A stretch of DNA of 64,000 nucleotides, taken from the IMG/VR virus record IMGVR_UViG_3300011577_000001. One strand, written 5' to 3'. This document shows, in pieces, positions 1 to 64,000 of the stretch. Under the pieces are notes generated by a model. The model was given only the letters and a program-made list of their open reading frames with translations. It was not told where the DNA came from and ran no database searches. Numbering within the stretch: position 1 is the stretch's first letter; the number at the start of each line of letters is the position of its first letter. The stretch comes from a virus (Duplodnaviria; Caudoviricetes). The position numbers were made by a program, and so were the translations under genes.

Positions 1-886
1 TGATGTCTTCACGTACCGGCATGCCAACCAGGTCTTCGCCGTGCTGACGAGTGAACTCGACACGCGCGCTCAGTTGGTCACCAGCGCCGACTTCGCCCAG
101 GGTGAACGGCTCTTCGGTGCCGCCGAGCTGGTTGTCCATGATGGTGTAGCAGGCCTGGGTGCTGTTGTGCAGCAGGCGGTTGAAGCGGTTCTCGGTGCTG
201 ACTTCGGCTTCGGCCGGGATCACGATGCCACCGGCGTCGTGGACCTGAGCGTTCATGCCGTAGGTGTTGATGACGAACTGCTCCAGAACTTGCCAGTACG
301 ACTTGTTCAGGTAGATGTCACCCGGTACGATGTCGACTTCGACGGTGGTGCCGCCCAGGTTGACGCTGTTCGGGTCCAGCGGCGCACCGCTCGATTCGAT
401 CAGCATGCTGTAGACCGCGATGTGGTCTTGGCCCTGGAAGTTCTCGTGGTAGCAGACCAGGATGCTGGAGAAGGTCACCTTGGACTGGTTGTTGTCCAGT
501 ACCAGGATGTTGAATTCCTTCTTCTGCTGTTCGGTCAGCACTTTGGCGGCGCGTTCTTTCAGACCGGTCTGGATGGTCTGCACGTCTTCGCCGGACATGT
601 TACGAGGAACCGGACGGCGGTGGTTGGCGTTGACGTCGAGGACCGAACGGCCACGGCTGCCGACGCGAGAGTTTTGCTGGTTCATCTGAGCACCTGCGTT
701 GAAAGGTTGTTGCGGTTGAGCGTTACCGCCAGTCGGCTGTTGCTGACCACCGGCTGGTTGTTGTGCTTGCTGGGTCTGATCAGCACCCTGCGGATTGAGG
801 CCTGCTTTCAGCATGGCTTCTGCCATTGCGCTGTTCGCAGGTTGGTTCGACTGGCTCTGGCCAGGTTGGTTACGTTTGACGGACAT
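1..886 (-). CDS. chmA: Chimallin, major phage-nucleus shell protein (partial; C-terminus runs off the window)
   Basis: Not in the ORF track; translated by hand from ATG at 886 (RBS AAAGGAA): MSVKRNQPGQSQ (Q-rich N-terminus)...EFNILVLDNNQSKVTFSSILV...EPFTLGEV...LSARVEFTRQHGEDLVGMPVREDI. This matches my recollection of 201phi2-1 gp105/phiKZ gp54. It lies near the DNA polymerase gene as in phiKZ-like phages and has an early promoter upstream. Confidence 0.88.
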   Translation of the reverse strand, partial: MSVKRNQPGQSQSNQPANSAMAEAMLKAGLNPQGADQTQQAQQPAGGQQQPTGGNAQPQQPFNAGAQMNQQNSRVGSRGRSVLDVNANHRRPVPRNMSGEDVQTIQTGLKERAAKVLTEQQKKEFNILVLDNNQSKVTFSSILVCYHENFQGQDHIAVYSMLIESSGAPLDPNSVNLGGTTVEVDIVPGDIYLNKSYWQVLEQFVINTYGMNAQVHDAGGIVIPAEAEVSTENRFNRLLHNSTQACYTIMDNQLGGTEEPFTLGEVGAGDQLSARVEFTRQHGEDLVGMPVREDI

Positions 887-964
887 CTCGTGTTCCTTTT
901 CATTGGGGTTGAGCACTACGACACACCATTTGCCTATGCTCTATTTATTTACATTGGGCATGGT

Positions 965-995
965 GTCACTTAGGTAATATGTGGGTCAAATCGCT
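965..995 (-). promoter_or_regulatory. Early promoter motif (CATATTAC) upstream of chimallin
   Basis: Minus strand TTTGACCCACATATTACCTAAGTG resembles the phiKZ early motif TATATTAC; about 11 related copies occur in the window. Confidence 0.7.
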
Positions 996-1106
996 TTGAA
1001 TCCAATACCACCAACCGGTTACAAAGATCATGCGCCCATAACGCTAAGTGCCGAAGCACCTAGTTGAGAGCATTCTCCTATAACATAGTGCAGTGTATGT
1101 AAGAAA

Positions 1107-1403
1107 TTACTTTATCCTTACATTGCTGATCAGCGAGTACACGTTAAGTCCTTTCGCCTTTGCAGCTTTTCGAGCTTCCATCTCGGCAGGTAGTTCGAAG
1201 GTTTGCTTGGAGTCAAACACAAACTCCGTGATATCGTGCCCACGGTTATTGCTGATTCCCAACGTCACCCGACGCTCGAACTTCTTCCGGGTCTTCGCAA
1301 CGGCCTTCGCCGGTTCCGAGGCAGCAGGAGTTTGTCCAGTAGTACGGGCAATCTCCAAACGCAGCGCTGCTTCGAAATCCGAGAGTTCTTTGCTAACAAC
1401 CAT
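1107..1403 (-). CDS. Hypothetical early protein (98 aa)
   Basis: RBS AAGGAG; early-promoter variant at ~1457-1480. Confidence 0.7.
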   Translation of the reverse strand: MVVSKELSDFEAALRLEIARTTGQTPAASEPAKAVAKTRKKFERRVTLGISNNRGHDITEFVFDSKQTFELPAEMEARKAAKAKGLNVYSLISNVRIK

Positions 1404-1512
1404 GGTTCAACTCCTTAGTTGAAAAAAGTTTATAAGACAGATTACCTAGTGTCTGTCACGTGGATATTATGTATTTGAAATTCCTTTTAATCAACTCTAA
1501 AGGGCCGCCCCA

Positions 1513-2613
1513 ATGTACAGCCTTTTCAATGAACCGATCTGGGGTACGCAAGGTGCTAACATTACCTTCCCCAAGTATCAGCGCGCTATTCAGGGGCTGC
1601 GCCAGAATCTCGAGAAGGTGATCGAGTACAACCGTACCTATCCACGTGCTGTTGATAGTGGTCACTTCCTCGTGAAATTGCTGCAATCCCTTAACGTACC
1701 ATTATCCATGGACGTCAACATTTACAGGGACCGGGTTGAAGAAGCGGCTGAAGGCGCCAGTATGGCGTTCAACATGACCTCTTCATTATACAGGGGTCGC
1801 GTGTTCAGTCCAGGACTTTTCTATGGGCCGGGGTCTTACGAGATCGTGATTGCCCACTCAGAAGAATTCGATCTGCGGGGAATCGAAGACAACTGGGAAG
1901 ACTTATGTCCTGTGACGTTCCTGACCCATCCCAAAACTGACCTTGGCATGGACACACCCATCGGCTTCCAAACCAACGGCGAGGAAGGTCTGACCATTGT
2001 GTTGGTCAACATCCCGATGCTGGCGGTTCAGTACCGGATGTGGCGTATCCGAGAATGGCACCAGAACAATGAAGCCCAACGGACGATCATGCAGTTCATG
2101 TCTTCGTATCCGTTGAACAACGCTTTACATTCCCAGCTAGACTTGGCGATCCTCAACCGGTTCATGGCGGTTTACCGTGGTGATCCTCGAGGAATGTCCA
2201 TGGTTCGAAAACCCTACACCCTGACACGCTGGGAAGCAGAGTTGGACTTTGGTCTGGACCAGTACGCCGAGGACTTGCAGAAACGTAAGTACACCTTCGA
2301 TCACTTCCTCTCTGTGTTCAAGGGAGTGTCGTCGTGGACCCTGCGTGATGCTATTCGTATTCCTCGGATGGTACCAACCCGACAGGTTACTTGGGCGTTG
2401 GCAATGTCCAGGGCTCGTGTAGTGGACTTCCTGTTGGATTGGACCAAAGAGAACAACGTTGACCGCAACAAAGGTTACTGTAACGACATCCAGTTGGAGA
2501 CTTCCAGAATGCTCAATGACAGTGCTCTTCGCAGTTCCCTCCCGCGCTGGGCATATCCGGCATGGGAAGACCTCTTTAAAGAGATCGTCGCCAAAGCTAA
2601 AAGCGTCCGCTAG
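1513..2613 (+). CDS. Conserved phiKZ-like protein (gp52-like position), putative virion protein
   Basis: 366-aa ORF between chimallin and the DNA polymerase, on the opposite strand, matching phiKZ synteny; ends at a hairpin terminator. Confidence 0.7.
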   Translation: MYSLFNEPIWGTQGANITFPKYQRAIQGLRQNLEKVIEYNRTYPRAVDSGHFLVKLLQSLNVPLSMDVNIYRDRVEEAAEGASMAFNMTSSLYRGRVFSPGLFYGPGSYEIVIAHSEEFDLRGIEDNWEDLCPVTFLTHPKTDLGMDTPIGFQTNGEEGLTIVLVNIPMLAVQYRMWRIREWHQNNEAQRTIMQFMSSYPLNNALHSQLDLAILNRFMAVYRGDPRGMSMVRKPYTLTRWEAELDFGLDQYAEDLQKRKYTFDHFLSVFKGVSSWTLRDAIRIPRMVPTRQVTWALAMSRARVVDFLLDWTKENNVDRNKGYCNDIQLETSRMLNDSALRSSLPRWAYPAWEDLFKEIVAKAKSVR

Positions 2614-2614
2614 A

Positions 2615-2658
2615 GAAACGGGGAAGCCGCAAGGCCTCCCCGTTTCCCTTTATGCCGC
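2615..2658. terminator. Hairpin terminator between convergent genes
   Basis: GAAACGGGGA-AGCC-GCAA-GGCC-TCCCCGTTTC followed by CCTTTATGCCG. Confidence 0.7.
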
Positions 2659-4878
2659 GGTAGACGCTGGAACAAAGTCCGAAACCAACTTGGTATTATT
2701 GTCGTTAGACAAGAACACGCCGAGCGATTCCAAGATCAGATAGAACGGTCGGACTGTAGAGTATACCAGTTTGCGAATGTTCATTGCTGACAGCACTTCT
2801 TTTGGTAGACCTGTCAACTCCACTACGTCCTTAGGCAGCAGCAACGTGGTAGCGTTGGTTTTGCCAGCGTAAGTCGCAGTAAGGGTTTCTTTGATCTGCG
2901 GATCTTCGATACCATCCAACCAGAGTTGCAGTGCCGTTTTGTTCGGCAGGTCGAGGGATACCTTGATCGCTTGGTACGGCGGCTTTGGAGCCTCGCCGTA
3001 TTTTGGACGGAACACTCGCTCCCACAGGAGGTAGTGTTGGTATGGTGACTGGCCTGGGTTTGCATAAGCAGCCGGGTCTTTCACCGAAGTCCGTGCCAGG
3101 TAAGTCGATTCAGCACGCATCACAGAACCGATAATGCCGTGTTCGATATCTGCCACACGTTGCATGATCTCGGTGATGCTGATCTTCTTACCGTCGATTA
3201 CAGTATCCATGATCTCGCACATGGTGGCCGTAACCTGTTTCATGATTGCTGGAGGACAGTTCGAGTCTTTGAGGTAAACCCCTTTGATCTCTTCTTCCAA
3301 CTCAGCAAACACGTTCCCTTCTTTGGCTGCCTTGTAGGCGTAGTAATGCTTAGCCATCGAAGTCAGCGAGAACACCGAGAAAGCAAACTCGTTCTTCATC
3401 GCCAGTACGTTCAGCTTGTCTGGTACCACACCGAGTGTAGTCGACAGCATAGCCAACACGTGGATGATCGACTGCGTAGCCAGGTAAACCATGGTGTAGT
3501 CCACGGCAAAAGCGGTTTCGCTAAAGTCAATCTTACCGGTGTACCACTCAACCCAGTTCTGCACGGTGAAGATCGTGGAGTCTGTGTCGGAGGTGATCGC
3601 AACGTGACGGACAGAATCTCGAATCCATGCAACCGAAGCAGGCATGTTGTCGGATACCCAAAACGCTTTGATCAGGTACTGGTAGTCGTTCAGTACAGCG
3701 TGGATGTTCTTGATGGTCGCACCGATCAAGCAGTAGTTCGCAGGATTGACTTCCAACAAACGACCCAGACCCAAGCCTTGTAGCTCCTTAGCGCACAGGA
3801 GGCTCACAAACGCTTTTAAGTCTGCATCCATACCCTTGACATAGACTTTCGCTTCTTCAAGCTCCAGCGGCACCTCAGCCTTCATAGAGAGGCGTGCCAT
3901 GAACACCCGCATTGGTCCGTCGTTGTACTTCGCTAGATGCCAGCAATCGCCGACATACGCAAAGGCCGAACGTTGCAGATCGTTCATCCCTTCAACCAGC
4001 TTACGGATTTCCGCAATCTGACTTTTGTTGTTCCAGTAGTGGTGGGTGGAGTACAGGATCAGCTCCATGACTTCATCCACGGTCGGAGCACGGAAACCGT
4101 ACAGCGACATGGCTTTCTCGATCAACTCATAGTCAACATGACCAATGATGCTGACGATGTTAGCCTTCACTACATCAGGACACCAGTAGTGACGGTTACC
4201 GGCCAAGAACTTCTCGTTGTTGGCGTTCCCCAAACTGGTAGCCACTCGACAGGTCGAAGTCAGGCTCGAGTGAGCAGACTTGTTGTGCAGAATGGTGGAG
4301 GTCGACGCCTGTGCCCCGGACAGACTGTTGTTGGCAATCTTGTACGTAGTCTGTTCGTTCTCCTTGAGTTCCGCCAGTTCTTCCATCTGAGTGGCGTGTC
4401 TGCGAAACTTTGCCGCGGCAACGGTATCGCCTGATTTCTCAGCCTCGGCTGCTTTCAGGTTCGATTCTTGTTGCTCCATCTGTGCATTGTGACCTTCCTT
4501 CTTCACAGCACCCCGGCCGACGATGTTACCGGTGATGTATTCCGACAACAGGGACGGAATAACGTCTGGGTGTTCGTACACAGTCATGGACGGTGCAAAC
4601 AACCAGTTGTTGTCCTTGATGTCCTTGAGGTAAGTTGAGTAGGTCATCTCCGTACGCTCACGGTCACCGACTTTGTTGCGGTGCAGGCAGTACAGAGCTG
4701 GGTCTTTGATCTCGAATTTACCACCAGGACCTGTCACGCGATGAATGTAAGCCTGACAGTCTTCCAACGGCTTCCCCGTACGGACATGCAAGAATATCGC
4801 CATGTCTCGACGGTAGTTAGCCAGAATATCGAGGTCTCGCTTATAAGCGGACGCTGGCTTGATGAAATGGTTTTCCAT
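2650..4878 (-). CDS. Family-B DNA polymerase, polymerase subunit (phiKZ gp50-like)
   Basis: Motif B-like KIANNSLSG, motif C TSDTDSTIF, AKHYY; no exonuclease domain recognised, consistent with the split polymerase of phiKZ-like phages. Start placed at MENHF after RBS GGGAG. Confidence 0.88.
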   Translation of the reverse strand: MENHFIKPASAYKRDLDILANYRRDMAIFLHVRTGKPLEDCQAYIHRVTGPGGKFEIKDPALYCLHRNKVGDRERTEMTYSTYLKDIKDNNWLFAPSMTVYEHPDVIPSLLSEYITGNIVGRGAVKKEGHNAQMEQQESNLKAAEAEKSGDTVAAAKFRRHATQMEELAELKENEQTTYKIANNSLSGAQASTSTILHNKSAHSSLTSTCRVATSLGNANNEKFLAGNRHYWCPDVVKANIVSIIGHVDYELIEKAMSLYGFRAPTVDEVMELILYSTHHYWNNKSQIAEIRKLVEGMNDLQRSAFAYVGDCWHLAKYNDGPMRVFMARLSMKAEVPLELEEAKVYVKGMDADLKAFVSLLCAKELQGLGLGRLLEVNPANYCLIGATIKNIHAVLNDYQYLIKAFWVSDNMPASVAWIRDSVRHVAITSDTDSTIFTVQNWVEWYTGKIDFSETAFAVDYTMVYLATQSIIHVLAMLSTTLGVVPDKLNVLAMKNEFAFSVFSLTSMAKHYYAYKAAKEGNVFAELEEEIKGVYLKDSNCPPAIMKQVTATMCEIMDTVIDGKKISITEIMQRVADIEHGIIGSVMRAESTYLARTSVKDPAAYANPGQSPYQHYLLWERVFRPKYGEAPKPPYQAIKVSLDLPNKTALQLWLDGIEDPQIKETLTATYAGKTNATTLLLPKDVVELTGLPKEVLSAMNIRKLVYSTVRPFYLILESLGVFLSNDNNTKLVSDFVPASTAA

Positions 4879-4970
4879 TAGTGCTCCCGAAAGCGGTAGT
4901 CCCACATTCTATTACCCACGGACAGATTTAAATACAGACGTCATAAAAGGAGGCCGAAGCCTCCCTCTAT

Positions 4971-5588
4971 TTATTCCTCAGCGGAACCTTCTTGCTCTGC
5001 AACCACATTCGCCATATCGACGTTGATGGTCCACTCTTCGAAGAGCTTGCCGATGTGGGCTTTCTCTTCTTCGGTGCGTTGGGCAGGTTGGTTCACGATC
5101 ACTTCTTTCAGTGGGAACGGGAACTTTGGCAGCTCGGTCCCTTCGGACTTCACTTCCAGATCAATCTTGATCCATGGGTGACGCTCACCGCTCTGGGTGG
5201 TATACACGTCCACTTCCCATTTCAGGTCGGTACCTTCGATGTTGAAGAAGTACCGGGTCTTGTTCAGGCCTTTGTCGGCGAACATGCGGAAGAGATCGAA
5301 GTAGTCCTTGGTGCAGATCTGTTCGACTTCCCGCTTACCGAGTTCGGCGGAGAACTTGGCCTTGACGCACATGTGGTACACGTTGTCGTTGATGGCCCGT
5401 ACGCGACACTGAGCGAAGTTACCCTCACCACGATCGCGGTAAGATTCCCATTGCTCTTGTTTCTCCTGGCCGTCGGCCTGTTCCAGGAAACTCCAATCCT
5501 CTACACGAGCAAAGAACGTGTATTCGATTTCTTGTTGGACTTGCCCGTTGGCTTCATCCTCGAGCGAAATCCTCAAACGCTTCAACAT
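4971..5588 (-). CDS. CYTH (triphosphate tunnel metalloenzyme)-like protein, probably head-associated
   Basis: EIE, RVR, REVE, KTRY, WEVD and DLEV motifs in CYTH order; N-terminal ISLE is a possible prohead-protease site. Confidence 0.7.
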   Translation of the reverse strand: MLKRLRISLEDEANGQVQQEIEYTFFARVEDWSFLEQADGQEKQEQWESYRDRGEGNFAQCRVRAINDNVYHMCVKAKFSAELGKREVEQICTKDYFDLFRMFADKGLNKTRYFFNIEGTDLKWEVDVYTTQSGERHPWIKIDLEVKSEGTELPKFPFPLKEVIVNQPAQRTEEEKAHIGKLFEEWTINVDMANVVAEQEGSAEE

Positions 5589-5636
5589 TGTCCATCCCTC
5601 GCAAAAAAAAAAAGAGCTAGGGCCGAAGCCCTGTAC

Positions 5637-6050
5637 TCAGAGTGGTTTCGCCGACAGTTCCACGTGATCGTATCCGTTCGCCGCCAACAACGCCAGGATG
5701 TGCTCGTAGTCATCAGGTTTGACTTGAGAGATCTTGGCGTAGAGGGTTTCGAAGTTCATGGATACGATGGTGGATTCCCTGATCCATGGCAAGCCGAGGA
5801 TTTCGAACTCGCCAGAGGGATGTTGAATGCGCACGTACATGTACGCAGTCGGATCGTCCGGCGTACCGGCTGGGAGTGAGGGATAAACGTTGACGTGTTT
5901 CTCCTGCACGCTGAGCCCCAGAGCACGAGCCGTGGTGTCGTCGATGATGCCCAACACTTTCACGTTCTTGTAGCTCGAAGGGAGCGCAGCGGCAGGGTAG
6001 ACTGAAAACGAGACAGTGCTCTTGGGGATCAGTAAGTCCTGGGTAGCCAT
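5637..6050 (-). CDS. Conserved hypothetical protein (possible SH3-like fold)
   Basis: 137-aa ORF with RBS AAGGAG in the block upstream of the polymerase; G-L-P-W-I motif. Confidence 0.6.
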   Translation of the reverse strand: MATQDLLIPKSTVSFSVYPAAALPSSYKNVKVLGIIDDTTARALGLSVQEKHVNVYPSLPAGTPDDPTAYMYVRIQHPSGEFEILGLPWIRESTIVSMNFETLYAKISQVKPDDYEHILALLAANGYDHVELSAKPL

Positions 6051-6397
6051 GGGAAGTAGGTCTCCTTGAACTCGACGAAGATCAAGCCTCGTCCGTTCAA
6101 TACTTTAATAGAAAGAAGAGGACCTCTTACCATTGATTGCCAGAACCGTTCCCGCCTGATTCCTTCCACCAGATCCCAAAACAACTGGAATTGCTCGTGG
6201 TCGTACTCAGGGATATCGTAGTCATGCGGATCTACGATACCCAGAACAATGCTGATTAGCAGCTCAAGGTATTCAGTGCGCTCTTCATCATAAGGTGTAT
6301 CCTCATAATGATTCCCCTCCAAACAGGAAGAACGCAAAACCCCGTACTGCTTTAGAGCCTCCGCCAGGCTGTGTGACACGAAGGCAACTCGACCCAC
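6029..6397 (-). CDS. Hypothetical protein
   Basis: GTG start with RBS GAGG; tightly packed operon. Confidence 0.6.
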   Translation of the reverse strand: MGRVAFVSHSLAEALKQYGVLRSSCLEGNHYEDTPYDEERTEYLELLISIVLGIVDPHDYDIPEYDHEQFQLFWDLVEGIRRERFWQSMVRGPLLSIKVLNGRGLIFVEFKETYFPWLPRTY

Positions 6398-6405
6398 GAT
6401 GACCT

Positions 6406-6762
6406 CTACTTAGTAGCCACCACCATTACGGTCTGGCTAACGAGTGCTTGGAAACGGTAGTTTAACTTACCGGATTCATCGTACAGGCGCATCTGACGCA
6501 TGCACTTCTGCAACCCGTTAGCCAGGTTCTGGAGTGCATCCACCATGATGTCACCATCGAACCCTGAACCGCCTTCGCGGAGATTCAGTTCACGGTGCGA
6601 CTCGATGTAAGCGGTAAGTGTGTTCATGTTATTACTATCGTGCAAATGATTAATTACATCAGACACGATTGTTTTCAGATCATAGTCCACCACAGACATT
6701 CGTGCTACGGCGGCTTGGAACTGACTTAAAACATGGACACTGTTGAGAGCACAAGTAAGCAT
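6406..6762 (-). CDS. Hypothetical protein
   Basis: RBS GAGGA; operon packing. Confidence 0.65.
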   Translation of the reverse strand: MLTCALNSVHVLSQFQAAVARMSVVDYDLKTIVSDVINHLHDSNNMNTLTAYIESHRELNLREGGSGFDGDIMVDALQNLANGLQKCMRQMRLYDESGKLNYRFQALVSQTVMVVATK

Positions 6763-6797
6763 GGGAAATCCTCGTCATAAAGCGAGGGCCAATGCCC

Positions 6798-7214
6798 TCA
6801 TCGAAATGGTTCAATCAAGATGTTGTTTCCGATCCATCTGCGGATCTCGTGATAACCATAGTTGGGTAGTGGGGTATAGCAGTTAACCATACTTACTACG
6901 CGGTCATGAATTTCACTGGCCAGTGCGGTAAGCTGGTGTATCTCGATAGCCTCACTGTCCGTAAGCTCGGTTTGAGCATTAGGACGGTGTGCTATAAAGT
7001 AGTCGGACATGACAGCCAACGTCGACCACATGGTGGGTCGTTTATCAAACGATTGGTTGAGGTCCGACAGGGAGAACGATAACTCGACTAAGCCCTTCAC
7101 GCTGAGCTGGTGCTCAGCGAGATAGCTTTCGAGGTGATCGTACTCTTTGACAATTCGTTCGACGGGAACGAGGATATGTTCATTTTGCACGATAACCAAT
7201 CCTTCCATATCCAC
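6798..7214 (-). CDS. Hypothetical protein
   Basis: RBS GAGGAG; operon packing. Confidence 0.65.
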   Translation of the reverse strand: MDMEGLVIVQNEHILVPVERIVKEYDHLESYLAEHQLSVKGLVELSFSLSDLNQSFDKRPTMWSTLAVMSDYFIAHRPNAQTELTDSEAIEIHQLTALASEIHDRVVSMVNCYTPLPNYGYHEIRRWIGNNILIEPFR

Positions 7215-7234
7215 TCTCCTCAGAGTGTGTCAGG

Positions 7235-7666
7235 TTAGTAGATGTCTATTAAGTACCCGCGATCAGTGTGCTTGAGGTCAAACGACCAATCACGGTTCCG
7301 CATCAACTTGCCAACGTACTGTCTGGCAATGCGACGAGTTAGCCCATACACGTACTCGTAATGCCGAAGCATCCGGTGATCATTGTGAAAGGCATAATAC
7401 TCGTCGTTGCACATGTTGTCGACCAACACCTCATCCATCGCCATGACCAGACTTTCGTCGTACGCCATTGGATCGTGGGTCAACTCACCATGTAGCACAT
7501 TCAGAATGAAATCTGCCCGACCCATGCCGAGCATGTTCAGAATGCGCTGCTCCATCACTGGAAAATGCGAATCGGGGATATAGATGTACACGATATCTTT
7601 CTCAGATGTCGGTGAGGTATCCAGTAATCCCAAGCTGTCGACGAAGTTCCTCAGGATACCAGTCAC
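7235..7666 (-). CDS. Hypothetical protein (start uncertain)
   Basis: ORF overlapping the upstream gene; RBS AAGGAG near the GTG. Confidence 0.55.
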   Translation of the reverse strand: MTGILRNFVDSLGLLDTSPTSEKDIVYIYIPDSHFPVMEQRILNMLGMGRADFILNVLHGELTHDPMAYDESLVMAMDEVLVDNMCNDEYYAFHNDHRMLRHYEYVYGLTRRIARQYVGKLMRNRDWSFDLKHTDRGYLIDIY

Positions 7667-8108
7667 CTTTGTCCACTCCTTCTTGTATCTGTCGACGCAA
7701 TACGTCAGTCGGGTTCTCAGGGCGACTGCGTGCTAGTTGATGGATCACCACGTCTCCGCGTGGGGTCAAATCAAAGTCCCAACTCCAGTCTTCTACTTCC
7801 ACTTGTACCAATGACCACACATACTTCTTAATGGAGTCAATGGCTTCTTCGAGCATATCCTCGACTTGGTCAACAGGAATCCGATCGCTATATGACTGAA
7901 TGTAGTTGACCAAGCTTTGGTAGTTCGACATTACGTTTCCATAGAAAACGTTTTCCACTAACCCGAAGTAGAAACCACTCAGGTCAATGAACTTGGCTTG
8001 GGCGCCCAAGTATTCAGCTAGGCGCCCCTCCAATTGTCTAATGACAGGAGCCCCAGGGATGACAGTTGACGCCACGAGAGTTACTCCAATCCCAAATCCG
8101 GTAGTCAC
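7602..8108 (-). CDS. Hypothetical protein (start uncertain)
   Basis: ORF within a co-oriented operon. Confidence 0.55.
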   Translation of the reverse strand: MTTGFGIGVTLVASTVIPGAPVIRQLEGRLAEYLGAQAKFIDLSGFYFGLVENVFYGNVMSNYQSLVNYIQSYSDRIPVDQVEDMLEEAIDSIKKYVWSLVQVEVEDWSWDFDLTPRGDVVIHQLARSRPENPTDVLRRQIQEGVDKGDWYPEELRRQLGITGYLTDI

Positions 8109-8556
8109 CTTTACGCTCCAGAATCAAGTTATAACCGAACTCCTTGATTTCGAACACATCCCAGCTCGGTTGATCGCCGAAGTACTTACCGAAGATCTGA
8201 TTGATCAGACATTCGATTGGGTCACCAACGGCATCTACAAACATAGCTTTAAATTGCGGATGTAGATATTCATCGTTTGGACACAAGCGAGCCATTGCTC
8301 CCGCCCGGTGGCCACGTTCGATGAACTCTTTCGGGAACGGGCCAAAAGCACGGGTGAGTTTCTTCTCCCGTGTTTCAATCTCCCACCAAGGTAGCCAACT
8401 ACGCAGTTGTTGGAGCACCATCGCTTTGGCCAAGAGTATGCACTTTGGCCGTGTTGCTGCCGGGATCAAGTGGTGCGCACCGATCTCCAAGTAGAAGTTA
8501 TCAAGCCTGTACTTCAGTTGCAGCGCAATGGTTTCTACTGGATACAAGAAGTTCAT
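8038..8556 (-). CDS. Hypothetical protein
   Basis: RBS GAGG; operon packing. Confidence 0.6.
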   Translation of the reverse strand: MNFLYPVETIALQLKYRLDNFYLEIGAHHLIPAATRPKCILLAKAMVLQQLRSWLPWWEIETREKKLTRAFGPFPKEFIERGHRAGAMARLCPNDEYLHPQFKAMFVDAVGDPIECLINQIFGKYFGDQPSWDVFEIKEFGYNLILERKGDYRIWDWSNSRGVNCHPWGSCH

Positions 8557-8563
8557 GCCAACC

Positions 8564-8914
8564 TCATTTACTGAACAAGTACAACCCAGTTGTGAGGATC
8601 TCCAAACGAAGTTCTCCTTCCGGGATGTGATGGTAACCGCATGAGGTTATCAATTTGAACAAACGCTCTCGAAGTAGGTTAGACGAATCCATGTCGTGGA
8701 TAGTTCTCAGAACAGGAACCGAAGTCTCCTGTTTAATGCTGAGTAGTGTACAGGATTCGATTACATCGATAACCCATGCACGTTCTATCACACCGACTGT
8801 AGTCATGAAATCGCATCCAGGAAACAGATCGCGATTCTTCGAGAGAGCCTGCACAACCTCACCATGTATCAACGGTTGTATGTTGCGATAATCCGCAACC
8901 AATTGAAGGCCCAT
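8564..8914 (-). CDS. Hypothetical protein, first gene of an early operon
   Basis: RBS AAGGT; early-promoter variant TATATTATCC at ~8941-8965. Confidence 0.65.
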   Translation of the reverse strand: MGLQLVADYRNIQPLIHGEVVQALSKNRDLFPGCDFMTTVGVIERAWVIDVIESCTLLSIKQETSVPVLRTIHDMDSSNLLRERLFKLITSCGYHHIPEGELRLEILTTGLYLFSK

Positions 8915-9064
8915 AGTTTCTTACCTTTCTGAAGGTTAGTCACTTGGATAATATAGGTCTAAAACTTATTGGGATGGCGTCTATGACGCTTTCTCTATAG
9001 GATCAGGGGTATGTGTCAATTTAAACAGTCTGTTGCTTAAAACGCAAAATAGACGGCATAAAAG

Positions 9065-9710
9065 GTAAATCCCCACAACGCACCCCGCGGACACGAGGAG
9101 CGCCGTGGGGCGCCTCACCAACAACACAAGGTCCGCTTAGGAGGACGGACATGAAGCGACACCCGGATCGCTTCCCTAAACACACTCAGTCAAGGTCGGC
9201 CGCCAGAGAACCGAGAGTGTTTAAGGCTGCGGTCAAGACGCTAAATCCCGTCGATGGTTAACGGGAGGGTCTACAACAACAACTTGTGGGATTCGCCGTC
9301 CCACCAGACCTTTTCAGTTACTTAGCACTTGCGAGGCGCTAAGTACTTCCTTACTGCCCCTGTGATGGAAGGTCTAGGTACACAGGAGTCCTACCCTAAC
9401 ACGGGTTGGATTACACGCACAAGGCGACAAGCCGCGCTCGCAGCGGCCGCCGTGCAGGTGTCAAGCAGCTTTCGCCCTTTGGGCTGTCTACACTTACAGG
9501 ATGACTCGGTTCTTAGCCAAGGTCCTGATTTGGGGTTCTGTCCTGAAAGTAGTAACAGTTCCTACGACACTGGGGTTTAATCCAGGAAAGCTCAACTCAA
9601 GAGTGAGTGGGGAAGCCGAAACCTCCCAGACAGTTAATGGCCCGACGGGGTGGGGTCCTGTCCAAGGTTAGGGTAGATTAGCTCCTAACCAAGACTTTCG
9701 ATACACTCAC
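9065..9710 (-). ncRNA. Candidate large structured RNA(s) downstream of tRNA-Leu
   Basis: About 650 nt with no credible ORF; many hairpins; GNRA/UUCG loops read on the minus strand; ends at a hairpin followed by TTTTATGCCG. Confidence 0.5.
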
Positions 9711-9713
9711 GTT

Positions 9714-9800
9714 TGGTACCCGAAGTCGGACTCGAACCGACATGGCTCAAGGCCGTCGCATTTTAAGTGCGGTGCGTCTCACCAATTTCACCATTCGGGC
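9714..9800 (-). tRNA. tRNA-Leu(TAA)
   Basis: Acceptor GCCCGAA/TTCGGGT, loop CT-TAA-AA, long variable arm, TTCGAGT, encoded CCA. Confidence 0.9.
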
Positions 9801-9885
9801 AAATGGGTGCCTTCTCTACTTTGCCAGGTAAGGGTTCTTTGTTTCCACGCGCAGATCCACTCATTGACGAGAGAAGACATTGAAA

Positions 9886-9984
9886 GGGGTCCCCTGATGG
9901 ATTCGAACCACCGACCGTCGCATCCATTCTGTCCCAGGTTTGGACCAAGATGCACAACTCTAACCGACTGAGTTTAAGGAGACC
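9886..9984 (-). ncRNA. tRNA-like RNA with a 24-nt hairpin-containing insert in place of the anticodon loop
   Basis: Acceptor GGTCTCCT/AGGGGACC; D arm AACTC-AGTCGGTTA-GAGTT; stem GCATC/GATGC; T arm GGTGG-TTCGAAT-CCATC; no encoded CCA. Confidence 0.65.
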
Positions 9985-10061
9985 ATCAACTGAATTCCCT
10001 GGGGAACCTTAATCGACTTGGAAGCCATTCAAAGTTTGATGGGAGACTCCCCAAGGGAAAG

Positions 10062-10149
10062 TGGCGGAAGGACAGGGACTCGAACCCTGGGACCTGTTAC
10101 AGTCGGCGGTTTTCAAGACCGCTGCAATACGCCGCTATGCGACCCTTCC
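10062..10149 (-). tRNA. tRNA-Ser(TGA)
   Basis: GCGGT-CT-TGA-AA-ACCGC, long variable arm, G73-CCA. Confidence 0.92.
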
Positions 10150-10174
10150 GAAAATCAAGCCAGGGCTATTCCCT

Positions 10175-10461
10175 GGAGTCACTCCCATGGCTAGGCACCA
10201 TGACCGATTAGAGCGAGGTCCTAAGCGAAACCGATCGGCACGGTTACTCGCTTACTCTTTCGAGTACGGATGTCTAGGCGTCTCGTTGTGTGAGCAACGA
10301 TCCACTCGCCCGCAGGACAGGGCCACCAGCAGGGCAGGCGCTTGGTGTTCCTTGGTCAGGCTTTCGCCCGAGACAGCAGTTTCAGCATTCCTTTCGGGAT
10401 ATGCTTAGTCTTCGCTTTACGACGAGGACTGTAGAACGGAAAACCAGGCATGGCTCTCTCC
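10175..10461 (-). ncRNA. Candidate ~290-nt multi-helix RNA between two tRNA-Ser genes
   Basis: Ends pair (GGAG/CTCC and CCATG-C-CTGG/CTAG-C-CATGG); three GAAA-capped hairpins on the minus strand. Confidence 0.55.
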
Positions 10462-10472
10462 TTCTTAGAAAG

Positions 10473-10560
10473 TGGCAGTAGGTGAGAGATTCGAACTCTC
10501 GTGGCTGTTACACCAACACGCTTTCCAGGCGTGCCTTTTCGACCGCTCAAGCAACCTACT
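10473..10560 (-). tRNA. tRNA-Ser(GGA)
   Basis: CACGC-CT-GGA-AA-GCGTG, long variable arm, G73-CCA. Confidence 0.9.
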
Positions 10561-10621
10561 GTGAAAGGTAAAGCAAAGTTCAATCAATACCCGGTGTGTG
10601 GTATCTTTTCGTTTACAGATC

Positions 10622-10709
10622 TGGTGGCCCAGCCAGGATTTCGGGTTGTACCTGGAATGCTACCTTGGAGGGTAGAGTTATACCTTTCGGCGTTTTTAAC
10701 TATTGGGCC
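10622..10709 (-). ncRNA. Non-canonical tRNA-like RNA (6-nt anticodon loop, enlarged D and T loops, CCA end)
   Basis: GGCCCAA/CTGGGCC-A-CCA; D stem GTTA/TAAC; CTACC-CTCCAA-GGTAG; CCAGG-(13 nt)-CCTGG. Confidence 0.6.
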
Positions 10710-10809
10710 TTTCTTACCACACCACTGATTGAATCCCGCGAGGGAACTTCCAAACAGATAGACAAGATTCCTTTGTAACGCGTATTGTATTCGCTCTCTT
10801 TCAAACGAG

Positions 10810-10889
10810 TGGCCAGGGGAGCCTTCGGACCCTACTCCCACGTGGAACCCCGGTTGGTGGGGCTGCTTTAGAGCTTTTAGCGACTGGCC
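10810..10889 (-). ncRNA. Divergent cloverleaf-like RNA candidate
   Basis: GGCCAG/CTGGCC-A; GCT/AGC arm; AGCCCC-ACCAACC-GGGGTT; GGGAGT/GCTCCC; canonical D- and T-loop residues absent. Confidence 0.35.
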
Positions 10890-11071
10890 TTTCTACGTTA
10901 CCGCTGTCTATCAAAATCACAAGCAGTAGATTTCACCGTACCGTCGGCTGTGATGTTACTTTCTACTTGCCTAGGCTTTCGCCTTGATTCCCTGCATCCA
11001 GACTCGCGTTACTGGATACTGCTTGTGATCTTTGTCAACCATCTTGTCGAGGACGACAACACAGTCGAACA

Positions 11072-11147
11072 TGGCACGCACCCAGGGAGTCGAACCCCGA
11101 ACCTACGGATTTGGAATCCGTTGCTCTGCCAATTGAGCTAGGCACGT
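11072..11147 (-). tRNA. tRNA-Trp(CCA)
   Basis: ACGGA-TT-CCA-AA-TCCGT, A1-U72, G73-CCA. Confidence 0.92.
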
Positions 11148-11154
11148 GTAAAAC

Positions 11155-11230
11155 TGGTAGCACCAAGTGGGCTCGAACCACCGACCTCACCCTTATCAGG
11201 GGTGCGCTCTACCAACTGAGCTATAGCGCT
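11155..11230 (-). tRNA. tRNA-Ile(GAT)
   Basis: CACCC-CT-GAT-AA-GGGTG, canonical cloverleaf, CCA. Confidence 0.95.
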
Positions 11231-11237
11231 ATGAAAC

Positions 11238-11609
11238 TTAACCGCGACGGTTATAGTTGACGCGCTGGACTTCCAGCTCGACATACAATTCCATCGGGTA
11301 TTGAGAAGGCAGTTCTACCGAGACACGCGCGATGGCAGTCTCAGGGTTGACGAATACCGCAAACGGAGCATTGGCGAAGGAGCCCAACACGCCTTGCATC
11401 TGGACACCACGCTCGGTTTCGCTCTTGATCGGGCTGGTGATGTTGCAGGCAATGTCCACACCGTCAACGGTGGTGACACGCACTGCTTTCACCGACTCGA
11501 TGGAGTCAGTACTGTCGAACTCTTCGGTCTGTGTAGCAATCAGACCAAACAGGTTGACTTGGCTAACCTTGAGCGGCAAACGAACGTGGTCAACAGGATA
11601 CTTGTACAT
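11238..11609 (-). CDS. Hypothetical protein; stand-alone paralog of the C-terminal domain of the upstream Tad2 fusion
   Basis: Shares VRxPL-x4-5-NLFxL...DxIxSVxxVxxxTxDG...N and EL(F/Y)xxLx(I/V)...NRR with the C-terminal half of 11619-12254. Confidence 0.75.
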   Translation of the reverse strand: MYKYPVDHVRLPLKVSQVNLFGLIATQTEEFDSTDSIESVKAVRVTTVDGVDIACNITSPIKSETERGVQMQGVLGSFANAPFAVFVNPETAIARVSVELPSQYPMELYVELEVQRVNYNRRG

Positions 11610-11618
11610 GACAGCCCC

Positions 11619-12254
11619 TTATTCAGAACGACGGTTGCGTTGGCCGTACTCGATGCGAAGAACCGCGAACAGCTCAACCGAATTCTCGGCAGCAGATGAA
11701 CGCGTTGGCATGCAACCCCATTTCTGGGTGTCAACTTGGATGTTGACGTGTTGCTTACCGTTGAGGCGATCCGCAAAGGTCTTCAAGCGAGTCTCAGTAC
11801 GGTGTCCCGGTACTTCGACGACGTTGCTCTTGACGACCAACCCATCAGCAGTCTCCAGGTGAACGACTTCCACCGAGAAGATAGCATCAGGACCCTCCAA
11901 CACGGCGCCGGTTTCACCAGCCAACGTGAAGAGGTTTTGTTCAACGCCGTTCAAAGGAACGCGCACGTCAACCTTGGCAACGTAATCCTCAGCATCAAGG
12001 ACTACCCAGTCGTCGGCAAGGATGTCGGACTGAGAAGCAACCCACGGGACAAAATCACCGTTGTGCGCTTTCAGACCCAGCCAAGGTCGCAGAGTCGGTG
12101 CAGGGTCCTTACGAACGTTGAGACCAACGGTGCGAGCACCCACGTCATAATGGCCAGAGCCAACCATGACGACCCACATGCCTTTACCGTTCCAGCCTTC
12201 GCGTGTGGCGCGAGAGCCATGCTTCAAAGCCGTAAGGGCTTGACCGAACTCCAT
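11619..12254 (-). CDS. tad2: DUF2829/Tad2-family anti-defence sponge domain fused to an unknown C-terminal domain
   Basis: MEFGQALTALKHGSRATREGWNGKGMW...WVASQSDILADDW is the DUF2829/Tad2 signature. Start at 12254 (RBS CAGGAG); the longer ORF call runs into tRNA-Ser. Confidence 0.8.
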   Translation of the reverse strand: MEFGQALTALKHGSRATREGWNGKGMWVVMVGSGHYDVGARTVGLNVRKDPAPTLRPWLGLKAHNGDFVPWVASQSDILADDWVVLDAEDYVAKVDVRVPLNGVEQNLFTLAGETGAVLEGPDAIFSVEVVHLETADGLVVKSNVVEVPGHRTETRLKTFADRLNGKQHVNIQVDTQKWGCMPTRSSAAENSVELFAVLRIEYGQRNRRSE

Positions 12255-12275
12255 GTGAAGCTCCTGTTGTGAATG

Positions 12276-12361
12276 TGGCGGTGGGCGAAGGATTCGAACC
12301 TTCGGGGCCGCAACCCTCTCCCTTAGCAAGGGAGTGCGATAGACCGCTCTGCCAGCCCACC
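12276..12361 (-). tRNA. tRNA-Ser(GCT)
   Basis: CTCCC-TT-GCT-AA-GGGAG, variable arm, G73-CCA. Confidence 0.92.
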
Positions 12362-12384
12362 CATTTGAAAAGATGAAACGAAAT

Positions 12385-12461
12385 TGGCTGGGATAGTTGG
12401 GCTCGAACCAACGACCTGGTGATTAACAGTCACCCGCTACTACCAACTGAGCTATATCCCA
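12385..12461 (-). tRNA. tRNA-Asn(GTT)
   Basis: GGTGA-CT-GTT-AA-TCACC, U1-A72, G73-CCA. Confidence 0.93.
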
Positions 12462-12964
12462 TTATAACGAATACCAAGAGCTACCCGACGAACCGTGTCT
12501 TTACCGATTTCAAACTCCCGAGCAATTGCTCGATAGCTCATGGTACCGACCAGTTCAAGGATAGCCTTGACTGACTCTTCATCAAGCGCAGCATGTGGGC
12601 TGTCAAACCCTTTCTTGCCTTCATACAAACCTAAGGCTTGCGCATGATCAATATTACCTTGATGCGTTACCCACTCCAAGTTATCCCACCGGTTATTTGT
12701 CTTATCCGTGTCCTTATGGTTCACGAAGGGAAGATTCAACGGGTTAGGGACAAAAGCCTTGGCCACTTGTACATGAGCCCTTAAACAGAACGACTTACCT
12801 TTCCTTCCTCCTATCTTGGAGGCGTGAGTAAGATAGCCATTATGGTTGGGCGTCAGTGCCAAATCTTGGAACGTGCGAATGCTAAACAGTGTCCCGAAAT
12901 TGCCGATCATGAAGAGATCAGGGTAGTCAGGACATTCCGTGAAGACTTCAAATTCATACGACAT
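12452..12964 (-). CDS. Free-standing HNH homing endonuclease with C-terminal HTH
   Basis: H...VAKAFVPNP...VNHKDTDKTNNRWDNLEWVTHQGNIDHA; HTH-like SYRAIAREFEIGKDTVRR; early promoter at ~12990-13012. Confidence 0.9.
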   Translation of the reverse strand: MSYEFEVFTECPDYPDLFMIGNFGTLFSIRTFQDLALTPNHNGYLTHASKIGGRKGKSFCLRAHVQVAKAFVPNPLNLPFVNHKDTDKTNNRWDNLEWVTHQGNIDHAQALGLYEGKKGFDSPHAALDEESVKAILELVGTMSYRAIAREFEIGKDTVRRVALGIRYNGI

Positions 12965-13036
12965 GTACTACTCCAGTAAGTGTTACTTCCTGTAAGTAAT
13001 ATACATCTGAACTATTTTAGTCTCCTAGGAAGGAGA

Positions 13037-13113
13037 TGGCGCCTCCGAGGGAACTTGAACCGTCGACCCCCGGCGTGACAGGCCGGTGCTCTAACCAACT
13101 GAGCTACGGAAGC
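13037..13113 (-). tRNA. tRNA-Asp(GTC), poorly paired T stem
   Basis: CCGGC-CT-GTC-AC-GCCGG, G73-CCA; T stem GACGG/TCCCT has mismatches. Confidence 0.8.
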
Positions 13114-13307
13114 GAAAACGTCCTGAGGAAAATGGACTCTGCAATCACCCAGACTGTGCCTGTAGGTGCATCGCGTGTAGGCTCAAGGTTCATGTAGACA
13201 ACCATGGGCCAAGAACAATCCTGAGCGTGTCGACCGACGTGTAGCACTCGGAAGCGCAACCCGCTAGGAGAGAGGTACTCTCGATCCTTCTCGACAAACT
13301 CTAACAT
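13104..13307 (-). CDS. DUF1653-like small protein
   Basis: Y...G..FRV...GRH....MVVY..L......VWV....F..TF pattern; RBS GAGGA. Confidence 0.65.
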   Translation of the reverse strand: MLEFVEKDREYLSPSGLRFRVLHVGRHAQDCSWPMVVYMNLEPTRDAPTGTVWVIAESIFLRTFSLP

Positions 13308-13328
13308 TGTTCATTCCTCTAATTCGGC

Positions 13329-13558
13329 TCCGGCTTGCTTCCCACCGCTTCGGTGGTTCACTGTACAACTCACCTGTAAACCAGACGACCCGCCGGAGAG
13401 GTCTTTAACTAACTACGTCAGCACACCTAAGGTTCCGAAGAAGGTAGGTACTTGATGTAGATCCACTGGAGTACTAGCTCTCGTCGACGTTGGCACTAAC
13501 GAGATTGGGTGATCCTCCCGGCGGGGACATCCGCCGAGTTAATGCACAGTGAGCCGGA
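13329..13558 (-). ncRNA. Candidate ~230-nt rod-like structured RNA
   Basis: Nested helices TCCGGCT/AGCCGGA, TCACTGTGC/GTACAGTGA, AACTC/GAGTT and CCCGCCGG(G)AGG/CCT(CT)CCGGCGGG, with two apical hairpins (one UUCG); strand inferred from context. Confidence 0.6.
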
Positions 13559-13869
13559 TTTTCGTAACGCACAAAGGCAAACGACACGGCATGGCAAAGG
13601 ATCGTAAGGGTGGTCTCCCCGTAGTTCTCCCACGAGGTTAAGGGACCGCTGCGGCGCTATGCTAGATGCTTTTGTCCGCTGCGACAATCCAAGACCGTTG
13701 TTTGACACGCCTCGCCTCATTGGGTTGGAATTCCCGAGACTTATTTTCCCTGACTGATGACGCTCTCAGCATCGACCGAGCGGGTTACTCCTTTCCAAGG
13801 GAGCACCTATCTAAGTCTTACAAGGTAAAACCACCGTATCGCCAGCAAGGGTCGTCGCGGTGTTAAAAG

Positions 13870-13956
13870 TGGTGGTCGAAGGATGGAATTGAACCTCTAG
13901 CACAAGGCGGCGCGTTTACAGCGCGCTGACAGTAGCCATCTGTCTCTACAACGACC
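13870..13956 (-). tRNA. tRNA-Tyr(GTA), atypical or degenerate
   Basis: GCGCG-CT-GTA-AA-CGCGC, A73-CCA; two U-U mismatches in the acceptor; irregular D and T arms. Confidence 0.65.
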
Positions 13957-13963
13957 GTGAAAC

Positions 13964-14094
13964 TGGTGCCCCGTTACTCTATTACGAGTGTCTGTTAGAC
14001 TGACCCCGTGAGAGGGGAGTTTGGGTTTGACCGGCTCTACATTCCCACCCCGAAGGGTTCACAATGCGATCTCCGATGACCTCAGACCAGGACA
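13964..14094 (-). ncRNA. CCA-ended RNA with acceptor-like stem, T-like hairpin and enclosed structured domain
   Basis: TGTCCTG/CGGGGCA-CCA; GTCTG/CAGAC; ACTC-GTAATA-GAGT; internal ACCC-TTCG-GGGT. Confidence 0.5.
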
Positions 14095-14107
14095 TGAAAC
14101 TAGAAGA

Positions 14108-14240
14108 TGGCCCCGCTACGTGGACTCGAACCACGGACCTCCCGCTGGCACGCGCATTCAAACGTCATCACTGCCGGAAGGGCTGCTAGCGACGTAACCG
14201 CATGTCTAACGAGTGCTCTAACCAACTGAGCTATAGCCGG
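14108..14240 (-). ncRNA. tRNA-like RNA with a 73-nt extended anticodon arm
   Basis: Canonical D arm TAGCTCAGTTGGTTAGAGC; AGGTC variable loop; T arm CGTGG-TTCGAGT-CCACG; G73-CCA; anticodon arm replaced by a long interrupted hairpin. Confidence 0.75.
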
Positions 14241-14558
14241 GATGTGAGAGAAGGCCGCTACCCCGATCTACGGGCCGTGATACTCTCGGGGACTCAGGCG
14301 AAAGGGAACCAAAAGCCTAAGAACTGCGGTATGCAAGCGCAGTCGTCTATTACCCCAGAGTCGGGTCGCAATATCATTCGATGGTGTGTGGGGTCCGTCA
14401 AGTCTCCACGTTCCCTCTCGGTGGCGAAACCAAGAGCGTGCTGGAACTTACCATTCAAACAAATCACGTCATTCTCTCATGATATCATTGAGCTATGTAT
14501 TTTTTTACTGCATTTGTAGGGACAAAAAAAAGAGGGCCCCGAAGAGCCCCGACTTTTA

Positions 14559-14957
14559 TTAAGGTATTTCAGGGAACCCAACGATCTTGAGGATCAGGTT
14601 CCGTTTGCGTCTGTACCAACCATCAGGCATCGCGGGTATTCCACGAGCTTCGGATTCTTTACGAATCTCTTCATCGGTCTTGAAGAGCAGGGGGACCGGG
14701 AAGTAGTGCCAGGCATTGGGTTGACCGTAACGCACCAAGGCGTGAGCAGCCTTGCGGCTCCACTCTTTCTCGGTGATACCTTTACGCAGTTCTTCTTTCA
14801 GTTGCTCTTGCAGTTCCTCAGGCGAGGACGGGTTGAGCAGACTGATGTAATGGGTGCTCTTCTTTTTGGATCGACGAGCAGCGTAGATAACGCCACCGAG
14901 TTCGTGGTGAACTTGGTTACCGTTACTGTAAGTGTGGGTGTAATATTCGCGAGTCAT
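14559..14957 (-). CDS. Hypothetical early protein
   Basis: Early promoter CATATTAC at 15017-15024 and downstream hairpin terminator at ~14524-14558. Confidence 0.7.
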   Translation of the reverse strand: MTREYYTHTYSNGNQVHHELGGVIYAARRSKKKSTHYISLLNPSSPEELQEQLKEELRKGITEKEWSRKAAHALVRYGQPNAWHYFPVPLLFKTDEEIRKESEARGIPAMPDGWYRRKRNLILKIVGFPEIP

Positions 14958-15091
14958 GATGAAGGTTACCTTCGAAGGCTATTAGGTTAGAGGTTTATCA
15001 CCAACTATTCACTCGGGTAATATGTATCTGAAAGTAGTTTGAATCGACCCGAATAGAATGAGTGGGTTTTCTTTATATGGGGAGTTCTTAA

Positions 15092-15709
15092 ATGAACCGG
15101 TTACAACAATTGGTGGAGGAAGGAGAACTTTCCTATACCTACAGTCCTGAGGGCATAGACCTTCTGGATGCAGCAGGGGTTGAAGTACCCACCAAGGAGA
15201 TCTTTGTTCTTCTGACTGATACCAAGACTCTCGTGAGTAAGGTCAGTCGGATGGTGACGGGTGATCCTTATAACCACGTTTCCTTAATGCTGTCCGATAA
15301 CTTCGACGACGGGATCTACACGTTCAGTCTGGGCAACGGGATCAATGGCATAAAAGGCGGGTTCATGGTGGAAGACCGTGCCAACCTTAAAGGCTCACGG
15401 TACTCCATGTATCGCATGGCTGTCACACAGGCGGTATACGACAAGATCAAAGCGCGGGTGACAGACTACATCAATGGGGTGGAGAAAACCTCCTACAACC
15501 ACCTAGGGTTGTTTAACGCGATCTTCAAGAAGAACATCTTCAAGTCAGAAGACGATCAGACATCCATCTGTTCGGAGTTCGTAGTCGAAGTCTTGAAGTT
15601 CTCCGGCGTAGAACTCTTTGCCAAAAGATTCTCCAGCTCTGTAAGGCCTTACGAGTTGATCAAGTCCAAGCTACTCAAGTTCCACAAACGCGGCGTCATA
15701 AAACCCTGA
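15092..15709 (+). CDS. Permuted papain-like (NlpC/P60, YaeF/YiiX-type) hydrolase
   Basis: His motif YNHVSL precedes Cys motif ICSEFV (permuted order); YN..G motif. Confidence 0.75.
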   Translation: MNRLQQLVEEGELSYTYSPEGIDLLDAAGVEVPTKEIFVLLTDTKTLVSKVSRMVTGDPYNHVSLMLSDNFDDGIYTFSLGNGINGIKGGFMVEDRANLKGSRYSMYRMAVTQAVYDKIKARVTDYINGVEKTSYNHLGLFNAIFKKNIFKSEDDQTSICSEFVVEVLKFSGVELFAKRFSSSVRPYELIKSKLLKFHKRGVIKP

Positions 15710-15979
15710 CTTTCCGACCTCACTTCGGTGGGGTCGGTTTATGACGGCATAAAAGCTAGGCTCGAGGTTCCCTTAGGTCTGGCGCTACCAGATCCTGAAG
15801 AGTCCCTGCGGCTTCGCTTTTATGTTTCTTACTTTCAGATAACGACGTAAGTTCGACGAGTCTGGATTCAAGTCCGCATTGGTAGCAAGCCCAACGTCAG
15901 TCGACTAACCCAAATCTGCCTCCCCGTATCGCCCCGGTATCACACAGACACCAATTCCTGAAACGGCTTTATTTGCTCG

Positions 15980-16225
15980 TCACTTCCAGCCCCACGATAG
16001 TTTAATAGACCAGAAGCGCCCACCGGTACCGACAACCGGCGCTACTCCCATGTCTACATGCCTTCGCAGTAGAAAGCGCAAGGGTCCTGATTGTTGTTTG
16101 CCGGAACTCCCCTCTGTACCCGGCCACAAACTGATGACGAGCTGTCGCATCAGTCCATGAAGTACGAATACTCGTACCAGGCTAAGAATCCCCAACCAGA
16201 ACCACATCTTCAACACATTCGTCAC
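15980..16225 (-). CDS. Small putative membrane protein
   Basis: Hydrophobic N-terminal segment; weak start signals. Confidence 0.3.
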   Translation of the reverse strand: MTNVLKMWFWLGILSLVRVFVLHGLMRQLVISLWPGTEGSSGKQQSGPLRFLLRRHVDMGVAPVVGTGGRFWSIKLSWGWK

Positions 16226-16280
16226 GGTGTTGCGCGTTGACCGTCGGATTCCCGATTCATCTAATTAGACTTTTGGTCTC

Positions 16281-16610
16281 CTATACCAGACACGTACCTC
16301 GAACGTACGGTAGCGGCGACGCCGGTGCGAGACTCGGTCTCGCAGTCTTCTCATCGAACGCTGGCTCCCCCAAGAGCCAGAGCATCATGTCAACACGATC
16401 CCTCCAAAGATCACCAAGGGGAATCGTAGCCTCAGCAAACTGCCTTACTGTACCGCAAAACAGTCCAACTTGCTCGGCTGTGACATGATGCGGATTGTTG
16501 GAGCGCCAAAGTTGATCACCGTTTCCGATGAGCTGTACCTCGTGCCCCAACAACAACTGTCCAATCAACGAACCCAACCCGAGACAGCCCCCAACAATGA
16601 GAACTCTCAA
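16281..16610 (-). CDS. Hypothetical protein with a Rossmann-like or hydrophobic N-terminus
   Basis: TTG start after RBS AAGGA; MRVLIVGGCLGLGSLIGQLLLGHEV. Confidence 0.45.
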   Translation of the reverse strand: MRVLIVGGCLGLGSLIGQLLLGHEVQLIGNGDQLWRSNNPHHVTAEQVGLFCGTVRQFAEATIPLGDLWRDRVDMMLWLLGEPAFDEKTARPSLAPASPLPYVRGTCLV

Positions 16611-16624
16611 ATGGTCGTCCTTAC

Positions 16625-16804
16625 TCAGCCCAAACCAATCCCCGAAGGACGATTAGCTACCATGTGGCGGCTAGGGTCGTACTTCTCTTGAGGATACGGC
16701 TCGGTCCAAGGCTTTCCTTGACAACAAACGCAATGGAACGGCGATGCAGGTGGTGTTGGCAGCATCACGATGGTGTCACATTTATCGCAAGCGTATTCCT
16801 GCAT
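16625..16804 (-). CDS. 59-aa zinc-ribbon-like protein (absent from the ORF track)
   Basis: RBS AAGGAG directly after the phuZ stop; MQEYACDKCDTIV...FHCVCCQGKPW (CxxC...CxxC). Confidence 0.65.
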   Translation of the reverse strand: MQEYACDKCDTIVMLPTPPASPFHCVCCQGKPWTEPYPQEKYDPSRHMVANRPSGIGLG

Positions 16805-16816
16805 GTCGTTCTCCTT

Positions 16817-17782
16817 TTACAAGACCAGGAAGTCGTTGGTGGTCTGGTCTTTCTCGGTCACGATTGCTTTGGCCGAAGCACGGCCTTCGCGACGCTCCAC
16901 GAAACCTTCCACCGTACGGTTGAGGGTGTCGTAAGACTGACCCAGGAACTGGGTCGAGATCACGTAGTGCAGCTCGCTGACACCTTCGACCGGGGTCTGG
17001 AAGAAACCAGCGCAGGAGTATTCCGGCACCGGAGTTTGCAGTTGCGGTTGATCGCGGTCGGCGTACAGGCTGGCGATGGCGATCGGGTCCAGGATTTCCT
17101 TGACCTTCTCGGCGTCGCTGTAGATGTCCAGCAGGGCCAGTTGAGCTTCGACCGAAGTGGACTTGTTGAAGCGCAGCCAGTGCAGTACGTCCATGGTGTC
17201 CAGCTCGGCGTTCTGGCGAGAGGCCAGGTAGCGCAGGCAGGTGATGGCGAAGTGCAGTTGACCGTCGATGGTCGAACGGGTGGTGCCCTCGCCACTGTGG
17301 CGGTAGAAGGCAACGACCGGAACCTTGATACCGTTGGAGATCGCCGACAGCGACTTCAAGGTGTTCAGGCTGTTCTGCGCAGTGATAGTGGATTCGGCGG
17401 AACCCGCGCTGACCACGACCACGGCTTTGCCGCGCTCCAGGAGTTCGCGGACGATCAGCGGACCGATCACCGAACCCGAGCCACCCGAGGCGGAGAACAC
17501 GACGATGTTGAAATCTTCTGGTGGCTGAGCCAGCAGGATTTGCTTGATGCTGTCTGCGATGGCCTGGTGGTTTTCGCGACGGACCTTACCGGAACCGTCG
17601 GTGCCTTCCAAGACGAAGATCGCTTCGGACGGGATCGAAGAATCCAGGTTGGAACGGCTGGTGTCTACGAAGGAGACCAGCGGGGTGGCGAAACCTGCGA
17701 CGTCTTTCTGACCGAGGTAACGCTTGGCGATGTTGTTACCCAGACCGCCTGCGCCGTAAATACGAACTTTGCCCTGAGACAT
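16817..17782 (-). CDS. phuZ: PhuZ phage tubulin
   Basis: IYGAGGLGNNI, DTS, DGSGK, tubulin signature SASGGSGS, ELDxxD, C-terminal DFLVL knuckle. Confidence 0.95.
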   Translation of the reverse strand: MSQGKVRIYGAGGLGNNIAKRYLGQKDVAGFATPLVSFVDTSRSNLDSSIPSEAIFVLEGTDGSGKVRRENHQAIADSIKQILLAQPPEDFNIVVFSASGGSGSVIGPLIVRELLERGKAVVVVSAGSAESTITAQNSLNTLKSLSAISNGIKVPVVAFYRHSGEGTTRSTIDGQLHFAITCLRYLASRQNAELDTMDVLHWLRFNKSTSVEAQLALLDIYSDAEKVKEILDPIAIASLYADRDQPQLQTPVPEYSCAGFFQTPVEGVSELHYVISTQFLGQSYDTLNRTVEGFVERREGRASAKAIVTEKDQTTNDFLVL

Positions 17783-17981
17783 GAATCTATTCCTTGCATG
17801 AAGTGACGGTTAAGTCGGTTGAACTTACTGCATAGTAATGTCGCGATTTCCAAGGCGACTGTTCAAACCAACTGAGAGCTGCATGTTCTCTCAATTCATA
17901 TCACCACTAAATCTTTTTTTACGTAACCATAGGAAACGCCGGGCATTCTATGACCCATGGTTCAACTTTTCCGAGGTCATT

Positions 17982-18797
17982 ATGAACCCGATTCAAAAAG
18001 CAATCTCGGACGTGAAGATGGCCATCCCTCGGCCTATCCTGGAACGCACGTTCATGAAGCCGGACCCATACGCCATTGGAACCCGGTCATCTTTCAACCC
18101 AACTGCACTGGATTTCCGTATCCGCACCCAAGTCATTGAAGGTAACGTTCTGCCTGACTGTAACTTGGTGGGTGGTACTGAGGTCACTATTCCTTTGGTC
18201 TCGGTGATTCCTCAGTGGGTGTCTGACTACAATGTGGTCTACCGCATCCCGAAATCCTTGACGCAAAACCGCAGCATCCTGCGTCTGCTCCACTTAACCT
18301 TCGGTGACGGTGGTGTGGTCGGCAGTATGAACTTGGCAATCCAAGGTCGTTCTGCTTTAATGGATGGTGCACAGGGCGTTCTCCAGTCCCACTTACCGAT
18401 CCCTATTGTCTCCACGGCTAACCTTGAGTTGTTGGCGGAGAACGTGGTATTGGTCAAAGACAACATCACAATGCCTGGGAACCCGTTCCTGCGTTGTGTG
18501 GTGGAAGGCGACTCTGAACTGAACCACCTGCAACCAACGTCTTATAAAGCGTTCTCTAAGTTGGTAGTGTTGGCAACCAAAGCCTATATCTACAACAACA
18601 TTGCTATTCCGATGGACCAAGCGGAACTGTCCGGCGGTATGGCTCTGGGGCGCTTCAAGGAAATCGTTGATGGCTACTCAGATGCTTACGAGCAGTACGA
18701 GCAGTACTTCGAAGAGACGTGGAAAAAGGTGAGTTTATTTAACGATCCAGAAGCCAACAAGCGACACCTCAAGCTGTTGACTGGCGGTCGTTATTGA
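17982..18797 (+). CDS. Conserved phiKZ-like putative virion structural protein
   Basis: Start MNPIQKAI after RBS GAGG; divergent from phuZ; terminator downstream. Confidence 0.7.
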   Translation: MNPIQKAISDVKMAIPRPILERTFMKPDPYAIGTRSSFNPTALDFRIRTQVIEGNVLPDCNLVGGTEVTIPLVSVIPQWVSDYNVVYRIPKSLTQNRSILRLLHLTFGDGGVVGSMNLAIQGRSALMDGAQGVLQSHLPIPIVSTANLELLAENVVLVKDNITMPGNPFLRCVVEGDSELNHLQPTSYKAFSKLVVLATKAYIYNNIAIPMDQAELSGGMALGRFKEIVDGYSDAYEQYEQYFEETWKKVSLFNDPEANKRHLKLLTGGRY

Positions 18798-18845
18798 TCC
18801 ATAGGAGCAAAAAAAGAAGGGGTGCGAGCCCCTTCTTTATGCCGA

Positions 18846-20042
18846 TTACAATATTATTGGCTCTACAATCCATCGAGCCATATACGGAATTTTGGGATAC
18901 TTGTCGATCCAGCTTCTTAGTGCTGAGCGCGCCCAACCAAAGAAGCTAGCTACATCTTTCAAAGACGGATAGTAGTCTACCTGTCCGGTGTACGTATCCA
19001 AAACCTTGTAAGGTACAGCTCCCCTGGATTTGCGAATCAAGGAAGCTTGTTTCTGATCCTCGTCGTAAACGGGAAATGGGGTATCGTTATCGGGTCTCTT
19101 GAAGGAATAACCTTTGAAAGGCAAGACGCTCCCGCCATTGATAAAAGTTCTTATTGTGTTTTCACAAACACCGGTAACCCTAACGGCTTCTTGGCCTGAG
19201 GCGAAGGTATACTCAATTCCAGTAGGGTGATGTTTGGCGAGGATACAATCCACATATGCTTTCCTGCTGAAATACTTAACTCTAGAATCTAAAGCTTGAT
19301 CAACCGTGTATGCAGGGACTTCTCGCAAATCTTTGAACCACTTAAAGGTGTAGCCCGCAACCATACTTAAATCGCATTTCTTCAAAGCGTTAAGAATGGT
19401 ATTTCTAAGGACCCCTGTGAGTATCGACATGGTGCTAACATTCTCCGACACTAAACGAGTTCCCAATACGTGATCAATGGCTACTATTTTGTCCTCAGTC
19501 TTGTGAGCTGGTCTATGTTCCGACAAGTTATGGCTAAGGATAAATTTATCTTTGTACTTCGGCTTATCTGGATGTCCTAGTAGTCTCTTGATTGCTTCTG
19601 GGGTCGACCCTAGGGCGCGAGCGGCAGCCTCCATTGAATGGAAGCTAACGACCTGTCCGGTCTCAGTATCACAGGCCGTAATTTGCAGATTGTAATTAGT
19701 CAATCCGTTTTCTAAGGCGTGCTGTACATTACCTGAACCAGTTTCCCATTCCAGATTACCAGACGCGTTGTGATACTTAACTCCGTCTTTATGGTTAACT
19801 TGGTAAAGCTTTCCATCTGACGGAGGAGGTCCGTTAAAAGCTTTACACACCAGCACATGTACCAAGCGTTTAGTGTGTCCTTCTTTTGCGGACCAAAGGT
19901 TTACTCTACGGTAGCCATCTTCCTTTACAAAATGTTGAGATACGTCACGATAGTAACCTTTTGATTTCCAAACTCTTACATTTCCCTGGTCACTGATTTC
20001 ATAGCCGGGGAAATCTTCAATGACTTTCCACTCTTCGGACAT
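18846..20042 (-). CDS. Free-standing NUMOD4-HNH endonuclease with repeated NUMOD1-like DNA-binding modules
   Basis: EEWKVIEDFPGYEISDQGNVR; VHVLVCKAF; VNHKDGVKYHNASGNLEW; AT-richer than flanking genes; early-promoter variant at ~20067-20092. Confidence 0.9.
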   Translation of the reverse strand: MSEEWKVIEDFPGYEISDQGNVRVWKSKGYYRDVSQHFVKEDGYRRVNLWSAKEGHTKRLVHVLVCKAFNGPPPSDGKLYQVNHKDGVKYHNASGNLEWETGSGNVQHALENGLTNYNLQITACDTETGQVVSFHSMEAAARALGSTPEAIKRLLGHPDKPKYKDKFILSHNLSEHRPAHKTEDKIVAIDHVLGTRLVSENVSTMSILTGVLRNTILNALKKCDLSMVAGYTFKWFKDLREVPAYTVDQALDSRVKYFSRKAYVDCILAKHHPTGIEYTFASGQEAVRVTGVCENTIRTFINGGSVLPFKGYSFKRPDNDTPFPVYDEDQKQASLIRKSRGAVPYKVLDTYTGQVDYYPSLKDVASFFGWARSALRSWIDKYPKIPYMARWIVEPIIL

Positions 20043-20110
20043 GGTAGGTGTTCCTACAGTTAGTTGTCACAAGGATGATATAGATCTCAAATCTTTTTCA
20101 GGTAAATCCC

Positions 20111-20860
20111 ATGTCATATCAAGAAGGCAAGGACAGTACGTTTACACACAACGGGAAAGAGTACCCTTTAGACCCCTTCATTCAACGAGCCGCCAAACAA
20201 CGGGTCGTACAACTGCGGGTTAAGGATCTCAAATGGAATCTGGATGGCATCTCCCTGAATCCGATGCGGGTGCTTCACGCCGATACCAGTGTTCCAATCC
20301 TGTTCACGGTTGATCCTCAATGGGGTTACGTCGTCATTGACGGTACTCACCGCCTAGCTAAGGCTGTCCAGCAAAACAAGTACTCGCTTCCTGCCCGTGA
20401 GATCCCGATTGGTTGGTTCGATGAGATCGGTACGGTCTCTATGGAATCAGCTACTGATCCAATCACGGTAGGTCAAGTCACTCGAGAACAAGCCTTCGAA
20501 TGGTTAGCTCAACACGAACAGTCTCACCCAGAACCGTACAATGAAGCGGCCTTCTCCGCACAAGGGGCTGGAGTTGACCGTGTCTACGCTTTTGCTTGGT
20601 GTGGGGATGAAGTCGTAGGCTACGCGAGTCTGTTAAATGGTCAGCGTTACCTGATTGACTGCTACGTCTGTCCCCATGCCCGTCGTCGGGGTGTAGGGCG
20701 TCAGTTGATTGATTCCCTGCTCGTAGACCTCGTCGTAGTCAAGTCCTATCAGACAGCCATCATTGAGTGGTTGGAGAAATGTGGCTTCCGGCTCGAGAAT
20801 GACTTTGTCAACACCAAGATCTACCGTAAGTACCACGGACCTAAGGTACACGCTTACTGA
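20111..20860 (+). CDS. ParB/Srx-like domain fused to a GNAT acetyltransferase
   Basis: PIL...VIDGTHRLAKA (ParB/Srx); YVCPHARRRGVGRQLI...EKCGF (GNAT acetyl-CoA motif A); SME in the linker. Confidence 0.75.
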   Translation: MSYQEGKDSTFTHNGKEYPLDPFIQRAAKQRVVQLRVKDLKWNLDGISLNPMRVLHADTSVPILFTVDPQWGYVVIDGTHRLAKAVQQNKYSLPAREIPIGWFDEIGTVSMESATDPITVGQVTREQAFEWLAQHEQSHPEPYNEAAFSAQGAGVDRVYAFAWCGDEVVGYASLLNGQRYLIDCYVCPHARRRGVGRQLIDSLLVDLVVVKSYQTAIIEWLEKCGFRLENDFVNTKIYRKYHGPKVHAY

Positions 20861-20898
20861 CGGCATAGAGGCTCCCGTGTGGGAGCCTTGTTATGCGC

Positions 20899-21234
20899 TT
20901 AGTAGCGGATGCGGTGTTTGTGCCAGTTCGGATCGTGTACGATATTCTCGTAACCCGATTTGTACAGCACAAAGCTACCGACTGAGGTGAACACCTCGAT
21001 GCAATTGGTTTTGTCTTGAATCTCCCACGATACCAAACGTACGTCATCCTTGTACGACTGAGGTAATTCAGTGGCATGCTTACGAGCGTACTCCTGAATA
21101 GCGCCAATCATCTTCAGCTTCACGGGATCAAGCAAACTAGCTCGATCCAAGTCCCGACTGTTACAACGCCCCACACGTCCAGTCAAGTCCTCGATCAGCT
21201 TCTTAAAGCGAACGGTGTGTAGTGTGTCAGACAT
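20899..21234 (-). CDS. Hypothetical protein
   Basis: 111-aa ORF ending at a hairpin shared with the convergent gene. Confidence 0.55.
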   Translation of the reverse strand: MSDTLHTVRFKKLIEDLTGRVGRCNSRDLDRASLLDPVKLKMIGAIQEYARKHATELPQSYKDDVRLVSWEIQDKTNCIEVFTSVGSFVLYKSGYENIVHDPNWHKHRIRY

Positions 21235-21661
21235 TGCTAAGTTCTTCTGAGAGTTAGTGTTGGTATTACATAGCCATTACTGACTCAATGTAAGTAAATA
21301 TACTCTCTTTTAAAAATTTCGGAAATTTTTTATGGTTTTCTTTAAAGCTCTCAGTGTTGCCAGTTGCACTGTGGTCTTGTTGTACTCACGTACAGACCAC
21401 TATGCCTGTCACTGTAGGCATAGGGTTCCCTGCCGGGAACAAAGGCTAGGATAGACTGTGAGCAGGCTATGCTACGCAGCCGCTCTTAAAGCTTATTTAG
21501 ATAAGCTTCGCTTTTGTTTATTTGACCCACCCCAAACCCCTCCCTACCTCACTAAAACTTACAAAAAAAAAACTATATCTACAAAGTATATATCTTGTTC
21601 AGTATTCATTTACTTAAACCTTAGACAAAGGACTAGGTAGGGAGCGTACTCCCTACCGGTC

Positions 21662-22468
21662 TTATGCTGCACGTTTAACATCGACTCGTAGTCTTCTAGC
21701 CAGGTAAGCTTCCCTAGAAGCCCTAGCTTCTTCCTTCGAATACTTAGGGAAAGGAGTAGGATCATTAACATACTTGAAGACGTAGCCGCCGATGAGAGTC
21801 AACCTTCGGTTAACAACCCTGGTTTCAATGGTAGTATTTGCTACCCCAGTCAATAGAGTCATTACACCTAGGTTATCAGCCACGATGTGTTTCTCAGTCA
21901 CGTAGTCAAAAGCTATGATGGCTTTACTACGAGGATAGATAGTGGGTATAGCTTCATCGAGCAAAGGTTCGAGTAAATACCTTCCGTCCAACTTCAAATC
22001 AGGATAGCAACCCAAATACCTCTTTATGGCAACAAAACCCAAATTGAAACGACTAGCAGCCGAACCAATGCTAGGGATAATTTCCATAGAACCAGAAACG
22101 GTGTCGTAAACTCTAACTCGAATGTTACGGGTTATGAGATTAGAATCCATAGCGTGCTCAAGGTTGGCTTTAGCGGTAACCCACTCTAAGTTGCTGTAGT
22201 GGTTGTTTAGTTTATCTCCATCCTTGTGATTAATGTGATTTTGTTTATCGCTAGGTGGATCTCCTAAGAAAGCATAAGCAACCAGCCTATGGATCTTCTT
22301 GTGACGCGATTTATGACCTCTTTTGTTCAAAGTTATCCTCAGGTACCCTTTTGGGGTTAATTGAGGTTTAAGTAGTTTAACCGCACCCTTCTTGTTACTC
22401 CGCACTTGTCCCGACTCACTAACCTGGTAACCGGGGTAATCGATAACATCTTTCCAAACTTCCGACAT
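21662..22468 (-). CDS. Free-standing NUMOD4-HNH endonuclease (paralog of 18846-20042)
   Basis: EVWKDVIDYPGYQVSESGQVRS; IHRLVAYAF; INHKDGDKLNNHYSNLEW; early-promoter variant at ~22491-22514. Confidence 0.9.
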   Translation of the reverse strand: MSEVWKDVIDYPGYQVSESGQVRSNKKGAVKLLKPQLTPKGYLRITLNKRGHKSRHKKIHRLVAYAFLGDPPSDKQNHINHKDGDKLNNHYSNLEWVTAKANLEHAMDSNLITRNIRVRVYDTVSGSMEIIPSIGSAASRFNLGFVAIKRYLGCYPDLKLDGRYLLEPLLDEAIPTIYPRSKAIIAFDYVTEKHIVADNLGVMTLLTGVANTTIETRVVNRRLTLIGGYVFKYVNDPTPFPKYSKEEARASREAYLARRLRVDVKRAA

Positions 22469-22555
22469 GGTTGAAATCCTGATTGATCGTCACTTGGATG
22501 ATATACATTTGAAAGGAATTTAAACGGCATAAGCAGGGGGACTAACCCCCTGCAA

Positions 22556-22963
22556 CTATAAGTAAAAGTAGTCTGACGTCTTAACATCGTCGTGGATACG
22601 GAATGGAGAGTTGATAAGCAAGGTGTGGAACGTACCAGGATCAACGACTAGTAACTCCTTTCCCAACTGGATGTAGAAACGATCATACCGCAATCCTTTC
22701 AACTGATTGATCACCGTCATCGAACAATCGAAACGATTAGGACGAACCTTGATGTCATCCTTAAAATTTACGATTGGGATGTAGTCGTAGAGAAACAGAC
22801 TCAACGGACCATGATCATCCGCATCATCTTTCCCCAGATACCGTACCGCAGCAAAACCCTGCACAGAGCCCTTTAAGAGGTCCTCTACAGGCCGTTCACT
22901 GTTTCCGAGTACACAACCTAAGATGTCAGCTAACGTCGCATCTACGCTGATTGCCTGCCCCAT
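22556..22963 (-). CDS. Hypothetical protein
   Basis: Start MGQAISV after RBS GGAGG. Confidence 0.65.
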   Translation of the reverse strand: MGQAISVDATLADILGCVLGNSERPVEDLLKGSVQGFAAVRYLGKDDADDHGPLSLFLYDYIPIVNFKDDIKVRPNRFDCSMTVINQLKGLRYDRFYIQLGKELLVVDPGTFHTLLINSPFRIHDDVKTSDYFYL

Positions 22964-23006
22964 ACTAACCTCCTGCATAAAAGGGAGCCGAAGCTCCCTT
23001 CGATGA

Positions 23007-23498
23007 TTAGACCGCACACGCCACATACAGCGCTGCGTCTTCCAAGCTGGCCACTACTACTGCACCCGAATCAGAACACTGGGTGAGTAGCTTTGAACGT
23101 TCTTCGTTGACAGGACGACCGACAACGATAGCGTTCTCTGGTTCTTCGATAGCAGCCGCCACACGCTGCTCTTCAAATTCCGAAGTACCAGGTTCCTCAG
23201 GCAGCACGAAGATACGAGTTGCCGATGCGATAGCCTTGATGGTGTCAACCACTGCCTGCTCTTGGAGCTGGATGGTTTCCAGGGAAGGGGTGTTGGACGC
23301 TTCAACGTTCCAGACTTTGACTTCCTTGTGGCACTCCATCATGATGGCTTCCCACTCACCAGAACTCACATCACCGTAGATGATCACGTTGCGCTCGTTC
23401 TGAATCCCGTCCACAGCCAGCTCGTCATTGGGAGCTGCCTTGTTTTCAGGAGCCTCATCTGCTTCGTCCGATGGATCGAAGTATTCACTAAGAGACAT
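23007..23498 (-). CDS. Hypothetical acidic alpha/beta protein
   Basis: Start MSLSEYF after RBS AAGGAG; the longer ORF call overlaps the upstream gene and a terminator. Confidence 0.65.
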   Translation of the reverse strand: MSLSEYFDPSDEADEAPENKAAPNDELAVDGIQNERNVIIYGDVSSGEWEAIMMECHKEVKVWNVEASNTPSLETIQLQEQAVVDTIKAIASATRIFVLPEEPGTSEFEEQRVAAAIEEPENAIVVGRPVNEERSKLLTQCSDSGAVVVASLEDAALYVACAV

Positions 23499-23575
23499 AT
23501 AAAGCTCCTTTAGCAGTTTGGTCTCATAAGATCGCAAAAAAAAGAGGGAGTGTGACCTCCCTTCTTTTTGACGCG

Positions 23576-24220
23576 TCAAACGCGTTGCCGCAAGACAGCC
23601 TTGCCACGAGACACTTGGATGAACACCCCATTCTTGGAGCCGTCCTTTTGCCCAGTGATCGTGAGAAGGTCTACCTCCATATTTGCATTCTTGGCACGCT
23701 TTACGTTTTCTTCGTTCAGCGTTCCGTTTTTGTTGAGCAGAGTGTTGTGGATGCGAAGACCCAGCAACCGCAGCTCGTCGACCTTGGGTTGTGCTTCTTG
23801 TGGATATCCTTCGAGCAGACACACGTGCTCATAGAAGATCGCAAAGTGGTTGATCATTTGTCCCACTGGATCTTCTTTGGCTGCGCCGTTGGGTTCTGTC
23901 ATGGTACGGTTTCCTACGTTGGCCCACCGATCCCGCAACTCTTTAAAGGCCTGACGCAGAGGTTCTTCACCCATGCGCTCAACCATGTACTTGGTCATCC
24001 CGCTGATCACGCTGTCTTTGGTGAACGTGACATTGGGATTCTCGAACAGATACTGTTCGAGGAAAGTACGAGGGCGAGGTTCATAGTCATTACCTGGATG
24101 CATACCTTTTAACGCAGCCGGGTCATCACCGGTGAAGCTGGGGGCTGGTGGAATGCCAGTGTCCATGATGGAACTGAAGTCGCACGGGATTTCGTCTTCT
24201 GAGACATGAGTTTGGTTCAC
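23576..24220 (-). CDS. Hypothetical protein
   Basis: GTG start, RBS GGAG, flanked by hairpins. Confidence 0.65.
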   Translation of the reverse strand: MNQTHVSEDEIPCDFSSIMDTGIPPAPSFTGDDPAALKGMHPGNDYEPRPRTFLEQYLFENPNVTFTKDSVISGMTKYMVERMGEEPLRQAFKELRDRWANVGNRTMTEPNGAAKEDPVGQMINHFAIFYEHVCLLEGYPQEAQPKVDELRLLGLRIHNTLLNKNGTLNEENVKRAKNANMEVDLLTITGQKDGSKNGVFIQVSRGKAVLRQRV

Positions 24221-24280
24221 GGGGTTAGCTCCGTAAGAAAAAAGAAAAGTCCCCAGGAGCCGAAGCTCCCAGGGTATTGC

Positions 24281-24883
24281 TTACAGGGTGGATTGACCGC
24301 CCTGTTGGGCCGTTTGGCTGAGTGCGTTCAACGCCTCCACCAGCGCCGGATCGGCGACTTGGGAGAACGCATCACGCAGCTCGGTATCCATCACAGGCTC
24401 AGGTTGCTCAGCTACGTTGGTAGCAGAACCGTCCAAGCCATGAACCACGGCGACATTCATCCGATGGATGGTACCTTTGCGGCCGCGAGTGATACCGACG
24501 ACCTTGGCCTTGACCAGTTCTTCAACTTTGGCCTTGAACCCAGGTTCGATCAGCTCTTTCGCTTCGGCGATGGTTTCGTAGTGCTCGCCTTTCTTCAGCA
24601 GCGCTTTGGCCTCATCGTGATTACCGGCGCGGTGAGCCGCTTCGATTTTCAGCGAGAGGTTGAACATCTTGTCAGCCATCTTCTCGACGGTGTAGTCTTT
24701 CAGAACGTATTCCGAAATACGACGCTCGGTCGGACGATTGATGGTGGCTTCGCGCAGCTTCTGAACTTCTTCAGCCGAACGGACTTGTACTTCAACCGGG
24801 CGAGGAGCCAGGAAGGAAGCGAGGGCCTGCTCGATGAAAGTGCGAGGACCCATTTTTGCGGTGGTGGTGTATGCGTTGAACAT
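24281..24883 (-). CDS. Hypothetical early protein
   Basis: RBS AAGGAG; strongly biased codon usage; terminator downstream. Confidence 0.75.
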   Translation of the reverse strand: MFNAYTTTAKMGPRTFIEQALASFLAPRPVEVQVRSAEEVQKLREATINRPTERRISEYVLKDYTVEKMADKMFNLSLKIEAAHRAGNHDEAKALLKKGEHYETIAEAKELIEPGFKAKVEELVKAKVVGITRGRKGTIHRMNVAVVHGLDGSATNVAEQPEPVMDTELRDAFSQVADPALVEALNALSQTAQQGGQSTL

Positions 24884-24959
24884 GGTGACTCTCCTTAGAG
24901 CGTTAGCTTAGGGTTTGGGTCAGCCGACATGACTGACCCGGTTGGGGGAGGGGTTGATA

Positions 24960-25778
24960 TTACTGTTGGGTGGTGAAAGCGAAACCGGTAACGTTACCTT
25001 CGGCATCGGTCAGAGGACGAGTACCGAAGAACCCAACCAGTTCACCGTTGGCCAGCGCAGCACCAACGGGTTTGTTGTCGAACGAGCTAGGCAGGTTCAG
25101 CAACAATTGACGCAGGTCTTGAATGGTGAGCTGAGGAACTTCCAACTCATCTTCTTGACCATCGACGCGAACGATATCCCACAGCACGTTGCCGGACATA
25201 TCGCTGTAGCGAGCAGCAGCAGCGCGAGCCGACATGGTGCGGGTGTCCAGGTTACCGCCTACCGAGTAGCTGCTCAGTTCAGCGCGGTAGGTGTTTTCTT
25301 CTTTGTCCACGTCCAGGTGCAGGGCGTTCAGGCAGAACACCTTGCCTTCCATCAGCGCGACGATTTCTTCGCGCTCACCTGGCTTGCCGAACTTGGCCAC
25401 GTGGGACAGTTGGACATTGCGGTTGCCAGTGGAATCGTGCAGGTCGATGATCAGACCTTTCTGAGCCAGAGTCGACTTGACCAGCTTGTCGTTCTGTTCA
25501 GCTTTCTTGCGGAAGATCCGTTCAGCTTTGGTTTCCAGATCCAGCCACAGCTTCTCGATCGAAGCGCGGAAACCACCGCCAGCCGAGAAGCCCTCGACTT
25601 TGACCTGACCTTCTTCGACCCAGGCATTGTCGATGTTGGTATCTGCACGAAGCAGGAAGACCATCGGAGTGCCGTCGATGCCAGCAACAACAGCATGCTT
25701 CGAGTAGCCACCTTCGTTACGAGCGAACTCGATAACTTGAGCAACTACAGCTTCTACCGCTTCTTTAGTGAATTCCAT
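24960..25778 (-). CDS. Hypothetical early protein
   Basis: RBS AAGGA; early promoter CATATTAC at 25842-25849. Confidence 0.75.
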   Translation of the reverse strand: MEFTKEAVEAVVAQVIEFARNEGGYSKHAVVAGIDGTPMVFLLRADTNIDNAWVEEGQVKVEGFSAGGGFRASIEKLWLDLETKAERIFRKKAEQNDKLVKSTLAQKGLIIDLHDSTGNRNVQLSHVAKFGKPGEREEIVALMEGKVFCLNALHLDVDKEENTYRAELSSYSVGGNLDTRTMSARAAAARYSDMSGNVLWDIVRVDGQEDELEVPQLTIQDLRQLLLNLPSSFDNKPVGAALANGELVGFFGTRPLTDAEGNVTGFAFTTQQ

Positions 25779-25893
25779 GATGCTTTCCTTCTGAGGATTA
25801 AATAGTTTGTTTGAAAGGGATTTGTTATCCTATTCACTCGAGTAATATGTATCTGAGATTTCTTTATTTCGACTTTTTGCCCAGGCTTAATTT

Positions 25894-27150
25894 ATGACTA
25901 CAGTTACTCCTGAGGAAGGCGTCATGGCCAGTACTATCAAAGGGGTCTTCAACGATGAACTCGGAGACCTGGAGCTTGACCCTAAGCTCGCAAAACGTTT
26001 GTCACATTTCAAGCACGCCTTTATCAACAAGAACGAAGACCACATCAACTTCTTCGGTGGTAACCTTCTGGGCGTAGAGATTGTTCGTTATCTCCAGTCT
26101 GACCGCGACCAGTGGTTCAGCGAAGTGCTGGATATCGACGACGTCACCCTGACTGAGAAACTCTACAGTCTGGACGCGATCAACGAGGAGTTCAAACGAA
26201 CTTCCGACGTGGTGAACCTGACCAGTGTTTGGTTACTCCATGCGCTTTATAATTCGAAGCGACTCACTGCTTCGGAGAAAGAGAAGGCGATGATCGATGT
26301 GGCGTACATGCTACAGGTGAAATTCATCACCAGTATCTTTGCCCACTACTTCAAGTTCCCAGCGGACAAAGAGATCGCCCAAGCCGTTTATGAGTCCCTG
26401 AGTTACAAGTTCGCCTTGAAGCGAGCCGGTAGCTGGAACGCGTTATTCATCGAACGTTCCAAGGACATCATCGCGCACAACAGCATTCACTTCAAGACCA
26501 TCAAAGACTTCAACGACGATGAGGCGATCCTGTACATGATCACCGACATCCAAGGTCGTATCCGTGAAGTGGTCAAGAAGATGTACGCGGTGCTGATCCA
26601 GATGCGCGACGACAAGAACCGCATCACCAGCACCTCTAGCGTTGCTCTGACCACCGATGGCGAGATGATCCTCAAAGACCGCCAACGGAACTTCTCCACG
26701 TACAAGCGGTATATCCACGAGATCATCCCTGACCGTACCACGTTCATTCGTGATGAGGTCGTGTCTGTTATTACAGATGCCATGCACACTATGTCACCTA
26801 AGCTGTTCCTTGACGTGCTGGAACATTGTTCGGCCAACTATGGCAAAACAAACCACGCCGAGATCGGTGAACTGTGTGATGAAACCCTGCTTCACGCTTT
26901 CGACTGGTTATCGGCCAACAAGGCGTTGCTGCGTAACCAAGCTGACCTCGGTAAGCTGTTGACCCGTCTGCGTTCGCTCTACATGGCGTCCCGGATGGTT
27001 GATCCAACTCTGCTCAAGATGCGGGATCTGGCTGACAGTATTGTCGAGAAGTCCAGCACTTCCAAGAACAAGGCCATGCAGGCTGCTCTGCGTACAGGCC
27101 TGCAACTGTACATCGTGCTTCGGACTTTCACGATGAACTACTACTCCTGA
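25894..27150 (+). CDS. Conserved phiKZ-like virion protein (gp32-like by position); start may be 25924
   Basis: 418-aa ORF convergent with the terminase; HINFFGGNLLGV motif. Confidence 0.7.
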   Translation: MTTVTPEEGVMASTIKGVFNDELGDLELDPKLAKRLSHFKHAFINKNEDHINFFGGNLLGVEIVRYLQSDRDQWFSEVLDIDDVTLTEKLYSLDAINEEFKRTSDVVNLTSVWLLHALYNSKRLTASEKEKAMIDVAYMLQVKFITSIFAHYFKFPADKEIAQAVYESLSYKFALKRAGSWNALFIERSKDIIAHNSIHFKTIKDFNDDEAILYMITDIQGRIREVVKKMYAVLIQMRDDKNRITSTSSVALTTDGEMILKDRQRNFSTYKRYIHEIIPDRTTFIRDEVVSVITDAMHTMSPKLFLDVLEHCSANYGKTNHAEIGELCDETLLHAFDWLSANKALLRNQADLGKLLTRLRSLYMASRMVDPTLLKMRDLADSIVEKSSTSKNKAMQAALRTGLQLYIVLRTFTMNYYS

Positions 27151-27158
27151 GGCATTTC

Positions 27159-27521
27159 ATGAAACGACTCATCCCGCTCTTTAAAGTGTTGGGTACTCAG
27201 TTCAACACCGAACACACTGAAACCGTGTTGCGAGTTGAACGTGCTCCTTTCGAGGGAGACCTGCGTAAGCTGATCACCTCCACCGAGAAGATTATTCGGG
27301 TAACCACCCGCATTGAACGCTGGCAGTTCTTGTGGTGGAACGGGTATGAGGAAAAGTCGTGGGTGAACTACCACATCATCCACCGACTCAAGAAAGGCGT
27401 CAAGAATGGTAAGACTCTGATGGCGTTCGCTGATCGTCATGAGGGGACCATTGTGAACTACCATAAGCTCGATCAGTTGTATAGCAAATCGTTGGAGCAA
27501 GTCTTCGCCAAAGTTGGTTGA
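27159..27521 (+). CDS. Hypothetical protein
   Basis: RBS GAGG; followed by a bidirectional hairpin. Confidence 0.65.
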   Translation: MKRLIPLFKVLGTQFNTEHTETVLRVERAPFEGDLRKLITSTEKIIRVTTRIERWQFLWWNGYEEKSWVNYHIIHRLKKGVKNGKTLMAFADRHEGTIVNYHKLDQLYSKSLEQVFAKVG

Positions 27522-27559
27522 CAGCATAGAGGGAGGCCTGGTGGCCTCCCTCTATGCCG

Positions 27560-29770
27560 TTATGCAGCCCGAGGTGATCCCCATGGACTGGAAACTTGCG
27601 GAGCGTGACGCTTCTGACCCCAAGAGATCCCCTTGGAGAAGAAGTCGTTTTGTTGCACCCGCGCTTGACGGTTGGCTTTCACCAAACGCTCTTCCGAGGC
27701 ACGCTTGATCAGGGCGTTCATGTTGTTCACTTCCTCGGTGTCGTCTTTGATACGTCCGCTCAAGAACCGCAGACGTGCTTCCAGACGAGCAATGGTGAAC
27801 GTGTCTTGCGCTTCGCCGAGACGAGTGTAGAGTTCATCCAACTCTGCTCGGAATTCCTTCTGCGTTTGCCGTTCACGGATTTCCTGAGGCGTGAGCACAC
27901 GAGAGTTATCACTAACCGCCGACATGACCAAGTTCTCATCGATTCCGTACCAAGCCAAGTTGGTTCCCAATTGCAAGAACCAGTTAGCCAACAGCCACGC
28001 AATGACGGTGTCGTCGTGACCCGATGCTTCGTGGTCGATACGTCCTCGCTTGACCACCAACGCTCGAATTTCGTTGGAGAGCGCTTTGTCCCTGACGAGG
28101 TGACCACCTTTCTTCGCCGCGTTCTGCAAGACCGTCGAGTACAGGATGTTCCGAGATTCGGAGGTGGTGTTGAAACCGAAGTACTTCTTGGTGGAGTCCA
28201 TGAAAGCTTCGGAACGAGTGCCAGGTTTCTGAATCTCTTTGAACAGCTCTTGACGTTCGGACGATTCCTCCACGATGCGGTTGAAGATCCGACGGTACGG
28301 GTCGATCCCGTGTTTCGGCAGAGTCAACAGCAGGGAGTCCACGATCATCTGGCCAGTAGACTTCTTCTCTGGTACGACAGTCATGTTCGGGTACTTGACC
28401 ATCAGTTCTGCCAATGCGTTGGAGAAGCGGATCAAGTTGGTCTCGTTCACAGTGAACGCACCCACTACCGACATATCCTTGACAGACAGAATCACACCAG
28501 CGATGGCGTCTCGACCCACCGCTTCCGAGGTATCGAGCCCCAGGATGAAGTGGTCGGTGAGTTTCGCATGAGCCAACTCGCGTTCGTCCAAGTACCAACG
28601 AATGACGTACAGCTCTTTCGTGATCTCGGTGTGCTTGATCTCGATAACACTGTCGCGGATCTTTTCGTTGAGTGCTGGCGTAAGCGGGGAACTCTGCGTA
28701 CCCGATGTCCACACGTTGAAGAAGTCGCGGTCTGCCGCATCGCCAAAGGAACTGGCCTGAGACATTGCCTCGTACAGCCACTCGTCGGTGTAGCCCAATT
28801 GACGGTGGGAGAAGGTGGCATTGATGATGAGCTTACGTCCACCACAGTTGCGACGAACCATTTCCACCAACGCAGCACGGTCGACACAGTCGAAGAACAG
28901 CTCGGTCCAGGTAGCACCGCCGACGATCATGTCGTACATGAAGCGACCATCACGGTCGTCTTTCTTACCAGCCGTTGTAGTGAAGATGTTGCCGTACGGA
29001 CGGCCGAACTTCTTCGCTTCTTCACGAGCAGTGGTAGCAGCAGCCAGTGCAGCAGGCAGGGTAGTGCCGATGTGGCTGATGAACGGACCTTCGTCGATGT
29101 GTGCGATAGGTGCAGTGAGTCCACGACCCAGGTTGTTTGCTGCGGATTCAGAAGACTGAGCAACGCCAGTGGTGTAGAAGTTCTGGTGGTACTTACAAGT
29201 AACTTCGAACTGGTTGTCGGAGTCTTCACGAGTAAGCGGGACGAGGTAAGCTGGGAGCAGGTCACGCAGCTTCTTGATACGCTCCACGTTCTTCTTACGG
29301 AGGGTATCGTCCTTTGTAATCATGTTGATGATGGAGTTACCAGCACCAATGAACAGCAGCCACAGCATGATACAGTCAGTAGACACAGACTTACCGGTCT
29401 GACGTGGCTGGATCAGCGCGATATCAATGCTGTTCAAGAAAGCCCACGTGGTTGCAATGTTACCACGGTTGGCTTTGTAGGGAATTGGGTTTGGACCTGC
29501 GACAGGTGGAATGCGCACTACTTCACGCAGGAAGTACCACATGTTCCAGCGACACTCAAGACCGATAGCGATCTTGGTGGCTTCGGACAGAATGGCGGAA
29601 TGGGGGTCAACACCTTTGAGGTCTGGGTTGATCAGCGCTAACGGGAAGAATCGGTTCTTAACACCCATCTCCCCATAAAGGGACACCAGGCGTAGGAACG
29701 ATTCATTCGACGTCTCGAAATCTGGACGAGCGGTAGCGAACCGTGTCCAGTCGTTGTTAAATAGAATCAT
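27560..29770 (-). CDS. terL: Terminase large subunit
   Basis: Walker A PRQTGKS, GRG, Walker B HIDEG, TTT coupling motif, nuclease GLDTSE and HDD; start MILFNNDW. Confidence 0.93.
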   Translation of the reverse strand: MILFNNDWTRFATARPDFETSNESFLRLVSLYGEMGVKNRFFPLALINPDLKGVDPHSAILSEATKIAIGLECRWNMWYFLREVVRIPPVAGPNPIPYKANRGNIATTWAFLNSIDIALIQPRQTGKSVSTDCIMLWLLFIGAGNSIINMITKDDTLRKKNVERIKKLRDLLPAYLVPLTREDSDNQFEVTCKYHQNFYTTGVAQSSESAANNLGRGLTAPIAHIDEGPFISHIGTTLPAALAAATTAREEAKKFGRPYGNIFTTTAGKKDDRDGRFMYDMIVGGATWTELFFDCVDRAALVEMVRRNCGGRKLIINATFSHRQLGYTDEWLYEAMSQASSFGDAADRDFFNVWTSGTQSSPLTPALNEKIRDSVIEIKHTEITKELYVIRWYLDERELAHAKLTDHFILGLDTSEAVGRDAIAGVILSVKDMSVVGAFTVNETNLIRFSNALAELMVKYPNMTVVPEKKSTGQMIVDSLLLTLPKHGIDPYRRIFNRIVEESSERQELFKEIQKPGTRSEAFMDSTKKYFGFNTTSESRNILYSTVLQNAAKKGGHLVRDKALSNEIRALVVKRGRIDHEASGHDDTVIAWLLANWFLQLGTNLAWYGIDENLVMSAVSDNSRVLTPQEIRERQTQKEFRAELDELYTRLGEAQDTFTIARLEARLRFLSGRIKDDTEEVNNMNALIKRASEERLVKANRQARVQQNDFFSKGISWGQKRHAPQVSSPWGSPRAA

Positions 29771-29846
29771 AGTGAAAGGTTCCGGTATTTGGGTCGAATA
29801 CTCATAGACTAGGGGCATAAAGCCCGGGAAATCCCGGGCCTCATGT

Positions 29847-31529
29847 TTAGAGCGCTTCGACTTGCAACGTTACCATACCGCCCATGCCCAGTTGGAGGTC
29901 GCCCTCTTGCTGGCGCTTGATGAAGCGGATGAACAGCGATTCGCCGTTCTTCGGTACCGCCGGAACCTGGATCTCCGTGTTCCAACGATCGATGGGGTAA
30001 GCGTATTCCTTATCCCCGATCATCAGGACGAAGTAGTTCGGTTCTGGTGCTTCGACTTCAGACTGCGTATTGATCAGAGGTTGCGCGTTGTAGAACACGT
30101 CCTTGATCCACAGCTCTTTGAGTACGTAGCCAGAATCGATCTTCAGCTTCCAGTTGTTGACGTTGATGAACTTCGCACGTGCACGCAGACCCTTACCGTA
30201 CAGCTCAGGTTGCCCTGGGTAGTACTCAATGTTCCAGCCGTTGGATTCGGTATTACCCGGAGCCAACAGTGCAACACCGATGGACTGCGCATGACGCCAG
30301 TTGCTGTACGAGCTGTCGACGTCTTGCATGTTGATACCAACCGAAATGCGCTGGATCGGACCATAGGAGATCGGATCGAACGGATTCGAGTTGATGTTGA
30401 AGGTCACCTTGTCGGTTACGTCGTAGAACTCGGAACGGTTCAGGTTGAACAGGAACCAACGCAGACGATAGCCACTGGTGGCATCGACCCATTCCGGGAA
30501 GCAGAACAGCTTGACCGAGAACGCACCGTCCATCCGCGTAGTGGTTGCCCAATACGGTTGCGACATGAACTTCTGCACGTTCGCCGAAGCGCCGTACACG
30601 TATTCATCAGCAGACAGCTTGTACGTGAGCACCAGGTCGATCTTCTGGCCCACGATGGTGCCAATGAAGTTCTGCAACCCGTACAGGTTGAACTTGGTGC
30701 CGTCCAGCGGGAAGAACTTCCGCGAACCGTCGGAGTAGGTCACCACACCCCGCGCGTTGATCGCATCCACCGGCATGTTGATAGCGAAACTCAACAGGCT
30801 GTCGTCGCCTTCGGTGAGGAATGGCGATTCCAAGTGGATACTGGTGACGAACTTCTTCGAAGCATCCGTGGTGCGGATGAACGCAGTGTTCATGATCAAC
30901 AGCTTGGTGATGGAAGTCACGTTACCCACGTCGTCGTACAGTACCGCAGTCACGACTTCGTTGTCCGGCAGTTGTTGCAGCGTGTAGCCAACCATCGGCG
31001 CTTTGACCGCGTAGTTGAGCGCCGTGTCTACACCAACGTCAGACTTGGGAACTTGAACCAGCTCCAGAGGGATGTTCTCACCGAGCAGCGTACCGCCCTG
31101 ATCGTACATCGCCGAGATCACCTTCGACTCGTCACCGATGTCAGTGCCCCAGAACACTTTGAGACTGGTCACGGTGGTGCCGTATACCCGCAGGCGCGAG
31201 TCCAGTGCCAAGATGTGTGGAGTGACAGAAGTGTCGAGGTAAGCACGGTAGGATTCGTTCTGATGTTCGTACCCAACACCCAACAGGATGTCGAGATCGG
31301 AGACGTCTTCCCCTTCCTTCGGTGCTTCGTATTTCTTGAGTTGACTCAAGCCGGTGAGCAGGTTTACAGCAACCACCTGCCACAGACCCGTCACCCAGTC
31401 CCAAACCTCGTCATCGACGTTCGGAACGTAACGACCCGTACCGGTCGGACCGGTATAGATCTCACTCTTACGCCACCGACGGTGACCCCGGTTGGGATCA
31501 GAGATCGGGACGATAAACGTATCGCTCAT
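29847..31529 (-). CDS. Virion structural/baseplate protein (phiKZ gp26-like)
   Basis: 560-aa beta-rich ORF; synteny terminase-gp26-gp27-gp28 / sheath-tube. Confidence 0.72.
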   Translation of the reverse strand: MSDTFIVPISDPNRGHRRWRKSEIYTGPTGTGRYVPNVDDEVWDWVTGLWQVVAVNLLTGLSQLKKYEAPKEGEDVSDLDILLGVGYEHQNESYRAYLDTSVTPHILALDSRLRVYGTTVTSLKVFWGTDIGDESKVISAMYDQGGTLLGENIPLELVQVPKSDVGVDTALNYAVKAPMVGYTLQQLPDNEVVTAVLYDDVGNVTSITKLLIMNTAFIRTTDASKKFVTSIHLESPFLTEGDDSLLSFAINMPVDAINARGVVTYSDGSRKFFPLDGTKFNLYGLQNFIGTIVGQKIDLVLTYKLSADEYVYGASANVQKFMSQPYWATTTRMDGAFSVKLFCFPEWVDATSGYRLRWFLFNLNRSEFYDVTDKVTFNINSNPFDPISYGPIQRISVGINMQDVDSSYSNWRHAQSIGVALLAPGNTESNGWNIEYYPGQPELYGKGLRARAKFINVNNWKLKIDSGYVLKELWIKDVFYNAQPLINTQSEVEAPEPNYFVLMIGDKEYAYPIDRWNTEIQVPAVPKNGESLFIRFIKRQQEGDLQLGMGGMVTLQVEAL

Positions 31530-31532
31530 GGC

Positions 31533-34103
31533 TTATACCCATCCGTCTTTGATGGACACGAAGTGACTCAAGTCGACTTTGTTATCCAGGTAAAGGGCAA
31601 TCGCCCGTTTCAGGAAGTTGTACTGGTAGATGTTCAACTCCGTTTCGTACGACAGGTGGTGTGGGTGGATACTGACATACCGAGTGTCCACACCTTGCGT
31701 GCACGGATCAAACTCCAACAGATACTCGTAGTCCTTCAACCAGCGCTTGATCTCCACGTCCCCGTAGTAGGCTTCCATCTGGTCGTCCCAGATCAAACCC
31801 GTTCGGAGGTCGAACAACACCTTACACGCAAACGGGCTGAATACCTCGTAGCGCTCTTCGATGATGTTCGGTACGTTGATCACAGGCTCTGGTAACTTGA
31901 GCGTCAGATAGTCCGAGATCGCCGTGTCGATCGCACGAGACTTGGCTCGCAGCGAATACGTGTTCTCATCCACCAAGTCGCGCAAAGGAACCACGACATC
32001 GTCAATGACGTAAGGGCTACCGTTCTTCACTTCGCTGGTGATAAACACCCCGCTGTGTTCTTCGGCAAAGGCCAACACGTCACGCGTTTTGGTCTGTCCC
32101 CGTACGATCATCCGCATGACCTTGTCGTCACGAATGTCGAACCGCTTATTACGACTGAGCAGTCCGTTCCACACGAAGCCAAACTCAGCAGGAGGCTCGA
32201 GCGTCAGGTCATCCAGCGGGAACCCGGTAGCACGCCCAGTGATTTGCTGGGTTCCGTTCTCGATCATGAACTCACGGTTCGTAATCGTTACGTACGGCCA
32301 GTTCATGAAGTAGTCCAACCCTTCAATGATGGGGTGTCCATTCAAGAACAGTTCCAGCTTGCCCATCGGCAAGTTCATTTCCTGCTCGTACCAATTCCCA
32401 TCCGTGCGCTTCTCGGTCGCTTTGATCGGGAAGTAGTACAGGCCATCCGGTGCCGTGATCTCGATATTGAAAGCGAGGAACTTACGGTCGTCACGAACTG
32501 CCGTGTACCAACGTACGCGGTCCAGTACCCACGTTACTTTACCATCAGCCAACACGTAGTCGACATCAGGTGTTGCGGTTACCCATTCGAAAGAAGGAGT
32601 ACCGGCGACCATGGAGCACTTGTAGAACCGATAGTTACAAGACGGGTTCAGGGTGCTGGTCTTCTGGTGGTAAATGGTGTCCAACGAGTTAGACCCAATC
32701 CCAACCAAAGCTTCAACCAACTTACAACCTTCATTGCGAGGGTTATAGTACTCCCCTGAGGTGTGCGGGTAGTAGCCCAACAACTTACCGTTCACATCGT
32801 GCTCGAACACGGTGGCTTCGTATTGGAGCCCATAGGGCAACTTCACGAAACGGTCACGCGGATAGATGGTCACCTTTTGGGGGGTGTCCGCTACCAGCTT
32901 GGAGATCGCGTTGTACCCGTAGGCTTGCTGAACCATCTCGCGATTGATCTCAGGGCCTAAGGAACGCATGATCTGCGTGTACATCGAGGCTTCGAGTTCT
33001 TCTGCACGCCAGACCTTTACAGTCGACTCCAAACCGAGCATCGCTTTCGGGATGTCAGCAGGCTTCAACTTGTACAGCTCTTTAATGCGGGAGTTCTCAT
33101 CTACCAGTGGTCGTTTCCAACCTGCCTCACGAATGCACAGCCGTACGGTGATTTCAGCCAAGTCGTGCCACCCTTCGGTTGCAGCAACAAAGCCTGCCAC
33201 GTAAGGCACTACAATCGAGTAGTCCTTGTGCGTGACCATCCGCATCGAGTCGTCTTGGTTCTTGTGATGGTAGATGCCCCGGTAACGACCATTGGACTCT
33301 TTCTTGATCAGATAGATGTCAATGTCGTCACGGTAATCGATGGTGTCCTTCTGATCAGCCAGGTAGTGGAGCAAGTACTTACGCTTGTTATCCAGTTTGC
33401 TGACAAACGTCGGAAGGTTCTTGAGGGGCAAGTCCACAACCCGACGGATAGTCGAATCGTAAACGTACTCCAGGATGTCCCCTACCTTGATGCGATCAGG
33501 TTGGAAGTCATCCACCAAGTAGCCGTTGTGATAGGCGTACGTGTGACCGATCTTAGCGCGCCACGCTTGGTACTCGCGCTGGTAGGTCAGGAGCAGGGCC
33601 CGGTCACCGGTGTAGGCGTAGCCTTTAACCTTGATCTGGTTCGCATCGGGATACGAACGGGTCGAGGCGAAGAAGGCGTTGGAATACACGCGGAAGAAAA
33701 CTGGGTTGTGATACAGGTCACCAAAGATCTCGCTACGTTTGATGGCGATGACGATGTTGCGATCCCCCATCACTTGCAGGTACGCCATATGGCGAGGGAT
33801 TTGTACACCGTCAATGTTGTACAGATCCACCAACATCTTCGCCTGCTCACACACAGTCGAGAACGGGGTCCAAGTCTTCCAGGAGTTGATTAACCCCAAA
33901 AGCTTCGGATGGATCTGGCCAATCCAGTACACGTGGAACAAGTCGGTGCGGTTCGGCAGAGGGATGGTCTGCCATTCCACATCAACATAGCGAGCTTCAC
34001 CAAATTTGTCCGTGATGTGGGCCATTTGGTAAATGTATTGGTAATCCTGATCGGGAGTACACCAGACATTGTCTAAGGCGTGCTCAATCAGGAAGTCAGC
34101 CAT
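31533..34103 (-). CDS. Virion structural/baseplate protein (phiKZ gp27-like)
   Basis: 856 aa; N-terminal HALDNVWCTPDQD; synteny. Confidence 0.75.
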   Translation of the reverse strand: MADFLIEHALDNVWCTPDQDYQYIYQMAHITDKFGEARYVDVEWQTIPLPNRTDLFHVYWIGQIHPKLLGLINSWKTWTPFSTVCEQAKMLVDLYNIDGVQIPRHMAYLQVMGDRNIVIAIKRSEIFGDLYHNPVFFRVYSNAFFASTRSYPDANQIKVKGYAYTGDRALLLTYQREYQAWRAKIGHTYAYHNGYLVDDFQPDRIKVGDILEYVYDSTIRRVVDLPLKNLPTFVSKLDNKRKYLLHYLADQKDTIDYRDDIDIYLIKKESNGRYRGIYHHKNQDDSMRMVTHKDYSIVVPYVAGFVAATEGWHDLAEITVRLCIREAGWKRPLVDENSRIKELYKLKPADIPKAMLGLESTVKVWRAEELEASMYTQIMRSLGPEINREMVQQAYGYNAISKLVADTPQKVTIYPRDRFVKLPYGLQYEATVFEHDVNGKLLGYYPHTSGEYYNPRNEGCKLVEALVGIGSNSLDTIYHQKTSTLNPSCNYRFYKCSMVAGTPSFEWVTATPDVDYVLADGKVTWVLDRVRWYTAVRDDRKFLAFNIEITAPDGLYYFPIKATEKRTDGNWYEQEMNLPMGKLELFLNGHPIIEGLDYFMNWPYVTITNREFMIENGTQQITGRATGFPLDDLTLEPPAEFGFVWNGLLSRNKRFDIRDDKVMRMIVRGQTKTRDVLAFAEEHSGVFITSEVKNGSPYVIDDVVVPLRDLVDENTYSLRAKSRAIDTAISDYLTLKLPEPVINVPNIIEERYEVFSPFACKVLFDLRTGLIWDDQMEAYYGDVEIKRWLKDYEYLLEFDPCTQGVDTRYVSIHPHHLSYETELNIYQYNFLKRAIALYLDNKVDLSHFVSIKDGWV

Positions 34104-35025
34104 TGAGAACCTCGATCAGACGTGACATGTTGAGGATGAACGACTTACCGGCACCGGAGCGGTCACAGGCTTGTACGATCTTGGCGATACCGGAGTTACG
34201 GTAGCTACGATCGAGCAGAGACATGTAGACCATGGCGAGGAAGGTAGGTACGTGTTCCAGAGCAACGGCGACGCACTCTTTGGCGTTCAGGCCAAACCAG
34301 CCACCACCGACCAGTGCGTAGATCAGCGGAACGTTCAGGCTTTCAGCACGCTTGTTGTCCAGCACTTCACGCAGTACGTCGATGTAGTCCTGGATGGATT
34401 CCATGTGACGCAGAGCACCGGCCTTGTCGAAGATCACTTCGGCAGGGATGCGGGTAGCACGAGCAACCTTGAGCGACAGGCGCTGCAATTCACGCTCATC
34501 GAACGGACCGGACTCACCACCCACCGGACCTTCTTGGAAGTGGCAGGCGTAGAACACTGCGCTGACCATGGTAATCAGCATTTGTTCTTGTGGCGAGAAG
34601 TGCAGTTGGCGAGTGATGCGCTCAGCCAGGAAACGGGAGAACACTGCCATCGGCAGATCGCCCAGGCCAGCCATGTCTGCCACACCGTTCTTGAGGGCAT
34701 AACTGGTCAGTGCTGCACGTACGCTGTTGAAGGCGTATTCGGCGTAGTTGGCCGGTACCAGAGGACCACCATCGCCACCGCGAGCGTAGGAACGGCTGTC
34801 GATGATGACGAGCTGTCCATCGTAACGGTCTTTGAACGGATAGGGGTGAGCAAACGGAGGAATCTCCTTGTTACCCGGAACGATCCCCCAGACCGAATTG
34901 ATGGTCTTGCCGTTGATCTGAATAGGTGCCAGGCCACCTTCAATCTCGGCCAGTTTCAGGCCCTTTTCAACTGCGCCCATCTGGTATCCGGCGCAGGGTT
35001 TGCATTCGTACGGAGAAAGCTTCAT
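34096..35025 (-). CDS. Virion structural protein (phiKZ gp28-like)
   Basis: Start MKLSPYE after RBS AAGGGG; ALEHVPTF motif; divergent from the sheath gene. Confidence 0.7.
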   Translation of the reverse strand: MKLSPYECKPCAGYQMGAVEKGLKLAEIEGGLAPIQINGKTINSVWGIVPGNKEIPPFAHPYPFKDRYDGQLVIIDSRSYARGGDGGPLVPANYAEYAFNSVRAALTSYALKNGVADMAGLGDLPMAVFSRFLAERITRQLHFSPQEQMLITMVSAVFYACHFQEGPVGGESGPFDERELQRLSLKVARATRIPAEVIFDKAGALRHMESIQDYIDVLREVLDNKRAESLNVPLIYALVGGGWFGLNAKECVAVALEHVPTFLAMVYMSLLDRSYRNSGIAKIVQACDRSGAGKSFILNMSRLIEVLNG

Positions 35026-35231
35026 TCGGTCAAGTCCCCTTGAAGGATATTTGTAAAAGTTTACAAAACCGACATATGTACTTTCCGACATGGATAGTAT
35101 GATGTATTACATCGGTTAAGGCAACTATACCATTCAAGTCAAAACGCCCCAGAAAGGACCATGGCCTCGAGGGAAACGAATCTTGCGTGGTTTACAGCGG
35201 TACTTTAGATAGATCTATCACAGGAGCTGTT

Positions 35232-37292
35232 ATGATCACCATCAGAAACGCTGCTCCTCGCTCAATCCTGTTGGGTATCAAAGATGAGAGTGGTCGGGCC
35301 CCGGTTGTAGAGCCGGAACAGATTCCCTCTCACCTGGCACACGTGTTCACGTTCGCTGAGCGTGGCTCTCTGCTTCCCCAATTGGTTGTCGGGGACAGCC
35401 TTCTCACCGCCTACGGTGCGAAGACTTTCGACTACCGGTCCAAGTTCGCCACTCACCAGACTCCGCTGATCAACACCATCAATGGTGAAGCGAACAGCAT
35501 GATGGTGCAGCGCTTGGTTCCTGACGACGCCACCACTGCGACCCTGGTCCTGTGGCTGGATTGCGTTGCCGACGAAATCCTGGACTACGAGCGTAACGCC
35601 GACCTGAGCTACAAGCTCGACGCGAACAGCGCCCGCATTCCGAAAGCCGACAAGATCGCGGGCAACCGCGTACGTTGGAAGGCCGAAGTTCTGCCTGCCG
35701 ACACCGACCTGGCCGAACTGACCAGCAAAGTCGGTGAAATCGTTGCAGACAAGGACGGCGCCCAGTCGACCATGTACCCGATCCATGCGTTCTCGATCTC
35801 GTCTCCGGGCGGTTTCGGTAACCTGGTGGGTCTGCGTCTGTCGGCCCCGACCATGCTGTCGTCCAACCCGATCGACAACACCACTGCTGAAGAGGCGAAA
35901 GCCTACCTGTACCGGATCGCCTTCGTTGAGCGTCCTGACCAGTTCAGCACCCCGGCGATCATCGAGACTCGCCAAGGCGAACAGTTCATCGACTTCGCCT
36001 ACAAGGAAGGAGTGATCAACACCCGTACCGACAGCCTGGTGTCTGCAAACGACACTCTGCTGCAAGCGTGGAACGCTCCGGCGATCAACGGCATCCCGGC
36101 TACCGTCGGTGTGGTTGACCAGATGCACGTGTACCAGGACAACATCGAAACCCTGCTGGCTGTATTCCAGGGCACCGAAGCTGAACTGGGCCTGATCTCC
36201 GAAGACGAGGAGGACCTGCACCTCTTCAACTTCGTCGGTGGCACCACCCTGGAAGGCATCCCGTACTACACCTACGTAGTCGAGGGTCCGACCTCTGGTG
36301 GTCTGCTGATGGCTGACTCCGCGACCCACTACTTCGCTGGTGGTTCTGACGGTACCATGACCAACGAAGTCTTCGACAAGTTGGTTGCTGCTCAAGTCTC
36401 CAACTACGGTAACGTAGCTGGCTTCGACTTCCTGGACACTGCGATCTACCCGCAGAGCTGCATCTATGACTCCGGTTTCACCCTGGAGACCAAGAAGAAG
36501 CTGCTGACCGTCCTGGGTCGTCGTAAAGACATGTGGGTTGTGCTCTCCACTCAGGATGCTTCTGCTCGTCAGAACACCACGTCGGAAGAGTCCAGCATCG
36601 CGATCTCCCTGCGGACCGCGGCGCGCATGTACCCTGAGTCGGAAGTTTACGGTACGCCGGTTTGCCGCGCGATCGTGATCGGTCACTCGGGTTACCTGAT
36701 CAACTCCAAGTGGACCAAGCTCACCCCGCTGACCATCGAGTTCGCGGCCAAGTGCGCTCGCTACATGGGTGCTGGTAACGGTATCTGGAAGTCGGCTCAG
36801 TCCTTCTCCATTTCCCCGGCCAACCAAGTCACCATGTTCCGCAACGTGAACGCTTCCTTCAAGAAGGCAGACGTACGTTCGCAGGACTGGGAAAACGGCC
36901 TGGTATGGGTACAGAACTACGACCGTCGTAGCCTGTTCTTCCCAGCGTTCCAAACCGTCTACGATGACGATTCCTCGATCCTGAACAGCTTCTTCAACAT
37001 GGCCATCGCCGTGGAACTGGAAAAGATCGCAGACCGTGCTTGGCGCGATCTGACCGGCATCGACGGTCTGACCCCTGGTCAATTCATCCAACGCAGTAAC
37101 CGTCTGATCCAAGACGCTGTGAAGGGTCGTTTCGATGGTCGCGTTACCATCGAGGTTGACACCATCCTGACTGCTGCGGACACCCAGCGCGGCTATAGCT
37201 GGACCTGCAAGATCACCATGTATGGTAACAACATGATGACCGTGGGTACCTTCACTATCGTCGCCCGTCGTCAAGAGGATCTCGCACAATGA
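35232..37292 (+). CDS. Contractile tail sheath protein (phiKZ gp29-like)
   Basis: NAAP...GIKDES, IYDSGF, FFPAFQTVYDDDSSIL, GYSW; start after RBS CAGGAG. Confidence 0.88.
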   Translation: MITIRNAAPRSILLGIKDESGRAPVVEPEQIPSHLAHVFTFAERGSLLPQLVVGDSLLTAYGAKTFDYRSKFATHQTPLINTINGEANSMMVQRLVPDDATTATLVLWLDCVADEILDYERNADLSYKLDANSARIPKADKIAGNRVRWKAEVLPADTDLAELTSKVGEIVADKDGAQSTMYPIHAFSISSPGGFGNLVGLRLSAPTMLSSNPIDNTTAEEAKAYLYRIAFVERPDQFSTPAIIETRQGEQFIDFAYKEGVINTRTDSLVSANDTLLQAWNAPAINGIPATVGVVDQMHVYQDNIETLLAVFQGTEAELGLISEDEEDLHLFNFVGGTTLEGIPYYTYVVEGPTSGGLLMADSATHYFAGGSDGTMTNEVFDKLVAAQVSNYGNVAGFDFLDTAIYPQSCIYDSGFTLETKKKLLTVLGRRKDMWVVLSTQDASARQNTTSEESSIAISLRTAARMYPESEVYGTPVCRAIVIGHSGYLINSKWTKLTPLTIEFAAKCARYMGAGNGIWKSAQSFSISPANQVTMFRNVNASFKKADVRSQDWENGLVWVQNYDRRSLFFPAFQTVYDDDSSILNSFFNMAIAVELEKIADRAWRDLTGIDGLTPGQFIQRSNRLIQDAVKGRFDGRVTIEVDTILTAADTQRGYSWTCKITMYGNNMMTVGTFTIVARRQEDLAQ

Positions 37293-38146
37293 GCCGTTTA
37301 GCAGATACCATCCTTGACAACAAAGCGTACAACCAGTACGGGCGCTCGGCCATGGTCGACATCCGTAAGGGTGGTTCCAACGGTCCGGCACCGGACTACG
37401 CGGCGTATGTAACCAACTCCGCGTACGTTCGTCGGAACATCATCGCTATCCTCATCGAGGCCCCTCGCGGGTTCCAAGATCTGGAAGACCCGGACTACTG
37501 GGTTTCCACTCTGAAGAACCTGGTCGAGCTGGCACCGAAGACCATCGAGGGTCTGTCTCAGACCCTGACGGTTGAGCACATCGAAAACCCATTCGGTGGT
37601 GCTGGTGAGGTTCAGCAAGATATTTCGAACGTCACCCGTCAGCGTTCGGCTCCTCAGTTCACCTGGAACGAGAAGTACGGCAAGGCCGTTGCTTCCTTCC
37701 TGAACGGTTGGGTGCTGAACCTGATCATGGACCCGGACACCAAGTACCCGCGCGTTGTCAAGAACACCGACAAACCGGCGGACTTGCTCCCCGACTACAC
37801 CGGGATGACCGTGCTCTTCATCGAGCCGGACCCAACCCACACCAAGGTGATCACTGCCTGGCTGTCGACCAACATGCGCCCAACCGGCACTGTTGCGGAG
37901 ATCTCCGGTAGCCGTGACATCACCGCTGCGCTGCAAGGTGCGGACTACTCGGTTGAGTTCACTGCCCTGACCCAAATCGGTGAAGGCGTGAACAGCTTCG
38001 CTCAAGAGATCCTGGACAACATGACTCTGACCGGCGCTAACCCGAGCCTGCAAGAAGCTTTCGTACGAGAAATCGACGCGGAAGTAGAAGCAGCCGACAC
38101 CGGCTACGCCAACCGCATCGAGAAAATGGCTTCGGCCACTATCTAA
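37289..38146 (+). CDS. Tail tube protein (phiKZ gp30-like)
   Basis: Coupled to the sheath gene (ATGA overlap); YVRRN, EKYG and LFIEPDP motifs. Confidence 0.85.
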   Translation: MSRLADTILDNKAYNQYGRSAMVDIRKGGSNGPAPDYAAYVTNSAYVRRNIIAILIEAPRGFQDLEDPDYWVSTLKNLVELAPKTIEGLSQTLTVEHIENPFGGAGEVQQDISNVTRQRSAPQFTWNEKYGKAVASFLNGWVLNLIMDPDTKYPRVVKNTDKPADLLPDYTGMTVLFIEPDPTHTKVITAWLSTNMRPTGTVAEISGSRDITAALQGADYSVEFTALTQIGEGVNSFAQEILDNMTLTGANPSLQEAFVREIDAEVEAADTGYANRIEKMASATI

Positions 38147-38154
38147 GCGGTGAC

Positions 38155-38190
38155 ATACGCGGGGGCCTTCGGGTCCCCGTTTATGCCGTA
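38155..38190 (+). terminator. Intrinsic terminator after the tail tube gene
   Basis: GCGGGGGCC-TTCG-GGTCCCCGT followed by TTATGCCG. Confidence 0.75.
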
Positions 38191-38238
38191 TTTTGTGAAG
38201 GCCTTCGTTCTTAACACTTCATTCTAGGGAAAGCAACC

Positions 38239-39495
38239 ATGCTTAAGCAATACATGGAGCCTGATCAGCTCCCCACTACCAACTGGTCCATGGAGTCGAT
38301 CGAAAGCCTGATCGCTTCCGGGAACGCCCAACTGGATCGCTTCGAAGCGCTCTGTGTGGCGATGGAAGAAATCGAGGACATCCACAATGACCTCCAGACC
38401 CTGATCGAAAACAACGATGCGAACCAGACCACTGCGGTCATGATTCGTGAACGTATCGAGAAGGTCGAAGACGACACCGGCATCCGTGCAGAAATCCCTG
38501 CTCTGGAAGACCATGGCGACGACATGATCGCTTACCACCAGATCTCGATGGAAGCAGTATCGGGTATCTGGAACCGCATCAAGCAAGCCTACGTCTCCGA
38601 ATGGCAGACCATGTTCGATGGCTTCTCCACCCTGTTCGGTGGCTACCGTCGTTGGGGCTTGAAGCAACAGGCTCGTCTGCACCGCCTGCGTCAAGAGTGG
38701 AAAGACAAGAAGCCAGAACTGAACGAACAACGTCACAAAGGTTCGCTCGCTGGTCAAACTGTCTACATGGCGTTCACCATCGAAGGTCGCATGTCCAAAG
38801 ACCCGGTCGGCGACATGCAGAAAGACTTGGCTAACGCTAAGTACCTGACCCAGGAATATCCGAAAGCTCTGGCGATGTACCTCGAGAAAGTTCGTGGTAT
38901 CATCAATGGTGGCAAGTACGACAGCGACGATGGCTTCGAGTCCTCGGTCCTGGGCAAGTTGGGCAGCCTTGAGCATCCTTCGCAAGTTCTGAAATCCCCA
39001 ATCATCGGTAAAGGCAACGTCATGTTGCACAACCGTGGCCTGGAGATCAAGAAAGGTCGTTCAGTCAAGCCGGTTGGCGCGGACGAGAAATACCGCAAAT
39101 TGGCAGACCTGTCGGTTCAGACTTACGTGAAAGAGTTCATCTTCACTTGGTCCAACCTCAACGCTGGTATCATCGAGGACTTCTACCTGTCCACCGCTGA
39201 TGTCGACAAGTTGCTGGATCTGTGCGACGAGTACTGCAAGTGCTTGATCAACGCGATGGAAGTATTCCGTCCGATGCAGAAAGCCATGAAAGGTCTGGCT
39301 GACTTCGCGAAGAAGAACATCGAAACTGAACGTCTGAACGGCACCAACCAGAAAGCGTTCAAACAGATGCTGTCCTTCGTGCGCGGTCTGCGTCGCTACG
39401 CCAAAACCCCGTATCGCGTAGAGATCACTCGTATCCAGGGTGTGATCATCGCGTCACGCATCATCGCCAGCCGTACTATCGCTACTGCGAAATGA
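38239..39495 (+). CDS. Internal head protein with acidic propeptide (phiKZ inner-head-protein style)
   Basis: Acidic N-terminus with SME, ALE and ISME protease-type sites, followed by a basic helical domain. Confidence 0.7.
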   Translation: MLKQYMEPDQLPTTNWSMESIESLIASGNAQLDRFEALCVAMEEIEDIHNDLQTLIENNDANQTTAVMIRERIEKVEDDTGIRAEIPALEDHGDDMIAYHQISMEAVSGIWNRIKQAYVSEWQTMFDGFSTLFGGYRRWGLKQQARLHRLRQEWKDKKPELNEQRHKGSLAGQTVYMAFTIEGRMSKDPVGDMQKDLANAKYLTQEYPKALAMYLEKVRGIINGGKYDSDDGFESSVLGKLGSLEHPSQVLKSPIIGKGNVMLHNRGLEIKKGRSVKPVGADEKYRKLADLSVQTYVKEFIFTWSNLNAGIIEDFYLSTADVDKLLDLCDEYCKCLINAMEVFRPMQKAMKGLADFAKKNIETERLNGTNQKAFKQMLSFVRGLRRYAKTPYRVEITRIQGVIIASRIIASRTIATAK

Positions 39496-39540
39496 CGGCA
39501 TAAAGGCAAAAAAAAAAGCAGGGGCCGAAACCCCTGCTTT

Positions 39541-39933
39541 TTATGCCGCCTGTTTTTGACGATATTCCAAGACCAACTCGTGTGTCTGCATGAACAACTC
39601 CACCCGCTCCAAGAAGGCCAGATCCAAAGAACATTTGAACTTGTACCCGTTCTTCTGACAGTACTCGTGGAACTTGTGGTAGTTTTCCTCAACGTTGGCA
39701 AACCGATCGGTATACGCCAGACACCATTGAAAGACGGTCAGAGGTAAGCCTTGATCGCCCCGCACCTGATGAATACGCAGTGGTAAGCCTTCCCGTTCGA
39801 ACTCCTCAACGAACAGATCAAAGTCGGCAACGTTGTACATCATCAGGCCAACTTCATTCAGGTTGTCGAAGTCCCGCTCCCCAGCGAGAATCGCAGCCAC
39901 CATCTTCTTATACCACTTAAGGTTTAACCCCAT
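39541..39933 (-). CDS. Hypothetical protein
   Basis: RBS AAGGA. Confidence 0.65.
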   Translation of the reverse strand: MGLNLKWYKKMVAAILAGERDFDNLNEVGLMMYNVADFDLFVEEFEREGLPLRIHQVRGDQGLPLTVFQWCLAYTDRFANVEENYHKFHEYCQKNGYKFKCSLDLAFLERVELFMQTHELVLEYRQKQAA

Positions 39934-39963
39934 GGTCAGTATCCTTACGATGCTCTTGTCATA

Positions 39964-40326
39964 TTAGATCAGTTCGCCCATGTCCGTAGCTGGAAGGCCT
40001 TGGGACGTCGCATACGCAATCAAACGGTCCTTGAGGTTATGTCGGTGACAGAACACTCCCGCTCGACACATACAGGCCACTACAACGCGTTCTAGCCGTA
40101 CTACACGATCCCACTCTTCTTGGTGGTCGATCTGTTTCTGGTCCAGGATTTCATTGTAGCGACGGGTGTACTCTTCTTGGCTCAGGCCAGAGTACTTGAT
40201 CCCGTGAACGATTTCTTTGATTGGCGAGAAGGCAGGGTTGCCATTACGCCAAGTGGTGTCGATGAACTCGATTCCCAGTTCCTTAGCTCGACGCCATTTG
40301 CCCATTTGCAGCGTGTAGATTTCCAT
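39964..40326 (-). CDS. DUF488-like protein
   Basis: IYT...P...EEYTRRY...VVVACMC....CHRHNL pattern; start could be the TTG at 40341. Confidence 0.6.
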   Translation of the reverse strand: MEIYTLQMGKWRRAKELGIEFIDTTWRNGNPAFSPIKEIVHGIKYSGLSQEEYTRRYNEILDQKQIDHQEEWDRVVRLERVVVACMCRAGVFCHRHNLKDRLIAYATSQGLPATDMGELI

Positions 40327-40406
40327 ACCCAACTCAGCCAAAAAAAAAAGAGGTCAGCATAAAAGCGGTAGGGTGTTACCCCTACCGCTTGGCCTAGGCC
40401 GGGTGA

Positions 40407-41291
40407 TCAGCCAGCGAGAGCAGCTTTCGCGCGCTCGTTGATGCTGTCACGGACTTTCTTCAGCACACCCTTGTTGGCGTGAGCGTTGACGCCGTACTTC
40501 ATCGAGACGATGCCGTACTTGGTGATGACCGCGTTCGGATCGCGCTCTTCGCCTTCTTTCGGGATGCCGCCAGCCGGGTACTCTTTCGAGCGCTGGATAG
40601 TACCGGCAACGCTGTCGGTGCCGTAGCCGAATTCGACGCTGAGCTGCTCGAGCTTCTCGTCGGCCTTGAAGGCTTCGATGCCGATCTGGCCCAGGGCTTC
40701 TGCGGTGGCAGCGACCAGGTTCACAGCGTGGTTCTGGTGCAGGGTACGGGACTCGGTGGTGATGCCTTCGGGCAGGGTGGTGTCACCGATGTCTTTCGGC
40801 AGGGAGATGATCGAGCCGTCGCGGGTGTGAGCAGCGACCAGGGTGGCAGCCAGAGCTTCGACGGTTTCCAGGGCAGTGGCTTTCTTCGATTCGGACATTG
40901 CAGTTTTTCCTTGCGGGTTGATGAGATCACGGGTTGCGTTGCGGATATCTCTTACATATCCTTCAACCTTTCCGTAATCAATTACTGGTTGATTCAGGTT
41001 TCTCTCGAAACTCTCGAAGACTTCGGCGGCTGCCTTGTCTGCGATTACTTTGATTTCCTCATCGCTCAACTGCCGAGGTGGCGGGTAAACGAGTTGGATA
41101 ACTTGTGCCAGTTCTTCGACGATTTCAGTTTGAATGTCATCGTCGATGTTATCGAACCAGCTATCGAAGCCACTACGACCATCCAAAGAGCGGATGACCG
41201 CATTAGCAGCTCGTGTTGCACGACAGCTCAGATCCATGTCTTCAAAGACGGGATACATATCTGCGCGGTCGAGTGTAGCTTGTGCGGACAT
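40407..41291 (-). CDS. Hypothetical two-part protein with a probable internal in-frame start at 40898
   Basis: RBS GGAG at the 5' start; second RBS AAGGA before MSESKK; early promoter TATATTAC at 41327-41334. Confidence 0.65.
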   Translation of the reverse strand: MSAQATLDRADMYPVFEDMDLSCRATRAANAVIRSLDGRSGFDSWFDNIDDDIQTEIVEELAQVIQLVYPPPRQLSDEEIKVIADKAAAEVFESFERNLNQPVIDYGKVEGYVRDIRNATRDLINPQGKTAMSESKKATALETVEALAATLVAAHTRDGSIISLPKDIGDTTLPEGITTESRTLHQNHAVNLVAATAEALGQIGIEAFKADEKLEQLSVEFGYGTDSVAGTIQRSKEYPAGGIPKEGEERDPNAVITKYGIVSMKYGVNAHANKGVLKKVRDSINERAKAALAG

Positions 41292-41353
41292 GGTGAATCT
41301 CCAATCAAGCTAGGTATTGCACTAGAGTAATATATACCCCAGATTCTTTTCAA

Positions 41354-41743
41354 TCACATATTGCACATGCACTCAGAAGTACAGAGCGTAGGGTCACGAG
41401 GGCGAATCATGGCTGTAGTGCCAAGATCAGCTTCCCACAAGATGCGAGGATTAAATCCCTGCCGCTCGACAGCTACCAGTTTTCCGGTAGCTGGGAAGAG
41501 AAAGCCTTGGAAGTTGTCTACCATGCGCGCTGACTGAACAGCATAGCGAATAACCATTTTTCCATGGTTACCATCAACTCGACCAATAGTATCGACTGTG
41601 AGTTGAATGCCTGGCTCACAAACCCAGGAGGCTTCGTAGACTTCTAACTCCCCATACTCAGTCACAATGGTGTCGCCCATACCGAGGCGTTTGATGTCCA
41701 TCGAAATGGCTTCGATCATCATCGCCACCCTCGATTCGACCAC
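41354..41743 (-). CDS. Hypothetical protein
   Basis: Member of an early operon; start may be 41722. Confidence 0.55.
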   Translation of the reverse strand: MVESRVAMMIEAISMDIKRLGMGDTIVTEYGELEVYEASWVCEPGIQLTVDTIGRVDGNHGKMVIRYAVQSARMVDNFQGFLFPATGKLVAVERQGFNPRILWEADLGTTAMIRPRDPTLCTSECMCNM

Positions 41744-42054
41744 AGGTCTTTCGGCATACCGCCGTCAGTCTCTTCAACTTGTTTGGACTTTGGAGCTTCG
41801 CGGCGAACTTTGATGTGCTCTGGCACGGCCACCGACGAAATGATTTTCTTCACATCACCATGGCGACAACGTACAACCATGCGATCACGTTGCATCAGTA
41901 CACGACCGTCACTCAGTGGGAAGTGTACGTCAGATACTGCGTGGATATTCGAGGCCGGAATATTCTCCCGACCAATCACCTTCGCTTCCAGACTATCGAG
42001 GATGTCCCCGATCTTAAGGTCACGGATGTGGACTAGCTCTTCAACGTAGCGCAT
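41719..42054 (-). CDS. Hypothetical protein
   Basis: RBS AAGGGG; operon packing. Confidence 0.6.
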   Translation of the reverse strand: MRYVEELVHIRDLKIGDILDSLEAKVIGRENIPASNIHAVSDVHFPLSDGRVLMQRDRMVVRCRHGDVKKIISSVAVPEHIKVRREAPKSKQVEETDGGMPKDLWSNRGWR

Positions 42055-42057
42055 GTG

Positions 42058-42402
42058 TTACCCCTTGGATCGTAGTAGTGGGGTCTCGATTCTGGGTTGA
42101 GCAAAGATCTTGAAGGTCTTCGGGAAGTTCTCTTCCTTAACTACCTTGCCTTCATTGTTCACGTACATCATCACACCGGAGTGCGGGAACAGGTAGGCTT
42201 GATAACCGCGACCATCACGGAACTGATGGCGCCAGACATTCATGGGTTCTTTGCCAACCCACTGACCCAACGAATTGGTCTTACCCTCATAGTTAGGTTC
42301 AGGTACGTAACTTCTTCCTACATATGTCAGGTCGTAAGCGGGAAGATAGTCACCAGCGAAGATCATGTCGATGGTGGCGTTCTCAGGCTTTACTGTACTC
42401 AT
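42058..42402 (-). CDS. Hypothetical protein
   Basis: ATGA-coupled to the upstream gene. Confidence 0.65.
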   Translation of the reverse strand: MSTVKPENATIDMIFAGDYLPAYDLTYVGRSYVPEPNYEGKTNSLGQWVGKEPMNVWRHQFRDGRGYQAYLFPHSGVMMYVNNEGKVVKEENFPKTFKIFAQPRIETPLLRSKG

Positions 42403-42632
42403 CCCTTGCGTCCTTTCTTAAACGTGTAGACTACGACCAACCCAACGGTCAGCACCAGTACATAGAACAACTGAGAGATCTCAAGGGCATCGCGGTGTTC
42501 AACAACAACTGCGAGGTAGAAGAACAACACCAGATACAGCATGGTGGTGATGACAATGAAGGCACCAGTCTTCGACCAAGTCTTGATAAAGCTTATGAAC
42601 TCTTTCAAGGCTTCCCAATTTTCTTTTAACAT
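42399..42632 (-). CDS. Small two-TM membrane protein (early)
   Basis: Two hydrophobic segments and a basic tail; RBS AGGAGG; early promoter at 42686-42693. Confidence 0.7.
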   Translation of the reverse strand: MLKENWEALKEFISFIKTWSKTGAFIVITTMLYLVLFFYLAVVVEHRDALEISQLFYVLVLTVGLVVVYTFKKGRKG

Positions 42633-42778
42633 TTTCTCCTCCTGAGGATAAATAGATCTCTACAACTTTGTAGCTTATCCCCTAGGTAATATGTGTCTGA
42701 AATATCTTTAGATAGAATGCGATTTAAGCGGCATAAAAGCCCTAGGGGTATAACCCCTAGGGTCTTATGACGATCGCA

Positions 42779-43492
42779 TCACCAGCGAGCGCTGGGAGGC
42801 TCCTGATAGGACAACAGCTCTGCTGTCGCTCCTTTGACCTTCTTCCACTCGGTGGCGTCGAGTTTACGGAGATTAGTAACCTCCCCTTTGTCCCAACCTT
42901 TCACCCAGCGGGAGAACTCAAAGGTCCAGTAGCCTTCGGTCAACATGATGTCGTGACTGAACCGAATGGTCGCACCTTTGGAAACCTCGAAGAACACCTC
43001 GATGGTTTTCTCACCCACGGCGTTGCGTTGATACTCACGCACCGAACGGTAGAAATACTTGCCGATTATCTCAGCAGGGTATTGCCACTTCTCCGGTTTG
43101 TAAGGAACCAACCAACGTTCGTCAGTGAAGTCAGCGTCGTAGAGGACTTTGACATTAGGCTTGACCGATACCTCATTACGGAAACCGTAGACGTACCAGC
43201 CGTCCTTCCATCCCTTGTTTGAACGCCCCCATTCCCAATCGGCTCGATCCTGTTGATAACCCAAGATACAACCGAAGATGGTGGGTGCCACACTCACACG
43301 AGGAACAGAACGATCTTCTTTCGGAGCAGAACGCTGTGTCAACTGTGGGACGAACTTCTTGATTCCTGGATTAACGGAAATATGGTACAGGAATTCCTGA
43401 CCCAAGTCCTCAGGGGAAATGATCTCACAGTTCTTGCCAACACCGTTGCGGAATGACGCGATGTACGCTTCACAGGCTTCGACGTCGTTCAT
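42779..43492 (-). CDS. Hypothetical, probably virion-associated protein ending in PPSARW
   Basis: RBS AAGGGGG immediately after the protease gene; LYHIS...PRVSVAP motif. Confidence 0.7.
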   Translation of the reverse strand: MNDVEACEAYIASFRNGVGKNCEIISPEDLGQEFLYHISVNPGIKKFVPQLTQRSAPKEDRSVPRVSVAPTIFGCILGYQQDRADWEWGRSNKGWKDGWYVYGFRNEVSVKPNVKVLYDADFTDERWLVPYKPEKWQYPAEIIGKYFYRSVREYQRNAVGEKTIEVFFEVSKGATIRFSHDIMLTEGYWTFEFSRWVKGWDKGEVTNLRKLDATEWKKVKGATAELLSYQEPPSARW

Positions 43493-43501
43493 ACCGCCCC
43501 C

Positions 43502-44266
43502 TTACCAGCGAGCAGACGGAGGCAGGACCAAACCAGCCTTACCGTGTTTCTTCCAACCGAAGTCGATGAAGATTGCAGAACCGGAAACGCCGCCAGACGA
43601 TTCCATCGAAACCCCAGCACCCACACCAGTGTCCATGGCTTCAACGTGTTCGCGGGTGAACTCCATCTCTTGGAAGGATTCCAGAGACGGAGCATTCCAT
43701 TTACGAGCGTAGTCGATACCAGGCTCGTTCACGTAGTCCCAGGTCACGATGGTGCGGATGTGCTTGACGAGGCGACCACCTTCGATCTTATCGTCAGTCA
43801 GGGAACGTACCGAGAAGCACACGCTCTCGTTCGGGTTTTCCAGCGACTCACCCAGGTTGTCACCACGAGGACCCGACGGCTTGACGCGACCAATCACAGC
43901 AACGACGCGTTGACCAGACTTGTCCTTAACGGCGTTCTGTTCGATGCGTACGTCAGCGAAGTGGCAGCAGACGTTGTCTTCGTAGATGGTCGACACACGA
44001 CGCAGGAAGCTACGCATGTCTTGGTTGGGGAGTTGTTTCGGGTGACCGTACTCGCCACGGCAAGCACCAGTCTCGATCCGGCGCATCAGGCTGGACGATT
44101 GCTCGAACAGCGCTTTAGCCGAAGCCAGTGGGTAGAACGCGCCACCACTGTTGTAACAGTCCAAACCACCCAGCACCAGCTCGTAATAGCCTTCGCTGTC
44201 GGGTTTGATCTTTCCTACTTTGTTTGTGCCGAGCAACGCGACACAACCATAACTGACACGTTCCAT
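43502..44266 (-). CDS. Prohead protease (phiKZ gp175-like)
   Basis: GEYGHP (His), FSVRS (Ser), TWDYVNEPG (Asp); C-terminal SLE/SME self-cleavage-type sites. Confidence 0.92.
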   Translation of the reverse strand: MERVSYGCVALLGTNKVGKIKPDSEGYYELVLGGLDCYNSGGAFYPLASAKALFEQSSSLMRRIETGACRGEYGHPKQLPNQDMRSFLRRVSTIYEDNVCCHFADVRIEQNAVKDKSGQRVVAVIGRVKPSGPRGDNLGESLENPNESVCFSVRSLTDDKIEGGRLVKHIRTIVTWDYVNEPGIDYARKWNAPSLESFQEMEFTREHVEAMDTGVGAGVSMESSGGVSGSAIFIDFGWKKHGKAGLVLPPSARW

Positions 44267-44272
44267 AGCACG

Positions 44273-44995
44273 TTACCTTCTCAAGAGTCCTTCGATAGGC
44301 TCTACCGTGTCGGAAGGGTTTACCAATGCGGAGGTTAAGCCTTCTTCCCAATAGGCACCTACCAGTTTAGCGGTGGTGTTACTTGCCCCGTACGTAACGC
44401 TTCTCAGCGGAATGAACGTGGGGTCAATCGCCAAGTCCTTCTCAGTTTTGATAGACTGGCGGTAATACTGCGTGCGGTCGTCTGCCAAACGGCTGATGGC
44501 GGCTACAATCATTTCCACGATGGCGTGGTTAGCCCCCACCGAGACTCCCGCGTGATGGCGAGCGCTCTCGAAGATACGGCCCAGTTCTTGGTAACCCATG
44601 AACCACGGCACGTGTCCCTTACCTAACAGCTCGGAATAAATCCGGTAGATAAAGATGTCGCTCTTGAGGAGGTTGATGTTGGCAATCACCACTGAACCAG
44701 GAGTAAACACGAACTCGATGTAGTCTTCGTCTTCGATCTTGATGTAGTTGGTGATAGTGGGCTCGATGCGCATCATGGCGTTGGCCAACGAAACACCCAA
44801 GTAGGTGTCGTCGACCGTGATTGCAAAGATACCAGAGATGGAAGTCTCGGTACCCAGGAACGCCATCTGTTGTTCAGCAAAACGGGCAGGGATGTAGATT
44901 TTTACCCCACGCGTAGTCACTAGCGTGCCATCCTCCATCTCTTTCAAGCTAGCATGGACTTTGGCGGCGTCACGTTTTAATTTTCTCGGGTCCAT
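44273..44995 (-). CDS. Conserved virion protein (phiKZ gp176-like)
   Basis: Synteny upstream of the protease; likely start MDPRKLKRD (RBS GAGGAG). Confidence 0.72.
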   Translation of the reverse strand: MDPRKLKRDAAKVHASLKEMEDGTLVTTRGVKIYIPARFAEQQMAFLGTETSISGIFAITVDDTYLGVSLANAMMRIEPTITNYIKIEDEDYIEFVFTPGSVVIANINLLKSDIFIYRIYSELLGKGHVPWFMGYQELGRIFESARHHAGVSVGANHAIVEMIVAAISRLADDRTQYYRQSIKTEKDLAIDPTFIPLRSVTYGASNTTAKLVGAYWEEGLTSALVNPSDTVEPIEGLLRR

Positions 44996-45758
44996 GGGAC
45001 TCCTCATCGAAATACCACTCCTTAAATGCGTCGCTGGTACTTTGACACCGGTGTTTAATCGTACTATAGGAAATGTTTAAAGCTCGACTGGCTTCTTTAC
45101 AATTACCGTAGGTTACACCATTAATGACGATCGGTTTGAACAAATGTTTTCTTGAGTCTAGCATATTCTGCTTAGCCTCTTCGGTATGTTTTCTACCCAA
45201 ATGTAAACGACTCATCACTTCTCTGGCTTCAGGGCTACTCCACTGTTGTTTGGCCTTCTCTCTCAAGTTAGCCCTTACAGTGGGGTCCTTCATCCGTTTG
45301 ATAGTTGCTGACCGCTGTTTATCCACAGTGGTCTGGGAAGCCTTCTTTCCAGTACGCAGGGTCTTAAGTATTTCGCGGTGCTCTGGAGTGACCTCGTGTC
45401 CCAATCCACTTATTCTTACGTCCATCGAAACATTAGTAACCTCTGCCCCACTTTTTACGTAGAGGTCAAGTAACTCCTGTTCCTTACAGTAGGCGGTTTC
45501 TCGATCGGGAGTCATGTGGAACATAACCGAAAATCTACGATCTGAGTCATACGCTATCTGGAGTCGCTTGTTTTCATGGAGCCCTTTGCTAAATCGGAGA
45601 CGATGAACCCGCATCCGTCTCACTAAATCGCCACTACTGCCGATGTAAATCTGCCCACTGGCGGTATGTGTGATTATGTAGGCACCACAATTACTGGGAA
45701 GAAGTTTTTTGGGAAGATTGAAGAAATCAAACCTAACCTTGTATTCGACGGCGTTCAT
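44970..45758 (-). CDS. Free-standing GIY-YIG endonuclease with NUMOD3-like repeats
   Basis: GAYIITH...IYIGSS...RR..H...HEN..LQ, E and N catalytic pattern; GRKHTEEAK; AT-rich; early promoter TATATTAC at 45794-45801. Confidence 0.9.
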   Translation of the reverse strand: MNAVEYKVRFDFFNLPKKLLPSNCGAYIITHTASGQIYIGSSGDLVRRMRVHRLRFSKGLHENKRLQIAYDSDRRFSVMFHMTPDRETAYCKEQELLDLYVKSGAEVTNVSMDVRISGLGHEVTPEHREILKTLRTGKKASQTTVDKQRSATIKRMKDPTVRANLREKAKQQWSSPEAREVMSRLHLGRKHTEEAKQNMLDSRKHLFKPIVINGVTYGNCKEASRALNISYSTIKHRCQSTSDAFKEWYFDEESHGPEKIKT

Positions 45759-45833
45759 TGGAAATTCCTAAAGAGAGTAAAATCATCACCTAAGTAATAT
45801 ATCCCTAAATTAATTTCCAATGAACATTTACCC

Positions 45834-47279
45834 TTACTGACCAGGTGCGTCTTTGGTGATCAGAGTCGCAACCCAAGTCGGGATGAACTCCATCAGAGCC
45901 AACAGGCCCACTTCACGCATTTCCAGCTCAGGGTGTTCCTTAGCGACGCTGTCCATGGTGGTCAGGATGTCGTAGGCGTTGGTGTGAGGGAAGATCACCG
46001 AGCAGATCACCTTACGCACGGTAATGAAGAGGTCGTCTTCGTACCAGTTGTTCGGCATGTTGCGGATGTACTTGTGCAGCTCGGTCACGTACACCTTGCG
46101 TTCGGTCACGAGCAGGTCATCAGGCATCTCCTGAATCTCTTTCTCGATCGCCCGTACCAGGCCGGTCTGGAAGTGGTTGGCCTTCTGCAAGCGCAGGTTG
46201 GTGGCCATCACACGTTCCTGGGATTCCCAGACCTTGATGTAACGGTCCTTACGCTCCAGCAGGATGTCGTAGTTCGAGTTGCGATCCGAAACGAATGCAC
46301 CGAACAGGACTTCTGGAGTACCACCGGCTTCAAGCCACTTGTCGTAGACGTCAGCGTTCACGCGGATCTCGACAGGGTTGATGCCGATGTCGTCTTCACG
46401 GAAACGCGACCAGTCAGCCACCAGCACTTTACGCTTGGCGTTGGACTCACGACGTTCCAGGGTACGGCAAACAGCACGAGCAGCTTGGCTCATGATGTCG
46501 ATGACGTACTCTTTGTACTCGTTCAGACCAGCCTGTACACCTTCCGGGGTGATCTCGCACAGACGCGAGGCCAGCAGGAAGATCACCAGGATCTGAGTCG
46601 GTTCGACGTACAGATGGTTCAGGTGAGCCAGCAGCGACGGGTTGTAGGTCTCGTCACGGTTGACGAAGATCTTGTTGTAGATCTCCTGAACGTAACCGTC
46701 TGGCAGGGTGGCAATGAAGTTCTCCAGCTCGGTGTTGAAGCGAGCCACGCCAGTTTCAACCAGCGCCAGAGGAGTAGCAATGCCGTCAGCCATCGGTACG
46801 GTGATGCTCAGCTTGACGTCCTTCACAGGAGTCTCGTTGTAGCGCTCAACCAGACCGGTCAGGTAGTGACTGTCCCAGATGTCGGCGAACTTGTCAGCAC
46901 GCACCGAGATGGCAGTGTTCTTCAGAGTCAGGGCGTCATCGACGTACTGCTGAACGAATTCGCAGGCCGACTTGACCGAAGGGTTGACTTGGTTGCGGGC
47001 AACGTCGAGGTTCCACGCCACGGTCTTCTTCAGGACTTCGATGACTTCGTCCATCACCAGGTCGTGCTCTACCACGCCAGCGGCGTTCTTGGCTTGAGCG
47101 CCGTACATGATGCGTTCTTCGACCGACATCTCGAGGGTGCCGACGTCGGGGTTCGGCAGGTAGCCTGCACGGATCAGGGTGGCCAGAGGAGTACCGTCGA
47201 TTGCACGAATCGCCAGACCCTTGTTATCCAGTACCTGAGCCAGGCTCACTGCTGCCGTCAAGGAGTTATAGTTCAGCAT
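45834..47279 (-). CDS. Conserved virion/head protein (phiKZ gp177-like)
   Basis: 481 aa; synteny between gp176-like and the vRNAP beta subunit. Confidence 0.7.
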   Translation of the reverse strand: MLNYNSLTAAVSLAQVLDNKGLAIRAIDGTPLATLIRAGYLPNPDVGTLEMSVEERIMYGAQAKNAAGVVEHDLVMDEVIEVLKKTVAWNLDVARNQVNPSVKSACEFVQQYVDDALTLKNTAISVRADKFADIWDSHYLTGLVERYNETPVKDVKLSITVPMADGIATPLALVETGVARFNTELENFIATLPDGYVQEIYNKIFVNRDETYNPSLLAHLNHLYVEPTQILVIFLLASRLCEITPEGVQAGLNEYKEYVIDIMSQAARAVCRTLERRESNAKRKVLVADWSRFREDDIGINPVEIRVNADVYDKWLEAGGTPEVLFGAFVSDRNSNYDILLERKDRYIKVWESQERVMATNLRLQKANHFQTGLVRAIEKEIQEMPDDLLVTERKVYVTELHKYIRNMPNNWYEDDLFITVRKVICSVIFPHTNAYDILTTMDSVAKEHPELEMREVGLLALMEFIPTWVATLITKDAPGQ

Positions 47280-47281
47280 GG

Positions 47282-47476
47282 TTACACGACCCCTTGATCT
47301 TTGGTCAGTTTGCGTTGGATGGTAGCGGTGATCGCCGACTTCATGGTCGCCGGTGGAATACGCTCCCCGTTGATGGTGTTCGATACAGCTTCACCAGCAA
47401 CAGCCATGATCAGGTTAGCCGACAGTTCTACTGCGTTGGCTAACACCGTCAAGTTCTGCTCGTAATTTTTGGACAT
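47282..47476 (-). CDS. Small hypothetical protein
   Basis: 64-aa ORF abutting the gp177-like gene. Confidence 0.6.
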   Translation of the reverse strand: MSKNYEQNLTVLANAVELSANLIMAVAGEAVSNTINGERIPPATMKSAITATIQRKLTKDQGVV

Positions 47477-47527
47477 AACGGAACCCGTCTTGAGAGTTAA
47501 CGATGGGGCTCCGAGGAGCCCCTAAAT

Positions 47528-50500
47528 TCAACCTTTTCTGTACGCCTCAACCACCTTCTTACTGAGGACCTTGAGAAGCGTGGTAGTGGTACCAATCAAC
47601 TCAGGCGACAGTACGATACGGTTCGAGAAGGAAGTGTAGGAGAAGATGGCACCCAATGGGAGACCCGACTTGGTCTGGTTCACACCGGACATCACACGAC
47701 CAAAGATGGTCTTCATCTGGTTAGCGAACACACCCTTGTCGCCCACGCCAGCACCGACATCAGTCGTGATGAATACGCGGATCAACATCGAGTCCATGTT
47801 CAGAGGGTTGCCCGCTACTCGCAGAGCACCGTCCACACTACCAGTGAGCACCTTACGACCCAATGCCTTTTGCAGCTTGGCTCGTTCTTTGTCCCCTGCA
47901 TCTGCAATGGCGCGAAGACTTGGTGACATGTCTTCTTTATCGCCGTTGTAGTAGATCTCGATCGATTCCACCACACCGTTGTACTTCGCCTTAGGAGTTG
48001 GGCTCCCAAGCAAACGGAGAGTGTCGATCGATTCCTCATCGAACAAATCGGTGTTAGCCGTTACGGCGTCTTCGATAGTACATAAAATATCCTCACTATC
48101 GACCTTTTGCCCCTTGGTTACCAGACCGTGAATCTTCTGGTCAAATGTCACCACGAGGTCACGAGGTTTAGTGATCTGAGTCCGCAGCAACTTGGCCACG
48201 TCTTCGGAGATCACAGAGGAGTCTTCTAAGGTATCCGAACACTCCAAGATTGCAGTCCGCACCGTGATACCAGTTTTCAGAGAAACCTGGGTTGGGTTCA
48301 GAGCGCTAGGCTTGAAGTAGTGGGTGTTGTAGGCAACTACGTCACCCTCTTTGATCTTCTGGCCCACCTTGAGGTCCGAGTGGACATGGTGAGGGAAGAT
48401 CTTACCGGCTACCGTACCGAAGCGACGACCCAGCTCTACAGACCGCTGAGTACCGTCTTTGTATTCCACGGTAATGGCTTTGTCGCTGACTGCAACCACT
48501 ACGCCATCGCCTTTCGCCGTGTAGGCAAAGAGGTCGTTCACACGGTGAGGTAGTACGTCGCCGTAACCAGTCTGAACTGGCTGAACGTCGTAGCCCTCGG
48601 CGAACATGGTCGAGTGGTATTGGATACCAATGAAGTTCACACGCTTCGGGTCATCCCGGTCGGCGCAAGGCGAAACCAGTGCAGCAGTCGAGATCAGTTT
48701 GGTAGCACCATCCTGACCAGGTTCGTAACGACGACTCAGACCACGCAAGGAAGTGAAGTTCGGGTCCGCAGTGGTGAACGTCGAGATTGCTACGTCACCG
48801 GAGTCCACGGTCGACTCAGAGATCACACCCATGTCGTTAGGGTGGAATACCCGGCTACGTTTTACCATCGAGCGACGGCTACGACCACCAGTACCACCAA
48901 ACGTCACAGACTCTTGGGTTCGTAGACACTCAATCGGGTTCGACTCTTCCACCTGACCTTTTGACGGGTCATCCTGAATAGCCTGCCAGATTGCGTGAGG
49001 AGCCATCTCCACTTTGTTACCCGCAGCACCACGACGAGCGTTGTGTACACGAGCAGCACGAACCATCTCAGCGTAGACCGCACCCGAGATACGTTCGTAA
49101 CCCTTGATCCGCATGTACTCCATATCCGTTTCGGCAGGAGCCCAGTCAGTGGTCAACAGCTCCACCGCACGAACCAACAACCCTTCCCACTCAGTGGGTT
49201 CCTTCATCTCAGTTAAGAGGTCGAAGGTGATTGGGTCGATGAACATGTCGCGCAGCAGATCGAGTTCACGCAGATAGCGTACACCGATCTTCGCAGTCTC
49301 CAACACGTTCAGGTACACGTCCTTACGGTTGAAGTCGTACACGCTGTGACTACGGATCGCTTTCCAGTACTGGAGGAAACCAGCCATCAGGAGAGAGACC
49401 ACTTTGTCGTCACGGTGGAAGATCAGGTTTTCGTCAGCAAAGCGTACAGCGTATTCGCCTTCTGCTAACTTAAGACGCTCACCCACTTGCTGGCGCCGGA
49501 ACACGGTAGGACGCAGTGCCTTGATGACACGTTCCAAACCGAAGTAGTAGCCGAGGATCAAACCCATTGGGATGGACTTGTTGAACACGCCCATCTCAGC
49601 CATTTCCAGCGGAGCGTCAGAGGTGTCCAGTTGCAGCAGTTCCTCAAGCTTACCAAGAGGTTCAGGTCCACGAGCCTTCTGAACGTACAGGGTATCGTAC
49701 TGGTCAACCAGAACCAGCTCTGCACCCTTCTTACCGATGACCACCATGCCTTTGGATTCAGCCGCCCGCACCTTGGCTTCACCAAACTCTTTCTCACGGT
49801 TGGTGAACTCGAAGAAGAAGTCGATGCCAACCGCAGTAAAGCGACGGAAGCTTTGAGACAGCAAGCTGTAAAGACGAGGGGTCTTGTTGAGGTGATTGAA
49901 CACGTTAGACGGACGCAGTTCCGTCACACGGTTGTCTTTCGGGTCCAAGCCAATGGCTCGGATCTGATCACTCAGCCATTTTGGGTAGTTGTTGACAGAT
50001 CGGGCGGATCGATCAACGAAGACTTTACCATAATAGCTAGTGAGAGCAACGCTGGTCGGATCAACCTTCCGAATAGGGACATCGCCACGCTGCTTCCGTA
50101 GACTGTAGCGAACCCCGTTTGCCAAATAAGAACCATCTGGTGACACCTTTGGAATCTTGAAGCGGATAGTGGAGGCAGGGCCGGTGGCCGGTGCCAGTTT
50201 AATGGTGTGGATTTCGTAGTGGTTCAGTACGTCTTCCACTTCCTCCACTTGGTAGTCAACTACCGCGATACCAGCGTTCTGCAACGCCATTACCGAGTTG
50301 ACCACGTCCTTCGACAGGATCTCCTTGACGTAGCGACTATCGAACTCCAGCAGAGACGATTGCAGCATGGTCTTATCGAAGACCAGCGGGTTGTCAGGGA
50401 TCTTGGTCGATTGGGTGATCTTAAGAGACTCCGGCTTGATCACCAAGTGGTCAGCCAGCATACCCGGACCGTACGGGTTCTTGATCTCTTTATAGCTGTT

Positions 50501-51802
50501 TGCCAACTTCATCAGGCGACGGTATTCACCGCCGGTCATCATGCCTGAGTCAGCCATCTCGTTGGCTTTGTCGATGATGCCTTGGTCCAGAGACTTGCGC
50601 TCACCGCCGATCTTCACGATAGCAGGAACTGTAGTTTCCAGTTCAGCCTCGTTCTTCTCAGCAGCTTCGTTCATCTGATCCAGACCCTCGAGATCCTTGT
50701 CGATCTCAGCATCCATCTCAGCGATTGCAGCCAGCTCTTCCAAGTCTTCTTTGAGGTGCCTTGCTTGCTCCTCTTTGAAGTCGACATCCGAGACGTAGTC
50801 TTCATCTTGGGTGGTGACGACAGGACCAGACTCTTCCAACTGCTTCTCAACAGTCGAAGTGCCTTTCTTGTTCTCTACCGCATCCGGGTGAAGGTTGTCT
50901 TCGTCTTCCTCGTATTCCTCTTCATCCTTCACCTCAACGATGGTGTGGGATTCTTGGAGGGTCATCAGCGACTTCAAGAAGCGCTTTTGCAGAACGAGGG
51001 AATCAACACCAGGGGTCTTTTTACCCTCAGCATCTACGCCTGCTTTCCACGAGTTCAACAAGCCCAAGTTCACACAGAACCAACGATCCTTCGATTGGAA
51101 GATCACGTTGATCTTGGCAAAGTTCTCAGGCTTGATGTGCGACATCGGAGACTCAGCCCGGTTATCGCCCAACCACTGGAACATGTCCATGATGTTGAAC
51201 GACTCGTTACCTTGGATCTTCGACAGGCTGGTTCGGTCGATACGACGATCAGCCAAACGCAGCGCTGTGAAGGACGGTAACATCTCAGGCAGTTGAATGC
51301 GAACGAACTGATGACGGTCAGGCCATTCAGTTGCGATTTCATCCACCTTCTTCCACATGGTTACCCGTACGTTAACCCAGCGGTAGTAAGCCGCAAAGAA
51401 ACTGGTGGGATAACGCTTGAGGAATTGGAGCGGTGCGAAGTTCTCGACCACCCAAATCCGAGGGTTGCCAAACACTGAAGCCGGGGACATCAACGGACGG
51501 ATCTTGGATCGCGTACGACGCTGGTATTCCCGGATTGGTTTCTGAACGATGAAGGGTGTCGGTTTCGGGTTACCGATATCAGAACGCAACTCGATGTTGT
51601 GTTCGATGTAGACCATCTTCTCAGAGTTCTTGATCAGAGGGTCATCGAGGCCGATACCGAAGGTTGCAGAGTCTTCAGGAAAGTAGTTGATCACTGCCCC
51701 TTGTGGGAGCGACAACTTTGCGATCCCGAATGAAACAGGCATCGTGAAGTTCGGTAGGCGACGCACACCGAACGCCCGATACCACATGGGGTAAAGAAGC
51801 AT
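47528..51802 (-). CDS. Virion RNA polymerase beta subunit (phiKZ gp178-like)
   Basis: GGRS, HPNDMGVISESTVDSGDV, DDPKRVNF, EDS and GDKGVFANQMK (GDK-type beta motifs). Confidence 0.9.
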   Translation of the reverse strand: MLLYPMWYRAFGVRRLPNFTMPVSFGIAKLSLPQGAVINYFPEDSATFGIGLDDPLIKNSEKMVYIEHNIELRSDIGNPKPTPFIVQKPIREYQRRTRSKIRPLMSPASVFGNPRIWVVENFAPLQFLKRYPTSFFAAYYRWVNVRVTMWKKVDEIATEWPDRHQFVRIQLPEMLPSFTALRLADRRIDRTSLSKIQGNESFNIMDMFQWLGDNRAESPMSHIKPENFAKINVIFQSKDRWFCVNLGLLNSWKAGVDAEGKKTPGVDSLVLQKRFLKSLMTLQESHTIVEVKDEEEYEEDEDNLHPDAVENKKGTSTVEKQLEESGPVVTTQDEDYVSDVDFKEEQARHLKEDLEELAAIAEMDAEIDKDLEGLDQMNEAAEKNEAELETTVPAIVKIGGERKSLDQGIIDKANEMADSGMMTGGEYRRLMKLANSYKEIKNPYGPGMLADHLVIKPESLKITQSTKIPDNPLVFDKTMLQSSLLEFDSRYVKEILSKDVVNSVMALQNAGIAVVDYQVEEVEDVLNHYEIHTIKLAPATGPASTIRFKIPKVSPDGSYLANGVRYSLRKQRGDVPIRKVDPTSVALTSYYGKVFVDRSARSVNNYPKWLSDQIRAIGLDPKDNRVTELRPSNVFNHLNKTPRLYSLLSQSFRRFTAVGIDFFFEFTNREKEFGEAKVRAAESKGMVVIGKKGAELVLVDQYDTLYVQKARGPEPLGKLEELLQLDTSDAPLEMAEMGVFNKSIPMGLILGYYFGLERVIKALRPTVFRRQQVGERLKLAEGEYAVRFADENLIFHRDDKVVSLLMAGFLQYWKAIRSHSVYDFNRKDVYLNVLETAKIGVRYLRELDLLRDMFIDPITFDLLTEMKEPTEWEGLLVRAVELLTTDWAPAETDMEYMRIKGYERISGAVYAEMVRAARVHNARRGAAGNKVEMAPHAIWQAIQDDPSKGQVEESNPIECLRTQESVTFGGTGGRSRRSMVKRSRVFHPNDMGVISESTVDSGDVAISTFTTADPNFTSLRGLSRRYEPGQDGATKLISTAALVSPCADRDDPKRVNFIGIQYHSTMFAEGYDVQPVQTGYGDVLPHRVNDLFAYTAKGDGVVVAVSDKAITVEYKDGTQRSVELGRRFGTVAGKIFPHHVHSDLKVGQKIKEGDVVAYNTHYFKPSALNPTQVSLKTGITVRTAILECSDTLEDSSVISEDVAKLLRTQITKPRDLVVTFDQKIHGLVTKGQKVDSEDILCTIEDAVTANTDLFDEESIDTLRLLGSPTPKAKYNGVVESIEIYYNGDKEDMSPSLRAIADAGDKERAKLQKALGRKVLTGSVDGALRVAGNPLNMDSMLIRVFITTDVGAGVGDKGVFANQMKTIFGRVMSGVNQTKSGLPLGAIFSYTSFSNRIVLSPELIGTTTTLLKVLSKKVVEAYRKG

Positions 51803-51816
51803 ACGCTACTCCAGTG

Positions 51817-52980
51817 TCAATCTTTGTAAAGGAACAGGGACTCTTCCACCAGGTCAACAATCGACTTGGCGTAGTACGGTGCCAACACGCACAGCTTCAA
51901 CGCAGGGTTGAGCATGTCGTCAGCAGTGAAGCGGTAGATGTCATCGAGCATGCCGAGGTAGTAACCCGACAGACCGTCAGCGCCGAAGTTGATCGCAGGG
52001 CGCAGGAACTGGGCTACCTGAGCGTAGTTACATGGGCCGTTGTTGATGATGTCCACGACGCGATCGTATTCATCTTCGACTTGGGTAGCCATGTCCTCGA
52101 ACTTCAAGGCAATGTCAAGCAACGCCAACATCTCTTTCGGAGCCAGCGCTCGGTAGTCGCGGAACTTGAGCTGGTTCTTACGAGTGACCGCCCAGTGAGC
52201 CGAACGGTGCTGCTTCTCAGCGAAGTGTTTCAGTGACTTGGCAACCTCAGGGTTCACTGCCTTGATGCTCACAGGCTCAGGGTTGAAGATACGCTCTTCA
52301 CCCGGCAGGATGATCTTGAGGTCCTTCTCGCTCAGCATGGCAGTTGGTGCGGTGAACTTCTGGCAGAACTGTTCGAACTCCATACGGATGATGTCTTCTT
52401 TCAACGTCTTGTTCATCGCAGCTTCGTTCAGACGCTTAACGATCTCACCGATCTCTTTACGGACGGCTTGACCTTTGACGATGTAAGCACCCTGGTAAGG
52501 TTTCAACCAGCCAGCGAAGTTACCGAACATGTCGATGAGGTTGTAGTCCAGACGACCATTGATGCACAGTCGTTTGAACGCGACCTCGTCTTTGATCTTG
52601 CCAGTCGGGGAACCTTTGATCTGTTCGATGCGAGGTTTGAGCTTCGCCACCCGTGCAGCAATTTGCTTGGGTGCTTCACCGTTGTAGAAACGGTTCTTGT
52701 TGTTGAAGATTGCCTCGTAGGCTTTGTTGAGCGCACGCTTGACACGATCCAACATCGAGTTGATCGCTTCCAACGAAATGGTTGCATCCGATTCCATCGA
52801 GATCTGAGGGATACCGGACTTCACACAGAACTCAGCAACAGACTCCATCGACTCCATGGAGATCTGCCCTTCGCCTTTCAGCTCATTACGAGCCTTCATC
52901 AGAGTACGCTTGGCGGCACGCAGATCTTTCATCATGCGGCGGTACTCTTTACGCTTCATTGAGTGGATGTCGAAGCTCAT
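51817..52980 (-). CDS. Putative internal head protein located between vRNAP genes
   Basis: N-terminal cluster ISMESMES...ISMES...ISLE of protease-type sites. Confidence 0.65.
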   Translation of the reverse strand: MSFDIHSMKRKEYRRMMKDLRAAKRTLMKARNELKGEGQISMESMESVAEFCVKSGIPQISMESDATISLEAINSMLDRVKRALNKAYEAIFNNKNRFYNGEAPKQIAARVAKLKPRIEQIKGSPTGKIKDEVAFKRLCINGRLDYNLIDMFGNFAGWLKPYQGAYIVKGQAVRKEIGEIVKRLNEAAMNKTLKEDIIRMEFEQFCQKFTAPTAMLSEKDLKIILPGEERIFNPEPVSIKAVNPEVAKSLKHFAEKQHRSAHWAVTRKNQLKFRDYRALAPKEMLALLDIALKFEDMATQVEDEYDRVVDIINNGPCNYAQVAQFLRPAINFGADGLSGYYLGMLDDIYRFTADDMLNPALKLCVLAPYYAKSIVDLVEESLFLYKD

Positions 52981-52981
52981 C

Positions 52982-54610
52982 TCAGTCCCCAGTCATATTC
53001 CGTAAAACGAGTTGAACAGTCTGCACATTACAGGAGGCTTTAAAGCCACCACGTGGATCGAGGTAAGCCTCGCGACTGTTGAGAAGTTTGTCGATCTCAT
53101 CAATGGACTCTTGCGTGTACACGATGGTCGAAGAAGCAGTGTCACCGTCGAAGTCCGCATCCAGACCTGCCAGACGCGAAGGATGAATCACCTGAGAGTC
53201 AACGTAAGCCAGTGGTTCGTACGACGGGAACTCCAAAGCAATAGAGTCCTCCATCCGCTCCCAGTTATCACCCAGCTCCACACGGACTTCACCTTTCATG
53301 GTGGTCTTGGTGTAGATGGTTGACGGGTAGGTCGAACCGATACCGATTACGGGGTAACGAGTGACGATGGTCTTCAACGTGTTCCAGCGTTTATAGCCGG
53401 AGAGATAGATCAGCTCGATCAGCGTCAGTGGAGCGACGTTCTTACGATCAAAGCCTTCGGGTAACTCTGAGATGTCACCGAAGATCTTGAACGTCATGTC
53501 GGGACCACGGTACACCAGACCGAGGTAACGGTCTTCGAGCATCACTGGTTTGTGACGGTTCTCAACGATCCGCATCGACTCGATAACTTTCTCCAGGCCC
53601 TCAACCGTAATCCAACGGTCACGTACGTCAGGAGGCAGATCAACCAACTCGGACTTCAAAGTCTTCGGGTCAATCAAGCGCGCAGAAGTCGAGCTGTCAC
53701 CTACCGAAAACACTTGACCCAACCATCCGTTACGTAACAGGTAGATGGTCAACGGCAGAGCACCTTTAGCCACCTGGAACATGCCCAAGATGGTATCGGT
53801 GTAATCAGGCGAGTTGATTTCATCCAAGTCAGCAGTGGAGGTGTCCATTGCCGAGATCACGTTACGAGTACCGTTGAATACACGACGGCTACCGAACTTC
53901 TCTTGGATGAAACCCTTCTTACCCGTGATCATCCGCAGGACGTGATCGTACACGTCGTTAAAGCCCTGCTGGAGCGCTTTACGGCTGTTATCGTAAAGCG
54001 GGGAGGTCTCTGTACCGTCAGCAGACACGATCACCTTAGAGGCGCCGAGAATGCGTCGATAGACATCGTTGATTTCATCTTGCGTACCGCGTCCGGTAGA
54101 GTCTACGATGTAGTCACGAAGACCTGCTGGCATCACCAGGATGTTCTTGGTGGTTGCAATCGCTTGGTACTTCTGAATCATCTTGATCCGTTCAGTACGG
54201 ACCGGGGACTTCGATTCACGGTACTTGATCTTCTTCCAGTGTTTGAGGAAGAAGGCGTAACCGGTCTCTCCCGTCAGTTCGTTGGCAAGGATGAAATCAC
54301 CCTCCTTGTCATCGAAGATGGCGTAAGCAGTGCCTGCCATGATGTCACGATACAGACCACGCAACTGAGCCAGTGCACGGTAGATCGTGGGGTGGAAAAT
54401 GTTCAGGTGGATATCGATGTACGAGAAGCGAGTGTCTCGCATTTCGTCACCGACTCGTCCGAACGTCAAGACACTGAACAGACCGTCTTCGTTGAAGTTA
54501 CCAGTCACCCCGTCATGAACGTCAGGGGACTTAACAGGCCGTAACAACTTCAACTTCTCGGGCGTTAAATTCAAGATCGAGACGTTAAATGGGATCTGGC
54601 TATTTTTCAT
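52982..54610 (-). CDS. Virion RNA polymerase beta' subunit (phiKZ gp180-like), catalytic
   Basis: DGLFS, GKKG, RNVIS, TRYP and the catalytic ADFDGD. Confidence 0.92.
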   Translation of the reverse strand: MKNSQIPFNVSILNLTPEKLKLLRPVKSPDVHDGVTGNFNEDGLFSVLTFGRVGDEMRDTRFSYIDIHLNIFHPTIYRALAQLRGLYRDIMAGTAYAIFDDKEGDFILANELTGETGYAFFLKHWKKIKYRESKSPVRTERIKMIQKYQAIATTKNILVMPAGLRDYIVDSTGRGTQDEINDVYRRILGASKVIVSADGTETSPLYDNSRKALQQGFNDVYDHVLRMITGKKGFIQEKFGSRRVFNGTRNVISAMDTSTADLDEINSPDYTDTILGMFQVAKGALPLTIYLLRNGWLGQVFSVGDSSTSARLIDPKTLKSELVDLPPDVRDRWITVEGLEKVIESMRIVENRHKPVMLEDRYLGLVYRGPDMTFKIFGDISELPEGFDRKNVAPLTLIELIYLSGYKRWNTLKTIVTRYPVIGIGSTYPSTIYTKTTMKGEVRVELGDNWERMEDSIALEFPSYEPLAYVDSQVIHPSRLAGLDADFDGDTASSTIVYTQESIDEIDKLLNSREAYLDPRGGFKASCNVQTVQLVLRNMTGD

Positions 54611-54673
54611 GGGCGCCTTCTCAGGAATTTATATGAATACCATTACTACACCCAAGAGCCGGGAGCACTTACC

Positions 54674-57600
54674 ATGGCTAAGGATCATAACGACATTGAT
54701 GACGATTTAGACAATTTTGACGATTTTGACTTCGGGGATGATTTCAACTTTGACACTCCTCCTCCGAAGGATGATCGCAAGCCAATTGTCAAGGTCGCCA
54801 CTTCGTTCCTGGCGGGGGCTGCCGAAGAGCTGTCTGACCCAACTCGGGTCAAGAAGATGGCTCTTGACGCGCTCCCCGAGGGATACGGTAAAGCAAGCGG
54901 AATGGTCGATAAGGTAGCGTCAACTGGGCGCGAACTATACCATACGACCGCCGAAGAATTGAAGCCGGTGATTCGTGACGCCAAACGCTTGGGGCGTCGC
55001 GTTTTACCGATGGCAAAATCTTTTTTGCCCGACAAATTGGCAAAGAAGCTGGAGGACATGACTTCCGAGGAACCGAAGGGTCCATCGGTAGAACAAACCC
55101 GTGACGCACTGATCAACTCAGAGATCGGGGACATCTTCAAACTCCAGATGGAGGCAGATGCTCAACAGCGTGAAGAGGACAACGTTGAAGAACAGGCGCA
55201 GCGTAAACAAGACACTGCGCGGTTCAAAACTGAAATCCAAACGCTGAACTCGATCTTGGCTGGTGTGAACCGTCAGGTTGCTTACCAAGATCAGATTCTG
55301 GCTCGCTACCAGAAGAAGAGTCTGGAACTTCAGTACCTGCAATACTTCACCTTGCGTGACACCTACGAGTTGCATAAAGCTTCTGCAAAGGACACCAAGG
55401 TCGCACTTCAAGACATCGTGAAGAACACGGGTCTGCCTGAGTTCGTCAAGTCCAACTTGAGCGAGCATGGTGGTCACCTGTTCCGTGAACGTCTGCTGGG
55501 TGCAGCTTCTGCGAAAGCGAAAGAGTTCGGTGCCAAGTTCATCGACAAGTACGCCGGTAACATCAAAGAAGCGGTGAAGAAGAACGTCTCTGGTTTCAAA
55601 GAAGCCGCTATGGGTGCCTTCACCAACGCTGACATGTTGTTGGATGCTCAACAGTCGATGGCCGATGCGGGCGTTCAATCAGACCCTTACTCCAGCGCTG
55701 GCAAGTTCGCAGGTGGGTACTTGGGTGGTGAGGCGGGTAACGCCGTTGCTAAATGGTTGCGTCCTATCCTGTCGAAGAACAAGACTATCGCCAAGTTCGG
55801 GAACAGTCTGGAATACGGTGTGGATAACGCACCTGCTCTGATCTCTGACTGGGCGAAAGGCAATGCGGGCGAGAACACAGGTTTCAAACTGTGGGACAAA
55901 GGTCTGCGAGCGTTCAAGGACTTAGCGCCTAAAGACATCGTAGACAACAAGTTGGGTGAAACGGATCTGTTGCGTTCTCAAGACGCCGTACCGTTCACTC
56001 ACCTGGTCCGCAAGTCGATCACGGATATCATCCCAGGCTACCTGTCACGTATCCATCACGAGTTGGCCATCATCCGTACGGGTGATCCTTCCGTGAAGCG
56101 TGTGGGTTACGACTTGAAGGATGGTTCGTTTGCTTCGATGGATAAGATCACGAAGTCGATGGCTGGTAGTCTGTTTGACCAGACCAAGAACTTCGATGGC
56201 GTGCGTGACAAGACCAACGAACTCATCGACAAGATCGAAGAGAAACACGGTCAGAAACTGTCAGCTACCCAACGCAAGGCGCTGTACAACAAGTTCATCG
56301 AGAAAGCAGCAGACAGCCAAGGTCGGTTCAACATCAAAGAGTTGTCTGATGTCGATACCTGGAAAGACTTGAGCGACGATGATGCTCTGAAGCTGTCGTA
56401 CCTGTTCAGCGATGACATTGGCGAGGAGCGCCAAAACCAATACTCCAAGCAATTCCTGAAGATTCGGGATCACGTCAACAACCCTACGGATGCCATCAAG
56501 TCGATGGTCGATGCTGGGCAACTCGAACACATGCGTAAGCTAGGACTGATTACTGGAGAGGGTGAAGACCGTCGCATTAATCAGAAGCGCATTGTCGAGA
56601 TTTTGCAGCGAGGTGGATTCGGTGAGCCAACTGATGGCGGAACTGATTCTCCTGGTGGTACTCCTCGTAATCCTAACGGTGGTGCTGGCGGTGGAAATCC
56701 TCTTGGCGGTCTTCGGACTTCCAACGACAATCCTCAGGCTGCTCACAAGGACGCCGAGAAAGTAGCGACGCCCAAGAACCCGAATGAGTTCATGGAGACT
56801 ATTGGCGAATACCAGATGTTGTTGTTGGAGGATATCCGTAAAGGTATCGCTAACCCAGCAGCACTGGCGCAATACGCTGATGCAGCCCGTAACGATCCGA
56901 AAGCGACCGAGGAAGAATGTACTTGTGTCGACAAGATGATCGAGGCGTATAAGGAAGGCAACCAGCAAGTGGTTGACCAACTGGCTGCGACCTACGAGTT
57001 GTTGATCTCTGGTCAACTGCAAACCATTTCGATGGGGGTTCCTTTCGACCCTGAGAAGATGGGGATGCGAACTCTGCGTGGTCACCTGGGCAAAGGCTTT
57101 GGTAAGTTGAAGAAAGGCGGCCAATGGGTCGGCGGTAAGTTCTCCAACTACTACAAGACCGCTATGGACCTCCAGAAGAACATTATCAAAGGTGGATTCA
57201 AAGGCGCCTGGATGGGAGCCAAGGGTACTGCGAATCTGTTATTCGGTCGGGCTAAGAAGAAAGTTAACGAGTGGGGCGACGTTTACGTCAAAGGTCAAAT
57301 CCGCCCAATTATGACCTGGGCCCAACTCAAAGCCGGTGAGTACTTAAACGAGGATGGTTCCCCCATCACTTCGTGGAAGGACGTCAAAGGTCCAGTGAAG
57401 AACAAAGCAGGCGAGTACGTCTTGACTGCTGAGCAATTCGCAAAAGGTCTGGTGGATGAGCAAGCTCGTCCGATGTTAACCAAGATCAAGGACTTCGGTA
57501 AAGGGTTGTTCGAGAAGATCACCAATGCTTACACTGCTCCGTTCAAAGCGATCAAAGGAATGATCACTGGTGCGTGGAAGACAGCCCGTGATTTTGTTGA

Positions 57601-60600
57601 ACGTCCCCGTGACATGTACATCCCAGGTAACCCAACCCCAATCCTGTTGGCCTCAGTAATGACGGCTGGTGGATACCGTAACGCTGACGGGTCTCCGATC
57701 CGCAAGTGGACGGATATCAAGGGTACGGTATATGACCTTGAGAACAACGTAGTCGTTTCCTTGGAGACGCTGCGTCAAGGTCTGGTGGACATCGCTGGTA
57801 AGAAGTTCACAACGTTTAAGGGTGCTCTGTGGAACGGTGCTAAGTCTCTCGTCGGTGGTGCACTTCGCACTGGACGTCGCATGTTTAACTCTGCGAAGTC
57901 GATGCTCGGTAAAGGCTTTAGCTCTCTGAAGAAGGGAGCAACTGGTCTGCTGGGTATGGCGAAGGGTGGACTGAAGAAGGTTGGGATCAATCTGGGTGGC
58001 GGTGGTTCTTCTGAGATGATGGAAGTCATCGGGGAATACCAAATCCTGTTGCTCGAAGAAATTCGAGACGGTATCCGTGACCTCAAACCTAAAACCATTC
58101 GAGGCGACTTGGATGGTGATGGTATCCGTGAGAACTCTGCTCAGTTCTTGAGCGAGCGCCGTAAGAAAGTTCGTGAGGAGCGTGAAGCGAAACAGAAGGA
58201 ACGCGACGAAGCACGCAATGGTAAGAAGGAAGAGAAGAAGGGTGGACTCTTAGGTCTGCTTGCCATGATCGCAGGTGGCGTAGGGACGATGGTCAAGAAA
58301 TTGATCGATATCCCGAAATCCATCTATCACCTTGCCAAGACCTTCATGTCGATCAAGAACGCAAGTGGTTTGATGGACGCTGTAGGTTCTCTGGGTGGTG
58401 GTAAGGTCGGTAAGTTGGGTCGCATCGCCAAAGGTGTAGGTCGCTTTGGTTGGGGTGCTACCAAGATGCTTGGACGTACCGCAATGGGCGTTGGGCGTCT
58501 GGCCTTCGGCGGCGTTGGTGGTTTGGCTCGTGGTGCTTGGGCTTTAGGCTCAGCAGCCGTGGGCGTCCTGGGTGCTCCGATTGTGTTGGGTGCTGCTGCG
58601 GTTGCCGCAGTGGGTTATCTGGCGTACAAAGGGTACAAAGCGTACAAGAAAGCTAAGAACAGTCACCTGGTCAAGTACCGGATGGCTCAGTACGGTATTT
58701 CTTGGGACGACGAAGACCAAGTCAGCAAAGCCATGGAGTTGGAGCTGATTGTAGCTCCGGCTGTTCAATTCAACTCTACGGCTCCTCGCATTGATTGGAA
58801 AGCTGTTAAGATCGATAAGATCAAGGAACTGTTTGGTCTCTCAGACGACGAGCCTGAAAAGACTGAACGCTTCGGCCATTGGTTCGAGACTCGTTTCGGC
58901 CCAGTGATGATCGCTCATCTGAAAATGCTTCAACGGTTCTCGACCAGCACCAAGCTGGAAGAAGCTGACGATGCAGTGAAGATCGAAGACAAGCTGAAGT
59001 TCCTCGAAGGCGTTAAAGTTGACGACCCGGCTAAGACCTACGGGGACATGACCAGTCCGTTCGACGATGACGACCTTGCGATGGGTCCTGCCGAGGTTCA
59101 AAAGGTTTGGGACGAAGTCACTGCGGAGATCAAGGAGAACATGCCTGAGAAGGCAAAAGAATCCAAAGGTGACCAACCGTCTACTGGTGCGAAAGAAGCG
59201 GCTGCTGCTGGCGCTGCTGCGGGTGCTTTGAAGCAGAAAGGGTTCATGGATGGAATCAAGGATGCCTATAAAGACTCGACGCTGAGCAAGCTCGTGAATG
59301 GTGTCAAAACCGTTAACGATGCTATTGGTGGGGCAATCTTGGGTGCGGGTGCTGCTATCTTTGCCCCGTTCGTCAAACCGTTCGGTGATTTCTTCGCCAG
59401 TATCAAAGAGAAAATCTTTGGTAAGGACTTTAAGGTTCCGTCCATCCTGTCGGGTGAGATTGACCCTCTGACCAGTATTCGTTACCGCCTCTACGGTGTG
59501 TATTCGATGGAGTACGCGCGTGTCTCGCCAATCTCTAAACTGGAAGAGTTGTTGATCGACGATGTAACGTATTCGGGTAGCGGTAAGGCTGAGTACGATG
59601 GGGACCCTGCTGAAATCTGGAAGAAGGTAGCCGGTAGCTTTACGGCAACGCCTGATTCAGAAGAAGCACGCGATCGCTGGGTGAAGTGGTTCAGCAATCG
59701 TTTCCTTCCGGTGTTCATTTCCTACCTGACCGCTGTACGTGGCTTCACCAAGAACGGTAACCCGTTCGATGCGTACAGTCGTCTGCGTGCAGCACAGAGC
59801 CTTGAAATCGCTCGGTTCATGAACTCGGCCAACGCCGATGAGAATGCCAAGTCTGAAGACAACCGTTCTGTGTGGGGAGTGACGGCTTCACCGTTTGATG
59901 ATTATCCGCTCAACACGGATGCCAAGATCATTGAACCGTTCATCAGTCTGATTCAGGCTGACGCTAACAAGGAAGTGTTGAACGAAAAGGTGAAGGCTGG
60001 TGCAGCAGCTAAGACCCAAGACCTGATCAATCGGGCGATGGGTACGAACGTTAACAATAAGCCTGGCGATCTGTTGATGCGCAAGGATAATGGTAACGCT
60101 GCTCGCTCCATGTTGCCTGGTGGTCTGTTGAGCGCGATGTATGGCTCAATGAAGACTGCTGGCGGTGACCCAGGCTACATGAATGGTGGCTTGCAGGTCA
60201 TGCACCCTGGAAACGGTACGGGTGGTAGTGTCAACGACTTGCCGCAGGTCTCAGGACCTGATGGTGAGTACTCGACCTATAAAGACATGATCATTGCGGC
60301 GTCTAAGATGGTCGGGGTTGACCCTGGCCTGATGGCTACGATGGCTGCCTTGGAATCTGGGTTCCGAGGTCGCGTCAAAGCAAGTACGTCGTCTGCGTCT
60401 GGCCTTTATCAGTTCATCGATACGACGTGGAAAGCAATGTTGGCAACGTACGGTTCGAAGTATGGACTGGACCCCAACACGCCTCCAAGCGATCCTCGAG
60501 CGAACGCACTGCTCGGTGCTGAGTACATCCGCGAGAACACTGAGAAGCTCAAGCAAGGTCTGGGTCGGGAACCTACGGATACCGATATCTACCTGGCTCA

Positions 60601-62074
60601 CTTCTTGGGTCCTAACGGGGCGCTGAAACTGCTCTCCTCCAAAGGGGATGCAAACGCAGCTACCCTCATGCCGAAAGCGGCTGCGGCTAACAAGTCGATC
60701 TTCTTCGCTGATGGCCGTCCTCGTACGGTTAGTCAGGTTTACGCTGAGATTGACCGTCGAGTTAAAGCTAAGCGCGACATGTACGCAGGTGATGCTCGCT
60801 CTGCGATGGGTATGGACCCCGGTAAGGCTAACACCCCAACCCCATCCATTCCTGGTGTAACGGCTGCTGCTGGTCTCGGGATGCCGCCTGCGGCTAATGA
60901 TGGCGGTAGTGCTGGTGGGATGGGTGCAGGTACGGTAGGTGTCATGGCTCCGGCCTCGATGCCAACTCCGTCCGGTACGGGTAGTGGTTTTAGTGGTGGA
61001 GGTGCGGCAGAGCCTTCACTGGGTAGTGGTGGTAGTGGGATGAACGTCCCAGGTATCACACCGATCAGTGGCTCTCAACAAGCCCTGTCCACTAACCCAA
61101 CCTTGGCAAATGGGAAAGACGCAGGTACTGCAATCCTGCAACGGGAGAAATCCACTGATGGTGGTACCTTCGGTAAGCTCACGCTGCCAGACGGTACCTC
61201 GTACAACACCTTGGAACTGGCTTGGCGTAACAACGAGTCAGGTAAGTCTTGCATTCCTCCGGGGACTTACAAAGTCGAGACGCGGAACTCTCCGAAGTTC
61301 GGTCCTGGCGTATACGAGGTGAAGAACGTTCCTGGTCGTTCAGCGATCCTAATCCACTCCGGCAACTACGCGGGTAACGTGGACAAAGGTCAGAAGTCGA
61401 ACGTTCAAGGTTGCATCATGCTGGGCTTCTCACGCTCGGTGCAAAGCGGACAACCGATGATCAACGAATCAAAGGCCGCAATGCAGTCGTTCATGGATAA
61501 GATGGGTGGGCGTCCGTTCACTCTGACCATCGTGAGCGCAGAAGGGGATACGGCAACTCCAGCCGGAACCCAGGGTACTCCTCCAGATAAAGCGCAAGTC
61601 TCTCCGTTGGCAGCGTCTGTAGCATCTCCGATGCCCACTCCGTCGTCGTCGACTCCGAGTGCTACGCCAACTCTGGCTTCTGTGAGCGGTAGCTTTGCCG
61701 CAGGTGCACAAGGTGGTGGCGGTTCCGGTGAGCCTCAGCTCAACGTGGCTTCTGCTGCACTGTACCAGAAGGCATTGGCAGAGAAGCGGGCTGAAGCTGT
61801 AGCGGTCCAAGACCGTGAAAACAACAGCCAACTTCAATCCAACGTGGGTTCGATCACTGACTACTTGAAACAACAGTTGGAAGTGCAGAACAAGATGGCC
61901 TCGTCTCTGGATTCCATTGACAAGAACATCCAACACTTGGTTGAGTCCGAACCTGCAAAGGAACAGACTCCTGCTGATAAACAAGCCCAAGCCAGCAAAG
62001 GTAACACTGCTCCACGGCCTGCCGAGGTTGCTGTTCGCAGCACCCCAATCAGCCTGAAGCGTATGAAGGCATAA
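54674..62074 (+). CDS. Tail tape-measure/lysin protein (phiKZ gp181-like) with SLT transglycosylase and DUF5675-like domains
   Basis: 2466 aa; helical, G/K-rich and hydrophobic segments; SLT motifs ALESGF, ASGLYQF, YLAHFLG (~60280-60780); DUF5675-like TLE...CIPPGTY...VPGRSAILIHSGN...GCI (~61130-61530). Confidence 0.88.
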   Translation: MAKDHNDIDDDLDNFDDFDFGDDFNFDTPPPKDDRKPIVKVATSFLAGAAEELSDPTRVKKMALDALPEGYGKASGMVDKVASTGRELYHTTAEELKPVIRDAKRLGRRVLPMAKSFLPDKLAKKLEDMTSEEPKGPSVEQTRDALINSEIGDIFKLQMEADAQQREEDNVEEQAQRKQDTARFKTEIQTLNSILAGVNRQVAYQDQILARYQKKSLELQYLQYFTLRDTYELHKASAKDTKVALQDIVKNTGLPEFVKSNLSEHGGHLFRERLLGAASAKAKEFGAKFIDKYAGNIKEAVKKNVSGFKEAAMGAFTNADMLLDAQQSMADAGVQSDPYSSAGKFAGGYLGGEAGNAVAKWLRPILSKNKTIAKFGNSLEYGVDNAPALISDWAKGNAGENTGFKLWDKGLRAFKDLAPKDIVDNKLGETDLLRSQDAVPFTHLVRKSITDIIPGYLSRIHHELAIIRTGDPSVKRVGYDLKDGSFASMDKITKSMAGSLFDQTKNFDGVRDKTNELIDKIEEKHGQKLSATQRKALYNKFIEKAADSQGRFNIKELSDVDTWKDLSDDDALKLSYLFSDDIGEERQNQYSKQFLKIRDHVNNPTDAIKSMVDAGQLEHMRKLGLITGEGEDRRINQKRIVEILQRGGFGEPTDGGTDSPGGTPRNPNGGAGGGNPLGGLRTSNDNPQAAHKDAEKVATPKNPNEFMETIGEYQMLLLEDIRKGIANPAALAQYADAARNDPKATEEECTCVDKMIEAYKEGNQQVVDQLAATYELLISGQLQTISMGVPFDPEKMGMRTLRGHLGKGFGKLKKGGQWVGGKFSNYYKTAMDLQKNIIKGGFKGAWMGAKGTANLLFGRAKKKVNEWGDVYVKGQIRPIMTWAQLKAGEYLNEDGSPITSWKDVKGPVKNKAGEYVLTAEQFAKGLVDEQARPMLTKIKDFGKGLFEKITNAYTAPFKAIKGMITGAWKTARDFVERPRDMYIPGNPTPILLASVMTAGGYRNADGSPIRKWTDIKGTVYDLENNVVVSLETLRQGLVDIAGKKFTTFKGALWNGAKSLVGGALRTGRRMFNSAKSMLGKGFSSLKKGATGLLGMAKGGLKKVGINLGGGGSSEMMEVIGEYQILLLEEIRDGIRDLKPKTIRGDLDGDGIRENSAQFLSERRKKVREEREAKQKERDEARNGKKEEKKGGLLGLLAMIAGGVGTMVKKLIDIPKSIYHLAKTFMSIKNASGLMDAVGSLGGGKVGKLGRIAKGVGRFGWGATKMLGRTAMGVGRLAFGGVGGLARGAWALGSAAVGVLGAPIVLGAAAVAAVGYLAYKGYKAYKKAKNSHLVKYRMAQYGISWDDEDQVSKAMELELIVAPAVQFNSTAPRIDWKAVKIDKIKELFGLSDDEPEKTERFGHWFETRFGPVMIAHLKMLQRFSTSTKLEEADDAVKIEDKLKFLEGVKVDDPAKTYGDMTSPFDDDDLAMGPAEVQKVWDEVTAEIKENMPEKAKESKGDQPSTGAKEAAAAGAAAGALKQKGFMDGIKDAYKDSTLSKLVNGVKTVNDAIGGAILGAGAAIFAPFVKPFGDFFASIKEKIFGKDFKVPSILSGEIDPLTSIRYRLYGVYSMEYARVSPISKLEELLIDDVTYSGSGKAEYDGDPAEIWKKVAGSFTATPDSEEARDRWVKWFSNRFLPVFISYLTAVRGFTKNGNPFDAYSRLRAAQSLEIARFMNSANADENAKSEDNRSVWGVTASPFDDYPLNTDAKIIEPFISLIQADANKEVLNEKVKAGAAAKTQDLINRAMGTNVNNKPGDLLMRKDNGNAARSMLPGGLLSAMYGSMKTAGGDPGYMNGGLQVMHPGNGTGGSVNDLPQVSGPDGEYSTYKDMIIAASKMVGVDPGLMATMAALESGFRGRVKASTSSASGLYQFIDTTWKAMLATYGSKYGLDPNTPPSDPRANALLGAEYIRENTEKLKQGLGREPTDTDIYLAHFLGPNGALKLLSSKGDANAATLMPKAAAANKSIFFADGRPRTVSQVYAEIDRRVKAKRDMYAGDARSAMGMDPGKANTPTPSIPGVTAAAGLGMPPAANDGGSAGGMGAGTVGVMAPASMPTPSGTGSGFSGGGAAEPSLGSGGSGMNVPGITPISGSQQALSTNPTLANGKDAGTAILQREKSTDGGTFGKLTLPDGTSYNTLELAWRNNESGKSCIPPGTYKVETRNSPKFGPGVYEVKNVPGRSAILIHSGNYAGNVDKGQKSNVQGCIMLGFSRSVQSGQPMINESKAAMQSFMDKMGGRPFTLTIVSAEGDTATPAGTQGTPPDKAQVSPLAASVASPMPTPSSSTPSATPTLASVSGSFAAGAQGGGGSGEPQLNVASAALYQKALAEKRAEAVAVQDRENNSQLQSNVGSITDYLKQQLEVQNKMASSLDSIDKNIQHLVESEPAKEQTPADKQAQASKGNTAPRPAEVAVRSTPISLKRMKA

Positions 62075-62116
62075 GCGGAGAGGGGGCAACCCCTCTCCTT
62101 CTTTTGAGGACAGTCT

Positions 62117-64000
62117 ATGGCTACGGCTACACAGATTAAAGACACAGACTGGATCAGACAATCGTTTATGCTGCCCCGTAAAGCTATTGCGAATGCGGAT
62201 TCGATTCGACGGACGTTAACCGACGCTCGATTCAAGTTCACTGACACACGCTTAGGTGGCAACTTTGCGATTAACCCTCCTCCTCAGTTCACTCGCTATG
62301 CGGACTTGGTGGTTCCAAGTTTGTACAGTAAGTCAACCGGACAGGGGCGTTACTACAGTGAGGCCATTGACGACAACGCACAATTGATCCACATGCGTTT
62401 TGGCGTACCGGAGTTCAACTCCCTCACCAACTTCTTCTTCAACTTCTACAACCCGCAAGCTGCAACTCTGGCGCGTACAGGTCGAGCTAACCCTCTGTCC
62501 TTCGCACTGGGTAAGTTGTTCGGTACAGTAATCACGTTGCCTCTCCAGTTGTTGATCACTGGTGGTGCAGCGCTGAGCTTCTTCTTGGGTCGCCCTACGT
62601 CGAAGTACTACTACCTCAAGCCTGCGATGCCGTTGTACTGGAACGCTGTGAATACCATCGCCAACGGTATTGCAGTAAACATGGGTCTGACCCCACGTAC
62701 CTTCCAGGATGACGAAAAGAAATCGATGCCGGGTACTCTCGAGAACACGGCTGAGATGGCAAAGATCTACCATGCCTTTAACCCAGGTATCTGGCACGAG
62801 TCGGGTCAGATCGACGTGTACTCTTTAGCCACCAACGCCCAGCGTCTGGCTAACGACCAACGTGACAAGATGGAGGAGATCCTCGAAACCCGAGAGTCTC
62901 CAGCAGCTATCCGCTCAGCCATCTTGGAATACCGTGAACGCCCTCAGGTTAACGACAATCGCATCTTCAAAGACTTTGAGTCGTATCTGTCAGCCTACCA
63001 AGGCTTAAACAAGAAAGACGCAGAGACTGACGACGGTAGCGCTGAGAAGACCGGGGATACTCGTACCTATGAAAAGTCGCTGTTGGACTTCATGGAACGC
63101 GAGCACAACGACGGTGGTCAATGGGTCACGTTCAACGTAGAGCACACCGGTACTGCCGCAGAGAGTTTCCAAAGCTCTGTACGGGAGTCGGATATCTCGT
63201 CCAAACTGAACGGGTTGTCTGCAACAGGTCGCTCTGCTCGATTCTCCACTGCTGACGGACAGACCGGCATCAACCCACTCGATAGCGTCATGTCGATGGT
63301 GGGCAGTTTCATTGACGGTGCCTTGGACTCGATTAAGCTTTCGGGCTTGATGGCGTTCTCCGGTATGGCGATTGCTGACATTCCAAAGATGTGGGAATCC
63401 TCCTCGGCACAACTGCCACGGATGGACTACACCATTAAACTGCGGACTCCGTATGGGAACAAGTTCTCTCGGTTCTGCGACCTGATGGTTCCCCTGTCGA
63501 TGTTGTTGGCGGCCGCTTTGCCAATCTCCACGGGTAAGCAATCCTACACCTCGCCGTTCTTGGTTGAACTGTACTCCAAAGGTCGGGCACAAACTCGACT
63601 GGGTATGGTTGAGTCACTGAGCATCACGCGTGGTACGGGTAACTTGGGTTGGACGCAAGACCAGGAACCTCTGGGCATTGACGTGACCTTCTCTGTGGTG
63701 GATCTGTCTTCCATCATGCACATGCCAATCAACGCTGGTTTCTCGCTTAACGATGCTGTGGCTACTGGTCTTGGTGTTGGTACTGCCCTTCTGGGCGGTG
63801 GTGGCGTAAAAGCATTGACTGCCGGTGCTTCGATGGTGGCAGGTACTGACTTTGCTAAGGGTGTGTTCTCCGAAGACACCATGTTCTCTGACTACCTGGC
63901 TATCTTGTCGAGTATGTCGCTCACTGAGCAGACGTACACGTACCAGAAGCTGCGTGTCAACTTAGCGAAACAAATGGGCTCGATGAATACCTGGTTCTCA
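62117..64000 (+). CDS. Tail/baseplate protein (phiKZ gp182-like), partial
   Basis: Not in the ORF track (runs off the edge); RBS GAGGA; MATATQIKDTDWIRQSFML...KFTDTRLGGNFAINPPPQFTRYAD; follows the gp181-like gene. Confidence 0.8.
   Translation, partial: MATATQIKDTDWIRQSFMLPRKAIANADSIRRTLTDARFKFTDTRLGGNFAINPPPQFTRYADLVVPSLYSKSTGQGRYYSEAIDDNAQLIHMRFGVPEFNSLTNFFFNFYNPQAATLARTGRANPLSFALGKLFGTVITLPLQLLITGGAALSFFLGRPTSKYYYLKPAMPLYWNAVNTIANGIAVNMGLTPRTFQDDEKKSMPGTLENTAEMAKIYHAFNPGIWHESGQIDVYSLATNAQRLANDQRDKMEEILETRESPAAIRSAILEYRERPQVNDNRIFKDFESYLSAYQGLNKKDAETDDGSAEKTGDTRTYEKSLLDFMEREHNDGGQWVTFNVEHTGTAAESFQSSVRESDISSKLNGLSATGRSARFSTADGQTGINPLDSVMSMVGSFIDGALDSIKLSGLMAFSGMAIADIPKMWESSSAQLPRMDYTIKLRTPYGNKFSRFCDLMVPLSMLLAAALPISTGKQSYTSPFLVELYSKGRAQTRLGMVESLSITRGTGNLGWTQDQEPLGIDVTFSVVDLSSIMHMPINAGFSLNDAVATGLGVGTALLGGGGVKALTAGASMVAGTDFAKGVFSEDTMFSDYLAILSSMSLTEQTYTYQKLRVNLAKQMGSMNTWFS

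Follow-up and report, generated by a model that had tools for sequence, protein, structure and literature searches.

Previously undescribed structured RNAs in the tRNA island of an uncultured phiKZ-like jumbo phage

The tRNA island analyzed here carries about ten conserved, covarying non-tRNA RNAs, which are previously undescribed families. Three kinds were distinguished: the large, ornate RNA G; the scaffolds T1 and T2, which are built on a tRNA body; and compact modules of 100-265 nt (A, B, C1, D1-D3 and E). As a whole, the island is read as a tRNA operon that doubles as an island of ncRNA genes, with one transcript that is cut at the tRNAs and with G associating with itself; a probability of roughly 0.6 was assigned to this reading.

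The window, i.e. the complete analyzed stretch of 64,000 nucleotides, originates from an uncultured phiKZ-like jumbo phage of the nucleus-forming type. It encodes a divergent B-family DNA polymerase (divDNApol PF20286, 812 bits, Pfam), and the closest polymerase of a cultured phage is only 44% identical. The island extends from 14,550 to 9,060 on the minus strand (about 5.4 kb; Table 1) and comprises nine tRNAs, of which 8 are canonical and the ninth is a non-canonical tRNA-Tyr, besides T1, T2 and at least 8 other structured blocks. Coding sequences among these RNAs are a Tad2-like gene, a paralogue of its C-terminal domain, an HNH gene, a 67-aa ORF and a basic 31-aa sORF. ORFs account for about 1.9 kb, tRNAs for about 0.75 kb and other non-coding sequence for about 2.7 kb; the description of the locus as mostly non-coding in the original prediction was thus too broad in the strict sense.

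Table 1. Elements of the island and its 5' border (positions in the window).
Feature	Position	Strand	Basis
Intrinsic terminator of upstream gene (ORF 14957-14559)	14533..14550	-	7-bp GC stem plus T8
Conserved stretch after terminator	14470..14520	-	window, L015, L016
Module A, ~220-nt structured RNA	14245..14465	-	covariation
T1, tRNA scaffold with replaced anticodon arm	14108..14240	-	Rfam tRNA 41.2 bits, long insert
Module B, ~140-nt structured RNA	13970..14107	-	covariation
Y, non-canonical tRNA-Tyr(GUA), unusual D region	13871..13957	-	homology, covariation
Module C1, ~265-nt structured RNA	13600..13866	-	covariation
C2, non-coding leader of 67-aa ORF	13308..13599	-	BLAST conservation
67-aa ORF	13104..13307	-	phrog_9138
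tRNA-Asp(gtc)	13038..13114	-	ARAGORN, Rfam
HNH homing-type endonuclease with C-terminal HTH	12452..12964	-	PF13392
tRNA-Asn(gtt)	12461-12385	-	ARAGORN, Rfam
tRNA-Ser(gct)	12361-12276	-	ARAGORN, Rfam
Tad2-like protein	11619..12254	-	PF11195
123-aa ORF, stand-alone	11238..11609	-	BLASTP to Tad2-like protein
tRNA-Ile(gat)	11230-11155	-	ARAGORN, Rfam
tRNA-Trp(cca)	11147-11072	-	ARAGORN, Rfam
Module D1, ~100-nt structured RNA	10916..11011	-	conservation, covariation
Module D2, ~155 nt	10758..10911	-	match to D3 covariance model
Module D3, ~155 nt	10579..10733	-	conservation, covariation
tRNA-Ser(gga)	10473..10560	-	ARAGORN, Rfam
sORF, strongly basic 31-aa peptide	10356..10451	-	GGAG ribosome-binding site
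Module E, ~205-nt structured RNA	10150..10355	-	covariation
tRNA-Ser(tga)	10062..10149	-	ARAGORN, Rfam
F1, ~70-nt hairpin element	9990..10061	-	slot sequence comparison, 8 loci
T2, tRNA-like RNA	9886..9984	-	acceptor, D, T arms; sequence comparison
F3, ~85-nt element directly 5' of tRNA-Leu(taa)	9801..9885	-	conserved in 8/8 loci
tRNA-Leu(taa)	9714..9800	-	ARAGORN, Rfam
G, ~650-nt ornate RNA	9060..9709	-	conservation, covariation

Comparative analysis was based on 8 distinct relatives, designated by L numbers: 2 contigs from IMG/VR and 6 lineages from metagenomes. Covariation was measured as the number of compensatory pairs observed versus that in shifted controls; since the relatives are mosaic and akin to one another, independent substitutions are fewer than the cell counts suggest. 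The non-coding blocks were 84-99% identical to L015/L002 versus 79-81% for adjacent genes, so that the conservation of the non-tRNA blocks equals or exceeds that of the neighbouring genes. The blocks of the original prediction were recovered as structured RNAs of 100-650 nt (A, B, C1, D1, D3, E and G), conserved and covarying in 3-8 distinct relatives. Structural conservation was clearly evident from alignment and covariation, and the spacers proved neither random nor decaying pseudo-tRNAs, being conserved, covarying and modular across relatives. A blastn search with two of the blocks against 50,697 phage genomes gave no match, and the core of the large RNA was absent from five cultured relatives. 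In an Rfam search of the island, tRNA was the sole matching family, and the ROOL and GOLLD models gave no match.

The large RNA G begins 4-5 nt past the CCA of tRNA-Leu, on its 3' side, and ends with a GC hairpin plus U tract. It contains many GNRA-capped helices and a near-invariant core of 43 nt. The alignment comprised 8 distinct sequences with 68-91% identity to the window; for 160 predicted pairs, 98.1% of the cells were paired, and compensatory changes were found in 46 pairs versus 2-8 in shifted controls, a number reached by none of 500 shuffles. A pseudoknot (AGACCUU/AAGGUCU) was backed by a G-C to U-A switch and by matched 1-nt deletions. G is non-coding: codon periodicity was absent (p=0.65 versus 9e-27 for the neighbouring ORF), 107 of 113 gaps were not multiples of 3 and hence frame-breaking, and no ORF was conserved. 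No Rfam family matched G at E<=10. One apical loop is the single alignment site at which all 7 rows covering it have a 6-nt palindrome, CGGCCG in 3 sequences and UGGCCA in 4, a change that represents a single evolutionary event in two sequence groups. As there are two versions, the double change kept self-complementarity, and the always-palindromic loop suggests that G may associate with itself.

Among the compact modules, compensatory pairs exceeded those of the shifted controls in A (5 distinct sequences, 60 predicted pairs, 90% paired; 23 versus 3-8), B (3 sequences, 33 pairs; 12 versus 0-3), C1 (4 sequences, 60 pairs; 8 versus 0-3) and E (7 sequences, 56 pairs, 95% paired; 19 versus 1-4). 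E has GNRA-capped hairpins, the final one located directly 5' of tRNA-Ser(tga). D1 was 99% identical in L015 and 95% in L027, with flanks at about 80%; its 34 pairs included 5 compensatory ones, closing stem included, versus 0. D3 was present in every relative whose locus extends to its position. It is predicted to fold into a four-way junction with three hairpins, enclosed by an outer helix; one hairpin is GAAA-capped, and another has a 5-bp stem with a 7-nt CUCCAAG loop (UUCG in other variants). In an 8-row alignment, 98% of its 37 pairs were paired, and 11 were compensatory versus 0-1. A full-length match to the covariance model R1 of D3 (1-151/151, 18.4 bits, rough E 0.02) marks D2 as a probable paralogue of D3; D2 was 90% identical to L015. 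D2 and D3 have a cloverleaf-like four-way junction, yet neither matched the tRNA model at E<=10. For C2, the 3' ~170 nt were kept in L015/L016, homologues too few for covariation, and BLAST blocks reached from C2 past the 67-aa ORF (13477-13036, 87%; 13415-13036, 81%).

The T1 body consists of an 8-bp acceptor with one mismatch, D arm, T arm and encoded GCCA, and the place of the anticodon arm is taken by a multi-helix arm of about 73 nt. Homologues were found in L015, L016, L024 and L027, with 13 compensatory pairs versus 1-3 in shifted controls. In T2 the anticodon arm is expanded to about 38 nt and no CCA is encoded; in the window it gave no ARAGORN call and no Rfam match at E<=1, and lies below the tRNA threshold. 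Owing to the replaced anticodon arm, T1 and T2 cannot decode. Different tRNA-like elements occupy the T2 slot in relatives, with the loop CUUAGUG/CUUAGGG in L027, L028 and L024, a UUCG tetraloop instead of the anticodon loop in L016 and L022, and Rfam scores of 27.9 (L027), 32.9 (L024) and 49.7 bits (L016). Up to five aberrant tRNA-like units had been predicted; two were confirmed (T1 and T2), and the count of five was not. In the F1 slot, relatives have a different hairpin. The closing stem of F3 was 98% paired, with only 1 compensatory pair.

All eight minus-strand tRNAs called by ARAGORN (Leu-taa, Ser-tga, Ser-gga, Trp, Ile, Ser-gct, Asn and Asp) were also obtained with Rfam. The ninth of the nine tRNAs predicted turned out to be the non-canonical tRNA-Tyr Y, which both programs missed. 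It is 87-88% identical to tRNA-cluster elements of the Pseudomonas syringae phages KIL2 and phiPsa374, and its homologue is annotated as tRNA-Tyr in ZY21 and unannotated in KIL2. Covariation was found in the acceptor, D-like and anticodon stems. L015 and L016 have a canonical tRNA-Tyr at this position.

The sets of tRNAs and modules vary among relatives, even close ones differ in a mosaic fashion in the 5' half of the island, and the order of D1 and D2 is reversed in L015 versus the window. Modules retain their structure at other positions or in other order. Because module content and order differ, the blocks are regarded as independent cassettes. D3, E, F3, G and three tRNAs, which make up the 3' half, were found in each relative whose locus covers them. 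Such constancy suggests a core, not a variable, function and counts against a pure arms-race reading.

All elements of the island lie on one strand and structured blocks abut tRNA ends, which is consistent with a single precursor. The 5' border is marked by the terminator, which is strong and conserved in relatives. The stretch following it possibly represents the phage promoter of the island; its motif was not repeated elsewhere in the window, and no sigma-70 consensus was found there. Since protein genes and the sORF are interspersed, the array is no RNA-only operon and may contain internal promoters. In the proposed mechanism, a single phage promoter downstream of the terminator would drive transcription of the array as far as the terminal hairpin and U tract of G. 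Enzymes of the host that process tRNAs would then cut at tRNAs and tRNA-like bodies, RNase P at the tRNA 5' ends and RNase E/Z plus exonucleases at the 3' ends, and would thereby release the interspersed RNAs as stable species, as T4 does for RNAC and RNAD. More tentatively, G may self-associate in a ROOL/GOLLD-like manner with the palindromic apical loop as contact, and the tRNA body of T1/T2 may serve processing and stability, its non-anticodon arm being presented to a protein or RNA partner.

The closest analogues are ROOL/GOLLD and T4 RNAC/RNAD. Found in phages or prophages, the RNAs ROOL and GOLLD have no known function, often occur near tRNA islands and form RNA-only cages (bioRxiv 10.1101/2024.12.08.627333). 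The T4 tRNA region yields RNAC and RNAD, whose role is unknown, and also carries the homing endonuclease SegB (PMC3014915). As an analogy, the earlier comparison with GOLLD and ROOL, which occur near phage tRNA genes, is fitting; since G matches neither covariance model, it rests on shared size, ornateness and context.

Alternatively, the blocks might be cis-acting leaders, trailers or spacers that order or protect processing of tRNA precursors or regulate ORFs, and are then degraded. Blocks do adjoin tRNA ends, as does the last hairpin of E before tRNA-Ser; the 67-aa ORF is preceded by C2, and F3 is a simple conserved stem ahead of tRNA-Leu. However, with its 650 nt, pseudoknot, capped helices and near-invariant core, G far exceeds the needs of a spacer, and its place beyond the last tRNA excludes a spacer role between tRNAs. 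The 99% conservation of D1 and the stability of module structure upon relocation or reordering also argue against this explanation, which we consider improbable. That the blocks are pseudo-tRNAs in decay and neutral spacer, or else overlooked protein-coding genes, is scarcely credible for the island as a whole: the two more stem mismatches of Y in the window than in its L024 homologue and the sub-threshold score of T2 would fit decay, but conservation at least equal to that of flanking genes and massive compensatory covariation contradict it, and the lack of coding signals in G speaks against a protein-coding gene. For A, T1, B, D1, D3, E and G, decay and coding were refuted by the covariation and periodicity tests; this reading is possible only for C2 and F1.

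Somewhat less remote, though still unlikely, is a role in RNA counter-defence, in which the tRNA-like RNAs and other modules would counter tRNA-targeting host defences as decoys, sponges or inhibitors, and the variant tRNA-Tyr would replace a cleaved host tRNA. The defences in question would be anticodon nucleases of the PrrC, PARIS or retron-PtuAB type. This would agree with the Tad2-like anti-Thoeris gene within the island, with the mosaic 5' half, mosaicism between close relatives being usual in anti-defence regions, with the retention of the tRNA body and loss or replacement of the anticodon loop in T1, T2 and the slot-F elements of relatives, and with the exchange of canonical tRNA-Tyr for a non-canonical element common to unrelated P. 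syringae phages. Yet Tad2 and HNH may be mere cargo in a permissive region, UUCG-capped anticodon-like stems would be poor decoys for nucleases reading the anticodon loop, and G, D3, E and F3 occur in every relative whose locus covers them and are under purifying selection, unlike arms-race cargo.

The predicted Tad2 gene was verified by PF11195 (83.2 bits versus a cut-off of 25, residues 1-85); its product has an N-terminal Tad2 domain and a C-terminal domain of about 120 aa. The supposed Tad2 paralogue, a 123-aa ORF without a family in Pfam or PHROG, resembles the C-terminal domain only (BLASTP 34% over 65 aa, E 6e-7), not the rest of the protein. The HNH gene, likewise predicted, matched PF13392 (35.9 bits) and phrog_59 (E 4.6e-38); at its 3' end it shares 10 nt with tRNA-Asn, and it is missing at the corresponding position in L015/L016. 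The 67-aa ORF belongs to phrog_9138 (E 1.8e-28) and overlaps tRNA-Asp by 11 nt at its 3' end; the proposed similarity to DUF1653 was only sub-threshold (12.3 bits versus a cut-off of 23.5). The sORF matched no Pfam family; the 6 loci that retain it as an ORF (30, 31 or 32 aa) differ in its length by in-frame changes only.

The island, the minus-strand tRNA cluster of the window, is an array of independent, selected RNA structures that are co-oriented with the tRNAs and bounded by terminators. The original prediction of an RNA island at this place was confirmed as a whole, and more firmly than a reading of the sequence by itself could show. The phage was identified by its family-B DNA polymerase, which is of the divergent type found in phiKZ-like phages (PF20286, 812 bits); the best cultured relative, that of Xanthomonas phage Xoo-sp14, was only 44% identical. 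Based on polymerase family and identity, the window was assigned to the phiKZ-like (nucleus-forming) jumbo phages, as an uncultured member. Two syntenic IMG/VR contigs were recovered by polymerase search: G001 (loci L002/L015; complete, 243.7 kb) with 96% and G002 (loci L003/L016) with 81% polymerase identity to the window. Searching with 20 bases from the best-conserved region of G, the large RNA ending the array, led to six further metagenome lineages (L020; L021/L027/L019; L022; L024/L026; L028) and two chance matches. Positions of all features are listed in the table.

Positions of the island features and of related elements in other loci
Feature	Sequence	Position	Strand	Remark
DNA polymerase ORF	window	2650-4905	-	
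Gene following G	window	8914-8564		
Promoter-like stretch	window	8940-9010	-	
G	window	9709-9060	-	~650 nt, starts 4-5 nt after tRNA-Leu
T2	window	9984-9886		
Basic sORF	window	10356-10451	-	
D1	window	10921-11024		
D1	L015	3587-3690		
HNH gene/tRNA-Asn overlap	window	12452-12461		10 nt
67-aa ORF/tRNA-Asp overlap	window	13104-13114		11 nt
Eight tRNAs	window	13114 to 9714	-	
Y	window	13957-13871		
Y homologue	L039 (KIL2)	401-493		KU130127.1 17608-17700
T1	window	14240-14111		130 nt
Upstream terminator	window	14550-14533		
Second ORF-poor stretch	window	15710-16664		~950 nt
Element before tRNA-Tyr	L015; L016	7090-7220; 5890-6020		~130 nt
3-nt-loop element	L015; L020; L016	2560-2650; 670-760; 3105-3190		
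Additional module	L016; L022; L027; L024	3200-3320; 14090-14205; 6980-7090; 5150-5260		~130 nt, approximate
Spurious Ro60 match	G001:C1	190175-190561	+	~window 7000-7400

Read along the transcribed strand, an upstream ORF is followed by a strong terminator, a conserved stretch (a possible promoter, matched by no repeated motif of the window) and the island, in which structured blocks, tRNAs and a few ORFs alternate. The 3' end is formed by G, which closes in a GC hairpin and a U tract. Canonical tRNAs interleaved with tRNA-like units had been predicted; ARAGORN and Rfam agreed on eight tRNAs, and Rfam additionally gave T1, a tRNA with an insert (41 bits). The gene after G belongs to a separate transcription unit, marked by a strongly conserved, promoter-like sequence (TTGACA, then CCTATATTATCC) between it and the end of G.

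The proposed protein genes fared unequally. The Tad2-like protein contains the Thoeris anti-defence 2-like domain (PF11195, 83.2 bits against a gathering score of 25, residues 1-85), and the HNH endonuclease was recovered with PF13392 (35.9 bits, gathering score 24.8) and phrog_59 (E 4.6e-38). The 123-aa ORF that was taken for a Tad2 paralogue is paralogous to the C-terminal domain of the Tad2-like protein, not to Tad2 itself. The DUF1653-like assignment of the 67-aa ORF was lost: PF07866 scored 12.3 bits against a gathering score of 23.5 (E 0.22), and the ORF belongs to phrog_9138. At their 3' ends the 67-aa ORF and the HNH gene run into the 5' parts of tRNA-Asp and tRNA-Asn, by 11 and 10 nt respectively, so that excision of these tRNAs would truncate both mRNAs. 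A small ORF between tRNA-Ser(gga) and module E has a good ribosome-binding site and codes for a strongly basic 31-aa peptide (MPGFPFYSPRRKAKTKHIPKGMLKLLSRAKA) that matched no family. It is in frame in six loci, with length variants of 30, 31 or 32 aa, and its product may bind the RNA of a module close by.

Block G was aligned in eight distinct sequences (~670 columns; 68-91% identity to the window). The structure predicted with RNAalifold comprises 160 pairs in 27 helices, with GNRA loops capping many hairpins, and standard pairs occupy 98.1% of the cells. Changes on both sides of a predicted pair were counted as compensatory and compared with shifted controls, in which the partners were slid by 1-3 columns. 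G had 46 compensatory pairs against 2-8 in these controls, and the observed values were reached in 0 of 500 shuffles. One 43-nt stretch has a single variable position. A hidden protein-coding gene was ruled out by the missing 3-nt substitution periodicity (p=0.65; adjacent ORF, 9e-27), by gap lengths (107 of 113 not multiples of three) and by the lack of a conserved ORF in the alignment; G is an RNA.

Two features of G concern higher-order contacts. The loop of helix 18 (AGACCUU) pairs with a downstream AAGGUCU in a pseudoknot, which survived a change from G-C to U-A as well as one-base deletions that match on the two sides. At only one alignment site was a 6-nt palindrome present in all seven rows covering it. 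This is the apical loop of helix 24, CGGCCG in three sequences but UGGCCA in the other four, which stays self-complementary because its first and last bases changed together. The palindrome is as expected for a putative kissing-loop contact between identical G molecules; since a single evolutionary event is involved, it is a lead rather than proof.

The smaller blocks were conserved in relatives as well, and the base-paired spacers of the original prediction were borne out by covariation. Compensatory pairs numbered 23 in A (five sequences; controls 3-8), 12 in B (0-3), 8 in C1 (0-3), 5 in D1 (0), 11 in D3 (eight sequences, 98% paired; 0-1) and 19 in E (1-4), whereas F3, conserved in all loci, had only one. 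A covariance model of D3 matched the adjacent D2 over its full length but weakly (18.4 bits), which hints that the two may be paralogues. Their inner four-way junction is cloverleaf-like and carries a 7-nt loop (CUCCAAG). Topology and loop suggest remodelled tRNAs, but the tRNA model found nothing in D2/D3 at E<=10; such an origin may serve as a lead.

Relatives covering the whole cluster contain 9-13 tRNAs in differing sets. The non-tRNA blocks were found again in differing combinations, and the order of D1 and D2 is reversed in L015 relative to the window. D1 is 99% identical between these two loci, with flanks of ~80%, which suggests a recent exchange of a single RNA cassette between two phages. 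Because of these variations the blocks were regarded as autonomous cassettes.

The tRNA-like unit T1 matched the Rfam tRNA model (RF00005) with 41.2 bits over model positions 1-71, and its homologues in relatives scored 35.9-44.9 bits. It retains D and T arms, a variable loop, an encoded GCCA and an 8-bp acceptor with a single internal mismatch. A 4-5-bp stem leads into a covarying three-helix arm of ~70-73 nt, which takes the position of the anticodon loop. Five distinct homologues of two sequence types gave 13 compensatory pairs (1-3 in controls), and the apical loop is variable (UAAC, GCU, CUUCC). No excisable intron yields a loop with U33, and an anticodon stem of 5 bp with a 7-nt loop was absent. 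T1 cannot decode, and it looks like a natural 'tRNA scaffold' bearing a 73-nt insert at the anticodon position.

T2 retains the acceptor, D and T arms, but its anticodon arm is 38 nt long rather than 17 nt, and it lacks a canonical anticodon loop and CCA; in the window it was called neither by ARAGORN nor by the Rfam tRNA model. Its slot is occupied in relatives by other tRNA-like elements with a 7-nt loop (CUUAGUG or CUUAGGG; type-I body) or with a UUCG tetraloop where the anticodon loop would be; these elements reached 27.9-49.7 Rfam bits where a score was on record. Four loci contain a further module between this element and F3, closed by CACAUUAG and CUAAUGUG, which the window lacks. Another tRNA-like element, in three loci, ends its anticodon stem in a 3-nt loop (AUU, AAU or UAA) and was wrongly called tRNA-Ala or tRNA-Ile by ARAGORN. 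Its acceptor stem runs on into an outer helix (GAGAG...CUCUC), and the element was for this reason interpreted as a 'locked', non-decoding tRNA mimic.

Unit Y presents its GUA anticodon in a loop of 7 nt that tops a paired stem, its acceptor ends in ACCA, and it is conserved across phages; its stems covary in an alignment with KIL2, ZY21 and L024. Y is a real, though non-canonical, tRNA-Tyr(GUA). The family is common to tRNA clusters of unrelated Pseudomonas syringae phages (KIL- and phiPsa374-type); the homologue is annotated as tRNA-Tyr in ZY21 and unannotated in KIL2. The cloverleaf is not canonical: ARAGORN called no gene in four homologues, including the annotated one of ZY21, and there was no Rfam match. 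L015 and L016 have a canonical tRNA-Tyr at this position, after a conserved element of ~130 nt; in the window Y replaces both.

Searches for known families were performed with Rfam at the gathering score and additionally with E-value limits of 1 (island), 0.1 (five relatives) and 10 (isolated D and G segments). In the window and five relatives, only tRNA matches and chance snoRNA/miRNA noise were obtained. By these scans ROOL, GOLLD, group I/II introns, RNase P, tmRNA, 6S, Y RNA, HEARO and known ribozymes were ruled out; the ROOL model (RF03087) gave no match at E<=1 over the island, E<=0.1 in the relatives or E<=10 on G alone, and the GOLLD model (RF01998) none over the island, in the relatives or on G. 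G and D1-D3 had no blastn match (word 11) in 50,697 phage genomes. Exact and degenerate core words returned only the two known relatives from IMG/VR and nothing from 185,579 species genomes. A covariance model of the G core (R2) matched the positive controls G001 and G002; it found nothing in the five nearest cultured phiKZ-like phages (Xoo-sp14, LucasX, RTH11, FLC9, Psa21) or in a complete IMG/VR relative with 39% polymerase identity. On present data, the island RNAs are confined to one clade of phiKZ-like phages.

G resembles ROOL and GOLLD, which phages encode close to tRNA islands and which assemble into cages made of RNA only (bioRxiv 10.1101/2024.12.08.627333). It is a large, ornate, covarying phage RNA of several hundred nucleotides with a pseudoknot, is fused to tRNA-Leu at a tRNA island and has no known protein partner; its candidate self-complementary loop would fit such multimers, a multimer of G being putative. 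G differs in that neither covariance model matched and in its restriction to one clade. The original interpretation was supported in part: the GOLLD/ROOL-type context held up, as did structure and modularity, and processing and function are putative. The T4 tRNA region, which yields the stable RNAs RNAC and RNAD and also holds the homing endonuclease SegB (PMC3014915), is likewise a phage tRNA operon with non-tRNA RNAs and a homing endonuclease. It is a model for release by tRNA-processing enzymes, which for the island is putative. T4 has two small RNAs and the island at least 10 modules of ~2.7 kb in total, the 650-nt RNA included, and there is no sequence relation.

Bacterial Y RNAs (YrlA) are non-decoding RNAs with a D/T-arm tRNA architecture, and some phage Y-like RNAs lie near tRNAs. 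The non-decoding RNAs of the island keep this architecture, but T1 has free acceptor ends with CCA and its extension on the anticodon side, not the reverse. There was no Rfam Y RNA/YrlA match and, in the complete relative G001, no credible Ro60 gene; the only Ro60 (TROVE) match, of 25 bits, was judged spurious, with three stops and antisense to two conserved ORFs. Of possible partner enzymes, RtcB, CCA-adding/PolyA polymerase and Rnl2-type RNA ligase were also not found in G001. In MALAT1-mascRNA, MHV68 tRNA-miRNA units and engineered tRNA scaffolds, a tRNA body recruits RNase P/Z and stabilises or releases an attached RNA. These are eukaryotic, herpesviral or synthetic, whereas T1 is from a phage and its cleavage is putative; we know of no bacterial-phage precedent.

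Based on established tRNA-processing biology and the T4 precedent, RNase P and 3'-processing enzymes would cut a single precursor wherever a tRNA or tRNA-like body occurs and so release the modules, and G would, by analogy with ROOL and GOLLD, self-associate through its palindromic loop. The counter-defence role put forward originally is possible. It is favoured by the location of Tad2 inside the island, the mosaic 5' half, the non-decoding tRNA bodies and the exchanged tRNA-Tyr, and does not agree well with G, D3 and E being always present and strongly constrained. T5-type clusters resemble the island as phage tRNA arrays with a variant tRNA-Tyr near an anti-defence gene. Their countering of tRNA-cleaving defences requires decoding tRNAs that substitute for cleaved host tRNAs; most of the unusual RNAs here, by contrast, cannot decode. 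We consider it unlikely that the array is a coordinated RNA toolkit of nucleus-forming jumbo phages, combining a self-assembling G with non-decoding T1, T2 and D2/D3 that bind host tRNA-recognising proteins. G would then be a new self-assembling RNA, an RNA-only multimer held by palindromic kissing loops; T1, T2 and D2/D3, freed by tRNA-processing enzymes, would bind defence nucleases, modification or translation factors, and translation would be protected or reprogrammed during infection. If true, the phage would possess a system for counter-defence or takeover that consists of RNA and not of protein.

The locus probably belongs with the non-tRNA stable RNAs of phage tRNA clusters, and several of its RNA families are new. 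Large ornate bacterial and phage RNAs are rare, and what ROOL, GOLLD and T4 RNAC/RNAD do is still not known, for the T4 RNAs after decades. New are a ~650-nt RNA class with a testable self-association element, a natural tRNA scaffold with a structured insert and several smaller families, all within a single operon, compact and modular, of a phiKZ-like phage. Being short and autonomous, and backed by covariation, the modules are open to in-vitro transcription, cryo-EM and processing or defence assays, so that the old question of what non-tRNA RNAs do in phage tRNA clusters becomes directly approachable. Pseudomonas phages, moreover, contain a conserved family of non-canonical tRNA-Tyr that annotation with tRNA finders overlooks.

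About 1.2 kb upstream of the island lies a second stretch that is conserved and poor in ORFs. Compensatory pairs in four sequences numbered 32 on the plus strand and 40 on the minus strand (shifted controls, 2-8), and the minus strand gave the better fold (-174 kcal/mol; plus strand, -132 kcal/mol). The stretch probably encodes a further large structured RNA.

What the first reader, a model, noticed from the sequence alone, without database searches (positions are those of the whole stretch)
9886..9984. Second tRNA-like RNA with an expanded anticodon arm and an 8-bp acceptor
Seen: 8-bp acceptor GGTCTCCT/AGGGGACC, 5-bp D stem, canonical T loop TTCGAAT and anticodon stem GCATC/GATGC. The stem encloses 24 nt containing a second hairpin, GTCC-AAACCTG-GGAC. 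No CCA is encoded, unlike the canonical tRNAs here. Inference: two dissimilar examples of the same design in one cluster suggest a functional class rather than random decay.
Basis: partly seen in the sequence, partly recalled or inferred. Interest (0 to 1): 0.72.

Follow-up and report, generated by a model that had tools for sequence, protein, structure and literature searches.

The report
Orphan phage tRNA look-alike, anticodon disabled
A giant phage's tRNA gene cluster holds a tRNA-shaped gene, built on a threonine-tRNA frame, whose decoding loop is swollen to 24 bases so it almost certainly cannot read codons; it occurs in this phage only, so it may be a working tRNA mimic or a recently broken gene.

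Summary
On the minus strand at 9886-9984 lies a full cloverleaf: a 7-bp acceptor (8 with an optional G:C), a 5-bp D stem, a GG D-loop, a TTCGAAT T-loop and a 5-6-bp anticodon stem. That stem closes 24 nt instead of 7. CCA is not encoded, although every canonical tRNA of this phage clade encodes it.

ARAGORN finds the gene only in intron mode, as tRNA-Thr(GGU) plus 17 nt. Such calls are rare in shuffled sequence (1 in 2.56 Mb).

No 17-nt excision restores a proper loop, because position 37 is never a purine. A complete close relative lacks a splicing endonuclease, RtcB, the searched RNA-ligase families and a CCA-adding enzyme. The inner hairpin is no better than chance (12% of shuffles).

The element is an orphan. 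Its only other copy is 100% identical, and four related sequences carry a different, CCA-less, tRNA-Ala-derived gene with an irregular anticodon arm in the same slot.

A second element (14108-14240) is conserved, with 9 compensatory pairs. The "class" idea is therefore plausible for the island but unproven here.

Best reading: a non-decoding, tRNA-processed look-alike (functional about 0.45, relic about 0.35). This scan has noted similar anticodon-less phage tRNA look-alikes on other DNA.

The parts
9886..9984 (-). Whole tRNA-like element (99 nt as given; the tRNA body is 9888-9984, or 9888-9983 with a 7-bp acceptor)
   Evidence: Sequence. MFE cloverleaf. ARAGORN intron mode calls tRNA-Thr(ggt) i(43,17) at c[9886,9983]. 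Rfam gives only a sub-threshold tRNA-Sec match of 20.9 bits, E=1.2.
9977..9984 (-). Acceptor stem, 5' strand GGTCTCCT (the first G is the optional 8th pair, G-1:C73)
9888..9895 (-). Acceptor stem, 3' strand AGGGGACC, followed by C-C-T-T (9887-9884); no CCA
9956..9974 (-). D arm: 5-bp stem AACTC/GAGTT and 9-nt loop AGTCGGTTA carrying the GG that pairs with the T-loop in tRNAs
9920..9953 (-). Expanded anticodon arm: stem GCATC/GATGC enclosing 24 nt
9925..9941 (-). The 17 nt (AAACCTGGGACAGAATG) that ARAGORN treats as an insert after loop position 38. The preceding TTGGTCC (9948-9942) is a Thr(GGU)-like loop remnant with C at positions 37 and 38.
   Evidence: deleting these 17 nt makes default ARAGORN call an 81-nt tRNA-Thr(GGU).
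9931..9945 (-). Inner hairpin GTCC-AAACCTG-GGAC inside the 24-nt loop
   Evidence: Predicted in the MFE fold. Not beyond chance: 12% of loop shuffles do as well.
9896..9912 (-). T arm: GGTGG / TTCGAAT / CCATC
   Evidence: The T-arm sequence is generic; the same 22-mer occurs in bacterial-type tRNA-Asn genes.
9801..9885 (-). Conserved spacer between the element and tRNA-Leu(UAA). It marks the right-hand border of the replaced cassette and is closed by an 11-bp stem.
9985..10061 (-). Variable spacer between tRNA-Ser(UGA) and the element. It holds a small hairpin shared with L003 and a possible remnant of the tRNA-like gene that L003 carries there.
   Evidence: alignment; the remnant reading is inference.
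14108..14240 (-). The other expanded-arm tRNA-like RNA of the cluster (tRNA-Val(GAC)-like body, 56-58-nt insert, CCA encoded). It is the comparison case for the 'class' argument.

Best explanation
The element is a tRNA-derived gene, closest in form to tRNA-Thr(GGU). Its acceptor, D and T arms are intact, but its anticodon loop has grown from 7 to 24 nt.

It is probably transcribed with the minus-strand tRNA operon. Its intact acceptor/T-arm/elbow would let host RNase P and 3' nucleases cut it out.

It cannot act as a decoder. The arm is about 19 nt too long. The Thr-like GGU is partly buried in the inner helix. No loop with U33 and a purine at position 37 exists or can be restored.

It is a lineage-specific cassette. 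It sits in a slot that, in every relative, holds another CCA-less tRNA-like gene with an irregular anticodon arm. My committed reading is that it works, if at all, through its tRNA body. Two candidate roles are a tRNA-shaped decoy or competitor for proteins that bind tRNA bodies, such as host tRNA-targeting defence enzymes, and a processing handle in the RNA island. It would not work through decoding.

Shown: anatomy, tRNA derivation, orphan status, slot replacement. Inferred: transcription and processing. Speculative: the decoy or handle role.
For: - The cloverleaf has all four stems intact and carries the tertiary-contact motifs: the GG D-loop and the TTCGAAT T-loop.
- ARAGORN calls it only when an insert is allowed. 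Removing 17 nt gives a default-mode tRNA-Thr(GGU). The false-call rate is about 1 per 2.56 Mb of shuffled sequence.
- Rfam's tRNA model does not report it, and tRNA-Sec scores only 20.9 bits.
- By direct reading of the 24-nt loop, none of the eight possible 17-nt excisions gives a purine at position 37. ARAGORN's version has the loop UUGGUCC.
- It has the same strand and spacing as the 8 canonical tRNAs.
- The borders of the replaced segment coincide with the gene borders, between conserved flanks that are 85-98% identical to the relative G002.
- The slot in L002, L024/L025 and L003 holds a tRNA-Ala-derived gene without CCA. Its loop differs between near-identical genomes, and its arm can close into a 5-bp stem with a triloop. 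It has 4 compensatory pairs.
- L003 also has a tRNA body whose arm is a 9-bp stem capped by UUCG.
- The 131-134-nt expanded-arm tRNA-like RNA is conserved in 7 sequences with 9 compensatory pairs. Non-decoding tRNA shapes are therefore maintained by selection in this clade.
Against: - There is no homologue, so there is no covariation or conservation evidence for this element. The only other copy is identical.
- The inner hairpin is not beyond chance, and the overall fold z-score is -1.43.
- Unlike the conserved large element and all canonical tRNAs, it lacks CCA. The relatives encode no CCA-adding enzyme, so maturation would depend on the host.
- The window's cluster is visibly losing genes, which fits decay.
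- There is no expression data.
- The loop has no complementarity to anything in the 64-kb window beyond chance.
Confidence: 0.45

Rival explanations
1. It is a dead gene. A foreign tRNA-Thr(GGU) gene was acquired into the slot and then broken by a 17-nt insertion or duplication in the anticodon loop. It is carried neutrally until it is deleted, and any RNA made from it has no role.
For: - Orphan status.
- The inner hairpin is no better than chance.
- CCA is absent although the clade's working tRNAs all encode it, which fits a foreign origin.
- There is active gene loss in this very cluster: a precise deletion of tRNA-His, and loss of Gln, Gly(CCC) and the 153-nt element.
- A possible 50-nt remnant of another tRNA-like gene lies just upstream.
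- A single recent insertion would leave all stems intact, so their intactness does not argue against decay.
Against: - Phage genomes usually purge useless DNA.
- All 24 stem pairs and the elbow motifs are intact.
- The slot is never empty in any relative, and its occupants lack CCA and have irregular anticodon arms.
- The clade demonstrably maintains an expanded-arm tRNA shape by selection.
Confidence: 0.35
2. It is a working tRNA-Thr(GGU) interrupted by a short intron. The insert is removed after transcription, as proposed for the 'enigmatic introns' of Lak megaphage tRNAs, and CCA is then added by the host.
For: - ARAGORN's intron mode parses it this way.
- The excised version is a default-mode tRNA-Thr.
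- Published precedent exists for insert-bearing tRNA genes in huge phages (PMC6784885).
- None of the related clusters examined has a tRNA-Thr.
Against: - No excision of 17 nt yields a purine at position 37. ARAGORN's product has C37 and C38 (direct reading).
- There is no bulge-helix-bulge arrangement. The loop forms a 3x6 internal loop plus a hairpin.
- 17 nt is far too short for a self-splicing intron.
- The complete close relative G002, and three other relatives, have no splicing endonuclease, RtcB, Rnl2-type ligase or CCA-adding enzyme. The T4 Rnl1 search was uninformative, because the control genomes did not respond.
- No known bacterial pathway removes such inserts (established knowledge).
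Confidence: 0.07
3. It is a special decoder: a tRNA-Sec-like or tRNA-His-like molecule (8-bp acceptor, G-1:C73), or an expanded-loop tRNA that reads unusual codons.
For: - An 8/5 acceptor/T-stem arrangement can be drawn, as in bacterial tRNA-Sec, and the best Rfam match is tRNA-Sec.
- G-1:C73 is the tRNA-His hallmark, and the window has lost the tRNA-His gene its relatives carry.
Against: - The tRNA-Sec score is 20.9 bits against a cut-off of 47.
- There is no UCA or GUG triplet in the loop.
- The D arm is 5 bp with a 9-nt loop, not 6 bp with 4 nt.
- There is no long variable arm.
- It has no sequence similarity to the relatives' tRNA-His.
- A 24-nt loop is far beyond the 8-9-nt loops of known frameshift-suppressor tRNAs.
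- The 8th pair has a sizeable chance probability.
Confidence: 0.03

Closest known systems
Insert-bearing tRNA genes ('enigmatic introns') of Lak megaphages (Devoto et al. 2019, PMC6784885)
   Same: Both are tRNA genes of very large phages, lie in tRNA-rich regions, and are detected only when an insert in the anticodon loop is allowed. The removal mechanism is unknown in both.
   Different: The Lak inserts are conserved, often identical, across genomes and cohorts, and one may itself encode a tRNA. Here the insert is 17 nt and unique to one genome, and its removal does not give a canonical anticodon loop.
Phage T4 small stable RNAs RNAC and RNAD (species 1 and 2) of the T4 tRNA region
   Same: They are small non-decoding RNAs encoded inside a phage tRNA cluster and made with the tRNAs, with function still unknown (PMC3014915; PMC9697503).
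   Different: No sequence relation was tested or expected, and no Rfam family exists for them. The T4 RNAs are conserved among T4-like phages and are known to accumulate. Expression here is unknown.
The 131-134-nt tRNA-Val-like RNA of the same cluster (window 14108-14240) and the slot occupants of relatives (L002 4901-4976, L024 12936-13011, L003 4369-4444, L003 4156-4234)
   Same: They come from the same RNA island and strand. Each is a tRNA body with a non-standard anticodon arm. The slot occupants also lack CCA.
   Different: The sequences are unrelated. Those elements have orthologues with compensatory changes, and this one has none. The large element encodes CCA.
Phage tRNAs with altered anticodon loops that escape host anticodon nucleases (van den Berg et al. 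2023, PMC10264068; T5 tRNA-Lys versus PARIS, PMC11464382)
   Same: They are phage-encoded tRNA-shaped molecules whose anticodon-loop changes are read as adaptation to tRNA-targeting defence. This is the conceptual basis for the decoy idea.
   Different: Those are still working decoders with point changes in a 7-nt loop. This element cannot decode, and no link to any nuclease has been shown.
tRNA-like processing signals such as the eukaryotic MALAT1 mascRNA (from my own knowledge, not tested here)
   Same: It is a tRNA-shaped module with an aberrant anticodon region, used as an RNase P / RNase Z handle rather than for decoding.
   Different: It is eukaryotic and unrelated in sequence. The comparison is an analogy only.

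Membership tests
Canonical elongator tRNA (Rfam RF00005) | Cloverleaf with acceptor, D and T arms and the elbow motifs | tested here: met
   MFE fold and direct reading; ARAGORN intron mode.
Canonical elongator tRNA (Rfam RF00005) | 7-nt anticodon loop with U33 and a purine at 37; score above the family threshold | tested here: not met
   The loop is 24 nt. The element is not reported by default ARAGORN or by the Rfam tRNA model at gathering score. No RF00005 row survives at E<=10 in the 5-kb scan.
Bacterial tRNA-Sec (RF01852) | 8/5 acceptor/T arrangement, 6-bp D stem with 4-nt loop, long variable arm, UCA anticodon, score of at least 47 bits | tested here: not met
   Only the 8/5 arrangement can be drawn. 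The D stem is 5 bp with a 9-nt loop, the variable region is 6 nt, there is no UCA, and the score is 20.9 bits with E=1.2.
tRNA-His | G-1:C73 plus GUG anticodon | tested here: not met
   G-1:C73 is possible, but there is no GUG in the loop. There is no similarity to the relatives' tRNA-His.
Intron-bearing tRNA of the archaeal/eukaryal type | Bulge-helix-bulge (or relaxed) motif at the exon-intron borders; excision restores a canonical loop; splicing endonuclease and ligase available | tested here: not met
   The fold gives a 3x6 internal loop plus a hairpin. Every 17-nt excision leaves a pyrimidine at position 37 (direct reading). PF01974, PF01139 and PF09414 are absent from 4 related phage records, including the complete G002. 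Host enzymes are not testable.
Group I intron in a tRNA anticodon loop (bacterial/cyanobacterial type) | Self-splicing ribozyme core of roughly 200 nt or more | tested here: not met
   The insert is 17 nt, and there is no Rfam intron match in the window.
tmRNA | tRNA-Ala-like domain (G3:U70) plus a tag reading frame | tested here: not met
   The ARAGORN tmRNA search of the window is negative. Position 3:70 is C-G or U-A.
Bacterial/phage Y RNA (YrlA, RF02553) | Ro-binding stem with a permuted tRNA-like domain; Rfam match | tested here: not met
   There is no Rfam match at gathering score or at E<=10 around the cluster. The ends here close the acceptor stem, so the molecule is not permuted.
Phage tRNA-cluster small RNAs of unknown role (T4 RNAC/RNAD kind) | Non-decoding RNA gene embedded in a phage tRNA operon, on the tRNA strand | tested here: met
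   Location and strand; non-decoding anatomy.
Phage tRNA-cluster small RNAs of unknown role (T4 RNAC/RNAD kind) | Stable accumulation of the RNA during infection | not testable with these tools
   No transcriptome is available.

The most novel reading that the evidence does not exclude
The element is a working member of a still undescribed class of phage RNAs: tRNA bodies with deliberately disabled anticodon arms. On this reading the class is kept in a dedicated slot of a jumbo-phage RNA island and swapped as cassettes between lineages. Its members would act as decoys or competitors for host proteins that recognise tRNA shape (for instance tRNA-cleaving defence nucleases), or as RNase P handles that release neighbouring structured RNAs.
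Probability: 0.3. Interest if true: 0.65.

Novelty: new member of a known kind. Interest (0 to 1): 0.33.

Why it matters
Phage tRNA clusters are usually read only as codon supplements or, more recently, as spare parts against host anticodon nucleases. This island suggests they also hold tRNA-shaped RNAs that cannot decode, and some of these are clearly kept by selection. If such RNAs act as decoys or processing handles, that would be a new layer of phage-host conflict or phage RNA processing. It would also explain many "pseudo-tRNA" calls in large phage genomes.

This particular element adds an example of how fast the slot turns over, but by itself it cannot prove function.

Tried and rejected
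- **Homologues of the element.** Searches found nothing real. These were blastn against 50,697 phage records, which returned T-arm hits only; exact and gapped patterns in IMG/VR; and a gapped pattern in GTDB genomes. The single hits L017 and L026 are coding-region or other non-tRNA chance matches.
- **T-arm 22-mer.** It hit 71 viral contigs, but these are ordinary tRNA-Asn/Arg genes unrelated in the other arms.
- **First metagenome pattern.** It was too specific and found nothing.
- **Conserved downstream spacer as a pattern.** Apart from the L002 contig it pulled three chance matches; the two I read lie inside a protein gene of other jumbo phages.
- **Window's own genome.** It is not held, and metagenome records could not be searched as handles.
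- **Antisense or seed idea.** The loop has no complement or repeat in the window beyond chance 10-mers.
- **Hybrid-gene idea.** I considered a 5' half from an L003-type UUCG tRNA-like gene joined to a 3' half from the slot gene. I rejected it because both halves of the anticodon stem pair perfectly and similarity to either is weak.
- **tRNA-Sec, tRNA-His, tmRNA and Y RNA.** All rejected on their defining features (see membership test).
- **T4 Rnl1 family search.** Uninformative, because no control genome responded.

Full report
**Where it is.** The window comes from a jumbo phage.
- Its DNA polymerase (2650-4905, minus strand) is 44% identical to those of Xanthomonas phages Xoo-sp14 and LucasX. 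It also matches about 300 phiKZ-like and other jumbo phages.
- A PhuZ-type tubulin lies at 16817-17782.
- A minus-strand tRNA cluster spans about 9714-14240. ARAGORN's default mode finds 8 tRNAs there. Rfam finds 7 at gathering score and the same 8 in E-value mode.
- Neither tool reports anything at 9886-9984 at its normal threshold.

**The observation.**
- Read on the minus strand, the element has exactly the features listed, and the coordinates are verified. They are an 8-bp acceptor (GGTCTCCT/AGGGGACC), a TA linker, a 5-bp D stem with loop AGTCGGTTA, G26 and an anticodon stem GCATC/GATGC (plus a U.G pair). The remaining features are a 24-nt loop, a 6-nt variable region and a T arm GGTGG/TTCGAAT/CCATC.
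- The MFE fold is this cloverleaf.
- The tail is C-C-T-T. In contrast, all canonical tRNAs of the window and of relatives L002, L003 and L024 encode CCA.
- Deleting those 17 nt in silico gives a default-mode tRNA-Thr call.
- In 40 shuffled copies of the window (2.56 Mb), intron mode made a single call, so the tRNA-likeness is real.
- The finer claims are weaker. The 8th acceptor pair is only G-1:C73, and ARAGORN draws 7 bp. The inner hairpin GTCC-AAACCTG-GGAC gains -8.6 kcal/mol, which 12% of shuffled loops equal or beat. The whole-molecule z-score is -1.43.

**Can it decode?**
- The arm is 36 nt instead of 17.
- In the fold, the Thr-like G35 and U36 are paired inside the inner helix. The 7-nt tip loop AAACCUG has A where U33 should be.
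- I enumerated the eight ways of removing 17 contiguous nt from the loop. The products are CAGAAUG, UAGAAUG, UUGAAUG (twice), UUGGAUG, UUGGUUG, UUGGUCG and UUGGUCC. None combines U33 with a purine at position 37, which tRNAs reading ANN codons virtually always have (established knowledge).
- There is no bulge-helix-bulge motif, and 17 nt cannot be a ribozyme.
- In four related phage records, including the complete G002, I found no splicing endonuclease, RtcB, Rnl2-type ligase or CCA-adding enzyme. The Rnl1 search was uninformative.
- Splicing is therefore unlikely, though Lak megaphages show that unexplained tRNA inserts exist in huge phages (PMC6784885).

**Relatives.**
- The polymerase retrieved four IMG/VR contigs: L001 and L002 at 96% amino-acid identity, L003 at 81% and L004 at 39%.
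- A pattern from the large tRNA-like element retrieved further metagenome contigs. A protein look-up then gave L024 and L025 with the full cluster.
- The flanks of the slot are well conserved. These are tRNA-Ser(UGA) upstream, and an 85-nt spacer plus tRNA-Leu(UAA) downstream.
- The slot content differs. L002, L024/L025 and L003 carry a 76-nt gene with a class-II-like D arm and Ala-type features: G3.U70 in two of them, and UGC or AGC in the loop. It has no CCA, and Rfam scores it at 36.5-39.7 bits.
- Its "anticodon" call flips between Ala and Ile with a single base change between near-identical genomes. U33 is not conserved. The consensus fold closes the arm as a 5-bp stem with a triloop. Four pairs show compensatory change, although with three sequences the canonical register cannot be excluded.
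- L003 additionally has a tRNA body whose arm is a 9-bp stem capped by UUCG.
- The window's element is unrelated in sequence to all of these.
- Its only other occurrence is a 100% identical 5.6-kb stretch in a Logan assembly of SRR1749264.
- Pattern scans of IMG/VR and GTDB genomes, and blastn against phage records, found no parent or sibling. The T-arm alone matches generic tRNA-Asn genes.

**The "class" argument.**
- The other expanded-arm gene (14108-14240) is present in seven sequences. Nine pairs show compensatory change, spread over the acceptor, D, T and insert helices, and CCA is encoded. Position 33 of its Val-like loop varies (U, A or G), which argues against decoding.
- This clade therefore does maintain non-decoding tRNA shapes by selection, and the slot studied here is never empty. 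That raises the prior that the orphan is used.
- On the other side, the window's cluster has lost tRNA-His by a precise deletion. It has also lost Gln, Gly(CCC) and a 153-nt element. A possible remnant of an L003-type gene lies just upstream of the element. Decay and turnover are active.

**Verdict.**
- About 0.85 that this is a tRNA-derived gene that does not decode.
- Within that, I lean slightly to a processed tRNA-shaped RNA used through its body, as a decoy or handle (0.45), over a neutral relic (0.35).
- An intron-bearing tRNA-Thr gets 0.07 and a special decoder 0.03.
- The closest published things are the Lak "enigmatic introns" and the T4 RNAC/RNAD small RNAs of the tRNA region, whose roles remain unknown (PMC3014915, PMC9697503). 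The decoy idea borrows from work on phage tRNAs and anticodon nucleases (PMC10264068).
- Earlier notes of this scan describe similar anticodon-less tRNA look-alikes in other phages. I treat those as leads, not as evidence.

Noticed in passing
window 9801-9885 (-): The spacer between the element and tRNA-Leu is more conserved than the slot itself across the window, L002, L024 and L003. It is closed by an 11-bp stem with one compensatory pair, so it looks like a small structured RNA or a processing element.
   Followed up: partly
window 11619-12329 (-): A Tad2-like (anti-Thoeris sponge) domain protein (PF11195, 82.8 bits) is encoded inside the tRNA cluster. The same gene sits at the same place in L024 and L025.
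   Followed up: partly
window 12150-12290 (-), compared with L002 1860-1932 and L024 9906-9978: The window has lost the tRNA-His(GUG) gene that relatives carry right after tRNA-Ser(GCU). The junction looks like a precise deletion between the two CCA-plus-spacer ends. tRNA-Gln, tRNA-Gly(CCC) and a 153-nt insert-bearing tRNA-like element of relatives are also missing.
   Followed up: partly
L003 4156-4234 (+): A tRNA body with a canonical acceptor, D and T arms. Its anticodon arm is a 9-bp stem capped by a UUCG tetraloop (Rfam tRNA 49.7 bits; ARAGORN 'tRNA-???'). No CCA is encoded.
   Followed up: partly
L002 3978-4130 (+), L024 11770-11923 (+): A 153-154-nt element that ARAGORN parses as tRNA-Val(GAC) with a 61-nt insert. 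It is conserved between two relatives, absent from the window, and lacks CCA.
   Followed up: no
window 13874-13956 (-): A divergent class-II tRNA-Tyr(GUA)-like gene with an odd D arm. Default ARAGORN misses it, it appears only at a relaxed threshold, and Rfam gives a tRNA-Sec match of 20.3 bits. Relatives have a normally scored tRNA-Tyr at the same place.
   Followed up: no
L032 3991-4077 (-) (IMGVR_UViG_3300049215_000227, 176.5 kb): An unrelated large viral contig carries an 87-nt tRNA body with encoded CCA. Its anticodon arm folds as a long stem of about 10 bp with a 6-nt loop (ARAGORN: Asn with an 11-nt insert). This is another expanded-arm tRNA look-alike.
   Followed up: no
window 16817-17782 (-): A PhuZ/TubZ-type phage tubulin (PF22334 and PF00091), which suggests a nucleus-forming or spindle-using jumbo phage lineage.
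   Followed up: partly

Follow-up and report, generated by a model that had tools for sequence, protein, structure and literature searches.

A candidate structured RNA between two serine tRNA genes of uncultured phiKZ-like jumbo phages, with an exchangeable micro-ORF cassette on its 5' side

On the map of phage T4, RNAC and RNAD are encoded alongside the tRNA genes. These two transcripts were detected by northern blot and have been described as 'RNAs of yet unknown functions' (PMC9697503). In the giant phage 201phi2-1, premature termination gives rise to a 5'UTR-derived sRNA, with its end at a terminator that immediately precedes a tRNA (PMC11512511). GOLLD and ROOL are structured, pseudoknotted RNAs of phages and prophages that often lie near tRNA islands, many GOLLD RNAs exceeding 800 nt (PMC12286853), and theta (HDV-like) ribozymes have been reported in phage tRNA arrays, where they are tied to the formation of tRNA ends (PMC10879173). 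A large screen of IMG/VR for structured RNAs set a minimum of three IMG/VR regions and described motifs of 29-151 nt (PMC10690425).

Here we analysed the spacer between two serine tRNA genes in 64,000 nucleotides of viral DNA (IMG/VR record IMGVR_UViG_3300011577_000001), a stretch referred to throughout, at its full length, as the window. The 3' part of this spacer, which we call the core, most likely represents a new non-coding RNA family of a known type, namely the non-tRNA RNAs encoded within phage tRNA clusters. It resembles T4 RNAC and RNAD, which are likewise small, stable non-tRNA phage RNAs encoded with tRNA genes, but it shares no sequence similarity with them by blastn, belongs to another phage family, is larger (~200 nt) and predicted to be pseudoknotted, and is known from sequence alone. 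The sRNA of 201phi2-1 (also found in PAK_P3) is comparable in that it comes from a phiKZ-like giant phage and ends just upstream of a tRNA. It was, however, defined by transcript ends, whereas the core is defined by conserved structure and no homology between them is expected; moreover, the core lies between two tRNAs and would need no promoter of its own. GOLLD and ROOL (the latter ~580 nt) are much larger than the core, and they have Rfam models, which do not match here. Theta ribozymes share with the core their embedding in phage tRNA arrays; they are small, follow immediately on a tRNA and fold as nested double pseudoknots, the Rfam HDV-type models have no match here, and the topology proposed for the core, in which a hairpin loop pairs with a downstream junction, differs from that of HDV. 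With two IMG/VR occurrences and a length of ~200 nt, the core probably fell outside the published IMG/VR screen (PMC10690425).

The window comes from an uncultured phiKZ-like jumbo phage. Its PHROG matches include a DNA polymerase, a large terminase, virion proteins and a split phiKZ-type RNA-polymerase beta subunit, and the closest cultured phages, Xanthomonas phages Xoo-sp14 and LucasX and Burkholderia phage FLC9, have a DNA polymerase only 42-44% identical. ARAGORN called eight tRNA genes between 9714 and 13114, all on the minus strand. Two of them, both tRNA-Ser genes called by ARAGORN as well as Rfam on the minus strand, bracket the spacer as the original prediction had stated:

10473-10560, minus strand: tRNA-Ser (anticodon GGA), the upstream flank, with CCA encoded (ARAGORN; Rfam tRNA model, 52.9 bits)
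10150-10472, minus strand (the tRNA strand): Ser-Ser spacer, 323 nt, between tRNA-Ser(GGA) and tRNA-Ser(UGA)
10062-10149, minus strand: tRNA-Ser (anticodon UGA), the downstream flank (ARAGORN, Rfam), whose RNase P site would set the 3' end of the spacer RNA

A cmscan check agreed with the earlier view that no known RNA family is present. The 4227 models of Rfam 15, which include ribozymes, riboswitches, T-box, 6S, tmRNA, RNase P, Y RNA, GOLLD and ROOL, matched only tRNAs at scopes of 64 kb, 5 kb and 341 nt; at E <= 10 the sole match in the 341-nt search was one of 12.7 bits to a mammalian lncRNA model, which we regard as chance. A Y RNA (YrlA) acting with Rsr/Ro60 was also considered and rejected, there being no Rfam Y-RNA match. 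A TROVE/Rsr match of 25 bits in a complete relative (G003) proved spurious, as it runs antisense to conserved ORFs and contains three stops.

Searching IMG/VR with the DNA polymerase yielded two syntenic contigs carrying the same tRNA array (L002 and L003), and a DNA pattern scan of metagenome contigs added further homologues. After removal of duplicates and of a chance match from the metagenome scan (L016), the set comprised eight distinct sequences, which fall into group A (the window, L015 and L002) and group B (L003, L011, L009, L012 and L010). All eight carry homologous sequence between tRNA-Ser(GGA) and tRNA-Ser(UGA), in spacers of 215-612 nt. A covariance model built from the core (R1) scored the core homologues at 192-211 bits; it rejected L016 and also four pattern-scan matches among 185,579 prokaryote genomes, which are likewise chance. 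R1 detected no second copy of the core elsewhere in the window and no homologue in the whole records of two more distant contigs (L001 and L004) or of Xoo-sp14, LucasX and FLC9. Queries with two proteins and two DNA patterns for further relatives in IMG/VR returned only L002 and L003 again, blastn and megablast against cultured phages gave tRNA matches only, and the spacer had no significant blastn match among 50,697 phage records, which include T4-like phages. The core family appears to be restricted to a single narrow clade of jumbo phages, all of them uncultured. About 30% of positions differ between the cores of groups A and B, which can nevertheless be aligned at ~70% identity where neighbouring proteins of the window and L003 are only ~59% identical, a sign of constraint on the core.

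Alignment of the spacers revealed that only the 3' ~200 nt are common to all homologues, and the spacer resolves into the following parts:

10353-10472, minus strand: 5' module, present in five homologues and missing from three (L002, L003 and L011)
10458-10463, minus strand: putative Shine-Dalgarno sequence AAGGAG, 6 nt before the micro-ORF ATG, with GGAG kept in all five ORF-bearing homologues
10356-10451, minus strand: candidate micro-ORF of 31 codons plus stop, whose translation is the basic peptide MPGFPFYSPRRKAKTKHIPKGMLKLLSRAKA; it includes two GAAA 'loops'
10150-10352, minus strand: conserved structured RNA core, 203 nt, in all eight distinct homologues

What precedes the core takes four forms. 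The window, L009, L010, L012 and L015 have a cassette with GGAG, ATG and an ORF of 31-32 codons; L002 and L003 have a 52-nt cassette containing a GCGCC-UCA-GGCGC hairpin; in L011 the core stands alone, separated from the CCA by ~10 nt (7-17 nt, according to where its start is set); and L015 has an additional 92-codon ORF ahead of its micro-ORF. This last ORF (5099-5374 of L015, minus strand), Cys-rich and with a GGAG of its own, lies between tRNA-Ser(GGA) and the micro-ORF and has no Pfam match. The similarities of the two modules are discordant. The window and L009 are 91% similar in the cassette and 71% in the core, the window and L015 are 70% similar in the cassette and 90% in the core, and L002 and L003 are 87% and 72% similar, respectively. 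Such discordance indicates that the modules recombined and puts a module boundary near 10352/10353. The alignments therefore describe a spacer made of two modules with different histories, in which every homologue retains the core but 5' cassettes have been exchanged or lost, and not the single closed domain of ~290 nt that had been proposed.

The 5' cassette has the features expected of a small protein gene. Frame, start, stop and Shine-Dalgarno sequence are kept in the window, L009, L010, L012 and L015. Where the window, L009 and L012 differ, they do so only at codon positions 1 and 3, with three synonymous and two non-synonymous codon changes between the window and L012, and in L015 the frame survives a 3-nt indel although about half of the residues differ. 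The spacing of the Shine-Dalgarno sequence, the conserved start, stop and frame and the synonymous changes together suggest that the micro-ORF is a gene. It could instead be untranslated, and searches for its homologues with Pfam, with tblastn against phages and in the relative genomes G003 and G004 found nothing.

This cassette bears directly on the hairpins that had drawn attention to the locus. All four listed hairpins are present on the tRNA strand: CGGGC-GAAA-GCCUG at ~10369-10356, CCC-GAAA-GG at ~10400-10391, ACUC-GAAA-GAGU at 10265-10254 and CCAGGG-AAUAG-CCCUGG at 10176-10160. The first contains the codons CGG GCG AAA GCC directly before the stop of the micro-ORF. The second contains CCG AAA GGA, which reads CCC AAA GGA in L009, L010 and L012, so that a synonymous change of CCG to CCC turns the loop from GAAA into CAAA. 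Coding appears to be the best explanation of these two loops, which in any case belong to a cassette missing from three homologues. The GAAA loop of the third hairpin, located in the core, sits on a conserved stem but occurs in the window only and is replaced by GGAA in L015, AAAA in L002 and 7 nt in group B. The description of the stretch as GNRA-rich does not hold, and the case teaches that eye-catching GAAA hairpins can be codons.

Combining single-sequence folds, group-wise RNAalifold and inspection, we arrived at a model of the core with eight stem regions (P1-P8), a pseudoknot and several invariant loops:

10323-10348, minus strand: P1, a hairpin with a nearly invariant loop of 12-15 nt (14 nt in the window; core AGCGCCUGCCC) and two compensatory pairs in L015
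10266-10313, minus strand: P2 (10313-10309 with 10270-10266), enclosing P3, with compensatory pairs
10305-10278, minus strand: P3, a hairpin interrupted by a 2x2 internal loop and capped by the invariant loop CUCACA, 100% paired with three compensatory pairs on the raw MAFFT alignment
10254-10265, minus strand: P4, the short ACUC-GAAA-GAGU hairpin of the window, whose stem covaries (U-A to C-G) and whose loop varies
10223-10253, minus strand: P5, a long hairpin (P5a and P5b) with compensatory pairs in both parts, predicted by RNAalifold in both subgroups
10239-10234, minus strand: 5' strand of the predicted pseudoknot, the P5b loop GCCGAU, complementary to AUCGGU
10203-10208, minus strand: 3' strand of the predicted pseudoknot, AUCGGU, between P6 and P7, pairing with the P5 loop
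10182-10213, minus strand: P6 (10213-10210 with 10185-10182), a weak stem of 3-4 bp enclosing the pseudoknot strand and P7
10202-10186, minus strand: P7, a hairpin with three compensatory pairs
10160-10176, minus strand: P8, a GC-rich hairpin found by the terminator-pattern scan and followed by CUUGAUUUUC (10159-10150), with an A-U to G-C compensatory change in all of group B

In this model the pseudoknot is of the classical H-type, with a 5-bp stem 1, a 1-nt loop and a 6-bp stem 2. Its pairing is GCCGAU/AUCGGU in group A and ACCAU/AUGGU in group B, where one G-C pair is lost on both sides, a G-U becomes A-U and the wobble changes are one-sided; few informative changes bear on the pseudoknot and on P6. 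The loops of P1 and P3 and the stretch GUGACUCC between P7 and P8 are invariant while the stems vary. Two other helices were rejected. CAAGC/GCUUG, which would close the ends and was predicted by RNAalifold for three sequences, has an uncompensated loss of an A-U pair in each of the five group B sequences (column 207, U to C) and clashes with P1 and P8, both of which covary. AUCUC/GAGGU, predicted by group-wise RNAalifold for group B, is missing in group A. The pairing of the 5' and 3' ends asserted originally amounts to a 2-bp contact in the MFE fold, and the CAAGC/GCUUG helix gives it no support.

On the raw MAFFT alignment, with the register of the window, 74% of cells pair, as compared with 30-48% when the partners are slid by 1-3 columns; 13 pairs changed on both sides versus 3-4 in the slid controls, and the covariation score was 0.21 versus at most 0.09, although eight sequences from one narrow clade give such covariation statistics little formal power. 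None of 500 shuffles, which ignore relatedness, reached the observed values. P8, like P3, is 100% paired on this raw alignment. With registers set by hand, 58 pair positions are 94.6% canonical and 18 of them show compensatory changes, figures that are biased, since these registers were chosen to pair. Realignment with the covariance model had left the register shifts in place. The shifts, of 1 nt, affect P2, P4, P5b, the pseudoknot and P7 in group B, and also P1 in L009, L010 and L012.

Compensatory changes come from several separate lineages, namely L002, L015, the window, group A versus B and subgroup B1 versus B2. L002 alone contributes changes in P3a, P3b, P7 and P5a, L015 alone in P1 (CACCA/UGGUG to CCACA/UGUGG) and P2, and the window alone in P4, while groups A and B differ by compensatory changes in P2, P5a, P5b, P6, P7 and P8. 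One P7 pair changed from U-A to C-G independently in L002 and in L009, L010 and L012. Separate RNAalifold runs on each subgroup recovered P3, P5, P7 and P8. The paired cells include 41 G-U pairs, which would be A-C on the opposite strand, and this places the RNA on the tRNA strand. No reading frame of the core is open in all homologues, and the indels among them measure 1, 4 and 5 nt.

With compensatory pairs beyond those of the controls and no conserved frame, the core has the properties of a structured non-coding RNA. The suggestion of a structured RNA on the tRNA strand is thereby upheld for the 3' two-thirds of the spacer (10150-10352), conserved and non-coding, while the 5' third is a putative micro-protein cassette. 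Folding energy contributes less. The whole spacer has a z-score of -2.7, but the core gives only -1.6 in the window, -0.4 in L011 and -0.8 on the opposite strand, values within chance on thermodynamics alone. Since the folding energy of the core is unremarkable, the evidence for its structure is comparative.

We consider it fairly probable that the core is a new structured non-coding RNA, co-transcribed with the tRNAs and excised from their precursor, and that the micro-ORF cassette is a separate module. The core lies on the tRNA strand with no room for a promoter of its own or of the next tRNA, and hence it is almost certainly transcribed within the tRNA precursor. Release by tRNA processing, as anticipated in the original prediction, is plausible: the RNase P cut at 10149/10150, needed for the maturation of tRNA-Ser(UGA), would free a 3' end consisting of P8 and a 10-nt tail, and the 5' end would come from 3'-end maturation of tRNA-Ser(GGA). 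Alternatively, partial termination at P8 would yield a nearly identical 3' end. In the window and some relatives a separate cassette, with a Shine-Dalgarno sequence and 31 codons for a very basic peptide, has been placed before the core, so the RNA released in the window would amount to a very short mRNA whose 3' domain is structured, and that of L011 to a bare core. The invariant loops (P1, P3 and GUGACUCC) are candidate contacts with a partner, suggesting action in trans. Complements of the invariant P1 loop within the window numbered five versus four expected, which is the chance level.

An excised, stable and trans-acting structured RNA is the most likely reading, and its main rival is a cis-acting leader or attenuator. 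There, a structured sensor domain would govern P8 and its U-rich tail as a conditional terminator of read-through into tRNA-Ser(UGA) and the tRNAs that follow, with the short RNA arising merely as a by-product. P8 does fit the pattern of an intrinsic terminator, is listed by the terminator-pattern scan and sits 10 nt before the tRNA; riboswitches and T-boxes are usually laid out in this way, with a pseudoknotted domain of ~200 nt and then a terminator hairpin; the 5' half of P8 could pair with CCCUG sequences present in the P1 loop and again after P1; and the sRNA of 201phi2-1 offers an example of premature termination immediately upstream of a tRNA (PMC11512511). The U-tract, on the other hand, is weak (UUGAUUUUC; UCGAUUUC in group B), with 3-5 U broken by G, A or C in the U-rich linker, no riboswitch or T-box model of Rfam matched even in the 341-nt search, and the antiterminator alternative lacks covariation support. 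We know of no ligand or logic for regulating a tRNA by such an attenuator, and we judge this arrangement unlikely.

Still less likely is that the spacer is ordinary DNA whose similarity reflects recent ancestry or hitch-hiking with the tRNAs, its hairpins being due to chance or serving as signals for processing or stability. A folding z-score near the shuffled expectation and a family of few sequences in one narrow clade would be in keeping with it, but the cores have diverged far enough that 18 pair positions changed on both sides and yet still pair, in several independent lineages, and sliding the partners leaves far fewer two-sided changes. Nor would ordinary spacer be expected to hold the P1 and P3 loops and GUGACUCC invariant next to variable stems, or to keep the core always while 5' cassettes come and go.

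A bolder possibility, to which we attach very little weight, is that the core founds a functional RNA class of its own, whose members act on, or sense, either serine tRNAs or the machinery of tRNA processing and defence, for example as a tRNA-responsive attenuator of read-through into tRNA-Ser(UGA) or as a decoy for host nucleases that target tRNAs with long variable arms. In favour of the attenuator, both cognate Ser codons occur in invariant parts of the core, UCA in the P3 loop and UCC in GUGACUCC. The basic micro-peptide might be an RNA-binding partner. Hardly tenable is the original proposal of one closed, tertiary-folded GNRA-rich domain of ~290 nt, possibly a ribozyme or scaffold: the four hairpins exist, the pseudoknot and the invariant loops hint at compact folding and theta ribozymes do occur in phage tRNA arrays (PMC10879173), but two of its GAAA loops are codons of a conserved ORF in a module missing from three homologues, the third is not conserved as GNRA, the end-to-end pairing is unsupported, the two modules differ in history, no ribozyme family matches in Rfam, and nothing points to a ribozyme.

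Several other features of the tRNA array and its surroundings deserve mention. An HNH homing-endonuclease gene lies within the array (12452-12964, minus strand; phrog_59, E = 5e-38) and fits a mosaic gain and loss of cassettes there. Two non-coding units, 10762-10914 and 10921-11024, are 90% and 99% identical to positions 3683-3835 and 3853-3956 of L002, where their order relative to the tRNAs is swapped; these alignments suggest that modules the size of an RNA are moved around inside the array. The spacer upstream of tRNA-Ser(GGA) (10561-10736, minus strand), taken together with the tRNA, is ~81% identical to both L002 and L003 and is another candidate structured spacer. At 9888-9984 (minus strand) the tRNA-Sec model gives a weak, tRNA-like match of 20.9 bits, and at this position the relatives have tRNA-Ala, tRNA-Leu(tag) or an unusual tRNA whose 'anticodon' is 2 nt long; the element may be an aberrant or expanded tRNA. 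At 13866-13963, ~94 nt are 87-88% identical to unannotated DNA of unrelated ~95 kb Pseudomonas phages (KIL and phiPsa374 groups), the sole megablast match in 25 kb. This region overlaps a weak tRNA-Sec-like cmscan match (13874-13956) and may be an unusual tRNA or tRNA-like gene missed by ARAGORN. Just upstream of tRNA-Asp, a 67-codon ORF (13104-13307, minus strand) encodes a protein 91% identical in L002 and 84% in L003, a conservation exceeding that of most neighbouring proteins, and it has no Pfam match.

Phage tRNA clusters have come more and more to be viewed as islands of counter-defence and translation tuning. To our knowledge, the non-tRNA RNAs associated with them, such as RNAC and RNAD of T4, GOLLD and ROOL, have had no function assigned for decades. 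If the reading of the core as an excised structured RNA is right, the present locus would add to them a compact, pseudoknotted family of ~200 nt from jumbo phages of the nucleus-forming type in environmental metagenomes. The core would be small enough for structure probing, mutational analysis and pull-downs, and its natural variants (core alone, core with a hairpin cassette and core with a micro-ORF) provide a ready-made comparative experiment. What would distinguish the family is its fixed place between two Ser isoacceptors, with a swappable micro-gene cassette on its 5' side.

Follow-up and report, generated by a model that had tools for sequence, protein, structure and literature searches.

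What is the role of an undescribed protein domain that a jumbo phage carries twice side by side, once fused to a Tad2 domain and once as a gene of its own? Nucleus-forming jumbo phages are shielded from defences that target DNA but not from defences that signal through small molecules, and to our knowledge little is known about how they cope with the latter. The two genes studied here lie in the window, by which we mean the whole stretch of 64,000 nucleotides that was analysed. The window also encodes a PhuZ-type tubulin, a phiKZ gp28-like vertex protein, and a divergent family B polymerase (PolB), which is consistent with the nucleus-forming phage that an earlier note on this DNA had supposed.

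Layout of the locus and its Tad2 domain

The two genes are adjacent open reading frames on the minus strand and occupy exactly the interval, 11238-12254, that the earlier note had given for them. Gene A runs from 12254 to 11619 and encodes 211 aa, with GGAG located 6 nt before its ATG start and a TAA stop codon that can be read directly from the sequence at 11619-11621. Residues 1-86 (11997-12254, minus strand) make up a Tad2-like sponge domain, recognised by Pfam PF11195 and by sequence matches in the PDB, and residues 88-211 (11622-11993, minus strand) make up an orphan domain, predicted to be a beta-sandwich, that we refer to as A-type. A 9-nt spacer (11610-11618, minus strand) leads from gene A to gene B and is part of the Shine-Dalgarno-like motif of gene B, AAGGGG, which starts inside the gene A stop codon. 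Gene B (11609 to 11238, minus strand; ATG start, stop codon TAA at 11238-11240) encodes 123 aa and is a stand-alone version of the orphan domain, which we refer to as B-type. The pair is located inside a cluster of eight same-strand tRNAs predicted by ARAGORN, with tRNA-Ser(GCT) (12276-12361, minus strand) directly upstream of gene A as part of its operon and tRNA-Ile(GAT) (11155-11230, minus strand) 7 nt after the gene B stop codon.

Two other readings of this layout were considered and rejected. A longer, TTG-initiated open reading frame for gene A would overlap tRNA-Ser, and the ATG start is preferred because the Pfam alignment and the gene calls in all relatives agree on it. One TAA and three codons separate gene A from the ATG of gene B in the same reading frame, so that read-through of the stop codon could in principle fuse A to B, but there is no suppressor among the phage tRNAs, and gene B comes with a start codon and a ribosome-binding site of its own. 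The arrangement is also shared beyond the window. All loci that we examined are tRNA clusters of jumbo-phage contigs with a PhuZ-type tubulin a few kb away, the gene A/gene B pair is kept in every close relative compared, and the 9-nt spacer between the fusion gene and the free copy recurs in every relative. No third copy of the orphan domain was found in the window in an HMM search of all six-frame ORFs, and a megablast search of the locus against the phage collection gave matches to tRNA-Ile only. Nine small genes are located downstream (4971-8914); in a PHROG scan, seven of them had no PHROG family and two matched families of unknown function.

The DUF2829/Tad2 signature that had been read into the first ~85 aa of gene A is clearly present, as PF11195 (Tad2-like, DUF2829) covers residues 1-85 with an E-value of 1.9e-23 and 83.2 bits, against a gathering cut-off of 25, and the alignment spans profile positions 1-72 of 73. 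This part of the protein also matches three PHROG families of unknown function. Its closest solved relatives are MoTad2/ModTad2 (8v3e/9eib), with an E-value of 6e-16 and ~42% identity, followed by SptTad2, HgmTad2, AcrIIA7, and SPO1 Tad2. In the HMMER alignment, W21, N22, G23, W71, S74, S76, and D77 of gene A align with W21, N22, G23, W87, S90, T92, and D93 of HgmTad2, the sole change among these pocket residues being from T to S at one position. The HgmTad2 mutants W21A/N22A and S90A/T92A/D93A have been found to lose gcADPR binding (10.1101/2023.11.15.567273), and in SPO1 Tad2 the residues W25, N26, W73, S76, T78, and D79 contact the ligand gcADPR (10.1101/2023.05.01.538930). Judged by its sequence, the Tad2 part of gene A looks like a working sponge. 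Given its conserved family membership and its pocket residues, it is predicted that this domain very probably forms a tetramer that sequesters a TIR-derived signal of the ADP-ribose type, as its relatives do. The AF2 model of this part, for which the alignment consisted of six near-identical rows, was poor (pLDDT 23-39).

The same alignment also bears on a second class of ligand. The cyclic-dinucleotide pocket of HgmTad2 is built by an insertion of 35-41 residues between beta2 and beta5 (10.1101/2023.11.15.567273). Residues 1-31 and 57-86 of gene A align to residues 1-31 and 72-102 of HgmTad2, and the insertion after beta2 in gene A is 25 aa (residues 32-56), which falls short of the long insertion of the HgmTad2 type. 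Because of this short insertion, an HgmTad2-type pocket is not expected in gene A, and neither is activity against cyclic dinucleotides.

An orphan domain found only with Tad2

The earlier note had described the remainder of gene A as an unidentified domain with a stand-alone paralogue next door, on the basis of three motif pairs that were matched by eye. A BLASTP comparison of this remainder with gene B gave 34% identity over 65 residues with an E-value of 6e-7. When we aligned the profile of six fusion C-terminal domains with that of six stand-alone copies using hhalign, the probability was 93.5% and the E-value 2.2e-7 over 110 columns. With eight-sequence profiles, which consist of the six-sequence ones plus two more distant members each, the probability rose to 97.6% and the E-value fell to 3.5e-12 over 114 columns, the full length of the domain. 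All three motif pairs are in register in the profile alignment, and a lack of significance there, one of the outcomes that the note had named as refuting its proposal, did not occur. On this sequence evidence, the last ~125 aa of gene A are a true paralogue of gene B.

To what else this domain is related is a question that we approached with several searches. Profile searches of Pfam, PHROGs, PADLOC, and the PDB returned no family for either the C-terminal domain of gene A or gene B. There was also no match between them and Acb4 (PF13876) or Sequestin (PF21825), as a Pfam scan at E<=1 gave PF11195 only for gene A and nothing for gene B, and BLASTP against gp06 of phage QDWS595, an Acb4-Sequestin protein, gave E-values of 0.15-0.31. 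A tblastn search of gene B against 50,697 phage records found nothing at E<=1. One tblastn match, to Alcaligenes phage QDWS595, covered 78% of gene A and suggested a split homologue, but we rejected it because it arises by reading through across a stop codon into an Acb4-Sequestin gene that is unrelated to the C-terminal domain.

Relatives were found in larger protein collections. When 5.8 billion proteins were searched through a word index for the C-terminal domain, five relatives came up, all of them Tad2 fusions of 210-212 aa whose contigs measure up to 244 kb. A joint profile, run by hmmsearch exhaustively against 1.84 billion representatives, gave just six credible matches, namely the two known forms and four more distant Tad2 fusions, and a second profile round against the 5.8 billion proteins brought the collection to 12 clusters in all, each of which is a Tad2 fusion or a free copy. 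Two long proteins from the representative search (P0019 and P0020) were judged to be spurious; both are without a Tad2 domain, one lacks the matched stretch, and the other has only a stretch of 35 residues in a long protein of multiple stretches. In each of the five closely related contigs examined (5/5), a free copy of 122-125 aa begins 9 nt behind the fusion gene, and every free copy with a contig that we examined is located directly downstream of a Tad2 fusion. The orphan domain is thus exclusively linked to Tad2, and in these searches it was confined to related phiKZ-like jumbo-phage contigs.

Structural models give a beta-sandwich for the orphan domain, one that resembles small orphan proteins of chimalliviruses. 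The AF2 model of gene B, based on six free copies, had a mean pLDDT of 78.7 and a pTM of 0.68, with only two of the five models being confident. In the AF2 model of the fusion, the C-terminal domain (pLDDT 60-83) has the same order of elements, with a strand, a helix, and six or seven strands, and ESMFold2 in complex prediction gave a pLDDT of 84-86 for both domains. Foldseek found nothing in the PDB at E<=0.001. Its top matches in BFVD were almost all small, uncharacterised proteins of phiKZ-like phages with TM scores of 0.5-0.6, including a Psa21 protein (E = 9.5e-5), PhiPA3 gp366 (E = 7.9e-4), and a Psa21 “virion structural protein” (E = 2.5e-3), with further matches in Phabio, PhiEaH1, and pEt-SU. 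In the ESM Atlas, a shape search led to a 94-member cluster of 212-aa Tad2-like proteins (TM 0.67), which is the fusion family itself, and a feature search led from gene B to unnamed viral clusters and gave no usable match for the A-type domain. PhiPA3 gene 366 adjoins tRNA genes, and its product ends in a similar basic N-N-R-G-R tail. We rejected gp366 as a sequence homologue, since hhalign gave an E-value of 0.034 and a probability of 1.5% for a protein that is itself an orphan without relatives for a profile, and we keep it as a structural lead only.

Two domain types and a recombining cassette

An alignment of all 16 copies separates the domain cleanly into the two types. The A-type is the fused one in the window clade and in the more distant relatives P0015 and P0017, and it is 20-26% identical to any B-type copy. 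In the window clade the B-type is the free copy, but P0016 and P0018 have it joined to Tad2; these fused copies are 42-48% identical to the free ones, with values of 45-48% for gene B of the window. Each of the distant relatives (P0015-P0018) has one fusion gene only, and a free copy was absent from the contig stretches examined. The Tad2 domains of P0015, which carries an A-type copy, and of P0016 and P0018, which carry B-type copies, are 67-71% identical to one another and 47-58% identical to those of the window clade, so the domain type does not follow the Tad2 tree. Because the B-type is the fused one in more distant relatives, the simplest history suggested by these sequences is that the duplication into A and B is older than the whole clade and that some lineages then lost one copy. 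Such a loss could have come about by recombination between the A and B segments, which are homologous, with A deleted and Tad2 joined to B. Either type is evidently able to serve alone with Tad2.

Both types have a net acidic charge (-1 to -7) and share a set of conserved residues within their ~120 aa. P100, L101, L108, D123, I125, V128, T135, D137, L195, R208, and R209 are kept in 15 or more of the 16 copies when the two types are taken together; four of these, D123, V128, R208, and R209, are invariant in all 16, and the R-R pair near the C-terminus stands out.

Sequence variation is distributed very unevenly along the locus. Identity among six close relatives is 92-100% for the Tad2 domain and 52-97% for the A-type domain; gene B, which is intact, is 83-98% identical among seven phages. 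Pairwise estimates of omega by the Nei-Gojobori method were 0.02-0.09 for Tad2, 0.12-0.26 for A, and 0.07-0.20 for B, and all three segments are under purifying selection in the frames given above. For most pairs, dS in the A segment was 0.9-3, as opposed to 0.1-0.8 in both flanks. In a sliding-window comparison of the window with three relatives (L009, L002, and L010), nucleotide identity was 85-100% over Tad2, fell to 43-73% over the A-type domain, recovered to 92-95% at the conserved last strand and the spacer, and was 73-95% over gene B. With a near-invariant Tad2 domain on one side and a conserved gene B on the other, the A segment forms a hypervariable cassette that has sharp boundaries and recombines, and its high dS, low omega, and sharp identity edges indicate that the domain is exchanged among phages as divergent functional alleles. 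These alleles fall into groups, with the window, L008, and L005 in one, L009 and P0024 in another, and L002 and L010 in a third. Reassortment of the A alleles is independent of that of the B alleles: the window is 97% identical to L008 in A and 85% in B, and it is 61% identical to L009 in A and 96% in B.

This reassortment matters for the suggestion in the earlier note that gene B might be a hetero-oligomeric partner of gene A. Prediction of a complex from the A-domain and B profiles scored 0.55, versus 0.00 for the best of three controls; the score mark is reached by 58 of 80 solved complexes and by 2 of 110 mismatched pairs, scores of 0.60 or less came from only 7 of the 80 solved complexes and from both passing mismatches, and paralogues may also obtain a score from a homodimer interface of their ancestor. 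The three runs shared at least 89% of contacts, and the partner pLDDT was at least 85. As modelled, pairing of A with B is possible but not required, since the alleles reassort independently and distant relatives keep one type only. The suggestion of a partner therefore retains a weak complex score in its favour, and the independent reassortment argues against tight, allele-specific pairing.

Possible functions and comparison with known systems

We lean, if not strongly, towards reading genes A and B as a two-part anti-defence unit that, transcribed together with the tRNA operon of this phiKZ-like jumbo phage, combines a Tad2 sponge with a beta-sandwich that has a second target. In the mechanism that we infer, the Tad2 domain (residues 1-86) would form the usual homotetramer and soak up alarm molecules of the ADP-ribose type made by TIR proteins of Thoeris-like defences, with gcADPR or 3'cADPR, or His-ADPR or cUMP as in MoTad2, being candidate ligands. 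The beta-sandwich would be located on the outside of the tetramer, where it may pair with itself or with its paralogue, and it would bind a second target, which could be a further immune signal or else a defence protein of the host, while the A-type copy would be swapped between phages as a variable cassette. The earlier note had named the domain a candidate anti-defence module. Its exclusive linkage to Tad2 and the precedent of Tad2 partners that are sponges (10.1101/2025.07.12.664507) speak for this candidacy, and the role itself is argued by analogy.

An accessory anti-defence module with a second target is the role that we favour for the beta-sandwich, by association with other fusion partners of Tad2, with the precedent of PF21825, and with the gene layout in QDWS595. 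What the target might be is suggested differently by different features. The invariant D, T, D, and R-R residues, together with the fusion precedent, would favour a nucleotide, and a host protein would be favoured by the hypervariability and recombination of the A cassette, by an acidic surface, and by a size that is atypical of sponges. More tentatively, the domain may possibly define a new family of counter-defence modules, acting as a sponge for a second signal or as a binder of a host defence protein, in which the A-type is a swappable specificity cassette beside a constant Tad2.

A beta-sandwich with no target of its own would also account for part of the data. It might be purely architectural, an arm for oligomerisation, solubility, or scaffolding that links Tad2 tetramers through A-A or A-B contacts, and it can be said for this that neighbouring paralogues often form heterodimers derived from an ancestral homodimer, that the A-B complex score was a weak pass in the range up to 0.60, that the domain was never found without Tad2, and that the beta-sandwich is a generic fold. 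A scaffold, however, is not expected to be a sharply bounded, hypervariable cassette of divergent alleles, stand-alone Tad2 proteins of ~90 aa work without any extra arm (10.1101/2023.05.01.538930), and the polar residues D123, T135, D137, R208, and R209, conserved across both types, suggest a site beyond packing, so that we consider a purely structural arm unlikely. We find it quite improbable that the domain belongs to a chimallivirus-wide family of small proteins, some of them annotated as virion proteins, and serves localisation rather than the binding of immune molecules, for example by loading the sponge into the virion or the early infection vesicle or by retaining it in the cytoplasm. 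Such a family would fit the BFVD matches, which are almost only to small proteins of phiKZ-like phages and include the Psa21 “virion structural protein”, as well as the position of PhiPA3 gene 366 beside tRNA genes and its similar tail, but the sequence link to the orphan gp366 is insignificant, and we would expect a stoichiometric sponge to be of little use in a few copies per virion.

The layout of the locus could also be taken for a relic, in which gene B survives from a tandem duplication, or from the splitting of a three-domain gene, and is decaying, the A-type is drifting, and only Tad2 matters. Gene B is indeed in frame with gene A just behind its stop codon, one of the two copies was lost in some relatives, and divergence in the A segment is far greater than on either side of it. 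The selection data nevertheless exclude decay of gene B, as the gene is intact, has its own ribosome-binding site, and is conserved among seven phages at low omega. In the A cassette, low omega and high dS without an excess of dN point to the exchange of functional alleles, and the A/B split appears to be older than the clade. As an account of the whole locus, decay and drift are highly improbable.

A whole clade of these jumbo phages keeps a predicted Tad2 sponge in its tRNA operon, and the exclusive linkage to Tad2, the two ancient types, and the recombining A cassette make the orphan domain a concrete anti-defence candidate that is cheap to test; Sequestin was found by similar reasoning. 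Should the orphan domain be only a scaffold, the finding would be an ordinary new Tad2 fusion architecture.

Among known systems, MoTad2/ModTad2 from a Myroides odoratus prophage (8V3E, 9EIB) is colinear with gene A residues 1-86 over the whole domain and its beta2-beta3 insertion is comparably short. The protein forms homotetramers, with His-ADPR bound in one pocket and cUMP at another interface (10.1101/2025.08.24.671296). It is a stand-alone protein of 89 aa, whereas gene A carries an additional C-terminal domain of 125 aa. SPO1 Tad2 (gp34.65; 8SME-8SMG) and HgmTad2 (8KBI-8KBM) belong to the Pfam family of gene A and share with it the two elements that hold gcADPR, a W-N-G loop and a W-x-x-S-x-[S/T]-D motif, but both are without a C-terminal domain. 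The insertion from beta2 to the next core strand is 25 aa in gene A, similarly short in SPO1 Tad2, and ~40 aa in HgmTad2.

Fusion itself is a recurrent feature of Tad2. It is often fused to Acb4 and to PF21825, and it was via that fusion that PF21825 was proven to be a sponge, Sequestin; Acb4-Tad2 and Tad2-Sequestin fusion sponges have been described, for example in Pasteurella phage Pm86 (10.1101/2025.07.12.664507). In Alcaligenes phage QDWS595, gp05 is Acb4-Tad2 and gp06 is Acb4-Sequestin, so that, as with genes A and B, the neighbour repeats the partner domain. The partner in gene A differs from Acb4 and Sequestin in that it is predicted to be a beta-sandwich of ~120 aa rather than a short helical or small alpha/beta module, and it is C-terminal and confined to one clade of jumbo phages. 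Sequestin is mostly stand-alone, while the orphan domain was never seen apart from Tad2. Its structural comparators are the orphan beta-sandwich proteins of chimalliviruses (Psa21 A0A481W6H9 and PhiPA3 gp366) and a segment of a jumbo-phage major capsid protein (7X30, residues 150-281). Published sponges are mostly smaller than 100 aa and are homo-oligomers with positively charged pockets at protomer interfaces (10.1101/2025.07.12.664507); the orphan domain, for comparison, is net acidic and ~120 aa long and has an invariant R-R pair at its C-terminus. Tad2 and Tad2 fusions were thus already known, and what the present locus adds is an undescribed partner domain in a narrow phiKZ-like clade, with two apparently ancient types, an exchangeable A cassette, and a position within a tRNA operon.

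In-frame junction of gene A and gene B

The ATG of gene B, the free B-type copy of the beta-sandwich domain, lies in the reading frame of gene A, which encodes Tad2 with an A-type copy, and is reached past one TAA and three codons (window 11610-11621). This in-frame junction, with a single TAA and three codons, also occurs in every close relative examined (L002, L005, L008, L009, and L010). If the TAA of gene A were read through, the product would have three domains, Tad2-A-B. None of the phage tRNAs was recognised as a suppressor. One distant relative encodes a protein of three parts (P0018, L017 5001-5870), in which a 77-aa N-terminal extension without an assigned family precedes Tad2 and a B-type domain.

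Genes around the Tad2 locus

Several relatives have a conserved 60-aa gene 3' of the Tad2 locus, often with a 76-aa gene behind it (L002 7027-7456, L005 7030-7459, L012 962-1144, and L017 5879-6061), and these include relatives with a fused B-type domain. Neither gene is present in the window or in L008, where gene B is followed directly by tRNA-Ile. The window also encodes two HNH/NUMOD homing-endonuclease-like genes on the minus strand (12452-12964 and 18846-20042), one of them lying between tRNA-Asn and tRNA-Asp within the tRNA cluster. The tRNA island is followed downstream by nine consecutive small minus-strand genes (window 4971-8914; 116-205 aa) that are syntenic across all relatives. 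Two of these match PHROG families of unknown function and the other seven match no PHROG family; none of the nine matches the A/B domain profile.

Likenesses in other phages

In PhiPA3, gene 366 (region L020 14235-15589) encodes an orphan protein of 115 aa with structural similarity to gene B and an N-N-N-R-G-R C-terminus. The gene belongs to a series of small genes adjoining tRNA-Val and tRNA-Asn, a setting which may hint that chimalliviruses more widely carry small beta-sandwich genes in their tRNA regions.

In Alcaligenes phage vB_Af_QDWS595 (L001 1940-3055), an Acb4 (PF13876)-Tad2 fusion, gp05, is followed by an Acb4-Sequestin (PF21825) fusion, gp06, which is in the frame of gp05 and is reached past one stop and two codons. 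Between them, the two genes bring three sponge families together in a compact array immediately ahead of the terminase genes.
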